A stretch of DNA of 64,000 nt from Escherichia phage vB_EcoM_VR25. Of this stretch, positions 1-64,000 are shown piece by piece; positions within the stretch are counted from its first letter, which is position 1, and the number at the start of each line of letters is the position of its first letter. The notes beneath the pieces are model-generated. The model ran no database searches. It saw only the letters and a program-made list of their open reading frames with translations, and was not told the origin of the DNA. The position numbers and the translations under genes were made by a program. The stretch lies in sequence record NC_028925.1; one strand, given 5' to 3'.

Positions 1-418
1 TGCCGAGTACGACAATCTGTTTGAAACTGGCGTATGACATTCCGATAAGCTGTTCAAATTCTGCTTGGAAGTCTTTACTGCTGGCAGATTCATCAAGACG
101 TTCACCGCCACAAGAGATTTCAAAAACATTGGGTTTTTGCCCACGTTTGATATAGTATTCTTTTCCATCATATTCCATCCACAATTCAACGAGCATATCT
201 TTTTTGTTGCTCGAGTTAATCAACTGCCCTTTCTTAACATCACGAAAAGGCTTACCAAACAATGCAAATGTAACGGCTTCAAGGAAGGTTGATTTACCTG
301 CACCGTTCTTACCGGTCACCAGAGTTTTCTGGACCTTATCGAGTTGAACCGTAATTGCTTGCGCTCCAACTGACATGATATTTTTATAGATAACTTTCTT
401 TAGCTTAAAAGTCTTCAT
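1..418 (-). CDS. 46: Recombination endonuclease subunit gp46 (Rad50/SbcC-like ATPase), N-terminal ~139 codons; gene continues beyond window start
   Basis: Minus-strand ATG at 418 then MKTFKLKKVIYKNIMSVGAQAITVQLDKVQKTLVTGKNGAGKST (Walker A); matches the T4 gp46 N-terminus from memory; start overlaps stop of upstream ORF. Confidence 0.9.
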   Translation of the reverse strand, partial: MKTFKLKKVIYKNIMSVGAQAITVQLDKVQKTLVTGKNGAGKSTFLEAVTFALFGKPFRDVKKGQLINSSNKKDMLVELWMEYDGKEYYIKRGQKPNVFEISCGGERLDESASSKDFQAEFEQLIGMSYASFKQIVVLG

Positions 419-668
419 CGTAATAAGCATCCTTGATGCAAGATTCTGCCATATGAATTAATGTCTCTGGTGTATCATCTTCCATTACATTAAAGCTAAA
501 TTCTACAGCCCAATCAGTGACTACATAGACTTTGATAAGTTGACCGGTTTCCCGGTCAGTAATGGCTTCAAACCAATACTTAATAGTATTCGGTTGGTTA
601 TCATCGTCAACCACATCACATTCGCGGATATGTTCAAGACCCGCTTCATTAAAATCATAAAGTCTCAC
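405..668 (-). CDS. Hypothetical protein, 87 aa (T4 46.1/46.2 position)
   Basis: Track ORF; start overlaps gp47 stop and stop overlaps gp46 start (coupled); no recognisable motif. Confidence 0.55.
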   Translation of the reverse strand: MRLYDFNEAGLEHIRECDVVDDDNQPNTIKYWFEAITDRETGQLIKVYVVTDWAVEFSFNVMEDDTPETLIHMAESCIKDAYYDEDF

Positions 669-1684
669 GGTTGCACCTCAAGGTATAATTTGTTGGCCAA
701 TGCTTTAAGAGCTTTTGATTCTTTTTCATTGGCATCAGGTAATGCATCGATATATTCTGCCATCATATCCGTTAAGCGTTTTATGTCTAGCTCTTCATCT
801 GCATCTGTTGTGTCTACACTATTGTCAACCTTATTGACAATACGCAAGTCATGCACGCGCTTTTCTAATTCAGATTCAAACTTGGTCAGTTCTTTATCGA
901 CTTTTTCTACAATAACACGGACTGATAAGTCTTTGAAGTCGTCGTAGTTAATAGTTTCGTTTGGATAGAAAATCTTCCGATGCCAGGTGGTTTCATTCGG
1001 AATAAATTTCATCTCTTCGGTTTCGGTATTAAATTCCCAGAACCCGCGAGGGTCGTTCTCATCGCCTGCTGTTAATGTCCATGGTGTACCGATGTACTTA
1101 ACGTTTGCAGCTTCTGAAATGGTATGGAAGTGTCCAGACCAAACTTGCTTGTACTTCTTAAGGAAATCAGGCTCAAGCCCGTGTGATTTCAATCCTTTAT
1201 AGAAATAAAACCCGGTTAATTCCCAGTGACCGATGCAATATTCAGCGCCAGAGGTTTTGATGTGGTCATGAATAGCTGTCGCGTTCTCATCACACATCCA
1301 TGGAATCATATCAATCTGACAGCCGTCAAAATCAACAGTTGTTGGCTTATCGTAGATTTTAACATGGTCATACTTATTCAGGAGTTCGGTGATAGCGTTA
1401 GGATGAATCTTATTCTTCAGATTCATGTCATGGTTCCCGATTATCGTGTGCAGAGTAATTCCTGCTTCACGAAGGAGTTCCATAATCTCGCGGCTGAATT
1501 CCATTGTCTTATGCGTTACGGCCTTACGGACATCAAAGATATCACCATATTGAATCCAGACTTTAATTCCATTCGCCTTAGAATATGCAATCGCCTGTAA
1601 AATACCATCGCGTTGAATGTTTTGAGCCCATGGGTCGTCAGCTTTGACACCCAAGTGCCAATCACCTAAATTTAAAATTTTCAT
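665..1684 (-). CDS. 47: Recombination endonuclease subunit gp47 (Mre11/SbcD-like nuclease)
   Basis: 339 aa, ATG start; MKILNLGDWHLGVK...GDIFD...GNHD...GHFH phosphoesterase motifs; same length and very similar sequence to T4 gp47. Confidence 0.95.
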   Translation of the reverse strand: MKILNLGDWHLGVKADDPWAQNIQRDGILQAIAYSKANGIKVWIQYGDIFDVRKAVTHKTMEFSREIMELLREAGITLHTIIGNHDMNLKNKIHPNAITELLNKYDHVKIYDKPTTVDFDGCQIDMIPWMCDENATAIHDHIKTSGAEYCIGHWELTGFYFYKGLKSHGLEPDFLKKYKQVWSGHFHTISEAANVKYIGTPWTLTAGDENDPRGFWEFNTETEEMKFIPNETTWHRKIFYPNETINYDDFKDLSVRVIVEKVDKELTKFESELEKRVHDLRIVNKVDNSVDTTDADEELDIKRLTDMMAEYIDALPDANEKESKALKALANKLYLEVQP

Positions 1685-1728
1685 ATACTCTCCTCAGTTG
1701 GTTCATTTTATCATCCCGATTATAAAGC

Positions 1729-1753
1729 AAAAAAGGAAGCACTAGGCTTCCTT
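1729..1753 (-). terminator. Putative rho-independent terminator upstream of gene 47
   Basis: GGAAGC-ACTAG-GCTTCC hairpin followed by a U6 run on the minus-strand transcript. Confidence 0.5.
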
Positions 1754-1915
1754 TCCAATTAATACACCATACAGAGGTTCATGAGAAGACTTGAACTTGA
1801 TGGTTTTATAGGTAATAGTACCTTCATTTTCTGCTTTAATACGAGCGGCTTCAAATTGAAGCATCATCTCATTTTTGTCAGATTTAATCTTATCAAAATC
1901 CGTCGAACTCGTCAT
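1742..1915 (-). CDS. Hypothetical small protein, 57 aa
   Basis: Minus-strand ATG at 1915 preceded by AAGAGGG; MTSSTDFDKIKSDKNEMMLQFEAARIK...; below the track 60-aa cut-off; stop lies in the terminator stem. Confidence 0.35.
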   Translation of the reverse strand: MTSSTDFDKIKSDKNEMMLQFEAARIKAENEGTITYKTIKFKSSHEPLYGVLIGKEA

Positions 1916-2001
1916 TCATACGCCCTCTTAAACCTTTTCGTATTCGTCGTTCAAGCTATTAAAAATCCGGATGTTCGTCATTCATTAACCTTCTCCAAAT
2001 C

Positions 2002-2205
2002 CTACCAGCGTTTCCACCATTTTTTAAGCTGGTGTGAATCAACCCACACCTTCGCTACTGGCTCAATCTGAAAAATACCGTCAGAATACTGGCCAATCAT
2101 TTTGTATTCGGTTTCGGTCTGCTTAATACAGATATTACCATATGAGCGAAGTCTGAAAGCGGCTCCAACAAGAAGCCGTTTAAAAGGTTTATTTACTAAT
2201 GCCAT
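2002..2205 (-). CDS. Hypothetical protein, 67 aa
   Basis: Track ORF in the 47-55 interval where T4 carries alpha-glucosyltransferase; no motif recognised. Confidence 0.4.
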   Translation of the reverse strand: MALVNKPFKRLLVGAAFRLRSYGNICIKQTETEYKMIGQYSDGIFQIEPVAKVWVDSHQLKKWWKRW

Positions 2206-2500
2206 TTACGATTTCCCAAATTTGCTTGCGAGTAGTTTCCCACATCAACTTAATCAGGTCTTCCGTAACTGGTTGGCGGTAAATTCCACGCAGTTTAACT
2301 AAAGCATATTTGTATGCTTCAAAATTGTTTTCCAGCACTGCCCCTTGAGCATGCTTATTCAGTCGTTCAATTTCACGAGCATTCTTTTTCAGAATCTTCG
2401 TGGCTTGGCTGGTAGCTTCGAGTGCGTTCGCTTCTTCGAGACGTTCCTGTGCTTCTTCAATCTGCTTATCGGTCAGTTGAGAAATATCTGGAGCTTGCAT
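2189..2500 (-). CDS. Hypothetical protein, 103 aa, predicted helical
   Basis: Track ORF; charged, coiled-coil-like composition; overlaps neighbours by a few codons. Confidence 0.45.
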   Translation of the reverse strand: MQAPDISQLTDKQIEEAQERLEEANALEATSQATKILKKNAREIERLNKHAQGAVLENNFEAYKYALVKLRGIYRQPVTEDLIKLMWETTRKQIWEIVNGISK

Positions 2501-2501
2501 A

Positions 2502-2753
2502 TTAATCCTTGGGAGTTAACTCAATTGTAAAATATAGATTAGCATTATCCACATGATAACGGTAATCAACGTTATTATCCGGTGAAGTAAATTCCAGATT
2601 CCGGACGTTTAAAGGGTCGATATCAATTGGAAGACCTTTTATGTCTCGCAGATAAAGTTTAATGAAATATGGGAGCGCTGTAAAGTCTTCCTCGATTTTA
2701 TCTAAAAAATCGGTAATATCAAATTGATGTTCCATATAAAAAATCCAAATCAC
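2502..2753 (-). CDS. Hypothetical protein, 83 aa (start may be an internal Met)
   Basis: Track ORF immediately downstream of gene 55; 5-prime end overlaps the gp55 stop. Confidence 0.4.
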
Positions 2754-3276
2754 CTTCTTTATCTTTGGCGCTCTTATCAGACCCTGGCGCTTTAACTAAG
2801 GAGGATTCGTACTGTGTCATTTTGTCATAGATGTCCTGGATAAATGTTTCGTCAGCCAGAGCCACCATATCGTCGTCACGTGAATCATACACGTTATGGA
2901 CGAAGTAGCTATATTTCTTTGCCATTTCTTTACGTTCTTTTTTGATACGCTGAACGAAAGCATTGAAGCAAGCCATTGTTATGTAAGCATGTGGATTATC
3001 GTATTTTGTTTCGTCGAAGTTATGAAGACCTTTTATTGCGGCCTCAATTCCGTCCGCTATCATTTCCTGCTTCCAAGATTGGGTATATCCTGAAAAGTTG
3101 AAACGTTTAGACAGACCTTCGGCTATAAGCATAATTGCCAGACCAATAACATCGTTCTGGCGAATAATTTTATTTGGGTCGGTGTTCGCATTCAGCTTCT
3201 GTTTCCACTCCGAAATAGCTTTCAGAAGCTCTTTATTATTTACATAGTTATTCTTGGTTAATTTAATTTCGTTCAT
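2719..3276 (-). CDS. 55: Late-transcription sigma factor gp55
   Basis: 185 aa, ATG start; ...[35 protein letters not shown]... nearly identical to T4 gp55 over most of its length. Confidence 0.95.
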
Positions 3277-3324
3277 ATCGCCTCACTTAGTATATGAATA
3301 TTATATCATCCTTGATACAAAGCG

Positions 3325-3591
3325 TTAGCGAAGTAAACAGTAAGCCTGGAAGACCTTCTCCATAATTGCCTTAAATTCGTGGATGTCAATATAAGGGATA
3401 ACCTCAGCATCACTAATGAATTCCATCAGCCGGTCATGCTCGTTGCGGTATTGACCTTCATTCAACATGCTGATATGAGATTCCCAGGAGCCATACCCTT
3501 CTGCGTGTGGGAAGAATGTTATTTTCATGAATTCATCCACCCAAAACGTTCCCAGGTCCTGGACGGATATCATTGTATGATTGATGTGCAT
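3325..3591 (-). CDS. Hypothetical protein, 88 aa
   Basis: Track ORF in a compact minus-strand early operon; no motif recognised. Confidence 0.45.
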   Translation of the reverse strand: MHINHTMISVQDLGTFWVDEFMKITFFPHAEGYGSWESHISMLNEGQYRNEHDRLMEFISDAEVIPYIDIHEFKAIMEKVFQAYCLLR

Positions 3592-3857
3592 CAGTGCACC
3601 AATTGGGCAGCTTCTAAAACATCATCAAGCTTATCAAACTGGTCAACATAATCAATCCCACCAACTTCATCTTTGGCATACAACCAATACTGCTTGAATT
3701 CATATTCAATAATAAAGTGGTCGCCTTCAATCTGGAGGACACCAACATCATTAAATTGAACTGCATAACCCGTAAAGCGGATATCATTCAGGAGTTCTTC
3801 TTTCATAGTAATCATTTCCAGGTTTTTCTCATAATGAGAGAGTTTAATTTTAATCAT
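3591..3857 (-). CDS. Hypothetical protein, 88 aa
   Basis: Track ORF; stop/start abutting its neighbours. Confidence 0.45.
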   Translation of the reverse strand: MIKIKLSHYEKNLEMITMKEELLNDIRFTGYAVQFNDVGVLQIEGDHFIIEYEFKQYWLYAKDEVGGIDYVDQFDKLDDVLEAAQLVH

Positions 3858-4198
3858 TTCGCGCCCTTAACAATTTTCAGGTCAACAAAACCTTTCTTGC
3901 GTTGGGAATTCATGCGCTTGATGGCTTTGTCAGAAACTTCTTTGTTTTCACGTGGGAGCGGCAGACCAAACGCTACTACATCAAATTCATTCAGGATATA
4001 CTGGACAAGGCTTTCACGAATACGTGCTTTACCCATTGTCTGACCTTCTGCAATAATCAGTTTCTGTACATCGCCTTCCCATTGGTCCAGAATCTCAGGA
4101 GTAACGAAACCAGATTTCATCAGAGTGTTGACTTTAGCAAATGCGAAATTAGCGATGGTGTTAGTGATAGATGCAGTCATGATATATTCCTCAGTCAA
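3854..4198 (-). CDS. Hypothetical protein, 114 aa
   Basis: Track ORF; overlapping stop-start with the downstream ORF. Confidence 0.45.
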   Translation of the reverse strand: MTEEYIMTASITNTIANFAFAKVNTLMKSGFVTPEILDQWEGDVQKLIIAEGQTMGKARIRESLVQYILNEFDVVAFGLPLPRENKEVSDKAIKRMNSQRKKGFVDLKIVKGAK

Positions 4199-4247
4199 TT
4201 AAAATTTTATTATCCTTGGGGTCATTATACCATGACCCCGTTGGTTT

Positions 4248-4445
4248 TTATTGCGCTTTAGCCGCTTTCCAGCCTTCATACATCATTGCGGCTGATATTA
4301 ATATTGCTCCTGAGCAACTTGAATACTTGTGATTCCAAAACCATTTTAGAAAAACTTCGTCATCAATACCTTGAGCTATCATATTTTCAAAGAACTGACG
4401 ACGAGATTCGGCAACTCGCTGCGATAATTTAGATTCAGGATTCAT
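4248..4445 (-). CDS. Hypothetical protein, 65 aa
   Basis: Track ORF. Confidence 0.4.
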   Translation of the reverse strand: MNPESKLSQRVAESRRQFFENMIAQGIDDEVFLKWFWNHKYSSCSGAILISAAMMYEGWKAAKAQ

Positions 4446-4577
4446 TTAAATTTTCCAATTGCCATTTTCATCAATGAATTTAATCCAGTCATTTACTGAC
4501 CACTTAGTTGTATCACCTTTTGGAGTAACATTTAAAGTGTATAACCCCTGCTTAAAAAACATTCGTTTGATATTCAT
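4446..4577 (-). CDS. Hypothetical small protein, about 43 aa
   Basis: Internal ATG of the track ORF 4446..4670, preceded by GAGGAAA SD; the upstream ORF stop (TGA) sits inside that SD. Confidence 0.35.
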   Translation of the reverse strand: MNIKRMFFKQGLYTLNVTPKGDTTKWSVNDWIKFIDENGNWKI

Positions 4578-4584
4578 ATTTTCC

Positions 4585-4878
4585 TCAGCTATAACGGTAA
4601 CATTCATTTGATTTACGCTTTGCAACACGATGAGAAGTATTATAATCAAAATCATCCTCAACGTACACATCTTTTTTCAACTGGCGAACTTCTTTACGAA
4701 GTTGGCGGTTCATTTCATTCTTAACTTCAGAATCAACACCACGCATACGCTTCCATTTGTCTGAACGGAAGATATTTTCTTCAACTTGTTCCTGACTTAC
4801 ACCATCAGGTGCCTGACGACGCCCTGAATAACAAAAATCTTTTACAGACAATTCTTTACGACGAATAGTTTTACCCAT
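4585..4878 (-). CDS. Hypothetical basic protein, 97 aa
   Basis: Track ORF; Lys/Arg-rich. Confidence 0.45.
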   Translation of the reverse strand: MGKTIRRKELSVKDFCYSGRRQAPDGVSQEQVEENIFRSDKWKRMRGVDSEVKNEMNRQLRKEVRQLKKDVYVEDDFDYNTSHRVAKRKSNECYRYS

Positions 4879-4880
4879 AG

Positions 4881-5135
4881 TTACCTCAGCAGTTTGTATC
4901 CAATAAGATTTTTGATATACTGAATATCTTTGATACCCAAATCCAACTTAAGGTCTTTCAGACGTTCACTCAGGGTCAAAAAGGTTACGTGCTTCCAATT
5001 CTTCACTGGGCAACAATAAGTCTTAGGACCATTTGCAATTTCAATATTCTTATCAGTGACGGTGAGAAAAATTAAGCGTTCATCATCAAGGTTCAGGGTG
5101 ATGACATTTTTCATTGCGTGCAATTTAAGGCTCAT
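4881..5135 (-). CDS. Hypothetical protein, 84 aa
   Basis: Track ORF. Confidence 0.45.
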   Translation of the reverse strand: MSLKLHAMKNVITLNLDDERLIFLTVTDKNIEIANGPKTYCCPVKNWKHVTFLTLSERLKDLKLDLGIKDIQYIKNLIGYKLLR

Positions 5136-5314
5136 AATTTAGGTCCTTTTGCAACTGTATTGAACAAGCTACGGTCACACACCATCAACGGAGCATCAGG
5201 CCATTTCAAAGGACGATACCATACATCTTGGTCAGTCACTTTGGTTACCTGTACAGGATAGCCATTTACCGAATAATACCGGTCAACTTTAATTTCTTTA
5301 TCTTGAACAACCAT
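5132..5314 (-). CDS. Hypothetical protein, 60 aa
   Basis: Track ORF; ATG at 5314 preceded by GAGGAAAACAAA leader of the conserved early-promoter cassette. Confidence 0.45.
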   Translation of the reverse strand: MVVQDKEIKVDRYYSVNGYPVQVTKVTDQDVWYRPLKWPDAPLMVCDRSLFNTVAKGPKL

Positions 5315-5345
5315 TTTGTTTTCCTCATCAGTAGTTGATGGGATA

Positions 5346-5375
5346 ATGATACATCATTCAAAGGGGCTTGTACAC
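5346..5375 (-). promoter_or_regulatory. Early promoter with stem-loop (PeSL-like cassette)
   Basis: Minus strand: GGGG-TGTACAAG-CCCC hairpin carrying a -35-like GTGTAC, 18-nt spacer, -10 TATCAT, then conserved leader TATCCCATCAACTACTGATGAGG. Confidence 0.5.
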
Positions 5376-5381
5376 CCCTTT

Positions 5382-5699
5382 TTAATCTTCAATTAAGTCC
5401 TGGTCATACCCCAGGGATATCAGTTTTGTTTTAAAGGCAGGAATATTGGTCATTTTTTCATCATTGACAAAAATCACCGGGTAACGAATGTTAAGGGTAG
5501 GATATCCAGCACGCTTAGCCAGAGACACGATTAAAGGCCTGTCATAAGCGATTTCAGAGCCTTGTTTGTTAAGGACTGAATAGAATGTATAAGGAAGGTT
5601 TAAGGAGCCCAGAAGGCTCCTGATGTGCATACAACCAGGGCATCGACCGACTTCTTCGGGGATACCATAGATTTCAATCTTAGTCGAGTTTTGGCCCAC
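5382..5699 (-). CDS. nrdH: NrdH-like glutaredoxin/thioredoxin-fold protein (CxxC)
   Basis: 105 aa; KIEIYGIPEEVGRCPGC... redox CxxC near the N-terminus; sits at the T4 nrdH position upstream of nrdG/nrdD. Confidence 0.55.
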   Translation of the reverse strand: MGQNSTKIEIYGIPEEVGRCPGCMHIRSLLGSLNLPYTFYSVLNKQGSEIAYDRPLIVSLAKRAGYPTLNIRYPVIFVNDEKMTNIPAFKTKLISLGYDQDLIED

Positions 5700-5979
5700 A
5701 GGAAATCACTCCTTGGTAGTTCCAGGTTTTAATAACTTCTTCATCGCTGGCGGTTGCATACGGGACATAAACCTGAATAAGGAAACCTGTGTCATCGAAA
5801 GAGAAATAAACCGTCGGTTTGATTCCATGAATCTCAGATAGAGCATAGATATCTTTAAGGTCTTCTTCTTTATCAGCAAAGAATTTCGGGTCCAAGTCAC
5901 AGTCATGGAAGTACCATTCATCACCGAACTTGTCCCACGCGGTCCAATTAGTAGCTACATATTCTTCAAAACGTTTCAT
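5680..5979 (-). CDS. Hypothetical protein, 99 aa
   Basis: Track ORF; acidic. Confidence 0.45.
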   Translation of the reverse strand: MKRFEEYVATNWTAWDKFGDEWYFHDCDLDPKFFADKEEDLKDIYALSEIHGIKPTVYFSFDDTGFLIQVYVPYATASDEEVIKTWNYQGVISCGPKLD

Positions 5980-6191
5980 TCTTTCACCTTCAGCATTTTT
6001 GCAATGGTATTATGAATAGCCTGGATTCTTTTGTTGAATTCAGAGCTTTCGAGGCCAGGATTAGTGCTTAACCAACCGATGATAACAAACAGCAAACCAA
6101 ACGGGATAGCCAGAATAAGCAGACAAACGATGAACAACACAAGCGTTATGTTTGCCAGAATATCTGCTGTAGCATTACGAAATTTATTCAT
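5976..6191 (-). CDS. Small membrane protein, about 71 aa
   Basis: ATG at 6191 preceded by AAGGG; one strongly hydrophobic helix (LANITLVLFIVCLLILAIPFGLLFVIIGWL). Confidence 0.45.
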   Translation of the reverse strand: MNKFRNATADILANITLVLFIVCLLILAIPFGLLFVIIGWLSTNPGLESSEFNKRIQAIHNTIAKMLKVKE

Positions 6192-6305
6192 ATTTACCCT
6201 TAATTGATTAACCAAGCATTGATAAACACTAAACTATACTGCGAATAAAATTCTGGACCAAAATGAAAAATCATATCATTTATAGTATCCATAATATAAT
6301 TCAAT

Positions 6306-6776
6306 TTAATCATGTTTCCACACCCCATCGGTATTTGACCAAAGTCGCTGATTATCCGACCCTCGCCATAGCTTTTTAGTCGGAAGATTTTTCTCATACT
6401 TCCCATCAATAATAACATCAACATATTTAATCATTTCTAGTTGTTTAATATCTTCAAACTTATATCCTGTCCACAGCCAAATGCTTTTATTGGGATAAAG
6501 ATTTTTAATAGTTTGAACCACAGAGTGAATAACATCTCGGTTATCGGGATAGAGAGGGTCTCCTCCAGTTATAGTTAATCCTTCTATATAATCATTATTC
6601 AAACATTCAATTAATTGTTCTAGTGTTTCACCAGTGAATGGAACGCCATTTCTAGCATTCCATGTTGATTTATTATAACACCCTTCGCATTTATGCAAAC
6701 AACCTGTAACGAAAAGAACGGTCCTGCACCCAGGACCATTAATAAAATCGCAAGGATAAATTCTATCATAATTCAT
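6306..6776 (-). CDS. nrdG: Anaerobic ribonucleotide reductase activating protein NrdG (radical SAM)
   Basis: 156 aa, ATG start; CLHKCEGC cysteine cluster; start overlaps the nrdD stop as in T4. Confidence 0.9.
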   Translation of the reverse strand: MNYDRIYPCDFINGPGCRTVLFVTGCLHKCEGCYNKSTWNARNGVPFTGETLEQLIECLNNDYIEGLTITGGDPLYPDNRDVIHSVVQTIKNLYPNKSIWLWTGYKFEDIKQLEMIKYVDVIIDGKYEKNLPTKKLWRGSDNQRLWSNTDGVWKHD

Positions 6777-8590
6777 TGGTGTTTAACCCTATGCATGATT
6801 TCTTTATTTTTGCCGAGATTAAATCCGCGTTCGTTCGGGTTTCCAAGATAGCCGCATGTTCTTCTTATGGTGTTCATCTTTTTGGGGTCAGTTTCTCCAC
6901 AAATAGAACAAACAAATCCGTTTTCAGTAGGAGTCATTTCATGAGTACTTCCACATGTAAAACATTTATCCACTGGCATATTAACACCAAAATAATCTAA
7001 ATGCTGTGCAGCATAATCCCATACGGTCTCAAGACCTTTTAAATTGTTTTTCATGTCAGGTAATTCAACATAAGAAATGTGACCACCTGTCGCAATGAAA
7101 TGATATGGCGCTTCATGAGAAATCTTTTCAAACGGAGTAATATTTTTTTCTACTGAAACATGGAAACTGTTAGTGTACCATCCTTTATCGGTAACATCTT
7201 TTACACTTCCATATTTTTCTGTATCGAGTTTACAGAATCGATAACACAGGTTTTCAGCAGGAGTGGAGTACAGGCTAAAAGCGAATCCGGTTCTTTCAGT
7301 CCATTGTTTAAGACAAGCATTCATTTTAGTCAAAATTTCTTGTCCAATATCACGACCGACAAGAATATTCAATTCGTGAATACCAATGTATCCTAGGGAC
7401 ACTGAACTTCTACCGTTTTTAAATAACTCAATTATATCATCGTCGGGTTTAAGACGAACCCCGAATGCACCTTCTTGGTAAAGAATAGGGGCAACAGTCG
7501 CTTTAACTCCTTTTAAGGAATTAATTCTACACATCAAAGCTTCAAAACACAAATTCATTCGTTCATTGAATAATTCAACAAATTTCTGTTCATTGAATTG
7601 CGTTCCAATATAAGAATCTAATGCAATACGAGGAAGATTCAGTGTTACAACACCAAGATTATTACGTCCATCAAGAATTTCATTACCAGTCGAATCTTTC
7701 CATACGCTCAAGAAACTACGGCAACCCATTGGAGAAACAGGAACAGATGAGCCGGTGATAGCTTTATTGTTCTTAGCTGAAATAATATCAGGATACATCC
7801 TTTTGCTTGCACACTCTAGAGCAAGCTGCTTGATATCATAGTTCGGGTCGTCTTTATAAAGATTAACACCTTCTTCAACAAACATAACAAGCTTAGGGAA
7901 AATAGGAGTTATTCCATCACGACCAAGACCTTTAATACGATTTTTCAGAATTGCTTTCTGAATCATTCGTTCAGTCCAGTCAGTTCCCGTACCAAATGTA
8001 ATTGTCACAAAAGGGGTCTGTCCGTTTGAACTAAAGAGAGTGTTTACTTCATATTCATAAGCTTGGAATGCATCATATACATCTTTTTCTGTTTTAGATT
8101 GGGCATAATTCAACGCATCAGTGATTTGCCATTTTTCTGCATCCTCAATATGTTTTGCATAGGTGCGTTTAACATAAGGAGAAAATACTTTGTCTACATT
8201 AGCAAAAGTCGTTCCGCCATATTGGTGAGAAGCAACTTGTGCAGTAATTTGTGCCATAATTGCAGTAGCAACACCAATTGATTTAGGAGTTTCAATCTGT
8301 GCATTACCGAGCTTAAATCCGTTTTCAAGCATTCCTTTTAAATCTACTAAACAACAATTAGTAAATGGAAGAGCAGGGGAATAATCAATATCATGGAAAT
8401 GAATAATTCCGCTTTCATGTGCTTTCATAATAAAAGACGCGACCATATTTTTGGCAATGTGTTTAGATACAATACCAGCCATAAGGTCCCGTTGAGTTGG
8501 AAAAACACGAGAATCTTTATTAGCATTCTCGTTTAAAAGGTCTTTATTAGTTTTATGAATCAATCCTTCAATTTCTTTTTCAATTGTCAT
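6773..8590 (-). CDS. nrdD: Anaerobic ribonucleoside-triphosphate reductase NrdD, uninterrupted (no intron)
   Basis: 605 aa continuous ORF, ATG start; C-terminal glycyl-radical motif RRTCGYLG and Cys-rich zinc site; same length as spliced T4 NrdD. Confidence 0.95.
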   Translation of the reverse strand: MTIEKEIEGLIHKTNKDLLNENANKDSRVFPTQRDLMAGIVSKHIAKNMVASFIMKAHESGIIHFHDIDYSPALPFTNCCLVDLKGMLENGFKLGNAQIETPKSIGVATAIMAQITAQVASHQYGGTTFANVDKVFSPYVKRTYAKHIEDAEKWQITDALNYAQSKTEKDVYDAFQAYEYEVNTLFSSNGQTPFVTITFGTGTDWTERMIQKAILKNRIKGLGRDGITPIFPKLVMFVEEGVNLYKDDPNYDIKQLALECASKRMYPDIISAKNNKAITGSSVPVSPMGCRSFLSVWKDSTGNEILDGRNNLGVVTLNLPRIALDSYIGTQFNEQKFVELFNERMNLCFEALMCRINSLKGVKATVAPILYQEGAFGVRLKPDDDIIELFKNGRSSVSLGYIGIHELNILVGRDIGQEILTKMNACLKQWTERTGFAFSLYSTPAENLCYRFCKLDTEKYGSVKDVTDKGWYTNSFHVSVEKNITPFEKISHEAPYHFIATGGHISYVELPDMKNNLKGLETVWDYAAQHLDYFGVNMPVDKCFTCGSTHEMTPTENGFVCSICGETDPKKMNTIRRTCGYLGNPNERGFNLGKNKEIMHRVKHQ

Positions 8591-9060
8591 TTTAAACTCT
8601 TTCTAAGCTGCTTCTTAAATGAAGCCATTAATTGTGTTTTGGTGTCCGATTCATTATAAGTCATACCGTTCAAAAGCATTTCCTGAATCATTTCTTCTTT
8701 CCCCCGGCGACCAAACTCTTTGGCTTTGTCTGTCACAAAATTGGGGTGAATATTGTTTTCGGTATAATCAGATTTCAGATAGACAAGCAAACTCTCTAAC
8801 CATTCCAGGTAGTCAACATCGCGACCTTTCAGACCCGAGCGGCTGAACTTATGCTTCATTTGTCCTTCTGTTCCATTGCACAGATTGCATAGTAACCCAC
8901 GAACCTTACCGGCTTTTGGCCCATTCAATTCGTGGTCATGGTCAAGATGGTTGGCCTGAACATCGGAGTCCAAATCACGGTGGCAAATTGGACACTTACC
9001 ATTTTGTGCATCATAAAGTTTTTGTTTTTCTTCTTTGTATAATTTTCCAGTCAACAACAT
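8587..9060 (-). CDS. 49: Endonuclease VII (Holliday junction resolvase) gp49
   Basis: 157 aa, ATG start; MLLTGKLYKEEKQKLYDAQNGKCPICHRDL...HLDHDHELNGPKAGKVRGLLCNLCN; near-identical to T4 endo VII. Confidence 0.95.
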   Translation of the reverse strand: MLLTGKLYKEEKQKLYDAQNGKCPICHRDLDSDVQANHLDHDHELNGPKAGKVRGLLCNLCNGTEGQMKHKFSRSGLKGRDVDYLEWLESLLVYLKSDYTENNIHPNFVTDKAKEFGRRGKEEMIQEMLLNGMTYNESDTKTQLMASFKKQLRKSLK

Positions 9061-9063
9061 AAT

Positions 9064-9098
9064 ATACCCTTACCTGTGTTAGATAAGGGTATTTATTA
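9064..9098 (-). promoter_or_regulatory. RBS-sequestering hairpin of gene 49 with embedded late-promoter-like TAATAAATA
   Basis: 9-bp stem ATACCCTTA/TAAGGGTAT covers the SD and ends 3 nt before the ATG; TAATAAATA overlaps the 5-prime arm on the minus strand. Confidence 0.6.
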
Positions 9099-9272
9099 AA
9101 TATTATAGAACGAGCGATGTAACCGTTTAAATTGACGAATCATCTTTTTGGTAGGACGAGTATACAATCCCACACAGGTGGCCATAAACCGGTCAGTAGG
9201 ACTTCCTTTGATAAGAAGTTTCCAGACCTTACCACCATTTAACTTTTCGGTATAGACTAATACAGTTTTCAT
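9096..9272 (-). CDS. Hypothetical small protein, 58 aa
   Basis: Minus-strand ATG at 9272 overlapping the upstream stop (TAATG); MKTVLVYTEKLNGGKVWKLLIKG...; below the track cut-off. Confidence 0.35.
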   Translation of the reverse strand: MKTVLVYTEKLNGGKVWKLLIKGSPTDRFMATCVGLYTRPTKKMIRQFKRLHRSFYNI

Positions 9273-9544
9273 TAAACAATCCTAAAACAAGGATAATGAC
9301 ATTCAACGTTACCATTATCAATTATCATATACTCTGTGATACAAGTCCATGACCCTTCAATTTCTATGGTATCAAAAAGGTATTCATCTGTTTCAACAAC
9401 GTCCCAAACATTACATTTAACATCAGGGTCAAAACGTTGTCTTAACGCCTGGATAACATCGCCATTTTTAAATCCTGCGTCTTGAAGCTCTTTCATAAAA
9501 CCTGATTGAGCAGCAGCATGAATATTAACAATTTCTAAAAACAT
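9272..9544 (-). CDS. Hypothetical protein, 90 aa
   Basis: Track ORF; Cys/His-containing acidic protein. Confidence 0.45.
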   Translation of the reverse strand: MFLEIVNIHAAAQSGFMKELQDAGFKNGDVIQALRQRFDPDVKCNVWDVVETDEYLFDTIEIEGSWTCITEYMIIDNGNVECHYPCFRIV

Positions 9545-9717
9545 TAAAAGACCTCATCAGAAAAGCGAAGTTGAGCTTCAAGCCAATGAATATAATCTGC
9601 TGCGGCAAAAATTAAAGCAGATTCTTCATCGGGTAACTTACGAGAATCCGACAATTCGTAAAGTGAATGTTCAATTAAACGACCTTTATGTCGACCTACT
9701 TCAATTTTGGTACTCAT
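9544..9717 (-). CDS. Hypothetical small protein, 57 aa
   Basis: Minus-strand ATG at 9717; MSTKIEVGRHKGRLIEHSLYELSDSRK...; stop overlaps the next start (TAATG); below the track cut-off. Confidence 0.3.
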   Translation of the reverse strand: MSTKIEVGRHKGRLIEHSLYELSDSRKLPDEESALIFAAADYIHWLEAQLRFSDEVF

Positions 9718-9834
9718 ATCCAAACTCCATATCGATTAATTCATTGTTTGAAGGTTCATTATACTCTGTTTCGGAACCATTATAAACAGGTTCCTCTGGC
9801 TCGACAGTTTCCCATCGAGCGGTATACCATGGTT

Positions 9835-10155
9835 TTATAACGTAATCCATTCTCTGATAGTTTGGGTTACGACACGTTCTTGGAGCTCAACCAGTTCAAC
9901 AGTCGGGACCATATGGTCCCAGTCAGTATGATAAGAGCCGGTACGAGTTTCGTTTACAGCCACATGCACATTATGTTTTTTGCTGAAATAAATTGCCTGG
10001 CGATATTGGTATTTGCCATTTTGTGTCCATTCGCCTAATTCAACCGGAACCAAGTAGTCCGAAAATTCAAACTCGTATGATTCGGTAAATGCATCATGGT
10101 CTTCAATGATTTCGCTTAAAACAGCATCAACATCTAATTCATTTTCAATAGTCAT
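9835..10155 (-). CDS. Hypothetical acidic protein, 106 aa
   Basis: Track ORF. Confidence 0.45.
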   Translation of the reverse strand: MTIENELDVDAVLSEIIEDHDAFTESYEFEFSDYLVPVELGEWTQNGKYQYRQAIYFSKKHNVHVAVNETRTGSYHTDWDHMVPTVELVELQERVVTQTIREWITL

Positions 10156-10460
10156 TGGTCACTCCAATAGCTTGATACTTCAAAATCAGGCTCGCCGTCG
10201 TCCCAATACCAAGGACCAACCGGATGCCAATCGCCATGCTTATCTTCTTCGTATTCTTCAGATTCAAGTCCAACGTATTGCCATTGGACTTCATAAGCAG
10301 TGCCACCAATTACGACAGTGTTTTCACCATACGGATTAGCCACAGCAAAGTCAATGCCTTCTTCTTTCGCCAGGGCTACCATGTATTCATAGAGTTTATA
10401 TTCCAGGTCGTCTTCGTTACCATCACCCAGATAAATTGTTTGTCCGCTTAATTCACTCAT
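10152..10460 (-). CDS. Hypothetical highly acidic protein, 102 aa
   Basis: Track ORF; many Asp/Glu/Tyr/Trp residues. Confidence 0.45.
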   Translation of the reverse strand: MSELSGQTIYLGDGNEDDLEYKLYEYMVALAKEEGIDFAVANPYGENTVVIGGTAYEVQWQYVGLESEEYEEDKHGDWHPVGPWYWDDGEPDFEVSSYWSDQ

Positions 10461-10482
10461 AATTCCACCATAAATTCGTCAA

Positions 10483-10650
10483 TCATTTAAAGTTCCAGAA
10501 TGAAGCACCAACCAGAAATAAAGGCCAACAAATCATTGACGTCAGCCACCAACAAAAATCACCTGCGCCGAAATCATCCAATTTAGCTAGGGTCTTAGCA
10601 TACCCAATACCAATGATAATATACAAAACACCCAACATTAATTCAATCAT
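10483..10650 (-). CDS. Small membrane protein, 55 aa
   Basis: ATG at 10650 overlapping the nrdC stop (ATGA); two hydrophobic segments MIELMLGVLYIIIGIGYA...WLTSMICWPLFLVGASFW. Confidence 0.35.
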   Translation of the reverse strand: MIELMLGVLYIIIGIGYAKTLAKLDDFGAGDFCWWLTSMICWPLFLVGASFWNFK

Positions 10651-10910
10651 TTGAAATATTCTCGCAGTTCAGTGAATCCGCCAATATGACTTCCGTCAGG
10701 AGCAAACACTTGTGGCATAGTCAAACCAATTTGAGATTCGCGACCAAGTGCAGCCAGGAGTTGAGCAATCTTCTCATCATCAAACACACCTTTTTCTGGC
10801 ATGACGTTGATGAATTCGTAAGGTTGTTTTTTAACATCCAAAAAACGTTTTGCATTATCGCAGAATACACAGCGATGGATAGATGAATCATAACCATATA
10901 CTTTAAACAT
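10647..10910 (-). CDS. nrdC: Thioredoxin/glutaredoxin NrdC
   Basis: 87 aa, ATG start; MFKVYGYDSSIHRCVFCDNAKR... with CxxC; near-identical to T4 NrdC. Confidence 0.92.
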   Translation of the reverse strand: MFKVYGYDSSIHRCVFCDNAKRFLDVKKQPYEFINVMPEKGVFDDEKIAQLLAALGRESQIGLTMPQVFAPDGSHIGGFTELREYFK

Positions 10911-10911
10911 A

Positions 10912-11169
10912 TTATTCCTTAATTCCTAATACTTGTTTGAAGGTCTCAGTATAATCGGAGTATTGACCGGTTTGTTCTTTATGTTTGTCCATAATATCAT
11001 AAACTTCTGAACGCATATTATTATACGAACGGGTTAAAGCGGATTTCAATACTGAATAACTATCCGGAAATTTACCGTGTTCTTTATAATAGGCCAGAGT
11101 TAATTCACGGACCGCCTTATCAGCAGTCTCAAGATATTCTTTACGCTTTGCCATTTTCTTCTCGCTCAA
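10912..11169 (-). CDS. Hypothetical protein, 85 aa
   Basis: Track ORF (nrdC.x-type region). Confidence 0.45.
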
Positions 11170-11443
11170 ATCGGTGTTTACAATGTCTGCATTTATATTG
11201 AAGCGGAGAGCTACGCCAATAAGTCAATTGGACCTGTTCAGTTCCACATTCAGGGCAGTTCGGAACGTTTTTAGAAGCTTGTTCACGTCGTTCGACAATT
11301 TTAATAATTTGGTTCCAATCAGGAATATCTTGACTATAATCATCACAACCGTGAATCTTACCAATCAATTCGGCTCCTTTAATAAAGTTCAATAAACCTG
11401 TATTAGATGCTGAAGCAATGTCTTCTCTTAAACGTTGTTTCAT
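11141..11443 (-). CDS. Hypothetical zinc-ribbon protein, 100 aa
   Basis: Track ORF; CPECG...CRHCKH four-Cys motif. Confidence 0.45.
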
Positions 11444-12432
11444 TTCAGCAGCTCCAGAGCCTGTTCCAGTTTATCCAGACGATTGGTTGATTCTTCCCAA
11501 AGTCGCTTGGCTTTTGTATAATCTTCAGTTGCCTTTTTATTAACAGCAAGAGCTTCATTATACGCTGTTTCCAGGGCAACAATTTCAGGCGCTTTTTGTT
11601 TCACTGGTTCATTATTCAGATTATCAATCAGGTCTTCAAGGGTAGTAACTTCTTGCGGTGCATTCATAATTTCCTCACTTTTCTTTTTATAGATTTCTGC
11701 ATCAGTTGGTTGCTTTGCGCATTTAACTTCGCGTAATGTCACCACAATTTTCCAACCTTTCCAACCATGAGAACTGGTGATAGGGTCAACTTTAATTTTT
11801 TCAACAGTGTGCATATAATTAAGTGCACACTGCAGCTGATGAGTGAGCGTGCATGCAACATCAAGATACTTTTTGATATTTTCAGGTGTAGCCTCTGGAG
11901 TATAGAACTCATGCTTAACTGTAATAATTACCTGATTTTCACCAGAATCTTTAACCTTTACCATGTTCTCAGCCAGATGGTAGATAGTGCGAAAATCACC
12001 GCCCATCAATTTTGTTGCTGATTTTATGATAGACATTTTGTTATTTCTGAATTCACGCGCCCAACTGTTTGCAAATTCAGAAACAGTATAGCCTTGTTTA
12101 TCAAGATAGTATTTTTCAACATCACCAAACCAATGATACCCAATTGTACCTTTACCACGTCTGGATTCAACACCAAACTTATTAAGAAGGTCTTTATTAA
12201 CCAGGTATGCCAGGACTCGGGAACCTTTAAAAGTTTTCTTGATATCAGCATTACCAGCACGACTCGCAATAGTCGCGATGTCTTTCTTAAAACGACCGGA
12301 TGCAACAATCGATGCGTCAATCTGATTTAACCAGAAATTGATAATCGAAAGGATAGCCGATTCACCTATTAATGGTTTTACTTTTGCATCGATAGTGGTG
12401 TTAAAGGCCTGGATATATTCGTTACGTGTCAT
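11440..12432 (-). CDS. Hypothetical protein, 330 aa, C-terminal coiled coil
   Basis: Track ORF, ATG start preceded by GAGGAG and a canonical early promoter; C-terminus ...[14 protein letters not shown]. Confidence 0.6.
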   Translation of the reverse strand: MTRNEYIQAFNTTIDAKVKPLIGESAILSIINFWLNQIDASIVASGRFKKDIATIASRAGNADIKKTFKGSRVLAYLVNKDLLNKFGVESRRGKGTIGYHWFGDVEKYYLDKQGYTVSEFANSWAREFRNNKMSIIKSATKLMGGDFRTIYHLAENMVKVKDSGENQVIITVKHEFYTPEATPENIKKYLDVACTLTHQLQCALNYMHTVEKIKVDPITSSHGWKGWKIVVTLREVKCAKQPTDAEIYKKKSEEIMNAPQEVTTLEDLIDNLNNEPVKQKAPEIVALETAYNEALAVNKKATEDYTKAKRLWEESTNRLDKLEQALELLK

Positions 12433-12459
12433 AGTGTTCTCCTCATAAAGTAGGAATTC

Positions 12460-12489
12460 ATTATACTCCCTCCATCCTTGGAAGTAAAC
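12460..12489 (-). promoter_or_regulatory. Early promoter (sigma70-type, T4 early consensus)
   Basis: Minus strand GTTTAC-18 nt-TATAAT, then leader and GAGGAG SD 6 nt before the ATG at 12432. Confidence 0.6.
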
Positions 12490-12490
12490 A

Positions 12491-13408
12491 TTATTTTAAT
12501 GCTTTGATTGCAGCTTGCAATTTATTGCGTTGCGTTTCCATGTTCTTGATGCGATTCAGGACATCCTGGATACCCTTCTTCTCATCTTCAATCAGACCAT
12601 TTAAGCGGTTGACTGATTCCTTGATAGCATCCGCATGATAGCTCTCAATAGGCTTCATTGTTGGGTTAAAGATTTCAAGAGAGCTGGATGGCTGGACATT
12701 CCATTTGTACATATTTTTAACGTCCAGTGGTGAAATTTTGGTCTGGTCATAAGATTTAAATTGACCTGCAAATGCTGGGCCATATGCCGCAGTAGGGGTA
12801 CGTTCCATTTCTGGTTCCTTTTTCTCTTGATAAGGGGCATAAGACAAAAGATATTCTTTAGTCAATTTAATATCAATTGCTATAGTTTTAAGGAATTTTT
12901 CCGTTTGGTGGATATAATTTGTATCTTCATCAAACGTGTACGATTCAACAGCATGGCGCATATAAAACAGCGCAATACCCATAACCTCTTTAAAGTTATG
13001 ACAAAGAGCAACATCGCCCTTGGTGGTTGGTTTGAACTTAATCTGTACACCATCATTCTTGATATTGATAATCAAGTTATTGGAGTTAAAATTATAGTTC
13101 TTGATGTTAACCGGAGCTTTGCGAATACGAAATCCGCCGGCCAGAATTTCCTTGATACTCTTACGAACCGTGGCACCAAACAAAAACGCTGGGCGGCGGC
13201 AGTAATCATTCAGAGAGTTAATTCTTACAATACGTTGACCATACCCCTGGGTAGCAGAACCTGATTTGATTTTGCCAAAGTTAACCAAAGAATTCATTGC
13301 GATAAGACGAGTCACACGACCGTCATGTGGTTCATAACTACTAGCATATTCAGCGCGAGTTTTAATTTTCATATCATAGTCCAAATAATTTTTCATAAAA
13401 TTTAGCAA
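12491..13408 (-). CDS. Hypothetical protein, 305 aa, C-terminal coiled coil
   Basis: Track ORF; C-terminus ...NMETQRNKLQAAIKALK. Confidence 0.55.
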   Translation of the reverse strand: MLNFMKNYLDYDMKIKTRAEYASSYEPHDGRVTRLIAMNSLVNFGKIKSGSATQGYGQRIVRINSLNDYCRRPAFLFGATVRKSIKEILAGGFRIRKAPVNIKNYNFNSNNLIINIKNDGVQIKFKPTTKGDVALCHNFKEVMGIALFYMRHAVESYTFDEDTNYIHQTEKFLKTIAIDIKLTKEYLLSYAPYQEKKEPEMERTPTAAYGPAFAGQFKSYDQTKISPLDVKNMYKWNVQPSSSLEIFNPTMKPIESYHADAIKESVNRLNGLIEDEKKGIQDVLNRIKNMETQRNKLQAAIKALK

Positions 13409-13589
13409 TAGGCCAAAACACCATCATAATTGCCCAAACAAACCAAAGCAGAGGCCATACTAGTGTAATGAATACTGCATCATAACTTGACTCAATTTCG
13501 ACTGGATTCCAATCACCAGATTTATGAATGATAATGGTCGTCATGAATCCTAGCATAAAGTAAAGGAGAATAAAACCTACAATTTCCAT
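13374..13589 (-). CDS. Small membrane protein, 71 aa
   Basis: Track ORF; two hydrophobic helices (MEIVGFILLYFMLGFMTTIII...LVWPLLWFVWAIMMVFWPI). Confidence 0.45.
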   Translation of the reverse strand: MEIVGFILLYFMLGFMTTIIIHKSGDWNPVEIESSYDAVFITLVWPLLWFVWAIMMVFWPIAKFYEKLFGL

Positions 13590-13657
13590 ATTAACCTACA
13601 ATATTTGAGAATATCAGCCACAGAATACATAACCAAGAACGGCGAGCCATTCCATAA

Positions 13658-14506
13658 TTAATCCTTAAGCAATTTAATAACGTTCATCAGTTTATGACGT
13701 TCAGCTTTTGCTGCATTGTTCAGTCCTGACAGACGGAAAATTTCATCATCTTGTTGCTGGATGGTGATGTTAAGTTCTTCAATCTGTTTAGTGAAAAGCT
13801 CAATTTGCTCTGAATATTTTTCATTGCTTCGCACTGGAACAGGTTCCATTTTAGGAGCTTGCTCTGAAGGACTCTCAACTACAACTCGGTCTTTAATTTG
13901 ACATAGTTTAATACGCTGGACGCCTCCAGTTTTAACATCATAGAAGGTAAGAACCCCATGATGTTCGAGTTCAGACAAAGCCAAACGGAGATGGAATTTC
14001 CAGTTTTCGTATTGACATCCGCTAAAAGAAGAAATACTGTATTCGCCTTCATTTTGACCTTTAATAACATTAAATAGTTTGTAATCTAAAGAATTATTGG
14101 TTTTAAAGGTCATTTGTTTATCTTGACCGCTTGCTAAACGAGCACCTAATGCCAATAAACGGCGTTGGTTAGTATGAAGGTCTTTGACCACTTCATCAAA
14201 TGTCATGGTGCTAATCGCACGACCATAAAGGTCATAACCTTTATTATAATTTTTAAGTAAAATTTTGGCATTAGCACGAGACAACATACCCGAACGTTGA
14301 AGAGATTTCATGACTCGGTCTTCTAATGTAAGCAAGCCCGTTGTTTTATTAAAGATTTTAGTGAATTCAGCAGAATTAGTACAAACATTGAACTTATTCC
14401 ACATCATATATAAAACATTTAAAACCACATCTTTAGTGCTCGGAATACTGTTAAATTTAACAACTTTTTTAACTTCAGAACGAATTTCATTAATTGCTTG
14501 TGACAT
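13658..14506 (-). CDS. Hypothetical protein, 282 aa, C-terminal coiled coil
   Basis: Track ORF; C-terminus ...AERHKLMNVIKLLKD. Confidence 0.55.
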   Translation of the reverse strand: MSQAINEIRSEVKKVVKFNSIPSTKDVVLNVLYMMWNKFNVCTNSAEFTKIFNKTTGLLTLEDRVMKSLQRSGMLSRANAKILLKNYNKGYDLYGRAISTMTFDEVVKDLHTNQRRLLALGARLASGQDKQMTFKTNNSLDYKLFNVIKGQNEGEYSISSFSGCQYENWKFHLRLALSELEHHGVLTFYDVKTGGVQRIKLCQIKDRVVVESPSEQAPKMEPVPVRSNEKYSEQIELFTKQIEELNITIQQQDDEIFRLSGLNNAAKAERHKLMNVIKLLKD

Positions 14507-14543
14507 ATTATTTTCCTCAATAGATTAATCAAAGGTCAGAACC

Positions 14544-14567
14544 ATTATACCATCCTTGGTATAAAGC
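14544..14567 (-). promoter_or_regulatory. Putative middle promoter (MotA-box-like GCTTTA plus -10 TATAAT)
   Basis: Minus strand AAACGCTTTA-12 nt-TATAAT upstream of the ORF starting at 14506. Confidence 0.4.
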
Positions 14568-14569
14568 GT

Positions 14570-15094
14570 TTATGCGAGAACCGTCTTTAAACGCTTTTCA
14601 AACTTCTGAAGGAGTACCTGGCGCTCTGCTCTTTGTTTGGTATAGGTTTCAATACGCTCTGAAGTGAGATTGTATTGTTCATTAACTGATTCCCGCATGA
14701 ATTCAGGAATCTCTTTACATGCTTTGATTTCATTGAACTTATCAAGCACTGCTTGTTGTTCAGCAATCAGACCATCATAATATTGGATATCTGATTTGAT
14801 GTTCTGTACATCAGATTCAGTAGGCATATTTTTCTTTGCTCTTGCCGCCTGGTACTCAGCATTAGTCTCTCTTGACCAGAACAAAGAGCGGTTTTTGTTA
14901 GTGTTTTTATACACATCAATAATACCAACTGAATCAACATTCACAATCCAGTTCCAGGCGTTTTTATAAGTTTGACCACCTGATACTGTAATCTCACCTG
15001 CACAAGCAACATCATTAAAGAACTTGCTTTGTGCTTCTGATTTAAAATTACCATTATTGTAATTAATCAGATTAAAGATTGATTTGGCTTCCAT
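14570..15094 (-). CDS. Hypothetical protein, 174 aa
   Basis: Track ORF, ATG start. Confidence 0.5.
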   Translation of the reverse strand: MEAKSIFNLINYNNGNFKSEAQSKFFNDVACAGEITVSGGQTYKNAWNWIVNVDSVGIIDVYKNTNKNRSLFWSRETNAEYQAARAKKNMPTESDVQNIKSDIQYYDGLIAEQQAVLDKFNEIKACKEIPEFMRESVNEQYNLTSERIETYTKQRAERQVLLQKFEKRLKTVLA

Positions 15095-15132
15095 TTTATT
15101 CTCCCGTTTGTTTGGTAACTCAGTATGGGAAC

Positions 15133-15162
15133 ATTATACGTCTATCCCATACTGATGTACAC
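15133..15162 (-). promoter_or_regulatory. Early promoter cassette with conserved leader
   Basis: Minus strand GTGTAC-18 nt-TATAAT then leader GTTCCCATACTGAGTTACCAAACAAACGGGAGAATAAA before the ATG at 15094. Confidence 0.5.
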
Positions 15163-15164
15163 AT

Positions 15165-15467
15165 TTAATTAAAAGTTCTTTCAGTATTTTCACCACTGAA
15201 CCAGGCGCTCTTAACGGCTTGTTGCGCGCGATGAATCTGTTCAGCCATATAAACACCAAGGGCCTCTGCTTTTCTTGTCCTGTGGGCTTCTGCGGCGACC
15301 ATTTGCAGCTTATCCATCATGATAAGAGCTTTACATTTCTCCTTCAGAGCATAACGTTTCTTCTCTTCTGGAGTTTTGACCATTCCTCTTAACTTGTGCA
15401 TTTTCAACTTAAAATGGTCAGCAGATTTAAGACATGCATCAATCATGTCAATTTCATACTTTTTCAT
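15165..15467 (-). CDS. Hypothetical protein, 100 aa
   Basis: Track ORF. Confidence 0.45.
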   Translation of the reverse strand: MKKYEIDMIDACLKSADHFKLKMHKLRGMVKTPEEKKRYALKEKCKALIMMDKLQMVAAEAHRTRKAEALGVYMAEQIHRAQQAVKSAWFSGENTERTFN

Positions 15468-15473
15468 AATTCC

Positions 15474-15680
15474 TCACTTGCGACGACGTTTTGGTAATGG
15501 TTTAGGGAAGAACATTGCTTTACCTGCAGGGGTCAAAGTCACACGCAAAGCATTACCAATACCAAGGGATGCTTTAACCAGACCTTTGGCTTTTAACTCG
15601 CCAAATGCTTGACGTTGTTCAGGGTCGCGAGTGTTAACCATCAGACCTTTTTCACCAGCAGCTTTGATTAATTCTAACAT
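15474..15680 (-). CDS. Hypothetical basic protein, 68 aa
   Basis: Track ORF, ATG start; C-terminal KPLPKRRRK tail. Confidence 0.45.
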   Translation of the reverse strand: MLELIKAAGEKGLMVNTRDPEQRQAFGELKAKGLVKASLGIGNALRVTLTPAGKAMFFPKPLPKRRRK

Positions 15681-15720
15681 TTTATTCTCCAGTTTTTATT
15701 TGGTAACTCAGTATGGAATC

Positions 15721-15750
15721 ATTATGTCTCATGACCATCTGGTTGTACAC
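15721..15750 (-). promoter_or_regulatory. Early promoter cassette with conserved leader
   Basis: Minus strand GTGTAC-18 nt-CATAAT then leader GATTCCATACTGAGTTACCAAATAAAAACTGGAGAATAAA. Confidence 0.5.
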
Positions 15751-15769
15751 TACTTTTTAAAATAAAAAA

Positions 15770-15791
15770 GGACCCCGAAGGGTCCTTTGTA
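15770..15791 (-). terminator. Rho-independent terminator
   Basis: GGACCC-TTCG-GGGTCC hairpin followed by U6-rich run on the minus-strand transcript, directly after the stop of ORF 15792..16076. Confidence 0.7.
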
Positions 15792-16076
15792 TTATTTCTT
15801 ACAACCAACATATTTTGGCATATGACAGAAAACAGAATCGGTAACTACTCGACCCTTTGCCCATGCTTCCTGTGCTTTACCGTGAGTAGTATTCACATAG
15901 CTGGATTTAATATTCTCGATACCTTGAGAATGTGATGCGTGTGCAGAACCATTAGAAGGACCTGCTGACTGACTTGAACCTTGACCGCCTGGGCCTGATG
16001 TGCCTTCAGTAGCCAGTACACCAAAAGACATAACAGCGGCCAACAGGCCTATAGCCACTTTTAATTTTAATTTCAT
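15792..16076 (-). CDS. Secreted Gly/Ser-rich protein with signal peptide, 94 aa
   Basis: N-terminal MKLKLKVAIGLLAAVMSFGVLA signal-peptide-like segment; mature part Gly/Ser/His-rich with two C-terminal Cys. Confidence 0.5.
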   Translation of the reverse strand: MKLKLKVAIGLLAAVMSFGVLATEGTSGPGGQGSSQSAGPSNGSAHASHSQGIENIKSSYVNTTHGKAQEAWAKGRVVTDSVFCHMPKYVGCKK

Positions 16077-16139
16077 ATTTTCACCTTTTATTAACTCAAC
16101 ATTGAGTATGTTTACTATACTACAAAATCATTGAAGCAC

Positions 16140-16328
16140 TTAAATTGCACTCCAAAAATTATGGAATCTGATATCATCGATAGCCCAGTTAGCAAACTCG
16201 CGGGTTTGCTTGGGAGTTGGTTTACATATGTACTTATTGTTGATTCGTCTGCCAGTTTCCCGACAGACTGCTTCGAGATACCACCGCCGACCTTTATTGG
16301 GTCTTCCATATGATAAGAAGACCTTCAT
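16140..16328 (-). CDS. Hypothetical small basic protein, about 62 aa
   Basis: Internal ATG of track ORF 16140..16382, 5 nt after the upstream stop; MKVFLSYGRPNKGRRWYLEAVCRETGRR... Confidence 0.35.
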   Translation of the reverse strand: MKVFLSYGRPNKGRRWYLEAVCRETGRRINNKYICKPTPKQTREFANWAIDDIRFHNFWSAI

Positions 16329-16335
16329 TTCTTCA

Positions 16336-17346
16336 TTAACGATAATAGGAATTGTGGTTGTCAAGATATACCTCTTCAACAAACTTGTCCCAGAACTTCA
16401 TGTCTACCTTATCGGGCATACCGTTCTTCGCAGCCCAGACGGCATTGGTTTCGACTTCATCGACGATTGCTTCAAGTTCAGCTTGTACATCTTTAAAAGC
16501 GTGTAGGCCTTGTTTGATTTCAAGGATAAATGGAGCCGTACGTAAAGGATATTGGAGATCGCCTGCTTGATAGATTTCCTTTAACTGGTATCCAGCACGA
16601 TAAGCATGGCTCAGAGCTTTCCAGTCAATACCTTCGTTAGCTTCGGCCTTACGGGCGCGTTCGCCATATTCAGCATCAAGTTTATTCAGAGATTGCTTAA
16701 GCTCGATTAATGACAAAGTAGTTTGGTATTTGCGACCGAGAACAGTATAAAACGTTTGAGGTCCAGTTTTCTCATGGTTATGGAATACCCATTCGCAGAA
16801 TTCGTTCTCTGGGAGACGATGCTTAATATCTTCAACTTTAGTGCGACGTTGTTTAGTCGAACCATCTTCTTGGTAGTCAACCCACTGTTCAGGAATCTGG
16901 TTAACAATTGCCAGTACACCACGTAAAGCCGCCAGTCTAGAACCTTTAACACCATATTTTGAAGCTTGCTTACGGACGTACCCCAAATATGCTTTCATGT
17001 TGGTCGTATAGAACCGTGAACGGTTGTCTTGGATAAATTTCCATACATCTGGTAAATCGGATTTGACTACCAGGTTAGCCGGAGTGTGAATCATGTCCAG
17101 AGCAACAGTTTCGCCTTCAGCCGCCAGTTTAAAGAAATATTTCAGGCTATAAAGCTCGTGGTCAACATCGTCTTTTGTGTTTTTGGTAGCCGTGTTATTC
17201 GTGTTCAAGTTGGTATGGTTCATAGCCGTACCTAACAGAATGTCACGTGGGTGTGGAACAAAGATTTCCTTAAAATCGACATCAGATTCTGGAGTACTTG
17301 TTCCGTAAAGATGGCTACCGAAGTAGCCTTTCATAACTGTTCTCAT
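16336..17346 (-). CDS. Pol-beta-superfamily nucleotidyltransferase-domain protein, 336 aa
   Basis: ATG start; N-terminal FGSHLYGTSTPESDVDF fits the NTase-fold G[GS]-x(9-13)-D-x-[DE] signature; rest unrecognised; start overlaps upstream membrane ORF. Confidence 0.55.
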   Translation of the reverse strand: MRTVMKGYFGSHLYGTSTPESDVDFKEIFVPHPRDILLGTAMNHTNLNTNNTATKNTKDDVDHELYSLKYFFKLAAEGETVALDMIHTPANLVVKSDLPDVWKFIQDNRSRFYTTNMKAYLGYVRKQASKYGVKGSRLAALRGVLAIVNQIPEQWVDYQEDGSTKQRRTKVEDIKHRLPENEFCEWVFHNHEKTGPQTFYTVLGRKYQTTLSLIELKQSLNKLDAEYGERARKAEANEGIDWKALSHAYRAGYQLKEIYQAGDLQYPLRTAPFILEIKQGLHAFKDVQAELEAIVDEVETNAVWAAKNGMPDKVDMKFWDKFVEEVYLDNHNSYYR

Positions 17347-17795
17347 TTCTTCGCCTCAAAATGGATTACTGGACATACCTTAGATTTACGAGCTTTAATG
17401 TATTGGACGACAAGGTTTTCTTTAATTTCCTTTCCTTCGCGTTTGGCTTTAATACGTTCCCATTCTTTTTCTTCTTTACGTAAATCATACCAGGCCCAGA
17501 AACTCATTGTACAATACACAACGCCAATGGCTACCGCCAGAATAAGAGCCAGTGTAGCCAGTCCTAAAATAAACCCTAACCCTAAACCAACAGGAGTACT
17601 TAATACAAAGAACTGTTCCAATACACCAGCCCCTGCAACAGTTAAGGCAAAGATTGTACTGCCTGCAAGCACAGAACAAATAAAGCAGACCCATACAATT
17701 TTCCAGAAGTAAGCACACAAAGAGTGTGGTCGAGAATAATGGCCATAAAAACGGTCGTGTAATTTAGTGTGCCAGGCATTTTCATTAATAATCAT
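17343..17795 (-). CDS. Polytopic membrane protein, 150 aa
   Basis: ATG start; about three hydrophobic helices followed by a basic C-terminal tail. Confidence 0.5.
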   Translation of the reverse strand: MIINENAWHTKLHDRFYGHYSRPHSLCAYFWKIVWVCFICSVLAGSTIFALTVAGAGVLEQFFVLSTPVGLGLGFILGLATLALILAVAIGVVYCTMSFWAWYDLRKEEKEWERIKAKREGKEIKENLVVQYIKARKSKVCPVIHFEAKK

Positions 17796-17804
17796 TGTAA
17801 TTCC

Positions 17805-18359
17805 TTATGCGTTCATAGTTGGGATAACAGTGTTCAGGTATTTTACCAGAACTTTTAATTCGTCTTTAGTGAATACTACTTCAGCTTCACCATCGTGGGT
17901 CTGGATGATAGATAACATATCACGACCTTGATATTGGTAGACACTGAATTCAGTATTATAATCGCCTTCTTCATCACCTTCAAAGGTTTCGCTTGAATGC
18001 ATAATCGCATCACACCCAGGGATTTTCCACTCGAGCTCAGGTACACACTCTTCTTGGAAGAGTTTAAAAATTTTCTCTAAAAATTCTGAACGGTTTTTAA
18101 TGGATAAACAAGCCCATTCAGTTTCCAGATTAAAGCCATTTTCACCTCGATACAACCAAGCCGCAACTTCATCGTTAATTTTAAAGACACGATTATGAGT
18201 TCGAATATACTGCTCTGCATCAATAACAGACAACTTGTACAGGTTCTGAATATCTTGAATGGTTAAAACGACTGTATCATCTTCTTGTTTAAGCACGATT
18301 GCATTATCAATTACATCGGCAGTCAGGTCACCAAACAACCCAGATTTTTCAATAATCAT
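17805..18359 (-). CDS. Hypothetical acidic protein, 184 aa
   Basis: Track ORF, ATG start; first gene of the run ending with the NTase ORF. Confidence 0.5.
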   Translation of the reverse strand: MIIEKSGLFGDLTADVIDNAIVLKQEDDTVVLTIQDIQNLYKLSVIDAEQYIRTHNRVFKINDEVAAWLYRGENGFNLETEWACLSIKNRSEFLEKIFKLFQEECVPELEWKIPGCDAIMHSSETFEGDEEGDYNTEFSVYQYQGRDMLSIIQTHDGEAEVVFTKDELKVLVKYLNTVIPTMNA

Positions 18360-18371
18360 TTTAATTTCCTC

Positions 18372-18587
18372 TTAACGGTTATGTTTTAAAATACTATAAA
18401 GAGCTTCTACTTGGCTTGCATCCAGGTAAATAACATCATCATCTTGCTCAATGGAAATCCCACCGGTATTTCCTTCAACGAAATTACATTCACACACTTC
18501 AACGGTACGGTATACATCACCAGTCGGATGCTCAGGCTCCAGAACAATAATACCATTTTCAGAATTACCACTAGGGTCATATAACAT
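18372..18587 (-). CDS. Hypothetical protein, about 71 aa
   Basis: Track ORF 18372..18662 starts at TTG; in-frame ATG at 18587 has a GAGGAA SD at 6 nt spacing. Confidence 0.4.
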   Translation of the reverse strand: MLYDPSGNSENGIIVLEPEHPTGDVYRTVEVCECNFVEGNTGGISIEQDDDVIYLDASQVEALYSILKHNR

Positions 18588-18678
18588 TACAGTTTCCTCG
18601 CTAACCATGAAAAGAATAAACCAATTAAAACAGGCCCTACAGCCATTATTAACCAAGCCCAAGGTTCAAGATAGTAAA

Positions 18679-18936
18679 TCATCTCATGCTCCTATGCCAA
18701 CAGTTGCGTGGCTCACGTTTAAAAACTTTATCATGCATTGATTGACAACCAACACAATATATCACACCTTTAATCGCTTGTCTCCGCGCTTCAGGAATTT
18801 TTTCATCGCAGTCAAAACAGAATTCAGCAGACTCCCTTTCAACTGCAACCTGTGCTCTCGCATGGGTGATAGCGGCTTGTACAACCGCTTCCATCTCTAA
18901 CTGTTCAGCACCATCTTTTGCAAATCCAACAGCCAT
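18679..18936 (-). CDS. DksA/TraR-like C4 zinc-finger protein, 85 aa
   Basis: CFDCDEKIPEARRQAIKGVIYCVGCQ (CxxC-x17-CxxC) typical of the TraR/DksA family. Confidence 0.5.
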   Translation of the reverse strand: MAVGFAKDGAEQLEMEAVVQAAITHARAQVAVERESAEFCFDCDEKIPEARRQAIKGVIYCVGCQSMHDKVFKREPRNCWHRSMR

Positions 18937-19118
18937 TATGCTTTCAACCCATTCAGATATTCAACCAAATTAGCTTTAGAGCTATTCAAATCACGTTTGC
19001 ACTGCTCTATCCCAGAATATGAATATCCTTCGCAATGTTCAACAGCTAGTTCATATGAGTCAATTTCAATATCGCGAGCGAGTTTAATAATTTTTTCAAT
19101 TTGTTCTAAAGTAATCAT
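18936..19118 (-). CDS. Hypothetical protein, 60 aa
   Basis: Track ORF. Confidence 0.4.
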   Translation of the reverse strand: MITLEQIEKIIKLARDIEIDSYELAVEHCEGYSYSGIEQCKRDLNSSKANLVEYLNGLKA

Positions 19119-19121
19119 ATG

Positions 19122-19358
19122 TCACCAGTATTTGTTAATGGTAGAAATTAATTCTTGGACTTGAGTATTTTTCAGTTTACACCCGCAACTTTTTAATGTT
19201 TCTTTAAAAAGCTCAACCTCTTTAAGCTGTTCCTTTTCCAGGCGGATTCTGTACCCCCTGTAATCAGCAAATATACTTCTGTCATCAAATATCTTAATTT
19301 CAAGAATATGATTATTGGTTTCATATTCCAATGAAACCATTGTATTTGTAAGTTTCAT
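19122..19358 (-). CDS. Hypothetical protein, 78 aa
   Basis: Track ORF. Confidence 0.4.
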   Translation of the reverse strand: MKLTNTMVSLEYETNNHILEIKIFDDRSIFADYRGYRIRLEKEQLKEVELFKETLKSCGCKLKNTQVQELISTINKYW

Positions 19359-19561
19359 TATTCCACCACATATGATAATGAGAAAATTGCTGATGAAAGA
19401 TGAGTAGCATCTTCTTCACACAGTTCAAATGGAGCTTTCTGCAAGAGCTCAACCACTTCTTCATCAGTGGCACGGTCCATAAAGATTGCATAATCGTTAA
19501 GATAGATAACAACCTCATCACCAGTATTAACTGCATCAATCTTGATGTTCTTAATTCTCAT
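19358..19561 (-). CDS. Hypothetical protein, about 67 aa
   Basis: In-frame ATG at 19561 preceded by GAGGAG and the conserved promoter/leader cassette. Confidence 0.4.
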   Translation of the reverse strand: MRIKNIKIDAVNTGDEVVIYLNDYAIFMDRATDEEVVELLQKAPFELCEEDATHLSSAIFSLSYVVE

Positions 19562-19589
19562 TGTATTCTCCTCAGTAGTTGATGGGATA

Positions 19590-19619
19590 ATAGTACACCC
19601 TTTTGATGAGGATGTAAAC
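19590..19619 (-). promoter_or_regulatory. Early promoter cassette
   Basis: Minus strand GTTTAC-18 nt-TACTAT followed by leader TATCCCATCAACTACTGAGGAG. Confidence 0.5.
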
Positions 19620-19629
19620 CCCCTAAATG

Positions 19630-19656
19630 AAAAAAGGTCCACCCGAAGGCAGACCT
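19630..19656 (-). terminator. Putative rho-independent terminator
   Basis: Imperfect GC-rich hairpin AGGTCTGCC-TTCG-GGTGGACCT followed by U5 on the minus-strand transcript, right after the stop at 19663. Confidence 0.5.
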
Positions 19657-19662
19657 TTTGAA

Positions 19663-20046
19663 TTACTCTAATGTTAACAGGTACTTGGTTTGAAAGAAAA
19701 CGCCAACGATATCGTCCAGAGTCGATTGAATAGCCTTTGGTACAACTTTATAGACTCTTTCAGAGCTTTTAATCATTTCATCTAAAAACAAAATTGTATC
19801 TTTCGGCAAGTCCGAGGCGGACGGTAATGCAGCTTTGTATTGTTTCCCACTGTAACCTAACCATTGTTCACTGAACTGGTCGAGTGGACCTTGGATTTCT
19901 GTGAAGTAGAAATCATAAGCTTTATGGCGGGCATAACTTTTGGTTTCAAGATGGGCAGATTTAAAATAAGCCAAAGAGACTAATAGCCACCCAATGTATG
20001 AATCCACCTCAGACCCACGACCTGTTACGAAATCATCGAATTTCAT
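19663..20046 (-). CDS. Hypothetical protein, 127 aa
   Basis: Track ORF. Confidence 0.45.
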   Translation of the reverse strand: MKFDDFVTGRGSEVDSYIGWLLVSLAYFKSAHLETKSYARHKAYDFYFTEIQGPLDQFSEQWLGYSGKQYKAALPSASDLPKDTILFLDEMIKSSERVYKVVPKAIQSTLDDIVGVFFQTKYLLTLE

Positions 20047-20377
20047 CTTCCAATTTTACCTTCATTAATTTAGCGTATTCGACTGCAGCAGCCCGGCCAT
20101 CAATTTGACATGTGATTTCATTTACACATTGACTCTTATTGTTCCATTCAGTTTTAATAAAAGCCCAAAATTGTTCGGACTGCTCGACGCTGGGTTCTTT
20201 GAATTGCGAATAGATTTGCATCGCACTATCTGCGTACTGGGTAAATTTACCATCTGTAGCAGAGGACATATTTGGGCCTAAACAGCCCATTAGTAATAGA
20301 CTTAGAGAAAGTCCTCGAATAAGGTCCATAAAGGACTCCTTATTGTTGGTCATGATTACGCTTTGCAGCCTTAACAT
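20033..20377 (-). CDS. Putative lipoprotein/secreted protein, about 100-114 aa
   Basis: Hydrophobic N-terminal segment LSLSLLLMGC with lipobox-like LMGC; lies near tk where T4 carries the rI genes. Confidence 0.4.
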   Translation of the reverse strand: MLRLQSVIMTNNKESFMDLIRGLSLSLLLMGCLGPNMSSATDGKFTQYADSAMQIYSQFKEPSVEQSEQFWAFIKTEWNNKSQCVNEITCQIDGRAAAVEYAKLMKVKLEDEIR

Positions 20378-20403
20378 AGCGGAATACTAGTTAGTAACTG
20401 TAT

Positions 20404-20679
20404 TTATAATCTTTTAAACTTGAAACAATATATTGCAAATAAATCAGAAAAATGTCTATCAACCCATATTCTTTGCACTGGGCTAGTAACAGTCAGCATA
20501 TAATGTGCTTTTTGTAAATTTATTCCATTTTTATTCGGGCATTCTTTATTAACAGAATGGTACGTGCTTGCTACTATTTCAATTTCCCTTTCATATCTCT
20601 CGCTATCTGTTTGTGTGGGGATAAATGCAATTCCAGCAATAACAAAAATAGAGATATACGTCCAAATCTTATATATCAT
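20404..20679 (-). CDS. Membrane-anchored protein, 91 aa
   Basis: N-terminal hydrophobic helix WTYISIFVIAGIAFIP then a soluble Cys-containing domain. Confidence 0.45.
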   Translation of the reverse strand: MIYKIWTYISIFVIAGIAFIPTQTDSERYEREIEIVASTYHSVNKECPNKNGINLQKAHYMLTVTSPVQRIWVDRHFSDLFAIYCFKFKRL

Positions 20680-20686
20680 AAGGACC

Positions 20687-21259
20687 TCAGCTTGTCAATT
20701 CGAGCCAATGTTTCCTGCATAAAGATACGTACGATTCATTCCCACCGACTAACACTTGCTCGCCGTCCTTTACAGCAGCACCGTCGATTACTCGAGCGGT
20801 CATGGTTGCTTTCCGGCCGCAATGGCAGACGCCCTTTAATTCAACCAGTTTATCCGAAATAGCCAGAAGTCTGGCTGAACCGGGAAATAACTGACCCCGA
20901 AAATCTGTTCTTAGCCCGTAACACATAACGGGGATATTGTAATTATCAACCACTCGTGCTAACTGGTCAATTTGCTCTGGTAACAAAAATTGAGCTTCAT
21001 CAACCAGGACACAATGGATATCCTTTTGAGACTCGGCCCATTTATAGAATTCAAACAGGTTCATGTCGGCCGTTACCAGGTTTGCTTCCTGGCTAATACC
21101 AATACGTGATTTAATTTCAGATTCCGAGTCCCGATTATCAATAACAGGTTTTAGCAAAAGCACACTCATTCCACGCTCTTTATAGGAATAAGCTGCAGTC
21201 AGCAATGAAGCTGTTTTGCCTGCATTCATTGCTGCGTAATGATAAATTAAACTCGCCAT
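20687..21259 (-). CDS. tk: Thymidine kinase
   Basis: 190 aa, ATG start; MASLIYHYAAMNAGKTASLL (P-loop) and CHCGRKA zinc motif; very similar to T4 Tk. Confidence 0.95.
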   Translation of the reverse strand: MASLIYHYAAMNAGKTASLLTAAYSYKERGMSVLLLKPVIDNRDSESEIKSRIGISQEANLVTADMNLFEFYKWAESQKDIHCVLVDEAQFLLPEQIDQLARVVDNYNIPVMCYGLRTDFRGQLFPGSARLLAISDKLVELKGVCHCGRKATMTARVIDGAAVKDGEQVLVGGNESYVSLCRKHWLELTS

Positions 21260-21268
21260 ATCACCTTC

Positions 21269-21454
21269 TTATTCTGTAATACTTTCCAGATAATTTTCTA
21301 AATCGTCTGAAGCCTTATTAAGGGCTTCTAGCGCTTTATAATAGTCTTCACGGGAGTAATATTCTGTATGAAGTTCTTCGTCGTATTCGCTTTTAGCATC
21401 AACAACAGTTTCAATCATATCCAGAATTTTATTTTTCTGTTCTTTAGTAATCAT
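21269..21454 (-). CDS. Hypothetical acidic protein, 61 aa
   Basis: Track ORF (tk.x-type). Confidence 0.4.
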   Translation of the reverse strand: MITKEQKNKILDMIETVVDAKSEYDEELHTEYYSREDYYKALEALNKASDDLENYLESITE

Positions 21455-21462
21455 AATATACC

Positions 21463-21666
21463 TTAAAGAGTATTCACATAAGCAATAAGCTCGTTTTCTT
21501 TCTTATCAAACTGTTCGGCGATTTTTTCGTAATCTTCAGCGCTCACAGGACCCCATTCATCGTATGATTGCATTCCAGAATTCTCTTCTAGAAGCTCATG
21601 GATAAGCTCAAACAATCTACTTTTCTGACTAATACTTAAACTCATAACCATTGCACCTTTAAACAA
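21463..21666 (-). CDS. Hypothetical protein, 67 aa
   Basis: Track ORF. Confidence 0.4.
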   Translation of the reverse strand: MFKGAMVMSLSISQKSRLFELIHELLEENSGMQSYDEWGPVSAEDYEKIAEQFDKKENELIAYVNTL

Positions 21667-21860
21667 TATTCATCTACGTGTTGGACACGTTTGTTTTTGT
21701 CAATAAAAGTATATTCAACATACTCGCCGATATACCACTTATCTACGTTGTGAGGACTTTTTATAGGACACTTGGTTATCCGTGTTTCGGACCAGTGTCG
21801 AATAATTGTAGCTTTGTTTTTAGGGTCAAATGGGTGTGGATAATGTGCTTTCATAATCAA
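21642..21860 (-). CDS. Hypothetical protein, 72 aa
   Basis: Track ORF. Confidence 0.4.
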   Translation of the reverse strand: MIMKAHYPHPFDPKNKATIIRHWSETRITKCPIKSPHNVDKWYIGEYVEYTFIDKNKRVQHVDEYCLKVQWL

Positions 21861-22305
21861 CTACCACCAAATCAATATCAGGAGTAAACATATCAATTAA
21901 CCGGGAAACCTTATCCCAATCACCACCTGCAATACCACAGCCAATCCTGGGAATATAAATCACAGGCTTGAACAAAAGGGATTCTGCTTGTCGATTTAAT
22001 TCTATCATGCAATTTACTAAAGCGCCATAATCCAGATTTGGACCCGGTTCATACTGGGTATAAAGGTTATAGCACATACCAAATCCAGTTGGCTTATGTT
22101 TAAAAACGATAGACATATCACCGAGTTTTTCTCGGGAACCGTATTCAGTTGATGTTTTATCCATTTCTAAAATTTTTGGGTAAGCCTTTGCCAGTTGGCC
22201 AGCAACGCCTGACCCCATTGTATGGAAACAATTACAGCCATGAGCTATGATGTTTCCTTCAAGAAAGAGGGCGACAATATCGCCCTTAATATAGTTAACA
22301 ATCAT
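21826..22305 (-). CDS. Macro-domain (ADP-ribose-binding/processing) protein, 159 aa
   Basis: ATG start; KGDIVAL...IIAHGCNCFHTMGSGVAGQLAKAYP and IPRIGCGIAGGDW resemble macro-domain diphosphate-binding loops. Confidence 0.55.
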   Translation of the reverse strand: MIVNYIKGDIVALFLEGNIIAHGCNCFHTMGSGVAGQLAKAYPKILEMDKTSTEYGSREKLGDMSIVFKHKPTGFGMCYNLYTQYEPGPNLDYGALVNCMIELNRQAESLLFKPVIYIPRIGCGIAGGDWDKVSRLIDMFTPDIDLVVVDYESTLSTPI

Positions 22306-22661
22306 TTAGAGTTCAATCCTCTGTTATAGGAATCGACTAACCTGTCAACCATACTGGTGCAGGCCGCTTTATATTTGGCACTCGACAGAATACAATCCAT
22401 TTCAAATAGTTTCTTTTCATATTTGTTGGATAAAATACTCTTTTTCATAAGAGTGTGTTCAACATCATTTTGACCGTCTTTATATGCAGCAGTGAGTTTG
22501 GCACTGAACTGGATTACACAATCCACATTGCTTGATGCGCAATAATCTTTGGCCGTCCTCGTTGCATATTCTATGATGCTATTATTATCATCGCTCTGTA
22601 CTGAAGCTATTCCTCCCGTGCTGAATACTAACCCTATGGCTAAAGTTATGACTCTTACCAT
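22302..22661 (-). CDS. Secreted/periplasmic Cys-containing protein, 119 aa
   Basis: ATG start; N-terminal MVRVITLAIGLVFSTGGIASV signal-peptide-like segment; four Cys in the mature part. Confidence 0.5.
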   Translation of the reverse strand: MVRVITLAIGLVFSTGGIASVQSDDNNSIIEYATRTAKDYCASSNVDCVIQFSAKLTAAYKDGQNDVEHTLMKKSILSNKYEKKLFEMDCILSSAKYKAACTSMVDRLVDSYNRGLNSK

Positions 22662-23204
22662 TTAATCCACCGTTTTTAATAGGCCTCGTGATTTTAAGTA
22701 GTTAGCTTTTTCTAGGACTTGCGAAGCATACGTGTTTCCAGCTTTCACATTCCACCCTGCGTTATATGATGATAGTGTTTTTCTTATGTCCCCCTTGTGA
22801 ATGTTTAACCAGTATGAAAACTCAATATAAGCCCAGCGTGCACTGTTCTCTCTCTTGCTTATCATCTTGATTATTTCTTTATCTGTCATTGTCCACCCAA
22901 CCTGTTTTACGCGCTCGCGCACGGTTGGAAGATAATTTTGGAATATACCATATGCATGATGCTTATCTTTATTTAATCCTGTATTAACACCAGCAGATGA
23001 TTCCTGCCAGGTTAAACCAGCCATGATATATCCCAAACCATTATGTTGGTGCGGATTTTCTTTGTACTTACCATTTTTCTGGAACTGTTCTCCAAACGCA
23101 TAAGCATATTGGAGGTTCTCCATTTGTTCATTACTGAAAGTAGGCTCTACGCTATGGGCAGACATACTAACTGTCAATAGTAAAGTGGCTATTACTTTTT
23201 TCAT
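22662..23204 (-). CDS. Secreted lytic transglycosylase-like (SLT domain) protein, 180 aa
   Basis: ATG start; signal peptide MKKVIATLLLTVSMSAHS; SLT motifs TWQESS (catalytic E-S), HAYGIFQ, SSYNAGWN. Confidence 0.55.
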   Translation of the reverse strand: MKKVIATLLLTVSMSAHSVEPTFSNEQMENLQYAYAFGEQFQKNGKYKENPHQHNGLGYIMAGLTWQESSAGVNTGLNKDKHHAYGIFQNYLPTVRERVKQVGWTMTDKEIIKMISKRENSARWAYIEFSYWLNIHKGDIRKTLSSYNAGWNVKAGNTYASQVLEKANYLKSRGLLKTVD

Positions 23205-23214
23205 GAATTCCCCA

Positions 23215-23673
23215 TTAGATATAAATCACTTTTGTGCTAATTTTTCCTTCCAGACGATTAGAGTTAACAAACGCCATACGACAACACATGGTTGGAGACT
23301 TCCCAGGAAGAGCTGGGTTAACTGTCATTCCTAACCATAAGTTCTTGTCTGTGATTTCCAGACGAAGTGGACGGTAGTTCACATTCGGGTCAATTTGTGC
23401 TTCAACTTCCGGGAGTGGTTTCATCTCCAGGAATTCAACAATTTCTTTTACATGTGGTGTGATTTTTCCAAACAAGTCAAAAACATATTGTTCGTCAATT
23501 TCACGTTGGATTGCACGGTCCAACAGGTGTGGACTGTACTTAATGAAGAATGCTTCAAGGCCTGCTTCTTTACAAGCCTTGTTGATAGCATTATTAATTT
23601 TGAGGAACTCCGTTTCAAAAATACGACGAAGTTTATTGCGGCGAATGTAAACACTTGAATCGATAGTAGTCAT
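23215..23673 (-). CDS. regB: RegB site-specific endoribonuclease
   Basis: ATG at 23673 preceded by AAGGAG; MTTIDSSVYIRRNKLRRIFETEF...SPHLLDRAIQREIDEQYVF... closely matches T4 RegB; track ORF starts further up at GTG. Confidence 0.85.
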   Translation of the reverse strand: MTTIDSSVYIRRNKLRRIFETEFLKINNAINKACKEAGLEAFFIKYSPHLLDRAIQREIDEQYVFDLFGKITPHVKEIVEFLEMKPLPEVEAQIDPNVNYRPLRLEITDKNLWLGMTVNPALPGKSPTMCCRMAFVNSNRLEGKISTKVIYI

Positions 23674-23700
23674 GATTATCTCCTTTTGTTTGATGGGATA

Positions 23701-23730
23701 ATCATAACTCATTTCAACCTGCTTGTACAC
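23701..23730 (-). promoter_or_regulatory. Early promoter cassette upstream of regB
   Basis: Minus strand GTGTAC-18 nt-TATGAT then leader TATCCCATCAAACAAAAGGAG. Confidence 0.5.
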
Positions 23731-24035
23731 TATTCTTTAAAACGAATTAGCTTATTTAATGACTGTGAGACTTCAGCACGAACAGCGTGTAAATTCTTAA
23801 GCTGTTCAAGGCGTTGCTCGTAGTAAGCAATTTCATCTTCTTCAAGACAGTCGTTTGAATCTTCTTTAAGATAGTTCCCGTAGTCCTGAAAGGCCTTACG
23901 AATAACTTCCTGGAAATCATCTAGACTTTGAATTTTTGGCTGTTTCGATGTGAATCCAAACGGATTGGAATCATTTATGCGGCGTTGAGAAGCGGTTGAT
24001 AACTCATAACCAAAACCAGAATTAATCTGCGCCAT
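23730..24035 (-). CDS. Hypothetical protein, about 101 aa
   Basis: Track ORF 23730..24077 starts at GTG; first ATG at 24035 ([16 protein letters not shown]...). Confidence 0.45.
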
Positions 24036-24298
24036 TAGTATTTTTCCTCGGGTCGAAATACTGCACGACATGCCCACATGCTGGCTTCTTTTAGATGTTG
24101 CTTAGCATACTTAAGAGCCTGCACTGCATCCATATCTTCTTTGGTTTGTTGCTCTGTTTCATTTTCTTTCAAGATATATGCTTCTTCAATCAGAGCATCA
24201 AACATCAATCCAAGACGAACTTCTGCATCTTTAATAGCGTTCACTTTACCGATTTTATCGTCGGTATGTGGCTTGTAACCTTTGATATCTTCAATCAT
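24035..24298 (-). CDS. Hypothetical protein, 87 aa (vs.4-position ORF)
   Basis: Track ORF, ATG start; second ORF downstream of regB. Confidence 0.45.
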
Positions 24299-24528
24299 TT
24301 CACTTCCTCGCCAGTTGCGATATCATATTCCACCAAACGAAGGCCGTCGGTCCAACCCTGAACGGAGATATAGGTAGTTGGGTAAACCAGTTCTTTACCG
24401 TTCCATTGACCGCCGTCCCAGACTTCCAGAAAGTCTTGTTCACCTGGACCATTAAACCATTCAACGAATCTTTTCAAGGCTGCATCAGAGCCTTCAATCG
24501 TCAGTTTAGACATATTTTTTCCAGTCAC
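24295..24528 (-). CDS. Hypothetical protein, 72-77 aa
   Basis: Track ORF starts at GTG 24528; alternative ATG at 24513. Confidence 0.4.
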   Translation of the reverse strand: MTGKNMSKLTIEGSDAALKRFVEWFNGPGEQDFLEVWDGGQWNGKELVYPTTYISVQGWTDGLRLVEYDIATGEEVK

Positions 24529-24802
24529 TAATTAATCGCACATCCTGGTCATACGTCAGGAGGCTACGAGTTATAATACCCTTACATGGTCCAGAAATAA
24601 ATTCCAGAGTAAAGTAAGGAACCAACTTCATCAAGCGAATACTCGGAGCAGTGCAACGAAATCTGGACCCAATAAAAGGTCCAGACAAAAACACATACTC
24701 AAAGAAATTTGCTTTATTAAAGATTTCAAAATTCTTTACGAAATCTTCAGACCTAACCTTTGGAATAAAATAGATTTGGTCAAAAAGCTCTTCATGAGTC
24801 AT
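24506..24802 (-). CDS. Hypothetical protein, 98 aa
   Basis: Track ORF, ATG start; every codon checked against the sequence. Confidence 0.5.
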   Translation of the reverse strand: MTHEELFDQIYFIPKVRSEDFVKNFEIFNKANFFEYVFLSGPFIGSRFRCTAPSIRLMKLVPYFTLEFISGPCKGIITRSLLTYDQDVRLISDWKKYV

Positions 24803-25329
24803 TATTGCATTCCTATCACAAAGAATAACGGCAAAGGCTTATCACCTTGACACATAAATTTATTCATCATTACCTGATAAGCTTCATAGAACTTATCCAT
24901 TGCAGGGAGGCGAATAGGTTCTTCAATAATGATTAAAAGACGCGTAAAACGCAATCCACGGTACTTATGGAAATTATCTTCATCAAGGAAACTGCGTACA
25001 GTATCATAGACAACGAATCCAGGTCGTTCAACTTGAAGATGTGGTTGTGCCTTAGAAACCCGCTTTATTATATCACAGATTTCTCGGGAGCGATGTGAAG
25101 AACTCGACATAACAATCACATCATTACCCTTGGAAACCCAATCCGCAGCGAACTGTGCAAGGGCACTTGTTTTACCTGTTTGACGACCACCATCAAGTCG
25201 AAGAGTACCAAACTCTTGCATTCTTGAAGCAGGTTCATACCAGGTGTATTGGTCTGAATCTAAGCGTTCAATGGCGCGTTCAGCGAAGGCGTGCATTAAG
25301 GTTAGATAAATTGGAGTTAAAAATTTCAT
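24802..25329 (-). CDS. P-loop NTPase-like protein, 175 aa
   Basis: Walker A-like GGRQTGKTS and Walker B-like hydrophobic strand LLIIIEEP. Confidence 0.45.
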   Translation of the reverse strand: MKFLTPIYLTLMHAFAERAIERLDSDQYTWYEPASRMQEFGTLRLDGGRQTGKTSALAQFAADWVSKGNDVIVMSSSSHRSREICDIIKRVSKAQPHLQVERPGFVVYDTVRSFLDEDNFHKYRGLRFTRLLIIIEEPIRLPAMDKFYEAYQVMMNKFMCQGDKPLPLFFVIGMQ

Positions 25330-25490
25330 AGTTGTCTCTTAGTTGTAGGGCCATTCCTTGGCACATTAATTCGTCCATGTATCCGAATGTAAACCCCTTA
25401 CCGCACTCGGGCTCGACCTTATTACAGGTAGGGAAGGGTCCATCACTCAGAGGACACGACGTTCATGAGGAGAGGGTCGGTTTGCCTTTA

Positions 25491-25790
25491 TTAAAAAGAA
25501 CCAGAGCCTTTAATTGTGTTCTGGCGACCTTTATTTTCGAATTCAGAATGGTCGATTTCGTATGCTTGTGCTACGCCAAAGGCCTTTTTAACTTTAGATA
25601 AAGAACCTTTAGATGTAACAATATTAAAAGTATTGCCTTTGGTAAAATCAACCAAATCCACTTGCACACCCTGTTTACCGAGGCTTGCTACAATAGCATC
25701 AACATATTGTTGGTCTAAATTGCCTTGAACCCCAATTTGAAATGCTTTAGGAACTTTGGCTTCTGTGATAAATTCTTGATAAGTTAACAT
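25491..25790 (-). CDS. Internal-protein-like protein with N-terminal capsid targeting sequence (CTS), 99 aa
   Basis: Starts MLTYQEFITE, matching the T4 IP capsid targeting sequence MKTYQEFIAE; ATG start. Confidence 0.6.
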   Translation of the reverse strand: MLTYQEFITEAKVPKAFQIGVQGNLDQQYVDAIVASLGKQGVQVDLVDFTKGNTFNIVTSKGSLSKVKKAFGVAQAYEIDHSEFENKGRQNTIKGSGSF

Positions 25791-25819
25791 TATACACTAT
25801 CCCATCATAAAGTAAACAG

Positions 25820-26083
25820 TTACGCTTTACCGCCAGAAACAATACCAAAGGTCTCAAAGTCCCATTCAATATCGTCAACATCAACTTTCTTACCAGCAAC
25901 CACAAATGCGATTTCGCGACGTTTTGCATAGGTAACAATTTCTTTGCCATCGCCGCCAAAGAAAGAATAACCATTGCGCTTCATGGTGCCAAAGTCTTCA
26001 GCATCACCAGCGAAGGCACGGACTTTAAAAGCACCAGTAGGAGCTTTAGCAGATTCAGTAATAAATTCTTGATAAGTTTTCAT
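25820..26083 (-). CDS. Internal-protein-like protein with CTS, 87 aa
   Basis: Starts MKTYQEFITE; ATG start. Confidence 0.65.
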   Translation of the reverse strand: MKTYQEFITESAKAPTGAFKVRAFAGDAEDFGTMKRNGYSFFGGDGKEIVTYAKRREIAFVVAGKKVDVDDIEWDFETFGIVSGGKA

Positions 26084-26096
26084 AATGTCTCTTTAG

Positions 26097-26411
26097 TTAA
26101 GCTTTAGGGAAATCGCGCAAAAACGCATCATAAAGTTTATTACCAATGCGACGGAATGCTTTTGCAGCATGAACGTTATCTGGGTTTGCAATTTTAATCT
26201 GCATTACATGACTACCAGCCCATGATTTAGCTTCGTCATAATAACCTTTAATTTCTTTAATAGTCTTGCGTTTTCCACCAGGACCATCAACAGTAATTTT
26301 CCACGAACCAGTGCTTGTTTCACTTGGTGGGGTTAACTGTTCAATCCAGACATAACCACCTTCAACACGTTGTTGAGTAGATTCAGTAATAAATTCTTGA
26401 TAAGTTTTCAT
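26097..26411 (-). CDS. Internal-protein-like protein with CTS, about 104 aa
   Basis: In-frame MKTYQEFITE at 26411 (track ORF starts 4 codons earlier); preceded by TATAAT and leader. Confidence 0.6.
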   Translation of the reverse strand: MKTYQEFITESTQQRVEGGYVWIEQLTPPSETSTGSWKITVDGPGGKRKTIKEIKGYYDEAKSWAGSHVMQIKIANPDNVHAAKAFRRIGNKLYDAFLRDFPKA

Positions 26412-26458
26412 TTTATATTCCATGTTTGGTTGATAAAATCATTATACAACCTTTTTAG

Positions 26459-26875
26459 TTAAGCGTACACAGCTTTCCCATAGTATTTGTACCAGGTAGG
26501 CTTTTGAGAAATTTTCTCATTCAGTCTGGATTGACTGATTTCAATTGACCAGATTGATGGTTGATAATCATTCTTCCATTCATCAGGAATATCATTTAAA
26601 TCTTGGGTAGAAATATCTTTTATATTAAACCCTCGCTTTAAACATTCAGCAATAAGTTCTTGATGGCGGTTTTTAAGGAACAAAAGCTTATCATAAAAGA
26701 AGGTGACATGACCAGTTCCTAAAAGAAAAGATGATGGGATTTTAAAGTCAGACACCTTTTTACCATTTTGTACATGCTTACGAACAGCCCCAAACACGCG
26801 AGGAAGCTCACGGTATTCAGCCATAAGGTGTTGGTCAGCAAGTTCAGATACCAGGGTTAAATTAATGCGAGTCAT
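26459..26875 (-). CDS. denV: Endonuclease V (pyrimidine-dimer DNA glycosylase) DenV
   Basis: 138 aa, ATG start; [35 protein letters not shown]... near-identical to T4 DenV. Confidence 0.95.
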
Positions 26876-26904
26876 GTTTGTTCCTCCAAGTAGTTGATGG
26901 GATA

Positions 26905-26934
26905 ATAATACATCAATACGAGGAGGTTGTAAAC
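26905..26934 (-). promoter_or_regulatory. Early promoter upstream of denV
   Basis: Minus strand GTTTAC-18 nt-TATTAT then leader TCCCATCAACTACTTGGAGG; -35 overlaps the upstream stop. Confidence 0.55.
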
Positions 26935-27216
26935 TTATTTTGTGGAAGCAGCCGAGATATATTTTTCAAGACGCTGTTTCATCAGCGAGCCGTTCTTAGC
27001 GATTTCTTCCGGTTTATCGCACATACGCAATAGAGCTTCAAGCTTAGTGATATCAGATGTCCGCTCAAATTTGCGAGTATCTACCTTACTAGCAAGTTCG
27101 GAAATACGCGCTAACAGACTTTCGGCTTCTACCAAAGCTGTGCCCAGCTTAGTTGCAAATGCGTCAGTAGCTTCATTAAGAGTGGTCACGGTCAAAAATT
27201 CATTATAGGTTTTCAT
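26935..27216 (-). CDS. Internal-protein-like protein with divergent CTS, 93 aa
   Basis: Starts [10 protein letters not shown]...; ATG start; 3-prime to gene e as ipIII is in T4. Confidence 0.55.
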
Positions 27217-27697
27217 ATACTTTCCAAGTTCCTGTTTTAAATGTTGAGATTACACGTTTCGCTCGATTAGGTGTTTGTTTGTACCATTTGGATTGAGCCA
27301 GGTTAACAGCAGCTTCGTCCCAACGTTTCTGTTGAAGCAACCGAAGGGAGTTAGTAAACCCAGCAACGCCGGCTTCACCCATTTGGAAGACCATATTAAT
27401 CAGGGCACAGCGACGAACTTCGTCAAGACTATCATACACTGGTTTTAATTTAGCATTACGCATAACACTCGCACGTGCTTTTTCCACTGAACGGTTAAAC
27501 AAGGTTTCAGCTTCAACCTGGGTAATCCTACCGTTGCAGACGCGACCCATGAGCTTGTCGAGCTCGGCACGAGCAACATCTTTCGATGGGTTCTTAGTTA
27601 TCAGTTGCCCGATACCGATGGTCCAATATCCTTCGGTATCTTTATACAAATCCAACTTACAACCTTCATCTATGCGTAACATTTCGAATATATTCAT
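27203..27697 (-). CDS. e: Lysozyme (endolysin) gp e
   Basis: 164 aa, ATG start; [12 protein letters not shown]...[13 protein letters not shown]... very similar to T4 lysozyme. Confidence 0.95.
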
Positions 27698-27698
27698 A

Positions 27699-27726
27699 AT
27701 ACCCCCTTATATAGGGGTATTTATTA
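27699..27726 (-). promoter_or_regulatory. RBS-sequestering hairpin of gene e with embedded late-promoter-like TAATAAATA
   Basis: Stem ATACCCC/GGGGTAT encloses the G-rich SD just before the ATG at 27697; TAATAAATA overlaps the 5-prime arm. Confidence 0.6.
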
Positions 27727-28185
27727 TCCGAAAATTTGAGTCAAAACCTTGTACATCGATTTACCCATTACGTATTGCCATTGACTCGGTTTAATCAGAG
27801 CGAAAGCATCAAACTCTGGGACCGAACTACCATCCGGGAAGGTATGATATGCGGAGCATTTACTATGTCTGAATTGCTCATGCTCGACCGGGACCGTGTA
27901 CAAAAACAGGTGAAGGTTTTTGTTATCTGAATAACGGAACTCGCCTAGGTCTTTTAAGAATGCCGGGTCATACCGGGTAAAGCCTGTTTCTTCTTCACAT
28001 TCACGCATAGCTGCTTCAATCGGGGATTCACCGGCTTCAACATGACCCTTAGGGATATCCCATTTATGCGCAGGCATACCCGGTTTGCGAGAACCAGTCA
28101 CACGACCCATGAATAACTCTTTATCTTCAGTCATGAAAATAATGCCAGCAGATAATTCTTTCACCACGTTTTTCTTACTCATCAT
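27724..28185 (-). CDS. nudE: Nudix hydrolase NudE
   Basis: Nudix box GHVEAGESPIEAAMRECEEETGF; first ATG at 28185 gives about 153 aa (T4 NudE about 151 aa); track ORF extends upstream. Confidence 0.85.
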   Translation of the reverse strand: MMSKKNVVKELSAGIIFMTEDKELFMGRVTGSRKPGMPAHKWDIPKGHVEAGESPIEAAMRECEEETGFTRYDPAFLKDLGEFRYSDNKNLHLFLYTVPVEHEQFRHSKCSAYHTFPDGSSVPEFDAFALIKPSQWQYVMGKSMYKVLTQIFG

Positions 28186-28411
28186 CACGTTCCCAAGATT
28201 TTTTAAAGATTTCAGCCATAATAATTTCAATACGTGTTTCTGTTGATGGTGATTCACTATCAGAAGTTTGAACTCTGTAATCGGAAATTGGTCGGAACAT
28301 ATCCAAGTCACTTTCCAAATCTTCTTTTATTTTCTCTTCTGATGTTCCAGTATCATAGGAATACAGATAAGAATCACATGACTCAGATTTAATATAAATT
28401 GCAATACTCAT
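28175..28411 (-). CDS. Hypothetical acidic protein, 78 aa
   Basis: Track ORF; Ser/Asp/Glu-rich. Confidence 0.45.
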   Translation of the reverse strand: MSIAIYIKSESCDSYLYSYDTGTSEEKIKEDLESDLDMFRPISDYRVQTSDSESPSTETRIEIIMAEIFKKSWERDDE

Positions 28412-28995
28412 TTACGGCATTCCTCAATAAAAGAATTTAATGTATTTTTCTTAGCGATATCGTCGTATACCTTTTTAACTTTAGAAATACGAAAAGGTAC
28501 TTCAATAGTCATAGTCCATAAAAATGATGCAATAAGTCCAACAGCAGCAGAAGAAATGCACGCGCCCATTACAGCCACGGGGGCTTCATTTTTACCTGTC
28601 AAGAAAAACAACAGGATTGGTAAAAATAAGATTCCAGACCACGCATAAAACCTGGAACAAATTAACTTATCAAATTCATCTTTCCAGGTACGAAATCCAT
28701 ATTTCTTGCTATAAGAAATTAATGGGTCGGGTGTCTGTTCTTTGAGTGGTTCTGGTTGCCAGCCATTTACGATATAGCCCATTCTGAACTCCTTAATTAA
28801 AAGCTCTTTCATATTATAGTTGCAACCGGACCAATCTACCGTACTAGCTGCAATTCCTTCATCACCATCATCAAGATTCCGCCAGGACTTTTTAATAATC
28901 ATATTCTCACCACTTGGGATAATAATTCCAGCATTTTCTGACCTACGGATGAAGTTTGCATCAATGCCCATACACCCGGGTTCATAAAGGGCCAT
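28408..28995 (-). CDS. Membrane protein, 195 aa, C-terminal FIEECRK motif
   Basis: ATG start; two hydrophobic helices near residues 110-165; C-terminal ...NSFIEECRK resembles the FIKEC family at 32.8-34.1 kb. Confidence 0.5.
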   Translation of the reverse strand: MALYEPGCMGIDANFIRRSENAGIIIPSGENMIIKKSWRNLDDGDEGIAASTVDWSGCNYNMKELLIKEFRMGYIVNGWQPEPLKEQTPDPLISYSKKYGFRTWKDEFDKLICSRFYAWSGILFLPILLFFLTGKNEAPVAVMGACISSAAVGLIASFLWTMTIEVPFRISKVKKVYDDIAKKNTLNSFIEECRK

Positions 28996-29684
28996 TACCA
29001 GCCCTCCATAGGGAATTCCAGATATACTTGAGCGTTAACGCGGATTTCATTTGTAATCTTTTTAACACGGTCGGTATTACGAGACACACGACCAAACCAG
29101 CGCCAACCGTTACCAACTGTTTTCGTTCCAGTGTGCCAGGTCTGCCAGTTGAATTCACACAACGTGCGGTCAGGAGCTTCTTGAACTAAAAGTTCACCTG
29201 CCTTGATTTTTTCCAGAACTTCCTGGTGCCACCGGCGATAGATAAGTTCGCCATCAGGAATCTGACTGAATTCTGAAGTTCCCAGAGCAAAATTAGTAGG
29301 GCAAACAGAAGCGTTAACCAGACCCAGGATGTGTTCAGAATGGTAACGAGGGTTATCATAATCAGGTTGTCCTGCTGTAATAAAATGTTGTCCTGCTGGA
29401 ATATCTGGACGTGGTACATCATCATGGTGGAACCCTGGAATAGCAGGATACCAGCCAGGCATTAACATGTGGACACGGGAATCAAATACAATATCAGGGC
29501 CACATTGCCAATCTTCAGGCAGGTTTTCAATAAAGCTACGAGTAATAGGACCACCGTGTTTATGAGCAAAATAAGCATCGCAATTAAAGAACATAGGCTC
29601 ATTTTTGATTTGGTCATTACTGATATCTTGAGCAAATTGGCCAACTTCACGCATTTTACTATTAAAAGTTTTTGAGCTATTCAT
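28995..29684 (-). CDS. Possible Fe(II)/2-oxoglutarate-dependent oxygenase, 229 aa
   Basis: ATG start; candidate facial triad HHD (in PGFHHDDVP) and a distal His in WHTG about 100 residues later, followed by RVS (possible RxS); motif reading only. Confidence 0.35.
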   Translation of the reverse strand: MNSSKTFNSKMREVGQFAQDISNDQIKNEPMFFNCDAYFAHKHGGPITRSFIENLPEDWQCGPDIVFDSRVHMLMPGWYPAIPGFHHDDVPRPDIPAGQHFITAGQPDYDNPRYHSEHILGLVNASVCPTNFALGTSEFSQIPDGELIYRRWHQEVLEKIKAGELLVQEAPDRTLCEFNWQTWHTGTKTVGNGWRWFGRVSRNTDRVKKITNEIRVNAQVYLEFPMEGW

Positions 29685-29743
29685 AATATTTTCCTCATTG
29701 ATTGTGGGACCATTGTGTCATAGTCCCACTTGGATGTACACAC

Positions 29744-30703
29744 TTATTTTGAAAAAGGTTTAATCAAATGTTGGTTAGCCTTGAAACGTTTAACATAGTC
29801 TTCGCGACCCAGGGTGTTGTACATATTAACCACTTCCTGGTAATGTTCCCAGGCATACTCACGGAACCATCCAGAAGTAATGGAGGTACAGACTTTTTCT
29901 AGTGCAATATGGAAGCTCACGGATGGAGATATATTGAACTCATTAGGAACCTGCGAACGCTCCAGAGCAAGTACACATGCTTCTTCATAAACCCCTGCCA
30001 GTTTAATAACATCAGGAAGTGCTTCAAATTTTTCACGTGAGGTCATGACTTCTGAATCATCCTTCATATAGAACTTATATGCAGGCTTATCAGCAAGCGC
30101 CACGGCCTCGTGGATGGAGTCATGGTCAAGGGTATAGATTGTATCATTAAAGAAAGTTTTCTTGCCCACGTCTAGTTTAGGGTGACTATATGACAGTGTT
30201 TCTGTCTGACGTTGTAACATAATTTTCTGCAGTTCATCATTAAGAACAACACCCTTATTACGAAGGTAATTAATATGGCTCATGGTCTTCAGGAAGAATG
30301 GATTGTTCTTCAGGTAACGATGAGACAATTTAATTGCCAGACAAATATCAGGGGTCGCCCAATAAAAACCAGATAGACGGTCTTTCTGAATATTTGCCTT
30401 CGCATATTTGAGCAGACGATAACTGGAGGTAAAATCTTCCTCTTGTAGCTCATCAGTCAACTCACGAACACTTGTCAGGGCGCGGACGATATATGCTTCA
30501 AAATAGGTTTCTTTACCGTTGTGCATACACTTAAAAGCTTGCACATCTGGGTTATCCACATGAACATGCTGCCCCATCATCTGGGTTTTAAAGCTGTTCC
30601 AGGAACCCTGGTCAGCGATAAAATCCCAATCAGAGTTTTCAATTTTCTTACTTTCAATCAGACCGGCGTTATGTAACGCGCGAGAACCAATAACTAACAT
30701 CAT
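29744..30703 (-). CDS. Hypothetical protein, 319 aa, weak NTase-like N-terminal motif
   Basis: ATG start; N-terminal VIGSRALHNAGLIESKKIENSDWDF (GS ... DxD with a longer-than-usual spacer); family not recognised. Confidence 0.5.
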   Translation of the reverse strand: MMLVIGSRALHNAGLIESKKIENSDWDFIADQGSWNSFKTQMMGQHVHVDNPDVQAFKCMHNGKETYFEAYIVRALTSVRELTDELQEEDFTSSYRLLKYAKANIQKDRLSGFYWATPDICLAIKLSHRYLKNNPFFLKTMSHINYLRNKGVVLNDELQKIMLQRQTETLSYSHPKLDVGKKTFFNDTIYTLDHDSIHEAVALADKPAYKFYMKDDSEVMTSREKFEALPDVIKLAGVYEEACVLALERSQVPNEFNISPSVSFHIALEKVCTSITSGWFREYAWEHYQEVVNMYNTLGREDYVKRFKANQHLIKPFSK

Positions 30704-30724
30704 AATATTTTCCTCAGAATTAAA

Positions 30725-30961
30725 TTAAATGTCCCAGCGGGCGCTATCATATTCATCCCATAGAGCTTCATGGGAGTTACAAACGATAGGAGCAATGACT
30801 CCGTTAATATCTTCGTTGTAAGGGCAGATAGTACAAAATGCATCTTCGAAACGAACATTGTAATCAGACTTCTTATACGCGATGTCAAAAATCTTTTTAA
30901 ACTTTTCACGAGTAATGGTTTTAGCAACCACTTCAGTACCAATACTTTCGTAATAAATCAT
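30725..30961 (-). CDS. Hypothetical Cys-containing protein, 78 aa
   Basis: Track ORF; preferred over the overlapping low-complexity alternative frame 30700..30942. Confidence 0.4.
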   Translation of the reverse strand: MIYYESIGTEVVAKTITREKFKKIFDIAYKKSDYNVRFEDAFCTICPYNEDINGVIAPIVCNSHEALWDEYDSARWDI

Positions 30962-30971
30962 GGTTATCTCC

Positions 30972-31172
30972 TCAGATAGGACCGTAAAGGTATGTCCAAC
31001 GTTTAACGAAAGAAACTACTTCTTCCAAGGTATCGCAAACCTCTGTAGTGCCCGGAACGCCATCGCCACTGATGGTTACTTTAATGCCATCTGAAACTTC
31101 CTGGAGATTAACCTCCAGTTGGTTGGCTTTGGCTTCGTTCAGAACTTTGATTAATTCGTTTGCGATAGACAT
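30972..31172 (-). CDS. Hypothetical acidic protein, 66 aa
   Basis: Track ORF. Confidence 0.4.
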   Translation of the reverse strand: MSIANELIKVLNEAKANQLEVNLQEVSDGIKVTISGDGVPGTTEVCDTLEEVVSFVKRWTYLYGPI

Positions 31173-31236
31173 TTTTATTCTCCTGTTCTGATAACGTGAT
31201 TGTCATCAGTTGATAAGAGAATAGTAACATGGTTTT

Positions 31237-31581
31237 CTAGAGTTGTATACCACTTCTGCAATATTCTAAAAATAATTTATTGTTGTCTACTGTATCCCAC
31301 CGGCGCCAAGATGAATTCCAGACCAAAGCATTATCACCACAATCGTTAAGCTTGAAATGGTCGTAATACATAGCTATACGCTTGGTCTCGTCAGCGGAGA
31401 ATCCTAATATAGACTCGCCATGAGTATGGTACATATGGTGATGCATGGAGAGGTCGCATTTATAAAACGTTTCACGCTTACCGCGGACGAACAAGAATGC
31501 TTGTCCATCCATATAAAATTCTTTATCTGTTTTTAAAAGATATTTGAATACTGAATCTCTGTGCATAGGTCCTCCTATCAC
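31237..31581 (-). CDS. Hypothetical His-rich protein, about 109-114 aa
   Basis: Track ORF; contains HHHMYHTHGE. Confidence 0.4.
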   Translation of the reverse strand: MIGGPMHRDSVFKYLLKTDKEFYMDGQAFLFVRGKRETFYKCDLSMHHHMYHTHGESILGFSADETKRIAMYYDHFKLNDCGDNALVWNSSWRRWDTVDNNKLFLEYCRSGIQL

Positions 31582-31596
31582 ATCCTTGTGATAATT

Positions 31597-31821
31597 TTAG
31601 CAGCTGCTCGGGTACCAGATTTTACCATCCGGGTGAGCAACAAAGGTGCGTCCAGCTTCTTCGCCATAACAAGAGCTATTCAACCAGTCTTCAAGACGAA
31701 CTTCACCATCATAATCGTCGAGCTCAATACCGAAATCTTGAGCAGAAGCCATATCTTTAACTTTCTTATACAACGCAGCCAGTTCAAGAGCTGCTTTTTC
31801 TAATTCATTAATATCAGACAT
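31597..31821 (-). CDS. Small acidic protein, 74 aa, C-terminal ...WYPSSC (family member 1)
   Basis: ATG start; ends in Cys; shares C-terminal W-x-x-SS-Cys pattern with the four ORFs upstream. Confidence 0.5.
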   Translation of the reverse strand: MSDINELEKAALELAALYKKVKDMASAQDFGIELDDYDGEVRLEDWLNSSCYGEEAGRTFVAHPDGKIWYPSSC

Positions 31822-31830
31822 TTTTATTCC

Positions 31831-32058
31831 TTAGCAAGACATAGAGGAGTTAAACCAGAAACCTTTACCTTCTGGGATACCATAATCACCGTGAATCCAG
31901 TCATATTTTTTATATTCTGGGCTGCCCGCAGGAATATATCGCTGAAGACTGTCAGCATATACATGAAAGTATTCACCAGTTTTATCGGCCAGCTGTTCAC
32001 CTTCACAGATTAGTGCACGGATTTGGTCTTCAATTTCTTTAACAGTTTTAGTAGTCAT
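31831..32058 (-). CDS. Small acidic protein, 75 aa, C-terminal ...GFWFNSSMSC (family member 2)
   Basis: ATG start; stop TAA then GGAATAAAA and the next ATG. Confidence 0.5.
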   Translation of the reverse strand: MTTKTVKEIEDQIRALICEGEQLADKTGEYFHVYADSLQRYIPAGSPEYKKYDWIHGDYGIPEGKGFWFNSSMSC

Positions 32059-32066
32059 TTATTTCC

Positions 32067-32264
32067 TTAGCATTCGTAAGAGGAGGACACCCAAGAGGTA
32101 CCGCTAATAGTAATGCATCCATTATAAAGCGTGATATGCCTGTCTAAGTCACGAACACCGCTAATATAGATATCAGCTTCTTCACGTTCTTCTTTACAAA
32201 TCTGGATAACATTTTCAATAGCCGCTTTAGCGGTACGGATTGCACAATCTAATTCACGAGACAT
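32067..32264 (-). CDS. Small acidic protein, 65 aa, C-terminal ...SWVSSSYEC (family member 3)
   Basis: ATG start; stop TAA then GGAAATAA and the next ATG. Confidence 0.5.
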   Translation of the reverse strand: MSRELDCAIRTAKAAIENVIQICKEEREEADIYISGVRDLDRHITLYNGCITISGTSWVSSSYEC

Positions 32265-32273
32265 AATATTTCC

Positions 32274-32555
32274 TTAACATTCAGCAGAAGAGGACACCCA
32301 ACCACCTTCTGCAAGGTCTGTGGTGTAGTCATGTTGGTTAACAATAGCATATTGGGCTTCACCGTAGTTTTCCCAATGTTCAAGGTCAGCTTTCAGGGCG
32401 CCAGGAGAATAATAGTCACCGCCCATACCGCGAGCAGGGTATATATTAAAATGAGTCTCATATTTGTCTGCAATTTCCTCAGCGCGACGAATAGCTTCAT
32501 GGATTTCTTTTACTGCGGCCAGAAGCTCTGGTTGGTTATGGTTATCATTCATCAT
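32274..32555 (-). CDS. Small acidic protein, about 93 aa, C-terminal ...GGWVSSSAEC (family member 4)
   Basis: ATG at 32555 (MMNDNHNQ...) just after the upstream stop; track ORF extends further at an alternative start. Confidence 0.5.
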   Translation of the reverse strand: MMNDNHNQPELLAAVKEIHEAIRRAEEIADKYETHFNIYPARGMGGDYYSPGALKADLEHWENYGEAQYAIVNQHDYTTDLAEGGWVSSSAEC

Positions 32556-32556
32556 A

Positions 32557-32847
32557 TTAACACATCTCAGAAGAGGAGACCCAAGCACCAACGGTAACAA
32601 CCCCATTTTCAACTTTTCCACCGTTGGCTTCAATATGATGGGTAAACCATTCAGAGCATTCATAACCGACTGGGTGGTATGTACGACCTGTGCCGTAATC
32701 GCCGGTGCTGAATTCAATGCCATATTCATCAGCGATTTCTTCACAATGTGTTTCAATTTCAGAGGTCTTATTTAGAAGAGAATAGATAGCTTTTTCTGCA
32801 GATTTCTCATCATAATACTTAGGGATAGCGATTTCAATTTTATTCAT
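32557..32847 (-). CDS. Small acidic protein, 96 aa, C-terminal ...GAWVSSSEMC (family member 5)
   Basis: ATG start; same C-terminal motif. Confidence 0.5.
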   Translation of the reverse strand: MNKIEIAIPKYYDEKSAEKAIYSLLNKTSEIETHCEEIADEYGIEFSTGDYGTGRTYHPVGYECSEWFTHHIEANGGKVENGVVTVGAWVSSSEMC

Positions 32848-33290
32848 GATTTACATTCCTTAATAAAGGTTTCAAGGTCATTACGTTTTGTTTTGTTCAG
32901 GAACTTATTATACTCAGCCATTGCCAAAGCGTATCTCTTACGGATGGGAGCATTCAAGGCGTTTGTGTAACAGATATCATACACAACCGGGATAAAATAG
33001 GCCACAACAGCCGGAGCAATTATCATAAAGAAGCCCATCTCAATAGGCATGACTCCCTCGATTGCAGCCATAACCGTTGTCATTACCAGGCCAACCAGGC
33101 CACCGAGCATAGCGGTGGCAATCCCTAATAATAAATTGGCACCAATATCATATTCAGCCAATTGATAAACATGTGATGCAAGACTAGGCCGTTCCATTAC
33201 GAACCTCCTTGATAAATTCTTCTGCACATTTAATTTTGTGCTCTTTTTGTAGGGAAACGCATTTTTGTTCCCACTCTTTAACTCGACCAC
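32844..33290 (-). CDS. Membrane protein, up to 148 aa, C-terminal ...ETFIKECKS
   Basis: Two hydrophobic helices; real start probably the internal Met near 33197 (MERPSLASH...). Confidence 0.45.
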   Translation of the reverse strand: MVELKSGNKNAFPYKKSTKLNVQKNLSRRFVMERPSLASHVYQLAEYDIGANLLLGIATAMLGGLVGLVMTTVMAAIEGVMPIEMGFFMIIAPAVVAYFIPVVYDICYTNALNAPIRKRYALAMAEYNKFLNKTKRNDLETFIKECKS

Positions 33291-33567
33291 GATATCCTTT
33301 ATTCATATGATTTTGATGCCACACATTTATCAATATCATACTCAGGACTGTAATAAAAGGAGCTGCAATTATTAGTGCCCAGGCGACTCCAACACTAATG
33401 ATATTCATATCCCCACAAAGCACCATCATTATAACCCCAACGATGCACATGGACAGAGCTCCAAATGGAGGCATAAGGTCTTTATCAATCTTGTCTGCGT
33501 ACACAAATTTTTCTGGTTTACCTGGCAGATATAACGTTCGCATTTTGAACCCCTTTAGCGTATTCAC
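33184..33567 (-). CDS. Membrane protein, up to 127 aa, C-terminal ...EEFIKEVRNGTA
   Basis: Two hydrophobic helices; start may be the internal Met MRTLYLPGKPEK. Confidence 0.45.
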   Translation of the reverse strand: MNTLKGFKMRTLYLPGKPEKFVYADKIDKDLMPPFGALSMCIVGVIMMVLCGDMNIISVGVAWALIIAAPFITVLSMILINVWHQNHMNKGYRGRVKEWEQKCVSLQKEHKIKCAEEFIKEVRNGTA

Positions 33568-34072
33568 GGCATTCTTTAATAAAACGATTAAGCTTACGCT
33601 GCTGTTTACGACTTTCTAATGTATATTCGTCGGCCAAAATAGTAAGCTCATCTTTATCGTAATTTTTAATATCAGAGTAAGATGGTCTACGGTCAACCAT
33701 TCCAAATACATCGCCATTTTCTAGCGCTACATAACATACTAAATGGTAATCATCATCTGCTATATTAAGAAGCACACAATCATCGCTCTCGTTTAACGCA
33801 TACACAGAATAGCGTAATCCAGCGAATTCCACTCGTTGAATACCCAGATTTACATCAATAATTTCCAAGGCATCTGCGAAAGAAAGGTCTTCAGCTAAAG
33901 CAAAAATAAAAGGCAATTTTGTAGTATCGCCACGGCTAGTTGTTCTTCTTAAGAAATCATTGGAATAACCCAAGTCACCGCGGATTCTGTAAAGAACTGT
34001 ATTAGTTTCAGTAGCAAGGCCACTACCGCCAAACCAGTCTACATTTGATATAAGGTCAGTATATAAGCTCAT
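33518..34072 (-). CDS. Hypothetical protein, about 184 aa, C-terminal ...NRFIKECREYAKG...
   Basis: ATG at 34072 (MSLYTDLISN...) preceded by GGGAGAGGAG SD just after a hairpin; acidic, no hydrophobic helix. Confidence 0.45.
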   Translation of the reverse strand: MSLYTDLISNVDWFGGSGLATETNTVLYRIRGDLGYSNDFLRRTTSRGDTTKLPFIFALAEDLSFADALEIIDVNLGIQRVEFAGLRYSVYALNESDDCVLLNIADDDYHLVCYVALENGDVFGMVDRRPSYSDIKNYDKDELTILADEYTLESRKQQRKLNRFIKECREYAKGVQNANVISAR

Positions 34073-34092
34073 AATTTTCTCCTCTCCCAATT

Positions 34093-34109
34093 AGGGGGCA
34101 AAGCCCCCT
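34093..34109 (-). promoter_or_regulatory. Intercistronic GC hairpin between the PspA-like gene and the next ORF
   Basis: AGGGGGC-AAA-GCCCCCT between the stop at 34115 and the SD of the ORF starting at 34072; U-run is on the plus-strand side. Confidence 0.4.
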
Positions 34110-34114
34110 TTATC

Positions 34115-34708
34115 TTACTTAAGTGAATTGATGTATTCTTCAATGTCAGCGGATGTGGTATCCACACCAACCTGTGGACCTTTGAAGGTTTCAACACGCA
34201 TCAGAGTGTCTTCAATATCAATCTTAGTCAATGCAGCGATTTCAACAACATCATCTGCGGTTGCAATACCTAGGGCAGACACCTTACGGGTTTCGCGGAT
34301 GTATTCCAGTTTAACAGCTAGTTCCTGACGAGAGTCATCCAGCTCTTTAACTTTCAATTTAATTTCATTACGCATTTCAACATAATCATCTGCCTTCTTA
34401 CGAAGTTGTTTAGCAGTGCGACGATACAGGAGACCCAGTTTAGCATGGACCTGGACATCAGCACCATCAGCAATCAGTTTACGAATTTCACGCTCTTTTG
34501 AAGCGGCGAGCTGGTCTTTTTCATTCGCTAACTCGCGGATGCGTTTTTCTTCATTAACAGACTTAACGTGGGCAGTCTGGAGCTCAGTAATCTTGTCAAT
34601 CAGGGTAGAAGCCGCTTTAGTATATTGGTCTTCAATAGACAGGTTTTGTGCCATTGCAGTACCCAGTTTGGAGCGGATGAATTCAACAAGTTTCTTTAAA
34701 GTATTCAT
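34115..34708 (-). CDS. PspA/IM30-like coiled-coil protein, 197 aa (tentative)
   Basis: ATG start; long heptad-like helical sequence of PspA-like length; assignment from composition, not a verified match. Confidence 0.35.
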
Positions 34709-34784
34709 GGTATTTCCTTCAGTTGGTTAATGTTTTATTATCCAGGGAACATACTATCATGTTCCCGTTAAAGCGTACACTGAT

Positions 34785-35090
34785 TTAGATTTTATTTTCC
34801 TGCACACCATAGTAAAGTTCATCAGACACGATATTCAGGATGCGGCGAACATATTCATCATGGTAACGACATTCAAAATCAAATTCAACTGTAGTTTCTG
34901 CTTCACGAGTAAACTTAACAACCACATTCAGGTGGTTAACAACTTTAGTAAAGCTGTCAGTAAAGAATTCTTTTGCTACTGCTTGTTGTACTTGTACTTT
35001 GAACTTAGTGTTGCGAATCATGTTTTCAGCTGATGCGAAATTACCAGTTTTATCAAAGTCAACAAGCGCCAGGTTGATGATGAATTTCAT
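34785..35090 (-). CDS. Hypothetical protein, 101 aa
   Basis: Track ORF, ATG start preceded by the conserved leader. Confidence 0.45.
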   Translation of the reverse strand: MKFIINLALVDFDKTGNFASAENMIRNTKFKVQVQQAVAKEFFTDSFTKVVNHLNVVVKFTREAETTVEFDFECRYHDEYVRRILNIVSDELYYGVQENKI

Positions 35091-35129
35091 TTTATTCTCC
35101 AGTTTTATTTGGTAACTCAGTATGGAATC

Positions 35130-35159
35130 ATTATGCCTTAAAGCAGGGGGCTTGTATAC
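35130..35159 (-). promoter_or_regulatory. Early promoter with stem-loop (PeSL-like cassette)
   Basis: Minus strand GGGGG-TATACAAG-CCCCC hairpin carrying GTATAC, 18-nt spacer, CATAAT, then leader GATTCCATACTGAGTTACCAAATAAAACTGGAGAATAAA. Confidence 0.5.
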
Positions 35160-35171
35160 CCCCTTTTTGAA

Positions 35172-35615
35172 TTAAATTTCAAATTCTTTGCGGAAGTTGG
35201 AAGCATAAGATTGAACAGATGCTTTGTTGAATCCAAACTCACGCACAATCATATCAATAACAGCTCTGCGAGCAGCACCATTAGACATATTAACAGTTTT
35301 GAACATATCATAGCATAAATCTTTGTTGCTCATACCGGAGCGTTTAGGTGCCTTACGCTCAGCTTTTGGTTCAGCTTTAGGAGTAGGTTTAACTTCTGGT
35401 TTAACCTGCCCATCATTCAGACCTTTAAAAATTTTACCTGCCAGAGTTGCCAGTTTAGCAGCTTCACCACGAGTGATACCAAATACTGCCGGGTTAAATG
35501 AAATACCTTCAGCTGTCAGACGTTTGAAGAACATACGCGCTGCGGATTGCGCTTCAGCTTCAGAAGAGTTGTTTAATGCCAGTTTAACGTACTTAACCAG
35601 TTTTGAAGTTTTCAT
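35172..35615 (-). CDS. Hypothetical protein, 147 aa, C-terminal ...VQSYASNFRKEFEI
   Basis: Track ORF; C-terminal 35 residues paralogous to ORF 36068..36493. Confidence 0.5.
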   Translation of the reverse strand: MKTSKLVKYVKLALNNSSEAEAQSAARMFFKRLTAEGISFNPAVFGITRGEAAKLATLAGKIFKGLNDGQVKPEVKPTPKAEPKAERKAPKRSGMSNKDLCYDMFKTVNMSNGAARRAVIDMIVREFGFNKASVQSYASNFRKEFEI

Positions 35616-35656
35616 TTTATTATCCCGTTTGTTTATTTGGTAACTCAGTATGGAAT

Positions 35657-35686
35657 CATTATGCCTTAGTTAAATTCCAAAGTACA
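35657..35686 (-). promoter_or_regulatory. Early promoter cassette
   Basis: Minus strand GTGTAC-18 nt-CATAAT then the same conserved leader. Confidence 0.5.
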
Positions 35687-35688
35687 CA

Positions 35689-35985
35689 TTAATTTTCAGA
35701 AGTTGGGAAATAAACTTCAAAGTCATACATGTTTACTACTGCAGATGCAATTGCTTGATACTGCATACCCAAGAAAGTTTTCTTGTTCTTGCGCCATAAG
35801 TTAACCATTTCTGTTTTGATGCATGCCAGAGAATAGTTGGATGCAGGATACTGTTTGATGATTGCAACAACTTCTTCAGAAGCAGTTTCGCACAATTCAT
35901 TCAGTTGAGCTTCAATTTTAGCAGAAATGATTGCTTTGTTTTCTTCTTGAGCTTGTGTAGCGTGCCATGCAGGTGCGTTAAACAT
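35689..35985 (-). CDS. Hypothetical protein, 98 aa
   Basis: Track ORF. Confidence 0.45.
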   Translation of the reverse strand: MFNAPAWHATQAQEENKAIISAKIEAQLNELCETASEEVVAIIKQYPASNYSLACIKTEMVNLWRKNKKTFLGMQYQAIASAVVNMYDFEVYFPTSEN

Positions 35986-36026
35986 TTTATTCTCCAGTGT
36001 TTTATTTGGTAACTCAGTATGGGATA

Positions 36027-36055
36027 ATTATACACTATCCCACCTGGAAGTAAAA
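36027..36055 (-). promoter_or_regulatory. Early promoter cassette
   Basis: Minus strand TTTTAC-17 nt-TATAAT then conserved leader. Confidence 0.5.
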
Positions 36056-36067
36056 CACTTTTCTCAA

Positions 36068-36493
36068 TTATTTTTGAGCTTTGCGGAAGTTGGAAGCATA
36101 AGACTGAACAACAGTCTTTTTGATATCATGGGTGGTAACCAGAACATCAATCAGAGCGCGGCGTGCTGCATTATCATTCATATCAATTTCTGCAAATGCC
36201 TGGAAGCAAATGTCACGGGCGTTACCAGATTTGGACTGGATTTTTTCTTCTTTAACTTCTTCAATTGGGAATTCAATCATTTCAGCTTGGATTAATTCAA
36301 TGATGGATTCTTTTGACTGTTTGGTGTTTACCTTCAGTTCAGAATTAAGGGACTTAGCGATGGCAACAATCTGGGTTGAAGTCAGATGGATAAGTGCATC
36401 TTCACGAATACAGATTTCACATACTTCGTCGGCAACCATTTTGTTAGTGATGCGGGTAACAGAGAATGCAGAGGTCAGGGTCAGAAAGTTCAT
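36068..36493 (-). CDS. Hypothetical protein, about 141 aa, C-terminal ...VQSYASNFRKAQK
   Basis: Internal Met (MNFLTLTSAF...) consistent with the promoter cassette at 36544-36574; paralogous C-terminus to 35172..35615. Confidence 0.45.
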   Translation of the reverse strand: MNFLTLTSAFSVTRITNKMVADEVCEICIREDALIHLTSTQIVAIAKSLNSELKVNTKQSKESIIELIQAEMIEFPIEEVKEEKIQSKSGNARDICFQAFAEIDMNDNAARRALIDVLVTTHDIKKTVVQSYASNFRKAQK

Positions 36494-36543
36494 TTTATTT
36501 CTCCAAAGTTTTGTTTGATTCAGTGTGTAACTCAGTATGGAAT

Positions 36544-36574
36544 CATTATGCACCCGGTCAATTCGGATGTACAC
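36544..36574 (-). promoter_or_regulatory. Early promoter cassette
   Basis: Minus strand GTGTAC-18 nt-CATAAT then leader GATTCCATACTGAGTTACACACTGAATC. Confidence 0.5.
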
Positions 36575-36610
36575 TACTTTTTGAAGAAAATTTCAAATTT
36601 ATTCGGGGTA

Positions 36611-36640
36611 TAAAAAAGCCCCAACCTTTCGGAAGGGGCT
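36611..36640 (-). terminator. Rho-independent terminator downstream of the tRNA/small-RNA region
   Basis: AGCCCC...GGGGCT stem (6 GC-rich bp, 12-nt loop) followed by U6 on the minus-strand transcript. Confidence 0.55.
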
Positions 36641-36689
36641 AAGCCTTGCGGCAACCTTGTCGGGGTTCCACCTGCTAGGCAAGTGTTTG

Positions 36690-36770
36690 TACGAAACGCC
36701 GGGATTTGAACCCGGTTATCAAGTAGTTGACGCTACTCAATATTTTTAAAAGGCCATATCTCGACCATAT
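36690..36770 (-). ncRNA. tRNA-like structured RNA candidate (non-canonical)
   Basis: Perfect T-arm-like CCGGG-TTCAAAT-CCCGG and a second 6-bp hairpin, but no acceptor stem or 7-nt anticodon loop could be folded; in an ORF-free 300-nt stretch. Confidence 0.25.
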
Positions 36771-36957
36771 CCGAACGTTCCGTCAAAAACGCCACTCGGC
36801 TTACGGCAAAGATATTTCCTCGAATCGTTAATTAGGTGCGCCGTTTCAGCTGTGAAATAAGGGACTTTAAGAGGTCAACTCATGTACGCCTTAAAATCGG
36901 GTCTTATTCAGGGAACTTCAGTCCGACGACTTACCGGTAGCGACCCGGCTTCTTGTT

Positions 36958-37033
36958 TGGTCGAGACAGTAGGGATCGAACCTACGACCTAGGACTTAGA
37001 AGGTCCTTGCTCTTCCTTCTGAGCTATGCCTCG
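36958..37033 (-). tRNA. tRNA-Arg (anticodon UCU), CCA encoded
   Basis: Hand-folded cloverleaf: acceptor CGAGGCA/TGTCTCG, D-stem GCTC/GAGC, anticodon stem AGGAC/GTCCT with loop CTTCTAA, T-arm GTAGG-TTCGATC-CCTAC, discriminator A. Confidence 0.85.
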
Positions 37034-37167
37034 TGTTTGTTCATAGCGGGGTGGACTCGAACCACCAATATTAAGTCACTCATGCTCCAAGCATGCTAGG
37101 GCACTTACCCCGGACGGAATCGAACCGCATCTACAATACCTATCGCCATGATAATTTAAAATAAGTT
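37034..37167 (-). ncRNA. tRNA-like structured RNA region between the two tRNAs (non-canonical)
   Basis: Two T-arm-like motifs (GCGG-TTCGATT-CCGT and GGTGG-TTCGAGT-CCACC) and an anticodon-like hairpin CATG-CTTGGAG-CATG, but no consistent 7-bp acceptor stem. Confidence 0.25.
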
Positions 37168-37241
37168 TGGTGGCCCTGGGTGGAATCGAACCACCATCCA
37201 GCGATTATGAGTCGCTCGCTTGACCGTCCAGCTACAGGGCC
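37168..37241 (-). tRNA. tRNA with CAU anticodon (Met, or Ile if C34 is modified), CCA encoded
   Basis: Hand-folded cloverleaf: acceptor GGCCCTG/CAGGGCC, anticodon stem AGCGA/TCGCT with loop CTCATAA, T-arm GGTGG-TTCGATT-CCACC, discriminator A. Confidence 0.8.
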
Positions 37242-37319
37242 TTAATTCTATTATGAAAGGCTCTTTGAGGGAAGAACCTTTGGTAATAGAGGGTACTTAT
37301 TAATAATAACGCGTTTTTA

Positions 37320-37805
37320 TTAAAGCATATCAAGTGCTTTAACGTTCGGAATTTGGATTTCTTCTTCGATGATGTATAATTTTACCCACGAAACTACGCG
37401 CATAAAATCGCTATCATATTCCACTGGCTCGCCCAGTAATTCCTGGAGAGAATATAATAATTCAAATTCCTGGTCATTGTCACCTTCAACCAGGTTTTCC
37501 AGATTTTCAATACAAAGTGTTTTGTTAATGAATTCAGAAGTTAATTGACCAGATTTTACACCAGATTCAATGTGTGCGATAACCAAGTCTTTAACTACGT
37601 CCCATTCCGAATTGCCACATTTATCTGGATAGTTACAATGAGAACCTTGAAAAAGTTCCAGGATATATTTGTACTGCTGGATTTCTTGTTCTTCTACACC
37701 AAATATTGTCTGGGTTTTATAGTTGTCACCATCATTTTCCCAGGTTTCAATTTCAATCACATAACCTTTAGGGATGGTCTGACCAAATTTAATATTCATA
37801 ATCAA
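37320..37805 (-). CDS. Hypothetical acidic protein, 161 aa
   Basis: Track ORF. Confidence 0.5.
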   Translation of the reverse strand: MIMNIKFGQTIPKGYVIEIETWENDGDNYKTQTIFGVEEQEIQQYKYILELFQGSHCNYPDKCGNSEWDVVKDLVIAHIESGVKSGQLTSEFINKTLCIENLENLVEGDNDQEFELLYSLQELLGEPVEYDSDFMRVVSWVKLYIIEEEIQIPNVKALDML

Positions 37806-38185
37806 CCTTCATCAACAATAGTATGGGTATTGGCATTAACAATCTGCCACCAGTCAAAACGGTTAGAACCATAACATGGTTTATTCTCGTTTTCTTTAAT
37901 GATATCACGCAGTTCATCTTCAGTCGCAGCTTTTGCGATTAGGTCTGCATAACCGCCACGGGGATAATAGCTATCGCCAGCAAACAGTAAAAAGTTTGTT
38001 TTGATATTCTTGAATTCTTCAAGAGTAATAACCGTTCCAGATGGTTGTTGAACAATATCTACGTAACTATACCCCAATTGCTGGGCTTTATCTACCGCTT
38101 CAAGCAGGGTGTCATGTGCCCACCCAATTTGACATTCTGGTTTGTCAGATGGGTTTGCCTGATAATCCGCATACACTTTATACAT
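37802..38185 (-). CDS. Hypothetical protein, about 127 aa
   Basis: Track ORF 37802..38233 starts at TTG; first ATG at 38185 (MYKVYADYQ...) abuts the upstream stop. Confidence 0.45.
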   Translation of the reverse strand: MYKVYADYQANPSDKPECQIGWAHDTLLEAVDKAQQLGYSYVDIVQQPSGTVITLEEFKNIKTNFLLFAGDSYYPRGGYADLIAKAATEDELRDIIKENENKPCYGSNRFDWWQIVNANTHTIVDEG

Positions 38186-38186
38186 T

Positions 38187-38372
38187 TTACTCACCTTTAG
38201 ACATTTTATCCATAACGAAAGAGATTGAACCAATTAAGAATGCAACTACTAAAGAGATTATATTCTCAGAAGTTGAAAGCATATTCAACATAAAGCCAGC
38301 AAACATGCTAAAACCAAAAGCGGTAACAGCAACAAGGGCAGTAACATTTCTAATTAATTCACAACGTTTCAT
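38187..38372 (-). CDS. Small membrane protein, 61 aa
   Basis: ATG preceded by GAGGAG and promoter cassette; two hydrophobic segments. Confidence 0.45.
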   Translation of the reverse strand: MKRCELIRNVTALVAVTAFGFSMFAGFMLNMLSTSENIISLVVAFLIGSISFVMDKMSKGE

Positions 38373-38400
38373 TTTATTCTCCTCATTAGTTGATGGGATA

Positions 38401-38431
38401 ATTATACACTATCCCATATCTAAAAGTACAC
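38401..38431 (-). promoter_or_regulatory. Early promoter cassette
   Basis: Minus strand GTGTAC-19 nt-TATAAT then leader TATCCCATCAACTAATGAGGAG. Confidence 0.5.
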
Positions 38432-38665
38432 TTATTTTTTACGGAAAATTGATTTATACTTGTTAGCCCATTTCTCGATAACTTCTGCCGGACCCTGGAT
38501 AACAAAATAGTCCCCAAACTCTTCACCGCCGAGCTGACCGTAATTATCTAAGGCGTCGCGGAGAGTTCCATAAGGCATTTCGCCCATTTTATCTTTCTTG
38601 CCGGTGTAAATGAATTGCACTTTAACATCAGCAGTTTCATTAATAAATTCTTGATAAGTTTTCAT
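38432..38665 (-). CDS. Internal-protein-like protein with CTS, 77 aa
   Basis: Starts MKTYQEFINE; ATG start. Confidence 0.65.
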   Translation of the reverse strand: MKTYQEFINETADVKVQFIYTGKKDKMGEMPYGTLRDALDNYGQLGGEEFGDYFVIQGPAEVIEKWANKYKSIFRKK

Positions 38666-38690
38666 GTTGTCTCCAGTAGTTGATGGGATA

Positions 38691-38722
38691 ATTATACTGC
38701 ATTTATCCCATCGTGTACATTA
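38691..38722 (-). promoter_or_regulatory. Early promoter cassette
   Basis: Minus strand -10 TATAAT with weaker -35 (ATGTAC), then leader TATCCCATCAACTACTGGAGAC. Confidence 0.4.
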
Positions 38723-39019
38723 CATTTTTGAACCGCGAATTACACCATAAGCGGCGAAGTCGTCAGTGATATTTTTAGGGGTGTTCTTACCAGTTTCAAT
38801 ATATGCAATGCTGGATTTCTGACTAAATGAGGTAATTTTATTATAGTTAGAGTCAAGGAAGGTATAACCATTTTTACGCAGCTGGTCAAAGTCTTCAGCG
38901 TCGCCTTTACCTTTGAAGTCAACCCATTTGTATGTGTTTTTCTTCTGAAGGCCCAGAGGCCAAGTTTTTGCTTCTGCCAGGTAATTATTTTCTACCAAAA
39001 ATTCGTGGAACGTTTGCAT
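38720..39019 (-). CDS. Internal-protein-like protein with CTS, 99 aa
   Basis: Starts MQTFHEFLVE; ATG start. Confidence 0.6.
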   Translation of the reverse strand: MQTFHEFLVENNYLAEAKTWPLGLQKKNTYKWVDFKGKGDAEDFDQLRKNGYTFLDSNYNKITSFSQKSSIAYIETGKNTPKNITDDFAAYGVIRGSKM

Positions 39020-39027
39020 TTGAAATC

Positions 39028-39300
39028 CTATTTTAGATAAATTGCGTATTTTTTATAACCAGCTGTCTCATGGCGGAGACCCTTGTCATTGGCAAAACGC
39101 TCAATGTTGTTGATTTGGTTCTGGTCAAGTTCAGAGATGTCAAACGCGAAAAAGTTGCGTTTGTTACCAATTGTTATATGGTCAGTCAAGTCAATGCTGT
39201 ACAGGTGATTGATATTGTCAATCATAGCTTTGACTGCTTTACTAATTTTTACTTCTTCATTCAGTTGGGACTCGTTGAAAAGTTCATTAAAAGTTTTCAT
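39028..39300 (-). CDS. Internal-protein-like protein with CTS, 90 aa
   Basis: Starts MKTFNELFNE; ATG start. Confidence 0.6.
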   Translation of the reverse strand: MKTFNELFNESQLNEEVKISKAVKAMIDNINHLYSIDLTDHITIGNKRNFFAFDISELDQNQINNIERFANDKGLRHETAGYKKYAIYLK

Positions 39301-39308
39301 AAGAAACC

Positions 39309-39641
39309 TTATTTATACAGTTTAGCTAGTTCTTTACGTCCGCGAGCAGACATAATGAATTGTTCATCACCAATTTTGAAATAAGCCATACCGCCGTCAA
39401 CAGCGATGCCAATTTCTTTAGTACCTTCTTTGCCTTTCCACTTGCCACCAGATTTCAGGACAGCTTCAACTGCAGCTTTGGAATATTTGGACGTTTGAAA
39501 ACGTTCATTACCAATCTGAAAGAAAACACCATCTGCATTTTTGGATAAACCAAATTTCAGAGAGCCTTCACTATCATCAATTGATTTGGTTTCATTGATG
39601 GCGGATTCGGCTAAAAACTCGTTATAAGTCTTGATGTTCAT
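39309..39641 (-). CDS. Internal-protein-like protein with CTS, about 110 aa
   Basis: In-frame MNIKTYNEFLAE at 39641 preceded by GGAG; track ORF begins 11 codons upstream. Confidence 0.6.
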   Translation of the reverse strand: MNIKTYNEFLAESAINETKSIDDSEGSLKFGLSKNADGVFFQIGNERFQTSKYSKAAVEAVLKSGGKWKGKEGTKEIGIAVDGGMAYFKIGDEQFIMSARGRKELAKLYK

Positions 39642-39701
39642 TTTAACTCCGTTTGTTCGTGGGTGTAGGAACATAATACTGTGCCTACACTCATTTGTAC
39701 A

Positions 39702-40386
<685 letters not shown>

Positions 40387-40387
<1 letters not shown>

Positions 40388-41064
40388 TATATTACCTTAT
40401 TAATTTTATCAAAAAGTTCTTCGAGTGTGCCATCGTTTTTAATAACAATGTCACTAGCTAGTGGTGGAAGTCCAGCTTCCGTAATGTGTGTATCAGTAGA
40501 ATGATTTGCTTCATCGCGTTCTACAAAGATTATTGTAGCACCCATCGCCCGAAGCGAATCAAGTTCGTTCTTTTGGCGAACATCTGGGACAACGTAATAT
40601 TTATATCCAGAATAGAGGTTGTCAAGATAATCGCATGCAAAAGTTTTAATCCAAAACATGCTGTCGAACTCTGTACAAACGATGTCAGTTCCAAGGGTCT
40701 GCATGAAACGTCTAACTGTCCAGGGCTCAACATTATTTAGTGTGTGAAATTCAATGATTTTACGAACCATATCTGGATTCGGAAGGTCAAGATTATATTG
40801 CTGTTTCAACCATTCAAGAGCGTCAACCAGAAGAATATGAGCTTCAGTGTTGTTCATTATCAAGGTTTTTTCACGGTCATAACCTTGTCCATCAAAATTT
40901 TCCAGGGTCAAATTGTGTGGCAGGTCTTGACGAACCCACGCTTTATAAAGCGCTTCTTTAATTGGACCAGCAAGTTGCCACTTTGTTCCGTTTTGACTAA
41001 TAACATAATCAGCAGTCGTATCTTTACCACTGCGTTTTTTACCCACAATCGCAATTAATTTCAT
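40387..41064 (-). CDS. 1: Deoxynucleoside monophosphate kinase gp1
   Basis: 225 aa, ATG start; MKLIAIVGKKRSGKDTTADY P-loop; very similar to T4 gp1. Confidence 0.9.
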
Positions 41065-41660
41065 ACGTTTCTCATAGATGGATGCATTGACTTAGACCTG
41101 ATTTCCTGTTGCATTGCTGCATTACTATCAATCTGTGGTCTACCTTCTATTATTATACCATCAATTTCTACAGCAAAAGACTTAAAGTTAAAAGTTGCTG
41201 TTGCATTGATAGCAGGGTCAGAATCTTCTTTATATGAATACTGAATCTCTGACAGGTCGGACGGCCATGCTCCATAGTAATGGATTGACATGACAATTTT
41301 GTCCTTGTTATTATCTAAGATATGAAGCGTGACCGCTTCGGGACGACCCTTTGGATGCCATGCTTTTGATTCGTGTGTGATGTAATTGTTAAGCGAGAGC
41401 ATCCATTTATAGATATCAAGCCATGCCCTTAGGTCTTTGTCACACAGAAAGTTAACAATCAGCGGGTCGAATTCTATTGTACTACCAGGAAGACTGGAGC
41501 GATTTATACCTTGCGTTCCGCCGGGGACATCTGTAACAGGGATGTGAACCCCTGGGAGGGTAACGTCTTGAACGTTGAGTTTAAAAGTCTGTGTGAGGTT
41601 TGAATCGCTTACCTCTAATATAAAGTTAGTCGTGTTAGTTTGATTATATAAACCTGACAT
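41061..41660 (-). CDS. 3: Tail completion/sheath stabiliser protein gp3
   Basis: 199 aa, ATG start; ...DSNLTQTFKLNVQDVTLPG...IHYYGAWPS... matches T4 gp3. Confidence 0.85.
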   Translation of the reverse strand: MSGLYNQTNTTNFILEVSDSNLTQTFKLNVQDVTLPGVHIPVTDVPGGTQGINRSSLPGSTIEFDPLIVNFLCDKDLRAWLDIYKWMLSLNNYITHESKAWHPKGRPEAVTLHILDNNKDKIVMSIHYYGAWPSDLSEIQYSYKEDSDPAINATATFNFKSFAVEIDGIIIEGRPQIDSNAAMQQEIRSKSMHPSMRNV

Positions 41661-41745
41661 AGTGCACCTTGTTTGCTTTAAACCAATCAGTGTTATAATG
41701 GTTCTAGACCTTTTGTCCTTACCAATAACACTGACCGATAATAGA

Positions 41746-42420
41746 TTATTTTATTAATGTGTTAAGTCTTAGCTTAGTCATAAACGGATAACGTTCCAAC
41801 ATTGGCTTTACCCAGTATCGAGGATGCAATTCCTTTTTATATGCTAGGACCAACTCTCGAGCTTGCTCGACGGTATCAACTCCGAAGTTTTTACACATTT
41901 CTTGCCTATCTTTTTCCCACCGGCGCTTTCTCAATTCATCCTGAATCTCTTTATTTTTAAAATGTCCATTATTGCGAGAATGTTTTGTGCCCTTGGTTGG
42001 ACTGTAATGTCTTCCTTTGACAAACCCATCCGGAACATCTTCCCATGGAAATAGTTTTATCGATTTGACACCATTAGTAAAGTAAACTTTACCGGTTTGA
42101 CTTTTAGAAATATTGTCAGCGTGTCTACGTCTTAACCAGCCAAATAATTTATTATTACGTTTCAAATACTTGCTTGACTGACTCATAGATGTGGCGGCAA
42201 AACTTAAACCTGGATTTGTAGGATATATTTTAACCAATAGTTGATGGGCTACATAATGTTCCTCGGGAGTCAAATCGACTAGGTTATCAGGAGCATTTGA
42301 ACCACCCATACATTTCGGAATGATGTGATGAGATTCTTTATATGAAATCAGGACCCTGTTACGGGCCCTTTCAATTAACGATGAATATATAAACTGATAA
42401 TTCAAAGTGAATTTCTCCAT
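41746..42420 (-). CDS. Free-standing HNH homing endonuclease, 224 aa
   Basis: ATG start; HNH motif [30 protein letters not shown]; inserted between genes 2 and 3; start overlaps the last 19 nt of gene 2. Confidence 0.8.
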
Positions 42421-43238
42421 ACTTTCTGTGAAGAAAATCTTTTGCCTTTTGAAAAAAACTGCTGAAGGGGAAGTAATACCACATTTGCCCAGTCGCTGGG
42501 CTTGATTTCAGTGATAGTACCTTTTATATTACCAGGTATATATGCTTTAATCATCTGGTCAGCCCCTTTAAATCCCTTCACCTTTGACCAATCAATCTTC
42601 AGATGAGTCTTGTTCGTAATCGTAGGAGTATTAGCATATTGCTTAAGAAGTTCCTCAAGGAACTCTTGACGCGCCTTCGGTGGAATATAGTGCAAGTTCA
42701 AACCATACATCAAATTGTGTTTGCCTAACCCAAGATAAATGATTAACGGATATTTGTCCCAGTATGGAAGAGTATCCTTATGCTTTGCATCATAGATATA
42801 AGCATAAATCTTACCTGGTTGAGGTTTAGCCGTTACGTGTCCTCTGACAGCTTTCTTAATTGTCTCTGCGAACCATCTGGCAGATTTGGTGTTGCTTGCA
42901 GCGCCTTCGTTAGCAATCTTATCTCTTATACTCTTTCTAAAGCTATTCACCATTATCAGTTGGCGTTCAGTCTTCGTAAGTTTACCAGCAGGTTTCTTTT
43001 TGAGTTTGGATACTTTATAAGCAGTCTGAATTCTCGAATGATATCTTGACATGCTTTTGGTAAAGGTTGAATAGTTGATTCCTTTCTCTTCAGCAAACTT
43101 TTTCGAGGTCATTCCCTTTTCTTTTGCTGTATAAAATTCAACCCCTATCTCAACCCATTGTTGTTCGGATTTACTGGGTTTTGGACCTGGTTTATCTGCA
43201 GATTCATTGATAAATGTAAAAATACTCATCCTTTCCAT
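42402..43238 (-). CDS. 2: DNA end protector protein gp2
   Basis: 278 aa, ATG start; order and length match T4 gp2 (274 aa). Confidence 0.8.
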
Positions 43239-43675
43239 CCTAATTTTTTCAGTGAGTTTTCAGTGATTATCCTGAACGTTATACCCATTTTATCTGCCGT
43301 AGATTGTGCAGCTTTCCATTTGTCCGAGTTAACAGCCCAGGTATACATCTCGTTAATAAATCTCTTTTTGCTCGCAGCGGTATTATTAACAGGTTTGGTT
43401 GGTGGTCTTGTTTCTTTTAATGGCTTAACTTCGAAAAAGAACTGTTGTCCTGTATCAAACTTAACCCAGAAATCCATATAATACCTGCGCTTTTTACCAT
43501 CGGCATTGCTAAAGTAAGGGATGATAACAGTCTCAGAACCCCATTGAACAACGTTCGGATGGTTGTCGAGCCATCTCATAAGCCATGCCTCCCAGCTTGA
43601 CCTGTATTGTATTTTCTTCCAGTCGCCCTTATATTTTTCTATATTAGTGGGCTTAAATTTCCCGGAGTATGCCAT
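43226..43675 (-). CDS. 4: Head completion protein gp4
   Basis: 149 aa, ATG start; length and composition match T4 gp4 (150 aa). Confidence 0.85.
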
Positions 43676-43685
43676 ATAGCCTCCT

Positions 43686-43693
43686 AATAAATA
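43686..43693 (+). promoter_or_regulatory. Putative late promoter variant (AATAAATA) for gene 53
   Basis: AATAAATA on the plus strand about 30 nt upstream of the gene 53 ATG; a closer TATAAATG would start transcription downstream of the SD. Confidence 0.3.
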
Positions 43694-43703
43694 TTGATAT
43701 ACT

Positions 43704-43711
43704 TATTTATA
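43704..43711 (-). promoter_or_regulatory. Late promoter (TATAAATA) for gene 4 and downstream late genes
   Basis: Exact TATAAATA on the minus strand about 28 nt upstream of the gene 4 ATG, followed by TAGGAGG SD. Confidence 0.6.
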
Positions 43712-43723
43712 AATGGAGGCTTT

Positions 43724-44326
43724 ATGCTTTTTTCATTTTTTAACCCAATTGATTATGATGCTAAAACAATCAGAAAAAACCCTGCATCATTGACGAAAGA
43801 AGATGTCTTAAGCATTCCAATGACAGACATCTTCAGAAATTATCGTGCTTACTTTGATAAGGTCGCGGTCAATTATACACCAAAAACCTATTACATCGCC
43901 GGAGCTCCGAGACCTGAAGAATTATCATATCAGCTTTACGGTAACACGCAGCTATATTGGGTTCTCCTTATGCTCAATGATATCTATGACCCTTATTATG
44001 GTTGGCTTTGTACCCAAGAAGCATCGTATCAAGCATCAATTCAGAAATATTCGAATGTCGGGGGTAATCAGGTCCTTTATCATGTGAATGAAGATGGTGA
44101 AAAGTTCTGGAACCTTGTTTCTTATCCTGATAATCCATACACATGGTACGATAAAGGTGACAAGAACAAATTATATCCACAATACGAAGGTCCATTAGCT
44201 GCAGTGGATATCTATGAAGATGCTATCCGTAAAAATGAATACAAACGCGAAATAAAAATAATCGACCCGGAAGATATTGAGTCATTTATTTCCGCACTTA
44301 TCCGTGAAATGGAGAAGGCGCTATGA
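43724..44326 (+). CDS. 53: Baseplate wedge protein gp53
   Basis: ATG at 43724 after GGAGG (track ORF starts at an upstream TTG); MLFSFFNPIDYDAKT...MTDIFRNY... matches T4 gp53. Confidence 0.9.
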   Translation: MLFSFFNPIDYDAKTIRKNPASLTKEDVLSIPMTDIFRNYRAYFDKVAVNYTPKTYYIAGAPRPEELSYQLYGNTQLYWVLLMLNDIYDPYYGWLCTQEASYQASIQKYSNVGGNQVLYHVNEDGEKFWNLVSYPDNPYTWYDKGDKNKLYPQYEGPLAAVDIYEDAIRKNEYKREIKIIDPEDIESFISALIREMEKAL

Positions 44327-46053
44327 TTAATATGTCAGATAGTGTAAGTTGGTTCGTCGGTGTAGTTGAAGACCGAATGGACCCGCTTCAGCAAGGCCGT
44401 GTGCGCGTTCGCGTGTGGGGTATGCATCCATATGAGAAAGCACAAGGTCCTGTGAAAGGTATCAGAACCGAAGACCTCCCTTGGATGTCTGTATTGATGC
44501 CAACATCATCTGCGTCGGTTTCTGGAATTCAAACCGCAATGACTGGTATGGTACCAGGGACTCAGGTATATGGTCACTTTTTGGACAAGTGGAAGCTCAA
44601 CGGTCTTGTCATTGGTACATATGGTTCAGCCTCAAGACAAAAAGCAAATCCTAACGAAGGCTTCTCTGACCCCACGGGACAATATCCACTTTATGTCGGT
44701 AATGATGCTGCAGCGCTTAACCGTGGGGGTGAAGTTGGTTATGATGCTACTTCGAACGTAATCCAGGATGCAAACCTTGACCTTGGTATTAACCCTGATG
44801 GCCTTGATTTAAGCCAGGTTAAGCCAGATGATAATCCCAATTTCACAATTGAAAATATGCTTCACCGCGATGAAGGTCTTCGTTTGAAAGTATATTGGGA
44901 CTCCGAAGGATATCCGACTGTCGGGATTGGTCACCTTATTACCCCGCAAAAAATTCGTAATATGGAACAAATCAACTTGATATTATCAAAGCAAGTTGAC
45001 CGTGAAGTTAAAGGAAACCCAGGCACAATATCCATGGATGAAGCTTCGAAGTTATTCCAGGAAGACCTTAAGAAAGTACAAAAAGATATTGGCAGTACAA
45101 ATGCGCTTTTATCCCAGGTTTATAACCAAGAAAACAGGTCAAGACAAATGGCCCTGGAAAACATGGCATTCCAAATGGGTGTAGGTGGACTGGCTAAGTT
45201 TCGTAGCATGCTAGGCAATATGCTTGTTAAAGATTATAAAGCCGCTTTCGATAACGCAAGGGATTCGGTTTGGTTCCAACAGACAAAAGGCCGGGCATCA
45301 AGGGTATCGATGATTATCTTGACTGGCAACATGGAGTCATATGGCATCATGGCTCCAAAAGAAGGTGGACGTGCTCGCATGACTACTTTTGCCGAACCAA
45401 GAGAAGCCGACCCGGCTGACCCGTGGACTCCAGAAGATACAAGGATTCTGTTTAAAGAACCAGAATCAAGTTACAAAGGCGAATATCCTTACATACAGAC
45501 AATGCAAACCGAAGGCGGTCACATTCAGGAATTCGATAACACTCCTGGACAAGAACGTTATCGACTGATTCACCCGACTGGCTCCTATGAGGAAGTTGCT
45601 CCGGATGGTCGTAAGACTTCAAAGACAGTAGCCGATGGTTATTATATGACCCAGGGCGATTCGAGCACTTATGTTGGCGGTAATAATAAAGTCAACGTCG
45701 GCGGCGATGAAACCTATTACAATATGGCTAACGTTCGCAGACAAACCGATGGAAACGAAAGCATTCATATCAGAGGGAATGAAACCAAAACTATCGAAGG
45801 TGACGGTACAATTATTGTCAAAGGTAATGTAAGTATTCTGGTCGAAGGTAATGCTGAAATAACTGTTAAAGGTGATGCAAAAACTCTTGTCGAAGGTAAC
45901 CATGATTATACAGTAAATGGTAATGTCAAATGGTCCGTTAATGGAAACGTTGATATGACTGTAGCTGGCAACTGGTCCGAGACTATGGCTTCAATGAGTT
46001 CTATTGCATCCGGACAATATACTATTGATGGTTCGAGGATTGACATTGGCTAA
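44323..46053 (+). CDS. 5: Baseplate hub and tail lysozyme gp5
   Basis: 576 aa, ATG start; central T4-lysozyme-like domain and C-terminal repetitive VxGxxxxxV beta-helix; matches T4 gp5. Confidence 0.95.
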   Translation: MINMSDSVSWFVGVVEDRMDPLQQGRVRVRVWGMHPYEKAQGPVKGIRTEDLPWMSVLMPTSSASVSGIQTAMTGMVPGTQVYGHFLDKWKLNGLVIGTYGSASRQKANPNEGFSDPTGQYPLYVGNDAAALNRGGEVGYDATSNVIQDANLDLGINPDGLDLSQVKPDDNPNFTIENMLHRDEGLRLKVYWDSEGYPTVGIGHLITPQKIRNMEQINLILSKQVDREVKGNPGTISMDEASKLFQEDLKKVQKDIGSTNALLSQVYNQENRSRQMALENMAFQMGVGGLAKFRSMLGNMLVKDYKAAFDNARDSVWFQQTKGRASRVSMIILTGNMESYGIMAPKEGGRARMTTFAEPREADPADPWTPEDTRILFKEPESSYKGEYPYIQTMQTEGGHIQEFDNTPGQERYRLIHPTGSYEEVAPDGRKTSKTVADGYYMTQGDSSTYVGGNNKVNVGGDETYYNMANVRRQTDGNESIHIRGNETKTIEGDGTIIVKGNVSILVEGNAEITVKGDAKTLVEGNHDYTVNGNVKWSVNGNVDMTVAGNWSETMASMSSIASGQYTIDGSRIDIG

Positions 46054-46063
46054 TATCCTACCA

Positions 46064-46585
46064 ATGAGCGCTGATTTAGGAGACTCCATGGAAGGAGCCT
46101 CAATCGATGTTACGTTTACAGCTCAATTAGAAACAAACGAAACATTAGTCGAAATAAATATAACTGAATATGAGGCCACCCCTGGCGTTAATGTTGAGGG
46201 CAATCATCTTTATGGTGTTTATGAATCCGTGTTCGGATTTGCAGATGATGCGCTTAAATATCGGCTTAACGATGAATTTAAAACTGCTGGTTCATGGGAA
46301 GACCTTCCTGCGGATAAGAGTACTCAATTGTATCTCTGGAGGGCCCCAGCGAGCCTCCAGAAGGTCTTTTCATACACAGTAACCCTAACCTATGACTTTC
46401 AAGAAGAGAGCTCTGGTGGAGACACAGGGAACTCTGGTGGCAGTAATAGTCGTGCAGGTAATGAGACTAACCCACCGCCAGCTCCAGTAAGGAAGACAAT
46501 GACAAAAGTTTACACAAAAACTATCGTCGGTAACTGGAGCCGGTGGGCAGATAAATTGCGTTCATACGTATACGCGAGGGATTAA
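46064..46585 (+). CDS. Hypothetical protein between genes 5 and 5.4 (gp5.1-like), about 173 aa
   Basis: Track ORF starts at TTG inside gene 5; first ATG after the gene 5 stop is 46064 (no SD seen; start uncertain). Confidence 0.45.
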
Positions 46586-46878
46586 TGGCTGGATTAAGTT
46601 TTAATCAATGTGTTACAGCAGGTCACGAAGCATGGCCGCCGACTGTAATCAATGCAACTCAAGGTAAAGTATTCACCGGGGGAATTCCTGTGTTAGTTGC
46701 CGGGGACCCTATTACCGAGCATACCGAAATTAAAAAACCATATGAAACCCACGGTGGAGTAACACAACCAAGAACTCCGAAGGTATTTGTTACCGGTAAG
46801 AAAGCTGTTCAAATGGCGGACCCGATTTCATGTGGTGATACTGTGGCTCAAGCCTCATCAAAAGTCTTTATAAAATAG
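46585..46878 (+). CDS. 5.4: Baseplate spike tip PAAR-repeat protein gp5.4
   Basis: 97 aa as T4 gp5.4; ATGGCTGG start overlapping the upstream stop; position between genes 5 and 6. Confidence 0.8.
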
Positions 46879-46886
46879 GAAATAAA

Positions 46887-48845
46887 ATGGCTACTCCTAC
46901 GAATTACCAATTAACAAGAACCGTTAACGCTATCCCAAAAGTATTTGTGGGAGCTACGTTTGAAGAAATTAAAAAGAACATCATCGACTGGTTATCAAGC
47001 CAGGATGAATTTAAGGATTATGATTTCGTAGGTTCGCGAATGAACATCCTGATTGATATGCTTGCATATAATACATTGTATATGCAGCAGTTTGCTAATA
47101 CAGCGGTTTATGAAACATTCATCGGAACTGCAAACTTAAGGTCTTCGGTTGTTCAGGCTGCACAGGATAATGGTTATCTACCATCTTCACGTTCGGCTGC
47201 AAAGACTTCGGTTATGTTGACATGTTCTCACGCTCTGCAACCATCGAATATTGAAATTCCGCGCGGGACTAAGTTCCTGGCTTATGCTCGTGATACATCA
47301 GCTGACCCTTATATGTTTGTCACAACGGATAATGTAATCGCGGTAAAAGACATTAACAACCAATATCTGCCGATTGTATCCCTTGCACAAGGTCGTATTA
47401 TTCGTACTGAACTTTTGTATGACCCGAAACAACCTATTCTTATTCGTGACCCGGATATTGACCGAAAAGAAGTTAAGCTTTTCGTGAACGGTATCGAGTG
47501 GACAGACTGGACAAACAAATCAATGGTTCATGCTGGCTCAACGTCCACTATTTTCTATATGCGCGAAACTGTTGATGGTAATACCGAATTCTTCTTTGGT
47601 GAAGGTGAAGCATCGAAATCTGTTGCCGGGGGTGTCATGGAAGCCAACTATATTGGTGGTCTGAAACCTGTACAAGACTCGACCATTGTTATCGAATATC
47701 TTCGCACTTCAGGAGCCGATGCAAACGGCGCAGTTGATTTCAGCTATGCAGACTCCTTGACTTATATCACAGTTGACAAGATTACAGAAAACTACAATAA
47801 TGACCCAGATTATGTTGGTGCTGATGGTGGCGGTGACCCGGAAGATATTGAACGAATTCGTGAACTGGCTGTAGTTAAACGTGAAGCGCAAATGCGTGCA
47901 GTCACCGGGACCGATTATGATACCTTCGTATCAGAAAGATTCGGCTCAATCGTGCAAGCCGTACAGACGTTTACGGACGCGAATAAGCCTGGGTATGCGT
48001 TTATATCAGTTAAACCTAAATCGGGCTTGTATCTCACCGCAGTGCAGCGTGAGGACATCAAAAACTACCTTAGTGAGTTCAACGTATCGACAATTACACC
48101 ATCGGTAATTTCTCCCGATTATTTGTTCCTTAAACACAATATCAAAGTGTCTTATGCGCTGAATAAATTACAGGAATCTGAACAGTGGTTACAAGCACAA
48201 ATCATTAACCAGATTGACCGTTATTATATTGATGAAGTTGAATTGTTTAACCACAGCTTTGCCAAATCGAAAATGCTCACTTATGTGGATAATACTGACC
48301 ATAGTATTTTGGGTTCGTCTGCAACAGTGACAATGGTTCGTGAAGTCTTGAACTTCTTTAAGACTCCGGAATCCGGCATTAAATATTATAATCAATATAC
48401 TAATAGGTCTGTGGAATCAAGCGAATTCGAATTTGTTCCAACTAACCAAAGTGATACCGTTACCTCCTATAATGTTCGTATTGTAGCGACTGACCGTAAC
48501 TCATCTGGTGATGGTAAAATGGTCATTGGCCCATTCCGTGTGGGTGATGTGCAGCTTAATGCGAATATTCAACCTTATACAGGTACTGACTTTAATAAGA
48601 TGGCTGCTCCGGCTGACCAGACTCAATACTTTGTAATCGGCGAAATCGATTATTGGTCTGATTATATTTTCTGGGACATTGCTGCAATTGGTTTATCTTC
48701 TGAACGTTTTGAAGTGCAATCAATCGAATTGTATGCAGGCCCCGACCAGGACAACATCTATACAAAAGACGGTTCGCTTATCGTATTCGAAAATGACCTT
48801 CGTCCACAGTATACGACTATTAATTTAGAACCAATTACATTATAA
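46887..48845 (+). CDS. 6: Baseplate wedge protein gp6
   Basis: 652 aa, ATG start; MATPTNYQLTRTVNAIP... matches T4 gp6. Confidence 0.95.
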   Translation: MATPTNYQLTRTVNAIPKVFVGATFEEIKKNIIDWLSSQDEFKDYDFVGSRMNILIDMLAYNTLYMQQFANTAVYETFIGTANLRSSVVQAAQDNGYLPSSRSAAKTSVMLTCSHALQPSNIEIPRGTKFLAYARDTSADPYMFVTTDNVIAVKDINNQYLPIVSLAQGRIIRTELLYDPKQPILIRDPDIDRKEVKLFVNGIEWTDWTNKSMVHAGSTSTIFYMRETVDGNTEFFFGEGEASKSVAGGVMEANYIGGLKPVQDSTIVIEYLRTSGADANGAVDFSYADSLTYITVDKITENYNNDPDYVGADGGGDPEDIERIRELAVVKREAQMRAVTGTDYDTFVSERFGSIVQAVQTFTDANKPGYAFISVKPKSGLYLTAVQREDIKNYLSEFNVSTITPSVISPDYLFLKHNIKVSYALNKLQESEQWLQAQIINQIDRYYIDEVELFNHSFAKSKMLTYVDNTDHSILGSSATVTMVREVLNFFKTPESGIKYYNQYTNRSVESSEFEFVPTNQSDTVTSYNVRIVATDRNSSGDGKMVIGPFRVGDVQLNANIQPYTGTDFNKMAAPADQTQYFVIGEIDYWSDYIFWDIAAIGLSSERFEVQSIELYAGPDQDNIYTKDGSLIVFENDLRPQYTTINLEPITL

Positions 48846-48873
48846 GCCTCTCCGGAGGCTTTAAGGAATCTTA

Positions 48874-51800
48874 ATGACCGTTAAAGCCCCTTCTGTTACT
48901 AGCTTGCGGATTGATAAACTATCTGCCAACCAGGTTAGTATTAAATGGGATGATGTAGGCTCCAACTTTTACTATTTTGTGGAGATTGCGCAAATCACAG
49001 AAAATGGAGTACACATCCCAACTAGAGATTTAATTTGGCGTGACCTTGGTTATACCGCAGACAATGAATGGTTCGAGCAGGAATATATTCGTCCGTTAAC
49101 AAGTTATCAGATGCGTGTGTCTGTTGCGGCAATGGGCTTCGAACAGTCTGATTGGGAATACACCGAAGAATTTGAAACCTTTGCAACAAACGCATATACT
49201 TTTGAACATATGCGCGAATTTAGTTTGGCCAATAAATTCATTGAAGAAAAATTCACCAATAACAATCAGAGATATATCAACTTTAACAATGATGCTATTA
49301 TGGCCTCATTGATGTCCGAAGACTTTACATGGACCTCTGCATATTCTCATTTGTCTTCAATCTCGAACTATGTTTTACAAGAAGACCAATATCACGAAAT
49401 CCAGGGACCGATTCAAGCAGTTTGTGTTGACCAAAACCGCACGATGCTTGCTGAACTCGGTGGAGTTCTTTATTTGTTCGAACGCTTCCAGCCGATGGTT
49501 AAAGTCTCCAATGACAAAGGTCAGAACTGGTATTACATAAGACTCTTTAACGAGCGTATCGGTAACCCTGTATCAAGAACTGTGTATTACCAGACTGATA
49601 CCACAACTTACGTTTTGGGGTATGACCGTATATTCTATGGTCGCCAATCAAGTGACATAAGATGGTCTGCAGATGATGTTCGATTCAGTTCTGAAGATAT
49701 TACATTTGCTAAAGTCGGTTCGGATATTAACCTTGGATTTGATATTGAAATCTTCGGTAACTATGCAAGACTTCCGGCCTATATTTCGCAAATAGCAGAA
49801 GCTATTACGGTTTCGGATGAGTTCATTTATGTCGCGGCTCGTGGTCGTGTATATAAAGCAAAAACCTCTGATGCGCCGATTGATACAACCCCAGGGTCTC
49901 CGACCTTTGGTGAAAAACTATTTGAAACTGGTTACAGTACAATTACGGCGAACCCTAAAGCAGTTTGCTATAAAATGGATTCGGTTCAAGGTCATACGTT
50001 TGCATTAATTACGGGCGAAGTTAAAGAAGAAAGACAAGACCCAACTAAACCTGAAAACGTTGTTGACTCTCTGGATAAAGGTGTTTATAAATTAGACCCT
50101 GTTACTGATACATGGACGAGAGTTTTTGGTAATACAGAAGAAGAACGTCGTCGAATCGAACATGGTTATGCGAGCATGTCAACTGATGGCATCGAAGTGT
50201 TCTTTAGCTCCAGCAACTTCAAATATTCGGTTGAGCCTGATACTGAACTCCCTCTTAAATATCCTGATGAAGTTAACGAAGCAGTCAAATACGTTTACGA
50301 TGAACAATGGATACATGATAAGCATTACCTGATGATGAGCTTCAGAGCTGGTGAAGATTCTGGCTTCGAAGAGTTCAAACCTGGGCGTATGACTTACTAT
50401 GCAGAGCCGTTCTTTAACTGGTCAAGACGTGACGATACTCGTTGTTGGATTACAACTTCTGACCGAGCAATGGTCGTATATAACGATGTCCTTTATCAGT
50501 ACATCATCGATACATTTGGTGGAACTTCCCCAGAACGTATTGTACATGAATACTGGAACAAAGGTCAAGTAACGATTACTGCACCTAACATCGAATTCAA
50601 TAGCTTTAAAAAATATGCCTCCGGGATTATGCTTCATAAAAATACCGGGGAATTAATTGGCTATTTTGAGTTTGACTATCGCGTGCGTGATGAAGTGCGT
50701 ATCATCTGGAAGCCAAAAGAAATTATGCTTATGGCTGAACTGCAAAACCAGGAACACGATATTCCATGGACTCCGGAAAATGAGAACAAGGAAAAAGACC
50801 CTGACTTACAGCCACTGTTAACGAAGATGGTCCCGGATAGTTATCTTTTACAGGATAGCAAATTTGAAAAATTCTGTGAATACTATTTGCAGTTCATCAG
50901 TGATGGCTCCGGTACATACTATAACAACCTGTTGAATCTTATTCGCAACCAATATCCGCGAGAGGAAGATGCATGGGAATATCTCTGGAGCGAAATGTAC
51001 AAACGCAACATTTATCTCTCCAAGGAAAAACGTGACGAAGCTGTTCGATTCTTCCAAGCCAGACAATCTGATTTTTGGGCAACAAAAGGCACAGAAGCGT
51101 CTTATAAGTTCCTGTTCAAATTGTTATATAATGAAGATGTTGAAATTGACATCGAATCCAAGAACGGAACCGAGTATGATATCGTAGTTGAATCTGATAA
51201 TATCAGTGAAGACATTGTAGGCCAAACCATTTATACCGCTACCGGGCGCAGTAATGTGACTTATATGGAGCGCGATTATAAAGATGGTAAATTAAGATGG
51301 CGCATCACGATTCATAACCTCCTGGGCCGTTTTATTGCTGGACAAGAAATTAAATCAGAAAGAACCTCATTCGAGGGGATGATTGTACAAGGTGTTCGTG
51401 GTAAAGAGTTGTTGAGTAACAACATCGATTATATTAACCGTAATCGCTCTTATTACGTAATGACAATTAAGTCAAACCTTCCGACCTCCCGTTATCGTAA
51501 TGACGTTTTAAGATTCGTTCACCCGGTTGGATTTGGATTCATCGGTATTACGTTGCTGACAATGTTTGTTAACGTTGGTTTGACTCTTAAACACACCGAG
51601 ACAATCATTAATAAATTAAGTAACTATAGATGGTCTTCTGGTATTCCGTCCGAATGGAATGACCGAGTTGCGGTGATTGGTGTTGATGGTACTATTGAGA
51701 AAAACCCTACCACAGGCGAAGCAATATATAACATCGCTCCTAATGCTGGTCAACCTTTCCCGTTACCTGCGGATTATGATGCTGAGAATGATTTCTCCAT

Positions 51801-51969
51801 GTTCTATGGGTTGTTACCGTCACAACGTCGTGGAAAATATAGTCCACTGTTTGACCAGTCTGCTGTTACATTCTCGAATTGGAGAGCATTAGTTGACCAA
51901 CGTCTTAAAGATGATATTGGTAATCCAAGAGACCCGGTTAATCCTACACAGGTAAATGTAAATGAATAA
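48874..51969 (+). CDS. 7: Baseplate wedge initiator gp7
   Basis: 1031 aa (T4 gp7 1032 aa), ATG start; conserved order. Confidence 0.95.
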   Translation: MTVKAPSVTSLRIDKLSANQVSIKWDDVGSNFYYFVEIAQITENGVHIPTRDLIWRDLGYTADNEWFEQEYIRPLTSYQMRVSVAAMGFEQSDWEYTEEFETFATNAYTFEHMREFSLANKFIEEKFTNNNQRYINFNNDAIMASLMSEDFTWTSAYSHLSSISNYVLQEDQYHEIQGPIQAVCVDQNRTMLAELGGVLYLFERFQPMVKVSNDKGQNWYYIRLFNERIGNPVSRTVYYQTDTTTYVLGYDRIFYGRQSSDIRWSADDVRFSSEDITFAKVGSDINLGFDIEIFGNYARLPAYISQIAEAITVSDEFIYVAARGRVYKAKTSDAPIDTTPGSPTFGEKLFETGYSTITANPKAVCYKMDSVQGHTFALITGEVKEERQDPTKPENVVDSLDKGVYKLDPVTDTWTRVFGNTEEERRRIEHGYASMSTDGIEVFFSSSNFKYSVEPDTELPLKYPDEVNEAVKYVYDEQWIHDKHYLMMSFRAGEDSGFEEFKPGRMTYYAEPFFNWSRRDDTRCWITTSDRAMVVYNDVLYQYIIDTFGGTSPERIVHEYWNKGQVTITAPNIEFNSFKKYASGIMLHKNTGELIGYFEFDYRVRDEVRIIWKPKEIMLMAELQNQEHDIPWTPENENKEKDPDLQPLLTKMVPDSYLLQDSKFEKFCEYYLQFISDGSGTYYNNLLNLIRNQYPREEDAWEYLWSEMYKRNIYLSKEKRDEAVRFFQARQSDFWATKGTEASYKFLFKLLYNEDVEIDIESKNGTEYDIVVESDNISEDIVGQTIYTATGRSNVTYMERDYKDGKLRWRITIHNLLGRFIAGQEIKSERTSFEGMIVQGVRGKELLSNNIDYINRNRSYYVMTIKSNLPTSRYRNDVLRFVHPVGFGFIGITLLTMFVNVGLTLKHTETIINKLSNYRWSSGIPSEWNDRVAVIGVDGTIEKNPTTGEAIYNIAPNAGQPFPLPADYDAENDFSMFYGLLPSQRRGKYSPLFDQSAVTFSNWRALVDQRLKDDIGNPRDPVNPTQVNVNE

Positions 51970-52966
51970 CTCTACCATAGTTTACCGTTCGATTGTTACA
52001 TCAAAATTCAGAACGGAAAAAATGTATAACTTTTACGGCGCTATCGGGGATAGCGCCACTGAAAATACAATGTATGTCACGTTCGGTCGTGCAGAACCAT
52101 GGGCTGCAAACGAGAACGACCCAGGGTTTGCTCCACCTTATCCGGTTGATGATGCTCAAGGCGTTGAAGATGTTTGGACTAATATGATGGGGGCAGTCAA
52201 GGTGTATAAATCTATGCTTGACTGTGTAGTTCCTCGTAAAGATTGGGGTGATGTTCGTTATCCTAACCCGTTGAACTTCCAGATTGGTGAAATTGTTGTA
52301 AGTAATACCGCGCCATATAACCGAACTGATGTTGGTAAAGGTTGGATGGTTTATCGTTGTGTGGATGTTCCTGAATCTGGTACATGTTCGATTTATTCCA
52401 TCACCAATAAGCAAGAATGTCTTAAGCTTGGTGGCAAATGGACATCAGACTATGCTTCCAGCCGTGCTCCATCTGGGACCGGTGACACCGAAGGTCGTGT
52501 TGATATGGGTGATGGCTATCTCTGGGAATATCTCTATGAGATTCCGCCTGACGTATCCATTAACCGCTGTACAAACGAATATATCGTTGTTCCATGGCCA
52601 GAAGAAATTGCAGAAGACCCAGAACGTTGGGGGTACAAAGATAACCTGACATGGCAGCAAGATGATTATGGTTTAATCTATCGTATCAAGGGTAATACAA
52701 TTCGATTCAAGGCTTTCATGGATTCGATTTATTTCCCCCAGTTCAGTCTTCCAGGTAACAAAGGATTTAGACAGATTTCAATTGTCGCCAACCCTCTGGA
52801 AATTAAAGCTGCACCTAATGACCCGAACATCAAAGCAACAAAAGAATATTACGATGCTATTGATTTGAGTCGACATTCTGGTGAAATGATTTACATGGAA
52901 AACAGACCACCTGTTTATCGTGCAATGGACCAAACCGAAGAAGTAAATATTATTTTTGAATTCTAA
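51962..52966 (+). CDS. 8: Baseplate wedge protein gp8
   Basis: 334 aa as T4 gp8; start overlaps the gp7 stop. Confidence 0.95.
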   Translation: MNNSTIVYRSIVTSKFRTEKMYNFYGAIGDSATENTMYVTFGRAEPWAANENDPGFAPPYPVDDAQGVEDVWTNMMGAVKVYKSMLDCVVPRKDWGDVRYPNPLNFQIGEIVVSNTAPYNRTDVGKGWMVYRCVDVPESGTCSIYSITNKQECLKLGGKWTSDYASSRAPSGTGDTEGRVDMGDGYLWEYLYEIPPDVSINRCTNEYIVVPWPEEIAEDPERWGYKDNLTWQQDDYGLIYRIKGNTIRFKAFMDSIYFPQFSLPGNKGFRQISIVANPLEIKAAPNDPNIKATKEYYDAIDLSRHSGEMIYMENRPPVYRAMDQTEEVNIIFEF

Positions 52967-52969
52967 CTA

Positions 52970-52991
52970 GGGACCTTCGGGTCCCTTTTTT
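52970..52991 (+). terminator. Rho-independent terminator after gene 8
   Basis: GGGACC-TTCG-GGTCCC hairpin followed by T6. Confidence 0.8.
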
Positions 52992-52995
52992 ATTT

Positions 52996-53003
52996 TATAA
53001 ATA
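52996..53003 (+). promoter_or_regulatory. Late promoter (TATAAATA) for gene 9
   Basis: Exact TATAAATA about 28 nt upstream of the gene 9 ATG at 53031. Confidence 0.75.
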
Positions 53004-53030
53004 TAGCTATATCAATAATGAGGCTTACCT

Positions 53031-53900
53031 ATGATTAATCAAACCCCAAAACTTTTAATAGATGTCGGCGAAATTGGTAACGCCAGCACCGGCGATATCT
53101 TATATGATGGTGGTCGTAAAATTAACGAAGATTTTGATAACGTCTACAATACCTTCGGTGACCAACGTCTTTATTCAATCGATAACGGTCAGAACTCCCA
53201 AGTCTTGCATGCTACTGGTTATTATCAAAAAGCAACAAACATAATCGAATGGAACACTCCTGTTGCACTCGGTTCTCTCCGTGACGTTGATACCTCCAAG
53301 GGTGTTGTTACTGCCAGGATTGCCCGCGGTAAAATGGGTGAAGGTATTATCTTCATTAACTCTAACGGGACTTTATCACCGACTCAATCTCTGGAAATCG
53401 AACTACAAGGCACAGATACTTTCGTTTCGGCTCCGACCAACAAAATTCGCTTCACCAGCCCTTACACAAAGATTACTCTTTGGTGTATCGATGATGCAAA
53501 CGGCGTCGGTACCTGGGATTATTCAATCGAAAATATGTTTGGTGTAAAACACATTCCTTTGGACCGAACTTATAATATTGGCCTGAACGCAAGAGATATT
53601 CCGATTGCATTGCGCGGTGATTTCAAAACAATGAAACTTTTGTTAACCGCTATATCTACTGATGAAACTAAATACAAAGCATCAGAGGTCATGCTCTTTG
53701 TAGACACTCAAGCTAACCAAGTGTATAGCACAGAATACGGTGTATTGCGTCGTGGTCACGTGAATGACGATGATGAGTTATATACCATTAACTTTAAAAT
53801 AGGCGCTGACAACTTCGTTACGGCGACCGTAAGCGCACCAGTCTCCATGAAGCTCGCCTTTAAGGTAGCCGAGACACAAACCATTGGGGTAGCAATCTAA
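53031..53900 (+). CDS. 9: Baseplate wedge tail-fibre connector gp9
   Basis: 289 aa (T4 gp9 288 aa), ATG start. Confidence 0.95.
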   Translation: MINQTPKLLIDVGEIGNASTGDILYDGGRKINEDFDNVYNTFGDQRLYSIDNGQNSQVLHATGYYQKATNIIEWNTPVALGSLRDVDTSKGVVTARIARGKMGEGIIFINSNGTLSPTQSLEIELQGTDTFVSAPTNKIRFTSPYTKITLWCIDDANGVGTWDYSIENMFGVKHIPLDRTYNIGLNARDIPIALRGDFKTMKLLLTAISTDETKYKASEVMLFVDTQANQVYSTEYGVLRRGHVNDDDELYTINFKIGADNFVTATVSAPVSMKLAFKVAETQTIGVAI

Positions 53901-55711
53901 TGAAACAAAATTTAAAAATAGGCGTGATGGTCGATGATGGCACCGGCGATTATCTTCGTCTCGGCGGCCAAAAAATTAATAATAACTTTGATGACCTTTA
54001 CTACCAGCTCGGTGATGGGGAAAATCCTCATGCTGCTGGCGCATGGAAAACATGGTCAGTAGCTGATGGTACAACCCTGGAAGCTGTTATGGGTCGTAGC
54101 TATGCAGTGAATACCTCAAATGGTATGATTACTGTTAAACTCCCTAAAGGAACTCCAGCCGAATATAATTACGTTATTCGTTTGCGTGATGTATTTGCAA
54201 CATGGCAAGTCTCCCCGGTGACGATTGTTCCGGCTGTCGGTGACACAATGAAAGGTTCTCCTGACCCTGTTATTATCCGTCGCAACCTGGCAGATATCGA
54301 ACTGGTTTATTGCTCTCCGGGTCGTTGGGAATATATTGACAACAAACAAATTGACAAGATTTCGAATAACGATGTAGCAACCGTTGAGACCCAGCAATTC
54401 ATTGCAACAGAAGGCCAAACGGACTTCCTGGATGTGTTTAATGGTCGTCCTTATAACATTGCTAGCCTCGAAGTTAAACATCGTGGTAACGACCTGTTTT
54501 ATGGTAAAGATGATATTTTCGACCCGGTTAATGCTGAATTCGGTTCCCCTGGGGCATCACCTGGTGAAATTGTAACCCTTGATGGTCGCAATATTCGTTT
54601 ACGTATGCCTTGTGCTGCCGGTGATACAGTCATTGTTAGAACATTCAACGATGGTATTGCCCAGTATCGTAGTTCTTATAACCGCCGTGATGTTCAAATT
54701 CGTGATTCGAAATTTACCCTTGAAACCCCGGTTGAAGGTTCTTTGGTTGTAGCTGATTTATCTACTAAACATCTTTTTATGGTTACTGAACTGGCGGTAT
54801 CTCCAAGCAGTCCGATTAACCCGAATGCATGCGAAGTTTATATCAACAGCATATTGCAGCACGAAGCCGGGACTGCAAACTATCCAGCTTATACATGCGA
54901 AGGTGCTGATGGTGAAACTGCAGAAGAGTGTACAGATAATGGTGGTCAATGGTCTAAATCAAAAGAAGACTATATAACAGCCTTTGATGAAGACAACCGT
55001 ATTGAATCTTTTGAGTTTGCTCGCACATTTGAAGATGGTGATATTCTGTCTATCGTTTGGTATAATAACGATATCGGCACCACAATGACTCTTGACGAAA
55101 TTACAGATGAAACAAATAACATCTATGTTTCCCAGGGTCCAGAAGTTTCAATCACCGGCGATATAAGAATTACGGATTACGATAATCCATTTGCTCCTAA
55201 CCTGGAACCGGTTGACCCGAGCGAAATTAAACCATCTGCTGTTTCGATTCTCTTTAATATGTTCCACCCAATTGGCACAATTTATGAGAATACGACTAAC
55301 CCAAATAACCCTGCAACATATATGGGTATGGGAACATGGAAGCGCCTTGAAGAGCGTGTTTTGATTGGTTGGTCTGCTGACCCTGCCTCGAACTTCCATA
55401 CGAACAATAACGACCTAGATTCTTCTGGTGTTCCACAGGCAACTGCAGGCGGAACTGGTGGTGATGTGCAGATTCATATTAAACCGGCCAATATTCCTAA
55501 AATTCAGACCGATGAAAAAGTATTGGTAGCTGATGCAACTGGCCCAATTATTGTTGGTGGTTGTCAGATTGACCCGGATGCGCAAGGTCCTGCTTATACA
55601 AACTATCGTGAAGACAAAGCAACCATTAACGAAGCTCTTGACCCACTGGCCCAGCCAATAGCTACGCTTCCTCCATATTTGATTGTTTACCGTTGGGTAA
55701 GGATTGCATAA
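53900..55711 (+). CDS. 10: Baseplate wedge subunit and tail pin gp10
   Basis: 603 aa (T4 gp10 602 aa); start overlaps the gp9 stop (TAATG). Confidence 0.95.
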   Translation: MKQNLKIGVMVDDGTGDYLRLGGQKINNNFDDLYYQLGDGENPHAAGAWKTWSVADGTTLEAVMGRSYAVNTSNGMITVKLPKGTPAEYNYVIRLRDVFATWQVSPVTIVPAVGDTMKGSPDPVIIRRNLADIELVYCSPGRWEYIDNKQIDKISNNDVATVETQQFIATEGQTDFLDVFNGRPYNIASLEVKHRGNDLFYGKDDIFDPVNAEFGSPGASPGEIVTLDGRNIRLRMPCAAGDTVIVRTFNDGIAQYRSSYNRRDVQIRDSKFTLETPVEGSLVVADLSTKHLFMVTELAVSPSSPINPNACEVYINSILQHEAGTANYPAYTCEGADGETAEECTDNGGQWSKSKEDYITAFDEDNRIESFEFARTFEDGDILSIVWYNNDIGTTMTLDEITDETNNIYVSQGPEVSITGDIRITDYDNPFAPNLEPVDPSEIKPSAVSILFNMFHPIGTIYENTTNPNNPATYMGMGTWKRLEERVLIGWSADPASNFHTNNNDLDSSGVPQATAGGTGGDVQIHIKPANIPKIQTDEKVLVADATGPIIVGGCQIDPDAQGPAYTNYREDKATINEALDPLAQPIATLPPYLIVYRWVRIA

Positions 55712-56376
55712 TGACTACGTTGACAAATAAAAAGGCGAGTGTAATATCTCGCCAGGCTGGTTACCTCCAGTTTGATTATACAACTACTGATTCCACTGCT
55801 GTAGCGGGTAACCGCTATATCGGTGGCCCGTCTGCTAACCAGACAAATGATGGTGTGTTCTATCCAACAGTCCAAAGTGCAATTGATGATATTGCATTTC
55901 GTGCAGAACTCCCTGTTGGTTCGATAATTACTCGTCATGAGAATACCGCCCCTGGATTTATTAGTCAGTCTGATAAAATTAAGTTCACTGGGTCTATTTC
56001 CGGTGAAACTCTTGGCGCAACCGTGCTTATTAAAGTATTCGGTTTCCCGGTAGAAGTTATTGTTGGTGACTCAAGCGTGCTGGTTGCATCGAAGGTCAAT
56101 GATGTTCTTTTGACTGCAATTTCACAAGGTCTTATTCTTGCGGAAACAGCAATTGATGCACTGGACCAGTCTATATTAAATATTACATATAACGACTATC
56201 AGAATCATATCTTTGAATCCAAATCCCAATATGGTTGCGTTATGGAACAAACTATTGTTCAACAACCACGTGCTGGGTATGGACAATGGGAATATCTTGG
56301 TGCACAAGATGTAACCTTGCAAGGTGGTTCGGTTAATGGTCCAACATCTCTTTACTACTATAAGCGAGTCTACTAA
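55711..56376 (+). CDS. 11: Baseplate wedge/short-tail-fibre attachment protein gp11
   Basis: ATG at 55711 overlapping the gp10 stop (TAATG); about 221 aa; track ORF starts at an upstream TTG. Confidence 0.9.
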   Translation: MTTLTNKKASVISRQAGYLQFDYTTTDSTAVAGNRYIGGPSANQTNDGVFYPTVQSAIDDIAFRAELPVGSIITRHENTAPGFISQSDKIKFTGSISGETLGATVLIKVFGFPVEVIVGDSSVLVASKVNDVLLTAISQGLILAETAIDALDQSILNITYNDYQNHIFESKSQYGCVMEQTIVQQPRAGYGQWEYLGAQDVTLQGGSVNGPTSLYYYKRVY

Positions 56377-57911
56377 TGACAACGACTAACACGCTAAAAC
56401 ATATTAGCGATAAATCCGAATATAAAACATTTGACCCGACGGGAACTTCATTTCCTCCGTCAGTAACAAATGTTCAGGAAGCATTGGGGGCTTTGGCTCC
56501 TATTGCTATTGATGGATTTATCCCAGAATCTACGGTTGCGGTACCAGGTATTATTCGCCTGGCGACTGAACAAGAAGTTATTGATGGCATAGGCAATAAC
56601 ACAGCAGTAACCCCCGAAACTCTTAAAGCTCGTTTGAATATTCCAACCCAGGCCACAGAGACTGTTGTCGGAATTACCCGTTACGCAACCAATGCAGAAG
56701 CTATTGATGGCACAGTAACCGATGCAGCTATTGTCCCATCAAGCCTTAAAGCTTCTATTGATAATACATTTAATACCCGCACTTCTACAGAAGACCGTAA
56801 TGGTGTAATTAAGATTTCGACCCAAGCCGCTGCTCTGGCAGGAACGGATGATACAACGGCCATGACTCCTTTGAAGGTTTCATTGGCCATCGGTGCAGCA
56901 ACTGCAGCTCTTCCAACTTATAGCACAGCAACAACCACTATACAAGGGATTGTTAAAATTGCAACCCCAGCCGAGGTTCAAGCTGGTGCAATGAATAACG
57001 GTGTGGCAGTTTCTCCACTTGGGCTTATTTCATTGACTGCAAATGCCTCCCGCAGAGGGTTGGTCCAATTGGCTTCCAGTGCTGAAGCAATTACAGGTAC
57101 GGATGCAACAAAAGCAATTACTCCACAAGCTCTTCAGGCAAAAACTGGTAATACCGGGCGACTTGGCATTGTCAAACTGACAACTACCGTTGGTTCAGGG
57201 GATGGTAACACTGCTCTTGCATATAATGCAAACGTAATTTCAACCACTGGCGGTACAATTAATGGAACTCTTAACGTTAATGGAACTTTACGCAGAAATG
57301 GTCAGGATGTTGTAACCCGTAACGAACTAAAAGATAGTGTGCCAATCGGAACTATTATTATGTGGGGCGGTCAAACTGGTAATATTCCTTCTGGTTGGGA
57401 AATTTGTGACGGCGGTAATGTCGGTGATGCTGGTTTCCGAAATGTCGTTGGTAGTAAATGGGGCGCAACTGGTAATAAGCCAGATTTTCGTGGATTGTTT
57501 CCCCGTGGTTCCAACAGCTCTAACGATGGTGCTATGAAGGAATGGGAAACAAACATTAATATAAGAAACGCCAAGGGAAATGATTCCAAACAAAAACCTA
57601 AATTGGGCCAAGGTGTTGGTTCATATGGTCACGGTACAGTACAGGCACAACAACTCCGTTTCCACAAGCACGCCGGTGGTTTTGGTGAACATGATAATTC
57701 GGGTGCATTTGGTAACACAGTTCGTTCAAACTATGCAGGCACCCGTAAAGGTTTGGACTGGGATAACCGTTCTTATTTTACGAACGAAGGTTATGAAATC
57801 GATGGCGCTGGTAGCCGTGATTCTCGAACTACATTAAACAGCGAAGGTCTGATAGGTAATGAAAGCCGCCCATGGTCCATGTCCATTCTTTTTATTATTA
57901 AGGTCAGATAA
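56376..57911 (+). CDS. 12: Short tail fibre protein gp12
   Basis: 511 aa, ATG start; C-terminal ...FHKHAGGFGEHDNSGAFGNT...RSYFTNEGYEID... matches the T4 gp12 receptor-binding region. Confidence 0.95.
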   Translation: MTTTNTLKHISDKSEYKTFDPTGTSFPPSVTNVQEALGALAPIAIDGFIPESTVAVPGIIRLATEQEVIDGIGNNTAVTPETLKARLNIPTQATETVVGITRYATNAEAIDGTVTDAAIVPSSLKASIDNTFNTRTSTEDRNGVIKISTQAAALAGTDDTTAMTPLKVSLAIGAATAALPTYSTATTTIQGIVKIATPAEVQAGAMNNGVAVSPLGLISLTANASRRGLVQLASSAEAITGTDATKAITPQALQAKTGNTGRLGIVKLTTTVGSGDGNTALAYNANVISTTGGTINGTLNVNGTLRRNGQDVVTRNELKDSVPIGTIIMWGGQTGNIPSGWEICDGGNVGDAGFRNVVGSKWGATGNKPDFRGLFPRGSNSSNDGAMKEWETNINIRNAKGNDSKQKPKLGQGVGSYGHGTVQAQQLRFHKHAGGFGEHDNSGAFGNTVRSNYAGTRKGLDWDNRSYFTNEGYEIDGAGSRDSRTTLNSEGLIGNESRPWSMSILFIIKVR

Positions 57912-57920
57912 GGAATAAAA

Positions 57921-59507
57921 ATGATTAACAAATTAGAATTAGCGAATCTTCCGTTTGTCGATGGTGTACCAGAAGCTGACCAGAAACGAATTGAATGGAT
58001 TCGCAACGGTGATTGCTTAACTGCAGCCACTACCAAATACGGGCACGATGGTGCCCTTAATGCTGCAGCTTTGGGTGTGCAGACCAACGTTGAAACTCTG
58101 GAAAAGAATGACACGACCACTAAAGACAAAGTAAACGAAATTGTCGATAGCGTTAACCAGATTAAAGAAGCTCTGGATATTTCTACAGATGCAAGCGTTA
58201 TTCAACAGATTGAAACCAACCGTATTAATATTGTAAGCCTCCAGACAGGATTAGCTGAAACTGATATTGCTTTACTTGATACCAGTACAAATCTCGGTGA
58301 ATTACAGGAAGATGTTGGTTATTATAACCCACTGGAAGATGGACCATATTTGACCGTGCGCGCCAATATTAATCGTATTAAGCGCGAAATGGGCCATTAT
58401 GCGAACCAAGATATCAACGGTGACCCATTGCCTGAAGGTGAAACCAATGATGCCACCGGGATGAAACGTATTATCATCGATAACAGTACGGCAATTGCAA
58501 CCACGCAACGTCGTCTTACTATTCTCGAAGATAATTATAATGATTCGGATGTTGGTGGCCTCACGATTAAATTAAATGAGATGCGCGAAGAACTTGGTCC
58601 TCGCACTGAAGGTATTGGTAAATCTCCTGTTTATACTCGTTTGACTGCAGTCGAAGCTAAAGCGGAAACTAATGAAACTGATGTAAGCAATATCAAAGCC
58701 GCAATTGGTTTTGACCAAGGACAAAGTATTGCAAACCGTGTTGGGACTCTGGAAACCAAGGCAACAAATTTAGAAAATACCACATCTGGTATGAATACAA
58801 GATTGTCAACGGTTGAAACTGATATTGGCACTGATGCCGAACCTACTTCAATTAATGGTCGTCTAAAAACGTTGCGTGACGATATGACAGGTGTTCGTGT
58901 TGTTATCGGGGAAAATACAAGCAGTGGTTTGCAAGGACAAGTTGTTGCCCTTAACGTTGCAGTAGGTATTAGCGATAGCCCGGCGCCAACTTCCTTGATT
59001 CCGCGTATGCGTGAAGTCGAAACTTCTAGTCGCGCAAATACCGCGGCTATTCAGGATATTCAGGCTGAAATTGGTAACAATCAGTCAGGCATCAAAGGTT
59101 CTATCCTGACGATTAAATCACAAATCGACGGGACTAACCCAAACGGTTCTACGGTTGCTGAAAAAGGTATTCTTCCGACTGTTGAAACTCTTAACAACGA
59201 AATGCCTACCAAAATTAGTGATGCTCCATCTGATACGAAGATATATGGTCGCCGTGATGCAGCATGGGTAGAAATCGCTACAGGCGGTGATGTATCTGCT
59301 CTGACATTGCGTGTGGATGGTATCGAAACGCGCACCGGTGAAGCCGAGACGAAGATAACTGAACTAGAAGGTAAAGTATCAGCCCTAGAAACAGAGCTCT
59401 CCAAAAGGCCTCCTGTCGCCCCTGCGGCTGATGGTCTTCCTTATGTACTTGTTGATAATGCATGGGTTCTTTTGTCTACATTCGTGACATTAAATCCAGC
59501 GCCATAA
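57921..59507 (+). CDS. wac: Fibritin (whisker antigen control) Wac
   Basis: 528 aa coiled-coil protein, ATG start; C-terminal foldon-like ...GLPYVLVDNAWVLLSTFV. Confidence 0.92.
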   Translation: MINKLELANLPFVDGVPEADQKRIEWIRNGDCLTAATTKYGHDGALNAAALGVQTNVETLEKNDTTTKDKVNEIVDSVNQIKEALDISTDASVIQQIETNRINIVSLQTGLAETDIALLDTSTNLGELQEDVGYYNPLEDGPYLTVRANINRIKREMGHYANQDINGDPLPEGETNDATGMKRIIIDNSTAIATTQRRLTILEDNYNDSDVGGLTIKLNEMREELGPRTEGIGKSPVYTRLTAVEAKAETNETDVSNIKAAIGFDQGQSIANRVGTLETKATNLENTTSGMNTRLSTVETDIGTDAEPTSINGRLKTLRDDMTGVRVVIGENTSSGLQGQVVALNVAVGISDSPAPTSLIPRMREVETSSRANTAAIQDIQAEIGNNQSGIKGSILTIKSQIDGTNPNGSTVAEKGILPTVETLNNEMPTKISDAPSDTKIYGRRDAAWVEIATGGDVSALTLRVDGIETRTGEAETKITELEGKVSALETELSKRPPVAPAADGLPYVLVDNAWVLLSTFVTLNPAP

Positions 59508-59513
59508 CAAAAA

Positions 59514-59531
59514 GGGCTTCGGCCCTTTTTT
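59514..59531 (+). terminator. Rho-independent terminator after wac
   Basis: GGGC-TTCG-GCCC hairpin followed by T6. Confidence 0.75.
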
Positions 59532-59533
59532 CG

Positions 59534-59541
59534 TATAAATA
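59534..59541 (+). promoter_or_regulatory. Late promoter (TATAAATA) for gene 13
   Basis: Exact TATAAATA about 19 nt upstream of the gene 13 ATG, followed by AAGAGGAAAA SD. Confidence 0.75.
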
Positions 59542-59559
59542 CAGTAAAGAGGAAAACAT

Positions 59560-60498
59560 ATGGCAACTGAATCATACAACCCGAAACAATTAAAAGATGC
59601 AATCCTTCGTCGTCTTGGTGCACCAATCACGAATATCGAAGTTACGACCGAACAGGTTTATGATTGTATCCAGCGTGCATTAGAATTATATGGCGAATAT
59701 CATTATAATGGTTACAACAAAGGCTATCAGGCTTTTTATATTGGTCATGATGAAGTTTCACAACAGAAATTCCGTGATGGTGTTTTCGATTTAAAAGGTC
59801 GTAATATTTTTGCAGTAACACAAATTATTCGTACTAACGTCGGTTCATTAACTTCAATGGATGGCCAGGCAACATATCCATGGTTTACAGATTTCGTTCT
59901 GGGACTTGCCGGGATTAACGGTGGGATGGGTAGCTCGTGTAATAGCTTTGGGCCAAATGCCTTTGGTGCAGACCTTGGTTATTTTACACAGCTTATGCAA
60001 TATCGTTCGATGATGCAAGACCTGATGGTTCCACTGCCAGATTACTGGTATAATGACGATACTGAACAACTTAAAATTATGGGCAACTTCCGCCAGGGAG
60101 ATGTGATTGTAATTGAAGTTTACACCAAATCCTTTAATGGCGTTGATGCAATGGCCAGCAATACGGCAGGTTATGGTTATGCTTCTGGTGATTGTTCAAA
60201 TCCATGGAACACTGGTGCGCAGTGGGATAACCCTGCACGCAGAATAAGCGGCATGAGAGCTGGTGAGGACCTTGGACTTCAAGATGGCGCATACAACAAC
60301 CGTTGGGTGAAAGACTATGCCACGGCGCTTGTTAAGGAAGTTAACGGCAACGTATTGGCAAAGCACCAGGGAATGATGATGCCAGGTGGAGTTACGGTTG
60401 ATGGTGTTCGTTTAATTGAAGAAGCTCGTATGGAAAAAGAACGTCTCCGCGAAGAACTTGACCTGCTGGATGCACCGACTCCTATATTGGTGGGCTAA
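59560..60498 (+). CDS. 13: Neck protein gp13
   Basis: 312 aa (T4 gp13 309 aa), ATG start. Confidence 0.95.
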
Positions 60499-61283
60499 TG
60501 ACTACATACGACGCAAGATTATTCGCCCGGCTCGAAGACGGGACCGGGTATGACAATACCAATGCTACAGAGATATTGAACCCTTATGTAAACTTTATGC
60601 ATCATGAAAATACCCAGACTTTAGCCGATGCTATTGTTGCTGAAAGTATTCAGATGCGCGGGATGTCTCTCTATTACATCCCAAGACAATTCGTTAAACC
60701 AGATTTGTTATTCGGTGAAGACCTCCAGAGTAAATTTGATAAAGCATGGAAATTTGCTGGTTATCTGGATACGTTCGATGCTTATCAGGGTGATGGTTCC
60801 ATCTTCAGTAAATTTGGTATGACTGTGAATGATGAAATCACAGTGTCGATTAACCCTAATCTGTTTAAACATCAATGCAACGGCACCGAACCTATTGCAG
60901 GGGATTTGATTTATTTCCCTCTTGATAACAGTCTGTTCGAAATAACCTGGGTGCAACCTTATGACCCGTTCTATCAGGTAGGTCAAAACGCCATCCGTAA
61001 AATCACCGCGAGCAAATACATTTACTCCGGAGAAGAGCTTAAACCTGAATTGCAACGAAATGAAGGTATTAATATTCCAGAATTCAGTGAGCTCGATTTG
61101 CAACCAATCCACAATATCGATGGCCTTACAGATATCAGTGATATCCCTTATGCTGAATCCGATGAGATTAACGCAGAAGCAGCTGAATATGTTAAACCAT
61201 ATTTTGTGCAGAATGGCCGTGGACTTGAGTCACCGCCTAAGGCAAAACAGGATAGCTTTGACGATAGTTTCTTTGATGAATAA
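60498..61283 (+). CDS. 14: Neck protein gp14
   Basis: 261 aa (T4 gp14 256 aa); start overlaps the gp13 stop. Confidence 0.95.
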
Positions 61284-61297
61284 ATACATTTATTAAT

Positions 61298-61314
61298 GCG
61301 CCCGAACTGGGCGC
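61298..61314 (+). promoter_or_regulatory. GC hairpin immediately upstream of the gene 15 SD
   Basis: GCGCCC-GAACT-GGGCGC hairpin followed by CTGGAGG SD and a TTG start; no U-run, so not a typical terminator. Confidence 0.4.
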
Positions 61315-61326
61315 CTGGAGGTTACT

Positions 61327-62198
61327 TTGTTTGGGCATTTTTATAATTCGTCTCTGCGTCGCTATATCGTTTTAATGGGCGATTTATTTTCCCATGTACA
61401 AGTGGCCAGAACCAGAGAAGACACTGGACTTAAATATATTAAGGTCCCTATTTCCTATGCATCAAAAGAAAAATTCATGATGCAGCTTGGAAAATGGACC
61501 GCAATTCAGAATACACCGACTCCTGACATGTCACCACAAGAACGTGCTGCTCAGAAGGCTAAAATCGAGACCGTACTGCCCCGTATGAACTTACATCTTG
61601 TTGACTTGATGTATAACGGGCAATATAAAACGGCTCTCCAGAATCACACACAGGCGCGATTTGCTAATAACGACCCTCGCAAGCAGATATCTCAATATTC
61701 TCCGGTGCCGGTCAAAATGATTTTTGAGCTTGGAATATATACAAGGCATCAAGATGATATGTTCCAGATTATCGAACAAATCATGCCTTACTTCCAGCCA
61801 CATTTTAATACAACTATCACCGAACTTTACACGAATGAAATTACATTCGAACGTGATATACGAATCGTGCTTCAGTCCATTGCTATGGATGAGCAAATTG
61901 AAGGTGATGCAATGACTCGTCGTAGACTCGAATGGTCCATTATGTTCGAAGTCAACGGTTGGTTATATCCACCGGTTAAAGAAGTGGCCGGAGAAATCCG
62001 TACTATCTATCTTGACTTCTTTGCAAATTCCAGAGAGCTTGCGCCGGAAGGTAATTTCGAATCTGTTGACTCGGAAGCCGTTCCGCGAGATGTCGACCAA
62101 GAAGACTGGCAAGGTGAATCCGTTCAAACATACTCGCAGGATATTCCTGTACCGGTTGACCCAGCGCCTCCAGCACCAAGAAAAAATAGGGTACCATT

Positions 62199-62202
<4 letters not shown>
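61327..62202 (+). CDS. 15: Tail sheath stabiliser/tail terminator gp15
   Basis: 291 aa; N-terminus [13 protein letters not shown] matches T4 gp15 MFGYFYNSS; start codon appears to be TTG, 7 nt after GGAGG. Confidence 0.9.

Positions 62203-64000
<1,798 letters not shown>

Follow-up and report, generated by a model that had tools for sequence, protein, structure and literature searches.

What is an open reading frame (ORF) with an HNH motif doing between two structural genes of a T-even phage, and by what route did it get there? The question is raised by a locus in the window, by which we mean the whole 64-kb stretch of DNA that was analysed. An earlier note had read the ORF as a free-standing endonuclease gene of the seg/mob kind and as a likely recent insertion. 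The comparisons described below suggest, with a probability that we put at roughly 85%, that the ORF is a functional free-standing Mob (HNH) homing endonuclease gene residing on a 659-nt cassette whose insertion has separated the last sense codon of gene 2 from its original stop codon.

Locus and neighbouring genes

A megablast search of region 41000-43700 against phage genomes places the window in Gaprivervirus, within the VR7/SP18-like group of T-even phages, and the flanks of the locus are 92-98% identical to about 30 phage records. The ORF list confirms a 224-aa ORF with an HNH motif at 41746-42420, on the minus strand and with an ATG start, and the claim that it lies between structural genes 3 and 2 is borne out by PHROG and Pfam matches and by the annotation of near-identical phages (Table 1). 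The ORF and genes 2 and 3 are all encoded on the minus strand, and genes 2 and 3 are both intact. The endonuclease gene is not contained in an intron or intein and has the same orientation as its neighbours, while gp53 and gp5 come after gp4 on the plus strand. The sequence of the intergenic hairpin upstream of gene 3 is common to alleles with and without the insert (filled and empty alleles); the hairpin is accordingly a backbone element of the host genome, situated at the downstream boundary of the insertion site.

Table 1. Positions of the genes, signals and variable elements at the locus, in window coordinates
Feature	Position	Strand	Basis or remark
gp1, dNMP kinase	40387-41064	minus	Pfam DNMK, E 5e-77
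Gene 3 (gp3), tail tube terminator/sheath stabiliser, downstream neighbour	41061-41660	minus	Pfam PF06841, PHROG 45, annotation in relatives
Intergenic hairpin upstream of gene 3, just 3' of the common TAA	41677-41735	minus	RNA fold -26.1 kcal/mol, z -3.5
TAA stop, used by the endonuclease gene where the cassette is present and by gene 2 where it is absent	41746-41748	minus	Junction alignments
Mob-type HNH homing endonuclease gene, likely 219 aa	41746-42405	minus	TTG 42403-42405 to TAA 41746-41748; PHROG 655, starts of homologues
Inserted cassette, 659 nt	41750-42408 (or 41749-42407, 1-nt boundary ambiguity)		Missing from empty-site relatives (alignments)
HNH catalytic motif, S25-H54 of the 219-aa protein (H26, H27, N41, H50, H54)	42244-42333	minus	40- and 69-sequence alignments
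GC-rich hairpin AGGGCCC-GTAACA-GGGTCCT, codons 13-19 (within codons 12-20) of the endonuclease gene	42350-42369	minus	Flagged as terminator-like
In-frame upstream extension from ATG 42418-42420	42406-42420	minus	Gene 2 sequence, probably not endonuclease
GGAG Shine-Dalgarno-like motif, 9 nt upstream of TTG	42415-42418	minus	Built from gene 2 Trp-Arg codons
Gene 2 (gp2), DNA end protector	42402-43238 (longest ORF); 42402-43229 (as annotated in relatives VR7 and VR26)	minus	PHROG 429, E 2.2e-78
Hypervariable patch at the gene 2 3' end, codons VV[LM]LPLQQF[FMY]SKGK	42438-42483 (core 42450-42464)	minus	Diversity; candidate recognition/cleavage and immunity site
gp4	43226-43675	minus	ORF list
Late-promoter motif TATAAATA, sole exact match near the locus, upstream of gene 4	43704-43711	minus	Pattern search

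Filled and empty junctions

The earlier note had suggested comparing the junction between genes 2 and 3 in relatives that lack the insert. Among 20 aligned Gaprivervirus genomes (the window plus 19 fetched regions), seven alleles are filled (the window, VR7, P479, TH22, TH55, UPEC07 and fPSFA) and 13 are empty, lacking exactly 659 nt at the junction, with flanks that are 92-99% identical. In the empty alleles, ...VWRNS-TAA closes gene 2 and is followed directly by the intergenic hairpin. In the filled alleles, gene 2 ends ...VWRNSL-stop, and both the extra Leu codon and the new TGA are supplied by the cassette, which is placed between the Ser codon of gene 2 and the original TAA; the endonuclease gene stops on that old TAA. 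The insertion splits the sequence ...GAAATTCA from TAATCTATT.... In Tequatrovirus, comparison of BW-1 with T4-like genomes reveals an insert that is also 659 nt long, and in Dhakavirus QL01 and C6 have inserts of 644-650 nt relative to five empty genomes. Empty sites therefore exist in Gaprivervirus, Dhakavirus and Tequatrovirus. The earlier note had named presence of the gene at this site in all relatives, with no empty alleles, as the outcome that would speak against its reading; since that outcome is not what is seen, the reading of the gene as a mobile insertion stands.

Could the pattern of presence and absence instead reflect repeated deletion of an ancestral resident gene rather than gain by homing? 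The lineage is old at this site, and empty alleles that have filled-type haplotypes at the end of gene 2 (RZ, L015, CJ20 and SP18) may have arisen by loss. However, one and the same exact junction, with the native ...RNS-TAA restored, is found in all 13 empty Gaprivervirus alleles and in those of the two other genera, and independent deletions would not be so precise. Loss through recombination with an empty allele is possible, but such loss is part of the normal life cycle of a homing element. We regard repeated deletion as very improbable.

The lineage is strictly faithful to the gene 2/gene 3 junction. All 13 orthologues that were looked up lie directly downstream of gene 2, as do 60 of 60 among the full-length matches listed (75 records), and the hosts of the full-length carriers belong to Escherichia, Shigella, Salmonella, Klebsiella, Citrobacter, Enterobacter, Erwinia, Serratia, Kosakonia, Yersinia and Acinetobacter. 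Base composition gives no foreign mark, as the GC content of the cassette is 37.3% vs 40%. Most close relatives lack the gene, which rules out a packaging role of the kind that HNH proteins have in cos phages and likewise a partnership with gp2 or gp4.

Age of the insertion and exchange of alleles

The claim that the insertion is likely recent holds only in part. Association of the gene with the site is old, since the same junction is occupied in many genera and Gaprivervirus alleles are up to 13% apart, the VR7 allele differing from the other Gaprivervirus alleles by that amount. What looks recent is the exchange of alleles. The window and VR7 are 99.2% identical in gp1 and gp3, 100% identical in the intergenic sequence and 98.5% identical over most of gene 2, and 118 differences between them fall within a single 554-nt patch (41930-42483) that comprises the N-terminal two-thirds of the endonuclease gene together with the last 80 nt of gene 2. 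In this patch the window matches P479, TH22 and fPSFA at 97-98%. In the window allele, a backbone like that of VR7 is thus combined with an N-terminal two-thirds and a gene 2 end like those of P479 and TH22; in other respects nothing essential sets it apart from the VR7 and P479 alleles. The cassette explains this local mosaic in an otherwise VR7-like genome.

Protein family and catalytic motif

The sequence comparisons support assignment of the gene to the free-standing HNH endonucleases of the T4 Mob class and not to the GIY-YIG seg class. The earlier note had named seg and mob genes together. The mob half of that statement agrees with the homology to T4 mobB, a likeness that the annotators of VR7 also cite, and the seg half does not hold, because GIY-YIG families were absent from the Pfam, PHROG and NCBIfam scans (Pfam and NCBIfam up to E 10). 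In tblastn searches, residues 1-102 align with T4 mobB at 48.6% identity (E 6e-22), and matches were also obtained to genes of Aeh1 and phiM12 that carry the annotation mobE. A tblastn search of 50,697 phage records returned 1,062 records, about 1,000 of which match only residues 1 to ~100 and 75 of which are full-length; the full-length matches are confined to genes at the gene 2/gene 3 junction. Some 160 environmental contigs match residues 1 to ~100-140 only. More distant homologues share the N-terminal domain alone, and those with examined context lie at other loci. Similarly, a single-protein scan of IMG/VR and a metagenome scan with an alignment of the orthologues found only N-terminal relatives at other loci. 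T4 Mob proteins are built from a common N-terminal HNH domain and a distinct C-terminal domain (PMC2790892, PMC2988022), and the window protein likewise combines the shared N-terminal HNH domain with a C-terminal domain specific to its lineage. No further Mob paralogue occurs elsewhere in the 64 kb of the window.

The residues expected of an HNH site (general-base His, structural Asn and metal-binding His) are in place: an alignment of 69 homologues shows H26, H27, N41 and H54 without exception and H50 in at least 90% of the sequences, and the motif aligns residue for residue with the HNH motifs of McrA and pyocin AP41. No Pfam family is matched above threshold, and the HNH models remain below their gathering scores (PF01844, 16.3 bits vs 21.4, E 0.011; PF14279, 15.8 vs 27.5). 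Since the protein matches PHROG 655, 'homing endonuclease', at E 5.7e-56, these models evidently do not capture the Mob subgroup well. The NCBIfam scan gave only a sub-threshold match to the IscB HNH domain, and the PDB sequence search gave only marginal HNH motif matches with E values of at least 0.18.

An AlphaFold model of the protein (pLDDT 90 overall, 95 over residues 1-105) places two beta strands (residues 24-27 and 42-45) and a helix (residues 47-60) around the motif residues, followed after this core by a beta-hairpin region and then by a C-terminal helical domain (residues 152-218). The top Foldseek matches of the N-terminal model are almost all HNH domains, including Cas8-HNH, the Gme HNH nickase, McrA, IscB and colicin E9, and none of them is significant (best E 0.28), so the assignment rests on sequence. 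The N-terminal domain would act as an HNH (beta-beta-alpha-metal) nuclease, and the lineage-specific C-terminal helical domain would recognise DNA. Values of dN/dS among the Gaprivervirus alleles range from 0.08 to 0.14, a sign of purifying selection on the protein, which is thus no decaying remnant. Taken with the strong homology, these values also show that the ORF is not a chance reading frame.

Start codon and translation signals

Where does the endonuclease begin? The earlier note had the start of the ORF overlapping the last 19 nt of gene 2. This is correct for the longest ORF (overlap at 42402-42420) and not for the likely true start, for which the overlap is probably 4 nt (TTGA). The ATG of the longest ORF sits in gene 2 sequence that is also found in insert-free phages, VR7 has TTG in its place, and no homologue outside Gaprivervirus aligns to the extension that it opens. 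All 39 aligned homologues start with M-N-Y (or V/M-N/D-Y) at the position of the TTG, and an identical 219-aa gene call (P0001, 100%) is present in public assemblies. Because of these observations, the endonuclease is likely a product of 219 aa translated from the TTG, with a 4-nt overlap with the gene 2 stop. The PHROG 655 match begins at residue 7 of the 224-aa ORF. Orthologues of Dhakavirus, Tequatrovirus and Lazarusvirus, along with ten others, have an ATG at the position of the TTG, overlapping or abutting the stop codon of gene 2. The TTG of the Gaprivervirus allele is a weak start codon.

Several orthologues (e.g., those of C6 and BW-1) have an equivalent TGGA(G/A) sequence, derived from the conserved 'VW' codons of gp2, 9-10 nt upstream of the start. 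We infer that the GGAG motif within the gene 2 codons is the putative ribosome-binding site of the endonuclease gene. If that is the case, synthesis of the protein would be weak, starting from the TTG within the TTGA overlap and aided by codons of gene 2.

Transcription and the intragenic hairpin

Besides the late motif upstream of gene 4, neither a MotA-box-like motif nor a further exact late motif was found in 41000-43800, and the count of the late-promoter motif in the window is no higher than expected by chance. From its position and from what is known of T4, we take the motif upstream of gene 4 to be the late promoter of 4 - 2 - endonuclease - 3. Since this is the only exact late motif and there is no MotA box, the endonuclease gene seems to lack a promoter and to be carried along by transcription of its host genes, and it would be read as part of the late 4-2-3 transcript. 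Late motifs with one mismatch inside the endonuclease gene (e.g., 41834-41841) were considered as a promoter of its own and rejected, as they are not conserved in orthologues.

A second feature that may bear on expression is the GC-rich hairpin near the start of the coding region. A hairpin of 6-8 bp occurs at the same codons in 13 of 14 orthologues, formed by other stem sequences. When the 14 junction orthologues were compared with synonymous recodings, the native sequence was the more stable (mean z -2.43, with p<0.05 for 10 of the 14), and five further lineages gave z values from -1.3 to -3.0. The same procedure applied to 55 Mob-like genes at other loci, including T4 mobB, gave a mean z of -0.06, with 5% at p<0.05. 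As judged from these values, the hairpin is conserved by way of synonymous changes and is selected in the junction lineage only; it is not a side-effect of the peptide, because the 55 Mob-like genes elsewhere show no excess stability. The same 55 genes rule out that the hairpin is a general feature of Mob genes or a by-product of the RAxxRAL peptide. The conserved intragenic hairpin thus offers a clean case of synonymous-site selection for RNA structure in a selfish gene.

The T4 mobE gene is also promoterless, and a weak intrinsic terminator located 27 nt after its AUG has been shown experimentally (PMC2790892). By analogy with this internal terminator, the hairpin in codons 12-20 may further limit expression of the window gene. 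The hairpin of mobE has a U-tract and was shown to terminate transcription, whereas the U-tract of the window hairpin is poor; since a proper U-tract is lacking, a terminator role for the latter is uncertain, and slowed translation is another candidate effect.

A variable gene 2 end as candidate target and immunity site

If the gene is mobile, an obvious question is which sequence its product acts on. Nucleotide diversity in the 20 Gaprivervirus genomes reaches 0.12-0.20 in 42410-42509, compared with values near 0.02 (local maxima of ~0.08) in the greater part of genes 1, 3 and 2, and the gene 3 side has no peak (0.004-0.02). In Dhakavirus, diversity peaks at the same codons, VV[ML][LM]PLQQF[M]SKGK, and in BW-1 nine of 16 nt at these codons differ from T4-like genomes; the sequence on both sides of this cluster is identical, including the 29 nt that separate it from the insertion point. 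In three genera, the ~90 nt of gene 2 closest to the insert thus form a hotspot of diversity that is linked to the gene.

The variation in Gaprivervirus resolves into a few haplotypes. Haplotype A, the window type, is found in six of the seven filled alleles and in one of the 13 empty alleles, that of RZ (Fisher p 0.0012, a statistic that ignores shared ancestry). Haplotype B is restricted to empty alleles (eight genomes, VR26 among them), and so is an A/B recombinant haplotype (TH15 and TH40). Haplotype C occurs in filled and empty genomes alike, namely in VR7 and in CJ20 and SP18, respectively. The haplotype link, the recombinant haplotypes and the exchanged patch that spans the junction are consistent with co-conversion, as seen in natural isolates and not in crosses.

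Of 55 empty alleles in an IMG/VR sample, 31 have the Met codon of 'QQFM' and 24 lack it, whereas among 19 filled lineages only one has it and F, Y, V, Q or H is found in its place. Before the last five lineages were added, the counts were 0/14 filled vs 31/55 empty (Fisher p ~1e-4, again ignoring shared ancestry). The rule that no filled allele keeps the Met was tried on six more phages and was contradicted by dhabil, which is filled and keeps 'QQFM' but has changes in the upstream VVMM codons. Because of this exception, the link between the Met codon and the gene is a statistical association only.

From these patterns, the patch at 42438-42483 is probably the target or the immunity site, with carriers protected by recoding. 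In a mixed infection with an insert-free relative, the protein would nick or cut the DNA of the relative, likely in the last ~90 nt of gene 2 at the equivalent of this patch, and recombinational repair would then copy the cassette together with adjacent polymorphisms from the carrier, whose own recoded gene 2 patch would protect it. A similar pattern is known for T4 MobE, for which a polymorphic stretch at the nick site lies next to conserved codons and differs between carriers and non-carriers (Wilson and Edgell 2009, PMC2790892), and the variable gene 2 patch of the window lineage shows the same pattern as the MobE target.

An alternative explanation is that the element is mobile and that its cut site is not the gene 2 patch. 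The patch would then be hitch-hiking donor DNA, with crossovers forced into the conserved IKPSDWANV block upstream, and the target would have to be sought elsewhere, for example in sequence spanning the insertion point, in gene 3 or in the hairpin between the genes. Cleavage at a distance of hundreds of bp from the endonuclease gene is common for free-standing T4 enzymes (reviewed in PMC2988022), the border of the patch coincides exactly with a block in which no phage varies, and dhabil is filled and yet keeps 'QQFM'. Moreover, the splitting of the sequence at the insertion point could alone give immunity. The changes in BW-1, however, form a tight 16-nt cluster separated by the 29 identical nt from the insertion, which a contiguous donor tract would not yield; the many different substitutions (F, Y, V, Q and H) at the same two codon groups in filled alleles suggest repeated change; and a diversity peak is missing on the gene 3 side. 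Even with hitch-hiking, the co-conversion tract must cover the cut site, and the cut would therefore be located in or beyond the gene 2 patch. On balance, we consider a cut site other than the patch the less likely case, yet a live alternative and a stronger one than the others discussed here.

Another possibility is that the protein is a former homing endonuclease that no longer homes and is kept for a different use, such as degrading or excluding co-infecting relatives with no copying of the gene itself, or because loss of the cassette would disturb how genes 2 and 3 are expressed. The cut-and-repair mechanism through which T4 endonucleases bring about marker exclusion is the same as that of homing, and this explanation therefore differs from the preferred one in degree only. 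Purifying selection shows that the protein matters and not that it homes, the TTG start is weak, the lineage has long resided at one site in many genera, and several T4 mob genes are without demonstrated activity (review PMC2988022). In addition, the empty alleles with filled-type gene 2 haplotypes (RZ, CJ20, SP18, L012 and L015) fit a situation in which resistant sites are common and chances to home are rare. On the other hand, presence of the gene is polymorphic among genomes that are 95-99% identical, with the same boundaries in three genera, the adjacent haplotype travels with the cassette, the exchanged patch across the junction is fresh, and the catalytic residues are all intact. Loss of homing is improbable in the light of these observations, and we favour a homing endonuclease that is still functional.

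A further proposal joins the variable patch and the hairpin. The recognised site may be the ~45-bp gene 2 patch encoding VVM[LM]PLQQFM, which carriers recode, and the lineage-specific mRNA hairpin may throttle the endonuclease. As a joint statement this is tentative, and we would give it slightly less than even odds. If it were true, this Mob lineage would be a ready-made model for intron-less homing by HNH endonucleases, the target patch would explain the diversity hotspot at the gene 2 C-terminus across T4-like genera, and the hairpin would have arisen independently of, or in parallel to, the internal terminator of mobE. The comparative data amount to a specific and cheap test of the target site and of immunity for a second Mob lineage.

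Comparison with known endonucleases and significance

VR7ORF161c, the P479 allele, RB32 ORF146c and the RB33 gene are orthologues of the window gene at the identical gene 2/gene 3 junction, and over the full length the P479, VR7 and RB32 proteins are 98.2%, 87.3% and 59.6% identical to the window protein, respectively. VR7ORF161c is annotated as a 'putative mobile endonuclease, similar to T4 MobB and RB32 ORF146c', and the RB32 and RB33 genes as a 'putative site-specific intron-like DNA endonuclease'. No paper characterising the junction lineage and no report of cleavage or homing by one of its members was found in the literature searched.

The closest functional parallel is T4 MobE, the only one among the Mob genes with functional data (PMC2988022). 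Its gene lies between nrdA and nrdB, and the enzyme nicks T2 nrdB beside a polymorphic region and co-converts the flanks (PMC2790892). Both the window gene and mobE have the orientation of their neighbours, encode an N-terminal Mob-type HNH domain with a distinct C-terminal domain and have a hairpin ~30 nt into the coding region, and the window gene appears to be promoterless as mobE is. In addition, the target proposed here resembles that of MobE, which co-converts flanking sequence, in being next to a polymorphic region flanked by conserved codons. The two differ in insertion site, in target gene and in their unrelated C-terminal domains, and mobE starts with AUG whereas the window gene likely starts with a TTG that overlaps the upstream stop. 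T4 MobB, cited by the VR7 annotators as similar, is the relative noted above for its homology over residues 1-102 and is itself uncharacterised (PMC2988022). Unlike the window gene, it lies between a-gt and a-gt.2, codes for a longer protein (264 aa) and shows no conservation of a 5' hairpin (z -0.07), and the homology ends after the nuclease domain.

Other endonucleases are alike in lifestyle or architecture. The T4 seg genes (SegA-G) have the same lifestyle, being intergenic and free-standing with intron-less homing and co-conversion (PMC2988022), but their products are GIY-YIG enzymes and thus belong to another nuclease superfamily than the window gene. I-HmuI, an HNH nicking endonuclease of the Bacillus phage SPO1 that has been cited as a structural model for MobE (PMC2790892), has a two-part design of an HNH nuclease and a separate DNA-binding domain. 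The likeness to the window protein is by architecture only, as there is no significant sequence or fold match between them, and I-HmuI, unlike the window gene, is intron-encoded.

The finding is real, correctly interpreted and ordinary, and the gene is already annotated in public phage genomes. GenBank has had it since RB32 (2006) and VR7 (2010), and selfish elements of this class are textbook knowledge, so as an annotation it carries little weight. The added value is modest and consists of a predicted target patch, a conserved putative regulatory hairpin and the recognition of the gene cluster as an endonuclease hotspot. The last of these bears on the origin of recombination boundaries in T4-like phages: in the gene 3-2-4-53 region, close relatives differ in the presence of as many as three distinct endonuclease genes.

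Recombination and endonuclease genes around gene 2

Comparison of the window with Gaprivervirus phage VR7 revealed 118 differing positions within a 554-nt stretch (41930-42483), while identity on either side is 99%. Within this stretch the window instead resembles P479, TH22 and fPSFA, which, like VR7, carry the filled allele (i.e., the gene 2|gene 3 junction with the 659-nt endonuclease cassette). As judged from the alignments, 41930-42483 is a clean recombination patch across the gene 2/endonuclease junction.

Endonuclease genes have a hotspot in the gene 3-2-4-53 cluster, as seen in the relatives that we compared over this region (L003, L004, L005, L123, L124 and L132-L134). Further homing endonuclease genes are located at the gene 2/gene 4 junction in P479, fPSFA, RZ, PSD2001, P8 and DK-13. 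In UPEC07, the gene 4/gene 53 junction is occupied by a gene with a homing endonuclease annotation; the same alignment pattern is displayed at that junction by TH22, TH55 and phage 212. In the window, where genes 4 and 53 with their junctions lie at 43226-43760, both sites are empty.

Escherichia phage dhabil is the only filled allele found with the QQFM codons that are typical of empty sites. These codons lie in the variable 3' end of gene 2 (42438-42483), the candidate site of endonuclease recognition and immunity, and just upstream of them VTLL replaces VVMM in dhabil. This phage is a potentially useful natural test of which portion of the candidate patch confers immunity.

Features of the flanking genes

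The main features of the region are listed below.

Coordinates of features flanking the endonuclease gene
Feature	Position	Strand	Details
Acb1-like gene, downstream of gp57	39702-40157	-	151 aa; anti-CBASS protein Acb1, PF23474, E 1.2e-59
Stable intergenic hairpin upstream of gene 3	41677-41735	-	-26 kcal/mol, z -3.5
Gene 2, longest ORF	42402-43238	-	278 aa from ATG 43238
gp4, head completion protein	43226-43675	-	PF08722 (TnsA-like endonuclease N-terminal domain), E 1.4e-21

The longest gene 2 ORF in the window exceeds gp2 as annotated in relatives (275 aa) by 3 codons; the ATG used in the relatives (43227-43229) overlaps the gene 4 stop codon as ATGA. The N-terminal 80 residues of the ORF match PHROG 32288, 'HTH DNA binding protein'. 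Gene 4 has very high diversity (~0.15-0.25 over 43235-43675) among phages that are otherwise alike, and some recent records already refer to gp4 as a 'head completion nuclease'.

The intergenic hairpin begins a few bases past the TAA, and its conservation extends to both filled and empty alleles. By eye, Dhakavirus also seems to have a similar hairpin, although its sequence differs. A strong hairpin follows gene 2 at ~10-35 nt in both alleles, this being the intergenic hairpin in empty alleles and one within the endonuclease gene in filled alleles. Farther downstream, the Acb1-like gene occupies the position of T4 57B.

Follow-up and report, generated by a model that had tools for sequence, protein, structure and literature searches.

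The TTG initiation codon of gene 15 and the GC hairpin preceding it in a VR7-like Gaprivervirus, compared across T4-like phages

Gene 15 of the VR7-like phage analyzed here begins at a TTG codon just downstream of a GC hairpin, and hairpin and TTG are two separate, ordinary features of the junction between genes 14 and 15 in T4-like phages. Sequence comparisons identify the TTG as the genuine gp15 initiation codon and mark the stem-loop as a selected, RNA-level structure that is found at this junction in about half of the T4-like lineages, whatever start codon follows it. By the same comparisons, a promoter-like box, the hairpin and a Shine-Dalgarno (SD) sequence make up a conserved module between the two genes.

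The window, by which we mean the whole 64-kb stretch of DNA analyzed, belongs to a vB_EcoM_VR7-like Gaprivervirus. The locus is 99.7% identical to that of VR7 (NC_014792) over 701 nt, and the gene order wac-13-14-15-16-17 is identical in the two. Coordinates of the features discussed are collected in Table 1. The gene 15 product matches Pfam family PF16724 (E = 1.8e-100, profile positions 1-244 of 245), and its residues 1-285 align to residues 1-271 of T4 gp15 (PDB 3j2m/4hud chains, E = 3.5e-103). The full-length PF16724 match, the N-terminal collinearity with T4 gp15 and the order 13-14-15-16-17 all place this product in the gp15 family. The protein is required in low copy number, one hexamer per virion. 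The stop codon of gene 15 overlaps the start of gene 16, and gene 17 starts at 62674, within the 3' end of gene 16; because of these overlaps, genes 15-16-17 are regarded as a tightly packed block that is possibly translationally coupled.

Table 1. Features at and around the gene 14-gene 15 junction of the window.
Feature	Coordinates	Strand	Basis or remarks
Gene 14 (neck protein / head closure Hc2)	60498..61283	+	ORF; annotated as gene 14 in VR7 (NC_014792)
Late-promoter-like box AATAAATA, overlapping the gene 14 stop	61279..61286	+	TATAAATA with A at -13
Gene 14 stop TAA	61281-61283	+	
GC hairpin	61298..61314	+	GCGCCC 61298-61303, loop GAACT 61304-61308, GGGCGC 61309-61314
Alternative fold (predicted)	61300..61336	+	61300-61307 (GCCCGAAC) pairs with 61329-61336 (GUUUGGGC); inner helix 61313-61315:61320-61322
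Shine-Dalgarno GGAGGT	61317..61322	+	2 nt past the hairpin; GGAGG (61317-61321) ends 5 nt before the TTG
TTG initiation codon of gene 15	61327..61329	+	Upstream in-frame stop, alignment to T4 Met1, annotations, invariance in nine Gaprivervirus genomes
Gene 15 (tail sheath stabilizer / tail completion protein), 291 aa	61327..62202	+	ORF list, TTG start
In-frame ATG (Met17), codon 17, 48 nt downstream of the TTG	61375..61377	+	Mis-set start in SP18, MN01, DK-13 and UPEC01
ATGA overlap, gene 15 stop / gene 16 start	62199..62202	+	

The TTG is followed by TTT GGG CAT TTT TAT AAT TCG TCT, which gives the N-terminus MFGHFYNSS. An in-frame TAA (61294-61296) lies 33 nt upstream, and the interval between them contains a CTG only, with no ATG or GTG. 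The predicted protein aligns with T4 gp15 from residue 1, the TTG falling on T4 Met1; T4 uses ATG at this codon, as do RB69 and the Dhaka-, Jiaoda-, Marfa- and Moonvirus representatives. An earlier note on this DNA had proposed that an ATG in relatives would speak against a TTG start, but that reasoning is misconceived, since the ATG found in T4, RB69 and others marks the codon as the start. The comparison with other T4-like genomes that the same note had suggested gives TTG in nine of nine Gaprivervirus sequences (window/VR7, VR20, VR26, SP18, CJ20, MN01, P479, DK-13 and UPEC01), and this agreement rules out a sequencing error as the origin of the TTG. The SD has 6 nt of complementarity to the anti-SD, and its GGAGG is separated from the TTG by the sequence TTACT, a spacer of 5 nt rather than the 7 nt given previously; its placement relative to hairpin and start is the same in relatives. 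The ratio of synonymous to nonsynonymous changes in codons 2-16 is 6:1 against Dhakavirus, 8:1 against Kanagawavirus and 4:4 against T4, and by this measure these codons are under purifying selection. The upstream TAA, the SD spacing, the T4 alignment, the constraint on codons 2-16, the invariance in the nine genomes and the VR7 record (VR7_gp178, NC_014792), which already places the start at the same TTG, all argue that the TTG is the real start. The start does lie directly after a GC hairpin, as first noticed.

The annotation of this start varies among close relatives. VR7, VR26, P479 and CJ20 are annotated from the TTG, and in four of the eight close-relative GenBank/RefSeq annotations read, Met17 was chosen instead, yielding proteins that are 16 residues short. 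The earlier statement that no in-frame ATG lies nearby is accordingly correct for the interval between the upstream TAA and the TTG but not for the coding region itself, where an ATG occurs at codon 17. Met17 as the true start is contradicted by the excess of synonymous over nonsynonymous changes in codons 2-16. Records of gp15 that are 15-16 residues short include those of SP18, MN01, DK-13, UPEC01, RB69, Proteus phiP4-3 and Acinetobacter Maestro, because the gene caller skipped a TTG or ATT start. The RB69 record is also short, although an ATG is present there. The residues missing from the short records rank among the best conserved of gp15.

Of 55 gene 15 loci from T4-like phages, 12 have a non-ATG start (TTG, GTG or ATT). 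The starts of genes 14 and 16 at these loci are ATG without exception (0/81 non-ATG; Fisher p = 9e-6), the lineages being phylogenetically related, so that their counts are not independent events. Because the N-termini of the gene 14 and gene 16 products differ in length, one rule, the nearest start within -8 to +3 codons, was applied to all three genes. A non-ATG member is present in 9 of 36 clusters, compared with 8 of the 118 CDS of the VR7 annotation; three clusters, defined at 88% amino acid identity, mix ATG and non-ATG members, and three lineages start gene 15 with ATT. In E. coli, UUG initiates less well than AUG; canonical non-AUG starts, UUG among them, reach 10-100% of the AUG level, and AUU reaches 1-2% (bioRxiv 10.1101/063800). 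Among the papers searched, none gives an account of start-codon variation in gene 15. The pattern fits weak initiation being tolerated, or selected for, in gene 15 specifically, because the change to UUG, GUG or AUU has been repeated elsewhere among these phages.

The TTG might instead be a product of neutral or slightly deleterious drift in the Gaprivervirus ancestor, buffered by the SD, with no adaptive tuning and with the hairpin unrelated to it. We consider this possible but rather unlikely. A single A-to-T change turns ATG into TTG, the mixed clusters suggest that switching is easy, the SD is strong, and the number of non-ATG CDS in VR7 indicates that such starts are not rare. However, drift would not readily explain why non-ATG starts are concentrated in gene 15 and absent from genes 14 and 16 of the same genomes, nor why three lineages would have settled on a codon as weak as ATT. 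In addition, AUG starts are in general maintained by purifying selection, which acts against their replacement by GUG and, above all, by UUG (PMC5622118).

The distribution of non-ATG starts thus gives some support to the down-tuning of gp15. The proposal in the earlier note, a translational tuning of gp15 relative to gp14, gains from the finding that non-ATG starts are specific to gene 15, and such tuning may occur; the part of the proposal that joined hairpin and TTG in one device is not supported (Fisher p = 1; see below). A comparable arrangement is seen in E. coli genes whose weak start limits expression, such as infC and pcnB, which start with AUU; UUG is the start of 3% of E. coli genes. 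The window likewise has a near-cognate start behind a good SD. In contrast to infC and pcnB, gene 15 gives no sign of IF3-linked autoregulation, and gp15 is a structural protein of the virion.

The hairpin consists of six G-C pairs (-12.4 kcal/mol when folded alone). Its 5' end lies 14 nt past the gene 14 stop, and the dinucleotide CT separates the stem from GGAGG. The exact inverted repeat occurs once in the 64 kb and in none of 100 shuffles. Its stems are identical in the nine Gaprivervirus sequences, while two polymorphisms within the genus, A61305G and C61307T, fall in the loop. Of 30 T4-like lineages, 16 have a perfect GC hairpin in the 60 nt that precede gene 15 (0.19 expected from shuffles), and none was found in 270 coding control windows. 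In 12 of the 16 hairpin-bearing lineages, the 3' end of the hairpin is 11-15 nt from the gene 15 start, beside the SD. The stem sequences vary between lineages, as do the loops, which include UUCG (Kanagawa-, Moon- and CC31-like), GAAA (RB69 and L023) and GCAA (L024 and L025). A MAFFT alignment of 14 junctions put the stems in different registers, so that column-wise covariation is not meaningful, and per-lineage detection of hairpins with controls was used instead. ATG and non-ATG starts do not differ in how often a hairpin precedes them (Fisher p = 1), and a coupling of the hairpin to a non-AUG start is therefore rejected. No hairpin is present at this junction in T4, Tegunavirus or Gualtarvirus, and it is therefore dispensable; T4 retains a remnant, GCCCGG, which equals the 5' arm of the Marfavirus hairpin.

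Short, very stable GC stems in late-gene spacers, such as the one described here, resemble the GC stem-loops of T4 mRNA. Two further stems of this kind lie in the window, at 52969 and at about 59512. The UUCG tetraloop was reportedly first described in T4 intercistronic regions, by Tuerk et al. in 1988. Unlike the C(UUCG)G hairpins of T4, the hairpin in the window has an ordinary GAACU pentaloop and not an extra-stable tetraloop (UUCG or GNRA closed by C-G), whereas its orthologues elsewhere carry UUCG, GAAA or GCAA. T4 mRNA is also given as the source in which the UUCG tetraloop was first found in PMC4371310. A search of Rfam identified no family at the gathering score, the best match being Spot_42 with 16.4 bits against a required 80.

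Upstream of the hairpin, the sequence AATAAATA matches the late box TATAAATA (-13 to -6) at 7 of 8 positions and predicts a transcription start near 61292. Of 30 lineages, 17 have the sequence NATAAATA at the stop codon of gene 14, compared with an expectation of 0.8. Across the window, AATAAATA is not enriched (5 found, 7.5 expected), and the box is in part the stop codon itself. Downstream of the box, CATTTATTAAT (61287-61297) has A or T at 10 of 11 positions, in agreement with the AT-rich stretch described for late promoters (PMC2988020). Of 50 T4 late promoter sites listed, 9 have A at -13, the commonest variant (PMC2988020), and the T at this position is poorly conserved in T4-like phages (PMC1524935). 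Nolan 2006 predicted late promoters in RB69 (97979-98021, a segment that includes the stop of gene 14) and in Aeh1 (148910-148952, shortly before gene 15). We treat the box as a candidate promoter because of its conservation at the junction and the published variant promoters, and not because of any enrichment in the window.

The stem is not followed by a T-run but by CTGGAGGT, and a terminator scan of the + strand was empty at this position. The absence of a U-run had been remarked on together with the 6-bp stem, and both observations hold. An intrinsic (Rho-independent) terminator is rejected: the GC stem-loop is there, the U-tract is lacking, and the scan was negative. Because there is no U-run, the most likely role of the hairpin is that of a leader or intercistronic stem-loop, not that of a terminator. 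There is nevertheless some chance, which we rate as low, that the hairpin serves mainly as the 3' end of a late transcript of genes 13 and 14, where it would either terminate or attenuate transcription weakly, without a U-run, or block 3'-5' exonucleases once the mRNA has been processed. Under this reading, mRNA of 15-16-17 would be less abundant than that of 13-14, and tuning would then be transcriptional or act through mRNA stability and would not be translational. A perfect TATAAATA at 59534, between wac and gene 13, could be the promoter of such a 13-14 transcript, and the hairpin follows the gene 14 stop closely. In several genera two to four T residues do follow the orthologous stem (Dhakavirus GCGCCATTTTAGG, L024 GGCCCTTTGG, Jiaodavirus GGTCCCTTAGG), although none does so in the window. 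Both of the other long late-region spacers of the window also carry GC hairpins beside a late promoter, one between wac and gene 13 (59510-59541) and one at 52969-53003. However, the hairpins at those two junctions lie upstream of the promoter, whereas at the gene 14-gene 15 junction the box comes first and the hairpin second, in the window and in every relative that has both; a transcript starting at the box must therefore also cross the hairpin. A prefix search of coordinates in the supplementary files of Nolan 2006 likewise returned no terminator entry for RB69 98020-98059.

We think it probable that the junction is a compact expression module, with a leader or intercistronic hairpin and a UUG that would lower gp15. 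Its elements follow in the order AATAAATA box on the gene 14 stop, AT-rich stretch, 6-bp GC stem-loop, GGAGGU and UUG. In this module the hairpin would most likely contribute stability and insulation. If the box is active, about 6 nt of transcript would precede the hairpin; in mRNA that reads through from the gene 13 promoter, the hairpin would be a barrier between cistrons. In either position, it may guard against RNase E or exonuclease and may hold the adjacent SD single-stranded. The UUG, for its part, would lower the initiation of gp15 relative to AUG, and, should translation of the overlapping genes 16 and 17 be coupled to that of gene 15, could reduce their output as well. The strong SD may offset the weak UUG.

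A parallel is provided by the ompA leader, which Emory, Bouvet and Belasco are said to have described in 1992 as a 5'-terminal, stabilizing stem-loop. As in an ompA-type leader, the junction in the window has a stable stem close to where the transcript is predicted to begin, followed by a ribosome-bound SD as a second protective element. It differs from ompA in that its 5' end is a predicted one, and in the approximately 6 nt that would be single-stranded ahead of the stem, a stretch that may exceed what classical protection by a 5'-terminal stem-loop allows. RNase E, a major factor in T4 mRNA decay, prefers 5'-monophosphate ends (PMC3014915).

Protection might also be directed at the phage endoribonuclease RegB, with the hairpin shielding the adjoining GGAG of the SD, but we judge this very improbable. 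RegB cuts within GGAG/U of initiation regions and is hindered by RNA secondary structure (PMC3014915); the VR7 stretch that matches the window has a regB gene, and the GGAGG is 2 nt from the stem. The GGAG is nonetheless outside the stem, late transcripts with an intergenic GGAG/U all resist RegB, and the decay of late mRNA is not accelerated by the enzyme (PMC3014915).

A second structure is predicted for the Gaprivervirus junction. This alternative fold takes in the G of the UUG together with part of the SD and is mutually exclusive with the hairpin; in contexts of 51-67 nt it has a free energy of -17.7 to -18.2 kcal/mol and a pair probability of 0.97. The leader could be bistable and alternate between an ON state, with the simple hairpin and an accessible SD, and an OFF state, in which the alternative fold takes up half of the SD as well as the G of the UUG; combined with the weak codon, this would make gp15 initiation conditional or hold it at a very low level. 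We regard such a switch as decidedly unlikely. The alternative fold is the minimum free energy structure in contexts of 51-131 nt (the best fold that keeps the hairpin has -14.9 kcal/mol), but in a 251-nt context the minimum free energy structure retains the simple hairpin. It hinges on the rare GGG codon of Gly3, which accounts for 11% of the Gly codons of late genes in the window; with GGT, GGA or GGC the hairpin wins (P at least 0.92). Against this, the native sequence ranks 53rd of 128 synonymous variants for stability, the fold z-score is only -2.0, and an 8-bp complementarity over a distance of 40 nt or less could well arise by chance. The polymorphisms A61305G and C61307T both retain the alternative pairs as G.U, yet they are equally neutral loop changes under a simple-hairpin model. 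Furthermore, the alternative fold is confined to Gaprivervirus, all other hairpin-bearing lineages folding to the simple hairpin, and the simple hairpin is the first to form as transcription proceeds.

The predicted fold recalls the helices that sequester the translation initiation regions (TIRs) of T4 e, soc, 49 and I-TevI, in that part of the SD and the start would be buried. Such TIR structures reduce translation by up to 100-fold (PMC3014915). In these T4 genes, a late promoter lies inside the DNA of the 5' strand, and late transcripts escape repression; in the window, by contrast, the predicted start near 61292 precedes the 5' strand, which begins at 61300, so that the strand would be part of transcripts from the box and of read-through transcripts alike. 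A late promoter inside an inhibitory helix, of the e/soc type, is therefore rejected: the geometry is wrong, and the promoter-like box lies outside the helix. A broader proposal is that selection for weak gene 15 starts spans the lineages and keeps the 15-16-17 products scarce, with Gaprivervirus adding a bistable leader through its GGG codon 3; this, too, appears unlikely to us.

These findings on gene 15 leave the overall understanding of T4-like phages unchanged. Their chief practical consequence is for annotation, in that several GenBank/RefSeq gp15 proteins are 15-16 residues short. If the broader proposal were true, the products of genes 15-16-17 to be held scarce would be the tail terminator and the terminase. 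The start codons found here hint that T4-like phages may set the output of gp15, and perhaps that of terminase, low at the initiation step.

The TTG at 61327-61329 is the start codon of gene 15, as the earlier note had proposed, and four lines of evidence converge on it. First, an in-frame TAA lies upstream (61294-61296), with neither ATG nor GTG between it and the TTG; the note's statement that there is no in-frame ATG nearby is correct upstream, but one does occur 48 nt downstream, at Met17 (61375). Second, the 291-aa product matches Pfam PF16724 (E = 1.8e-100) and aligns residue 1 to residue 1 with T4 gp15, for which a structure has been solved (PDB 3j2m/4hud). Third, T4, RB69 and the Dhaka-, Jiaoda-, Marfa-, Moon-, Teguna- and Gualtarvirus sequences have ATG at exactly this codon, and differences from relatives in codons 2-16 are mostly synonymous (synonymous:nonsynonymous 6:1 for Dhakavirus and 8:1 for Kanagawavirus), so that translation must include these codons. 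Fourth, TTG is present in all nine Gaprivervirus sequences examined, an agreement that rules out a sequencing error.

Read 5' to 3', the junction comprises GAT GAA TAA, ATACATTTATTAAT, GCGCCC (61298-61303), GAACT, GGGCGC (61309-61314), CT, GGAGG (61317-61321), TTACT, the TTG, and TTT GGG CAT TTT TAT AAT TCG TCT. The spacer from GGAGG to TTG is therefore 5 nt rather than 7 nt as first reported. Over 701 nt around the gene 15 start, identity is 99.7% to Escherichia phage vB_EcoM_VR7 (Gaprivervirus, Tevenvirinae) and 96-99% to 29 other records. Although the 14/15 locus matches VR7 closely, window positions 1-50000 do not line up nucleotide by nucleotide with VR7 29800-79799, implying indels; the source of the window may thus be a phage similar to VR7 and not VR7 itself.

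Features of the window, and apparent ATT start codons of gene 15 in three loci fetched for comparison (L039, L043, L054; positions within each locus)
Feature	Position	Strand	Remarks
wac	57921-59507		ORF
gene 13	59560-60498	+	ORF
gene 14	60498-61283	+	ORF; TAA stop 61281-61283
gene 15	61327-62202	+	ORF, 291 aa
gene 16	62199-62690	+	ORF
gene 17	start 62674	+	
UUCG hairpin AGGGACC-TTCG-GGTCCCT	52969-52986		before perfect TATAAATA box 52996-53003
wac|13 hairpin AAAAAGGGC-TTCG-GCCCTTTTT	within the junction 59508-59562		before perfect TATAAATA 59534-59541, upstream of gene 13
ATT start, L039	1201-1203		
ATT start, L043	1201-1203		
ATT start, L054	1201-1203		

The TTG start is already annotated in the VR7 record, as well as in those of VR26, P479 and CJ20. 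The SP18 (RefSeq), MN01, DK-13 and UPEC01 records begin at Met17, with loss of 16 conserved residues. More widely, gp15 is annotated 15-16 conserved residues short, from Met17 or Leu16, in several GenBank and RefSeq records (SP18 NC_014595, MN01, DK-13, UPEC01, RB69 NC_004928, phiP4-3 NC_055737 and Maestro), in RB69 despite an ATG at the true start. A 78-aa ORF within gene 14 in another frame (61060-61296, + strand), recorded in CJ20 as hypothetical protein CJ20_171, is probably a spurious call. In Acinetobacter phage Henu6 (L011, 336-596) the position expected for gene 14, immediately 5' of gene 15, is occupied by a Mob-like homing-endonuclease gene, and the gene 15 start annotated in this phage (ATG at 547) looks doubtful; at locus L017 the sequence 5' of gene 15 (before 1201) is likewise unrelated.

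Start codons were scored at the conserved M1-F2-G3 position in 55 loci, and by the same rule for genes 14 and 16 in the same loci. Gene 15 begins with ATG in 43, TTG in 6, GTG in 3 and ATT in 3, versus ATG in 41/41 and 40/40 for genes 14 and 16 (Fisher p = 9e-6). Clustering at 88% aa identity placed a non-ATG member in 9 of 36 clusters, three of them mixed. As background, 8 of the 118 CDS annotated in VR7 have non-ATG starts. The VR7 record assigns TTG to rpbA, nrdC.11, a MobB-like homing endonuclease and gene 5.1, and GTG to 46.2, nrdH and ORF086c. Within VR7 NC_014792 29800-79799, non-ATG CDS starts are listed at locus positions 1662, 17802, 42405 (- strand) and 46046 (+ strand). On this comparison gene 15 appears specifically prone to weak starts.

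ATT is the apparent start codon of gene 15 in three distinct T4-like lineages: Proteus phiP4-3/Shigella vB_SdyM_006 (Bragavirus; L039), the Acinetobacter AbTZA1/Maestro group (Hadassahvirus; L043) and one metagenomic contig (L054). All three have an in-frame stop upstream that rules out initiation at an earlier ATG, as well as a good Shine-Dalgarno (SD) sequence, and synonymous changes predominate in codons 2-16 (7:0, 9:2 and 8:0). In bacteria AUU is a very rare start codon (infC, pcnB). Relative to AUG, initiation in E. coli is 10-100% from UUG and GUG and 1-2% from AUU (bioRxiv 10.1101/063800); AUG starts are generally under protective purifying selection (PMC5622118).

The GC hairpin GCGCCC-GAACT-GGGCGC was correctly described: it is present at 61298-61314 with no T-run 3' of the stem, and a terminator scan called no terminator at the site. 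Its inverted repeat occurs once in the window and in none of 100 shuffles. We sampled the 14|15 junction in 13 annotated genomes and 80 IMG/VR loci, requiring a perfect, GC-rich stem of at least 5 bp with at least 4 G-C, no more than 60 nt 5' of gene 15. Such hairpins were found in 16 of 30 lineage representatives (0.19 expected from shuffles of the same 60 nt) and in 0/270 coding control windows. No two stems are alike (GCGCCC, ATGGCGCA, CCCGGC, GCGGGC, AGCCCGG, GGGCC, GCCCGG, ACGGCTC, TGGCCC, AGGCC, GGGACC, AGAGGGC and, in RB69, ACCGG(TC)), and many have an extra-stable loop (UUCG, GAAA or GCAA). The hairpin's 3' end sits immediately next to the SD, 11-15 nt from the start codon, in 12 of the 16. 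Structure, not sequence, is conserved here. The T4 junction (AF158101, L002 559-599) retains only GCCCGG, matching the 5' arm of the Marfavirus GCCCGG-AAACC-CCGGGC; T4 seems to have lost the 3' arm, so Tequatrovirus can dispense with the hairpin.

Hairpin presence is independent of start-codon type (5/9 non-ATG and 11/21 ATG lineages; Fisher p = 1). The translational tuning of gp15 relative to gp14 suggested earlier gains indirect comparative support through the start codon only, in the concentration of weak starts in gene 15. The hairpin forms part of a module at this junction and is not tied to the TTG; it is a conserved example of the well-known GC stem-loops between T4 genes; an Rfam search with the junction matched no family. 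We infer that it acts as a leader or intercistronic stability/insulation element, which we favour over a 3'-end barrier.

A putative promoter, the AATAAATA box at 61279-61286, overlaps the gene 14 stop. NATAAATA occurs at this stop in 17 of 30 lineages (0.8 expected), with N being A in 9, C in 6, T in 1 and G in 1; across the whole window there is no enrichment of the motif. T4 late promoters carry TATAAATA at positions -13 to -6, with A at -13 in 9 of 50 listed T4 sites (PMC2988020), and T at -13 is poorly conserved in other T4-like phages (PMC1524935). Late promoters have been predicted at RB69 97979-98021, spanning the gene 14 stop (98003-98005), and at Aeh1 148910-148952, immediately before gene 15 (148962; PMC1524935 supplement). 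If active, the box would start transcription near 61292, and the hairpin would begin some 6 nt into the transcript. In every lineage compared that has both elements, the box comes first, then the hairpin, then the SD. Kanagawa-, Karam- and Moonvirus-like lineages (L019, L022, L023, L031-L033, L035-L036) have a further short motif, AAGCATAT(A), between box and hairpin, about 20-35 nt 5' of gene 15.

Perfect GC hairpins are about 10 times commoner in the window than in shuffles and denser in its non-coding part (9% of the window). Two have UUCG loops, a tetraloop first found in T4 mRNA (PMC4371310), and stand at other late-gene junctions, each just 5' of a perfect TATAAATA. The wac|13 C(UUCG)G hairpin is terminator-like and has A and T runs on its flanks, and its TATAAATA is followed by an SD and the ATG at 59560; together these make a textbook terminator-then-late-promoter unit. 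The other is similarly arranged (region 52969-53031), its TATAAATA lying 28 nt before the next gene start.

RNA folding raises a rival to the simple hairpin, which alone is predicted at -12.4 kcal/mol. In 51-131-nt contexts the minimum free energy (MFE) structure (-17.7 to -18.2 kcal/mol) pairs 61300-61307 with 61329-61336 and 61313-61315 with 61320-61322, and would bury two SD guanines and the G of UUG (pair probability 0.97). With 251 nt of context the MFE structure again contains the simple hairpin. The alternative hinges on GGG as the Gly3 codon; GGG accounts for 11% of late-gene Gly codons, and with GGT, GGA or GGC in silico the hairpin dominates. Among the lineages folded it is confined to Gaprivervirus, and two within-genus polymorphisms are accommodated by both folds. 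Occlusion of the SD and start by this fold is an unproven possibility.

Of these results, the corrections to annotation and the gene-specific variability of the gene 15 start codon are the most useful. Since gene 15 overlaps gene 16 (ATGA), and gene 16 overlaps gene 17, it may be speculated that a weak gene 15 start could also limit terminase output.
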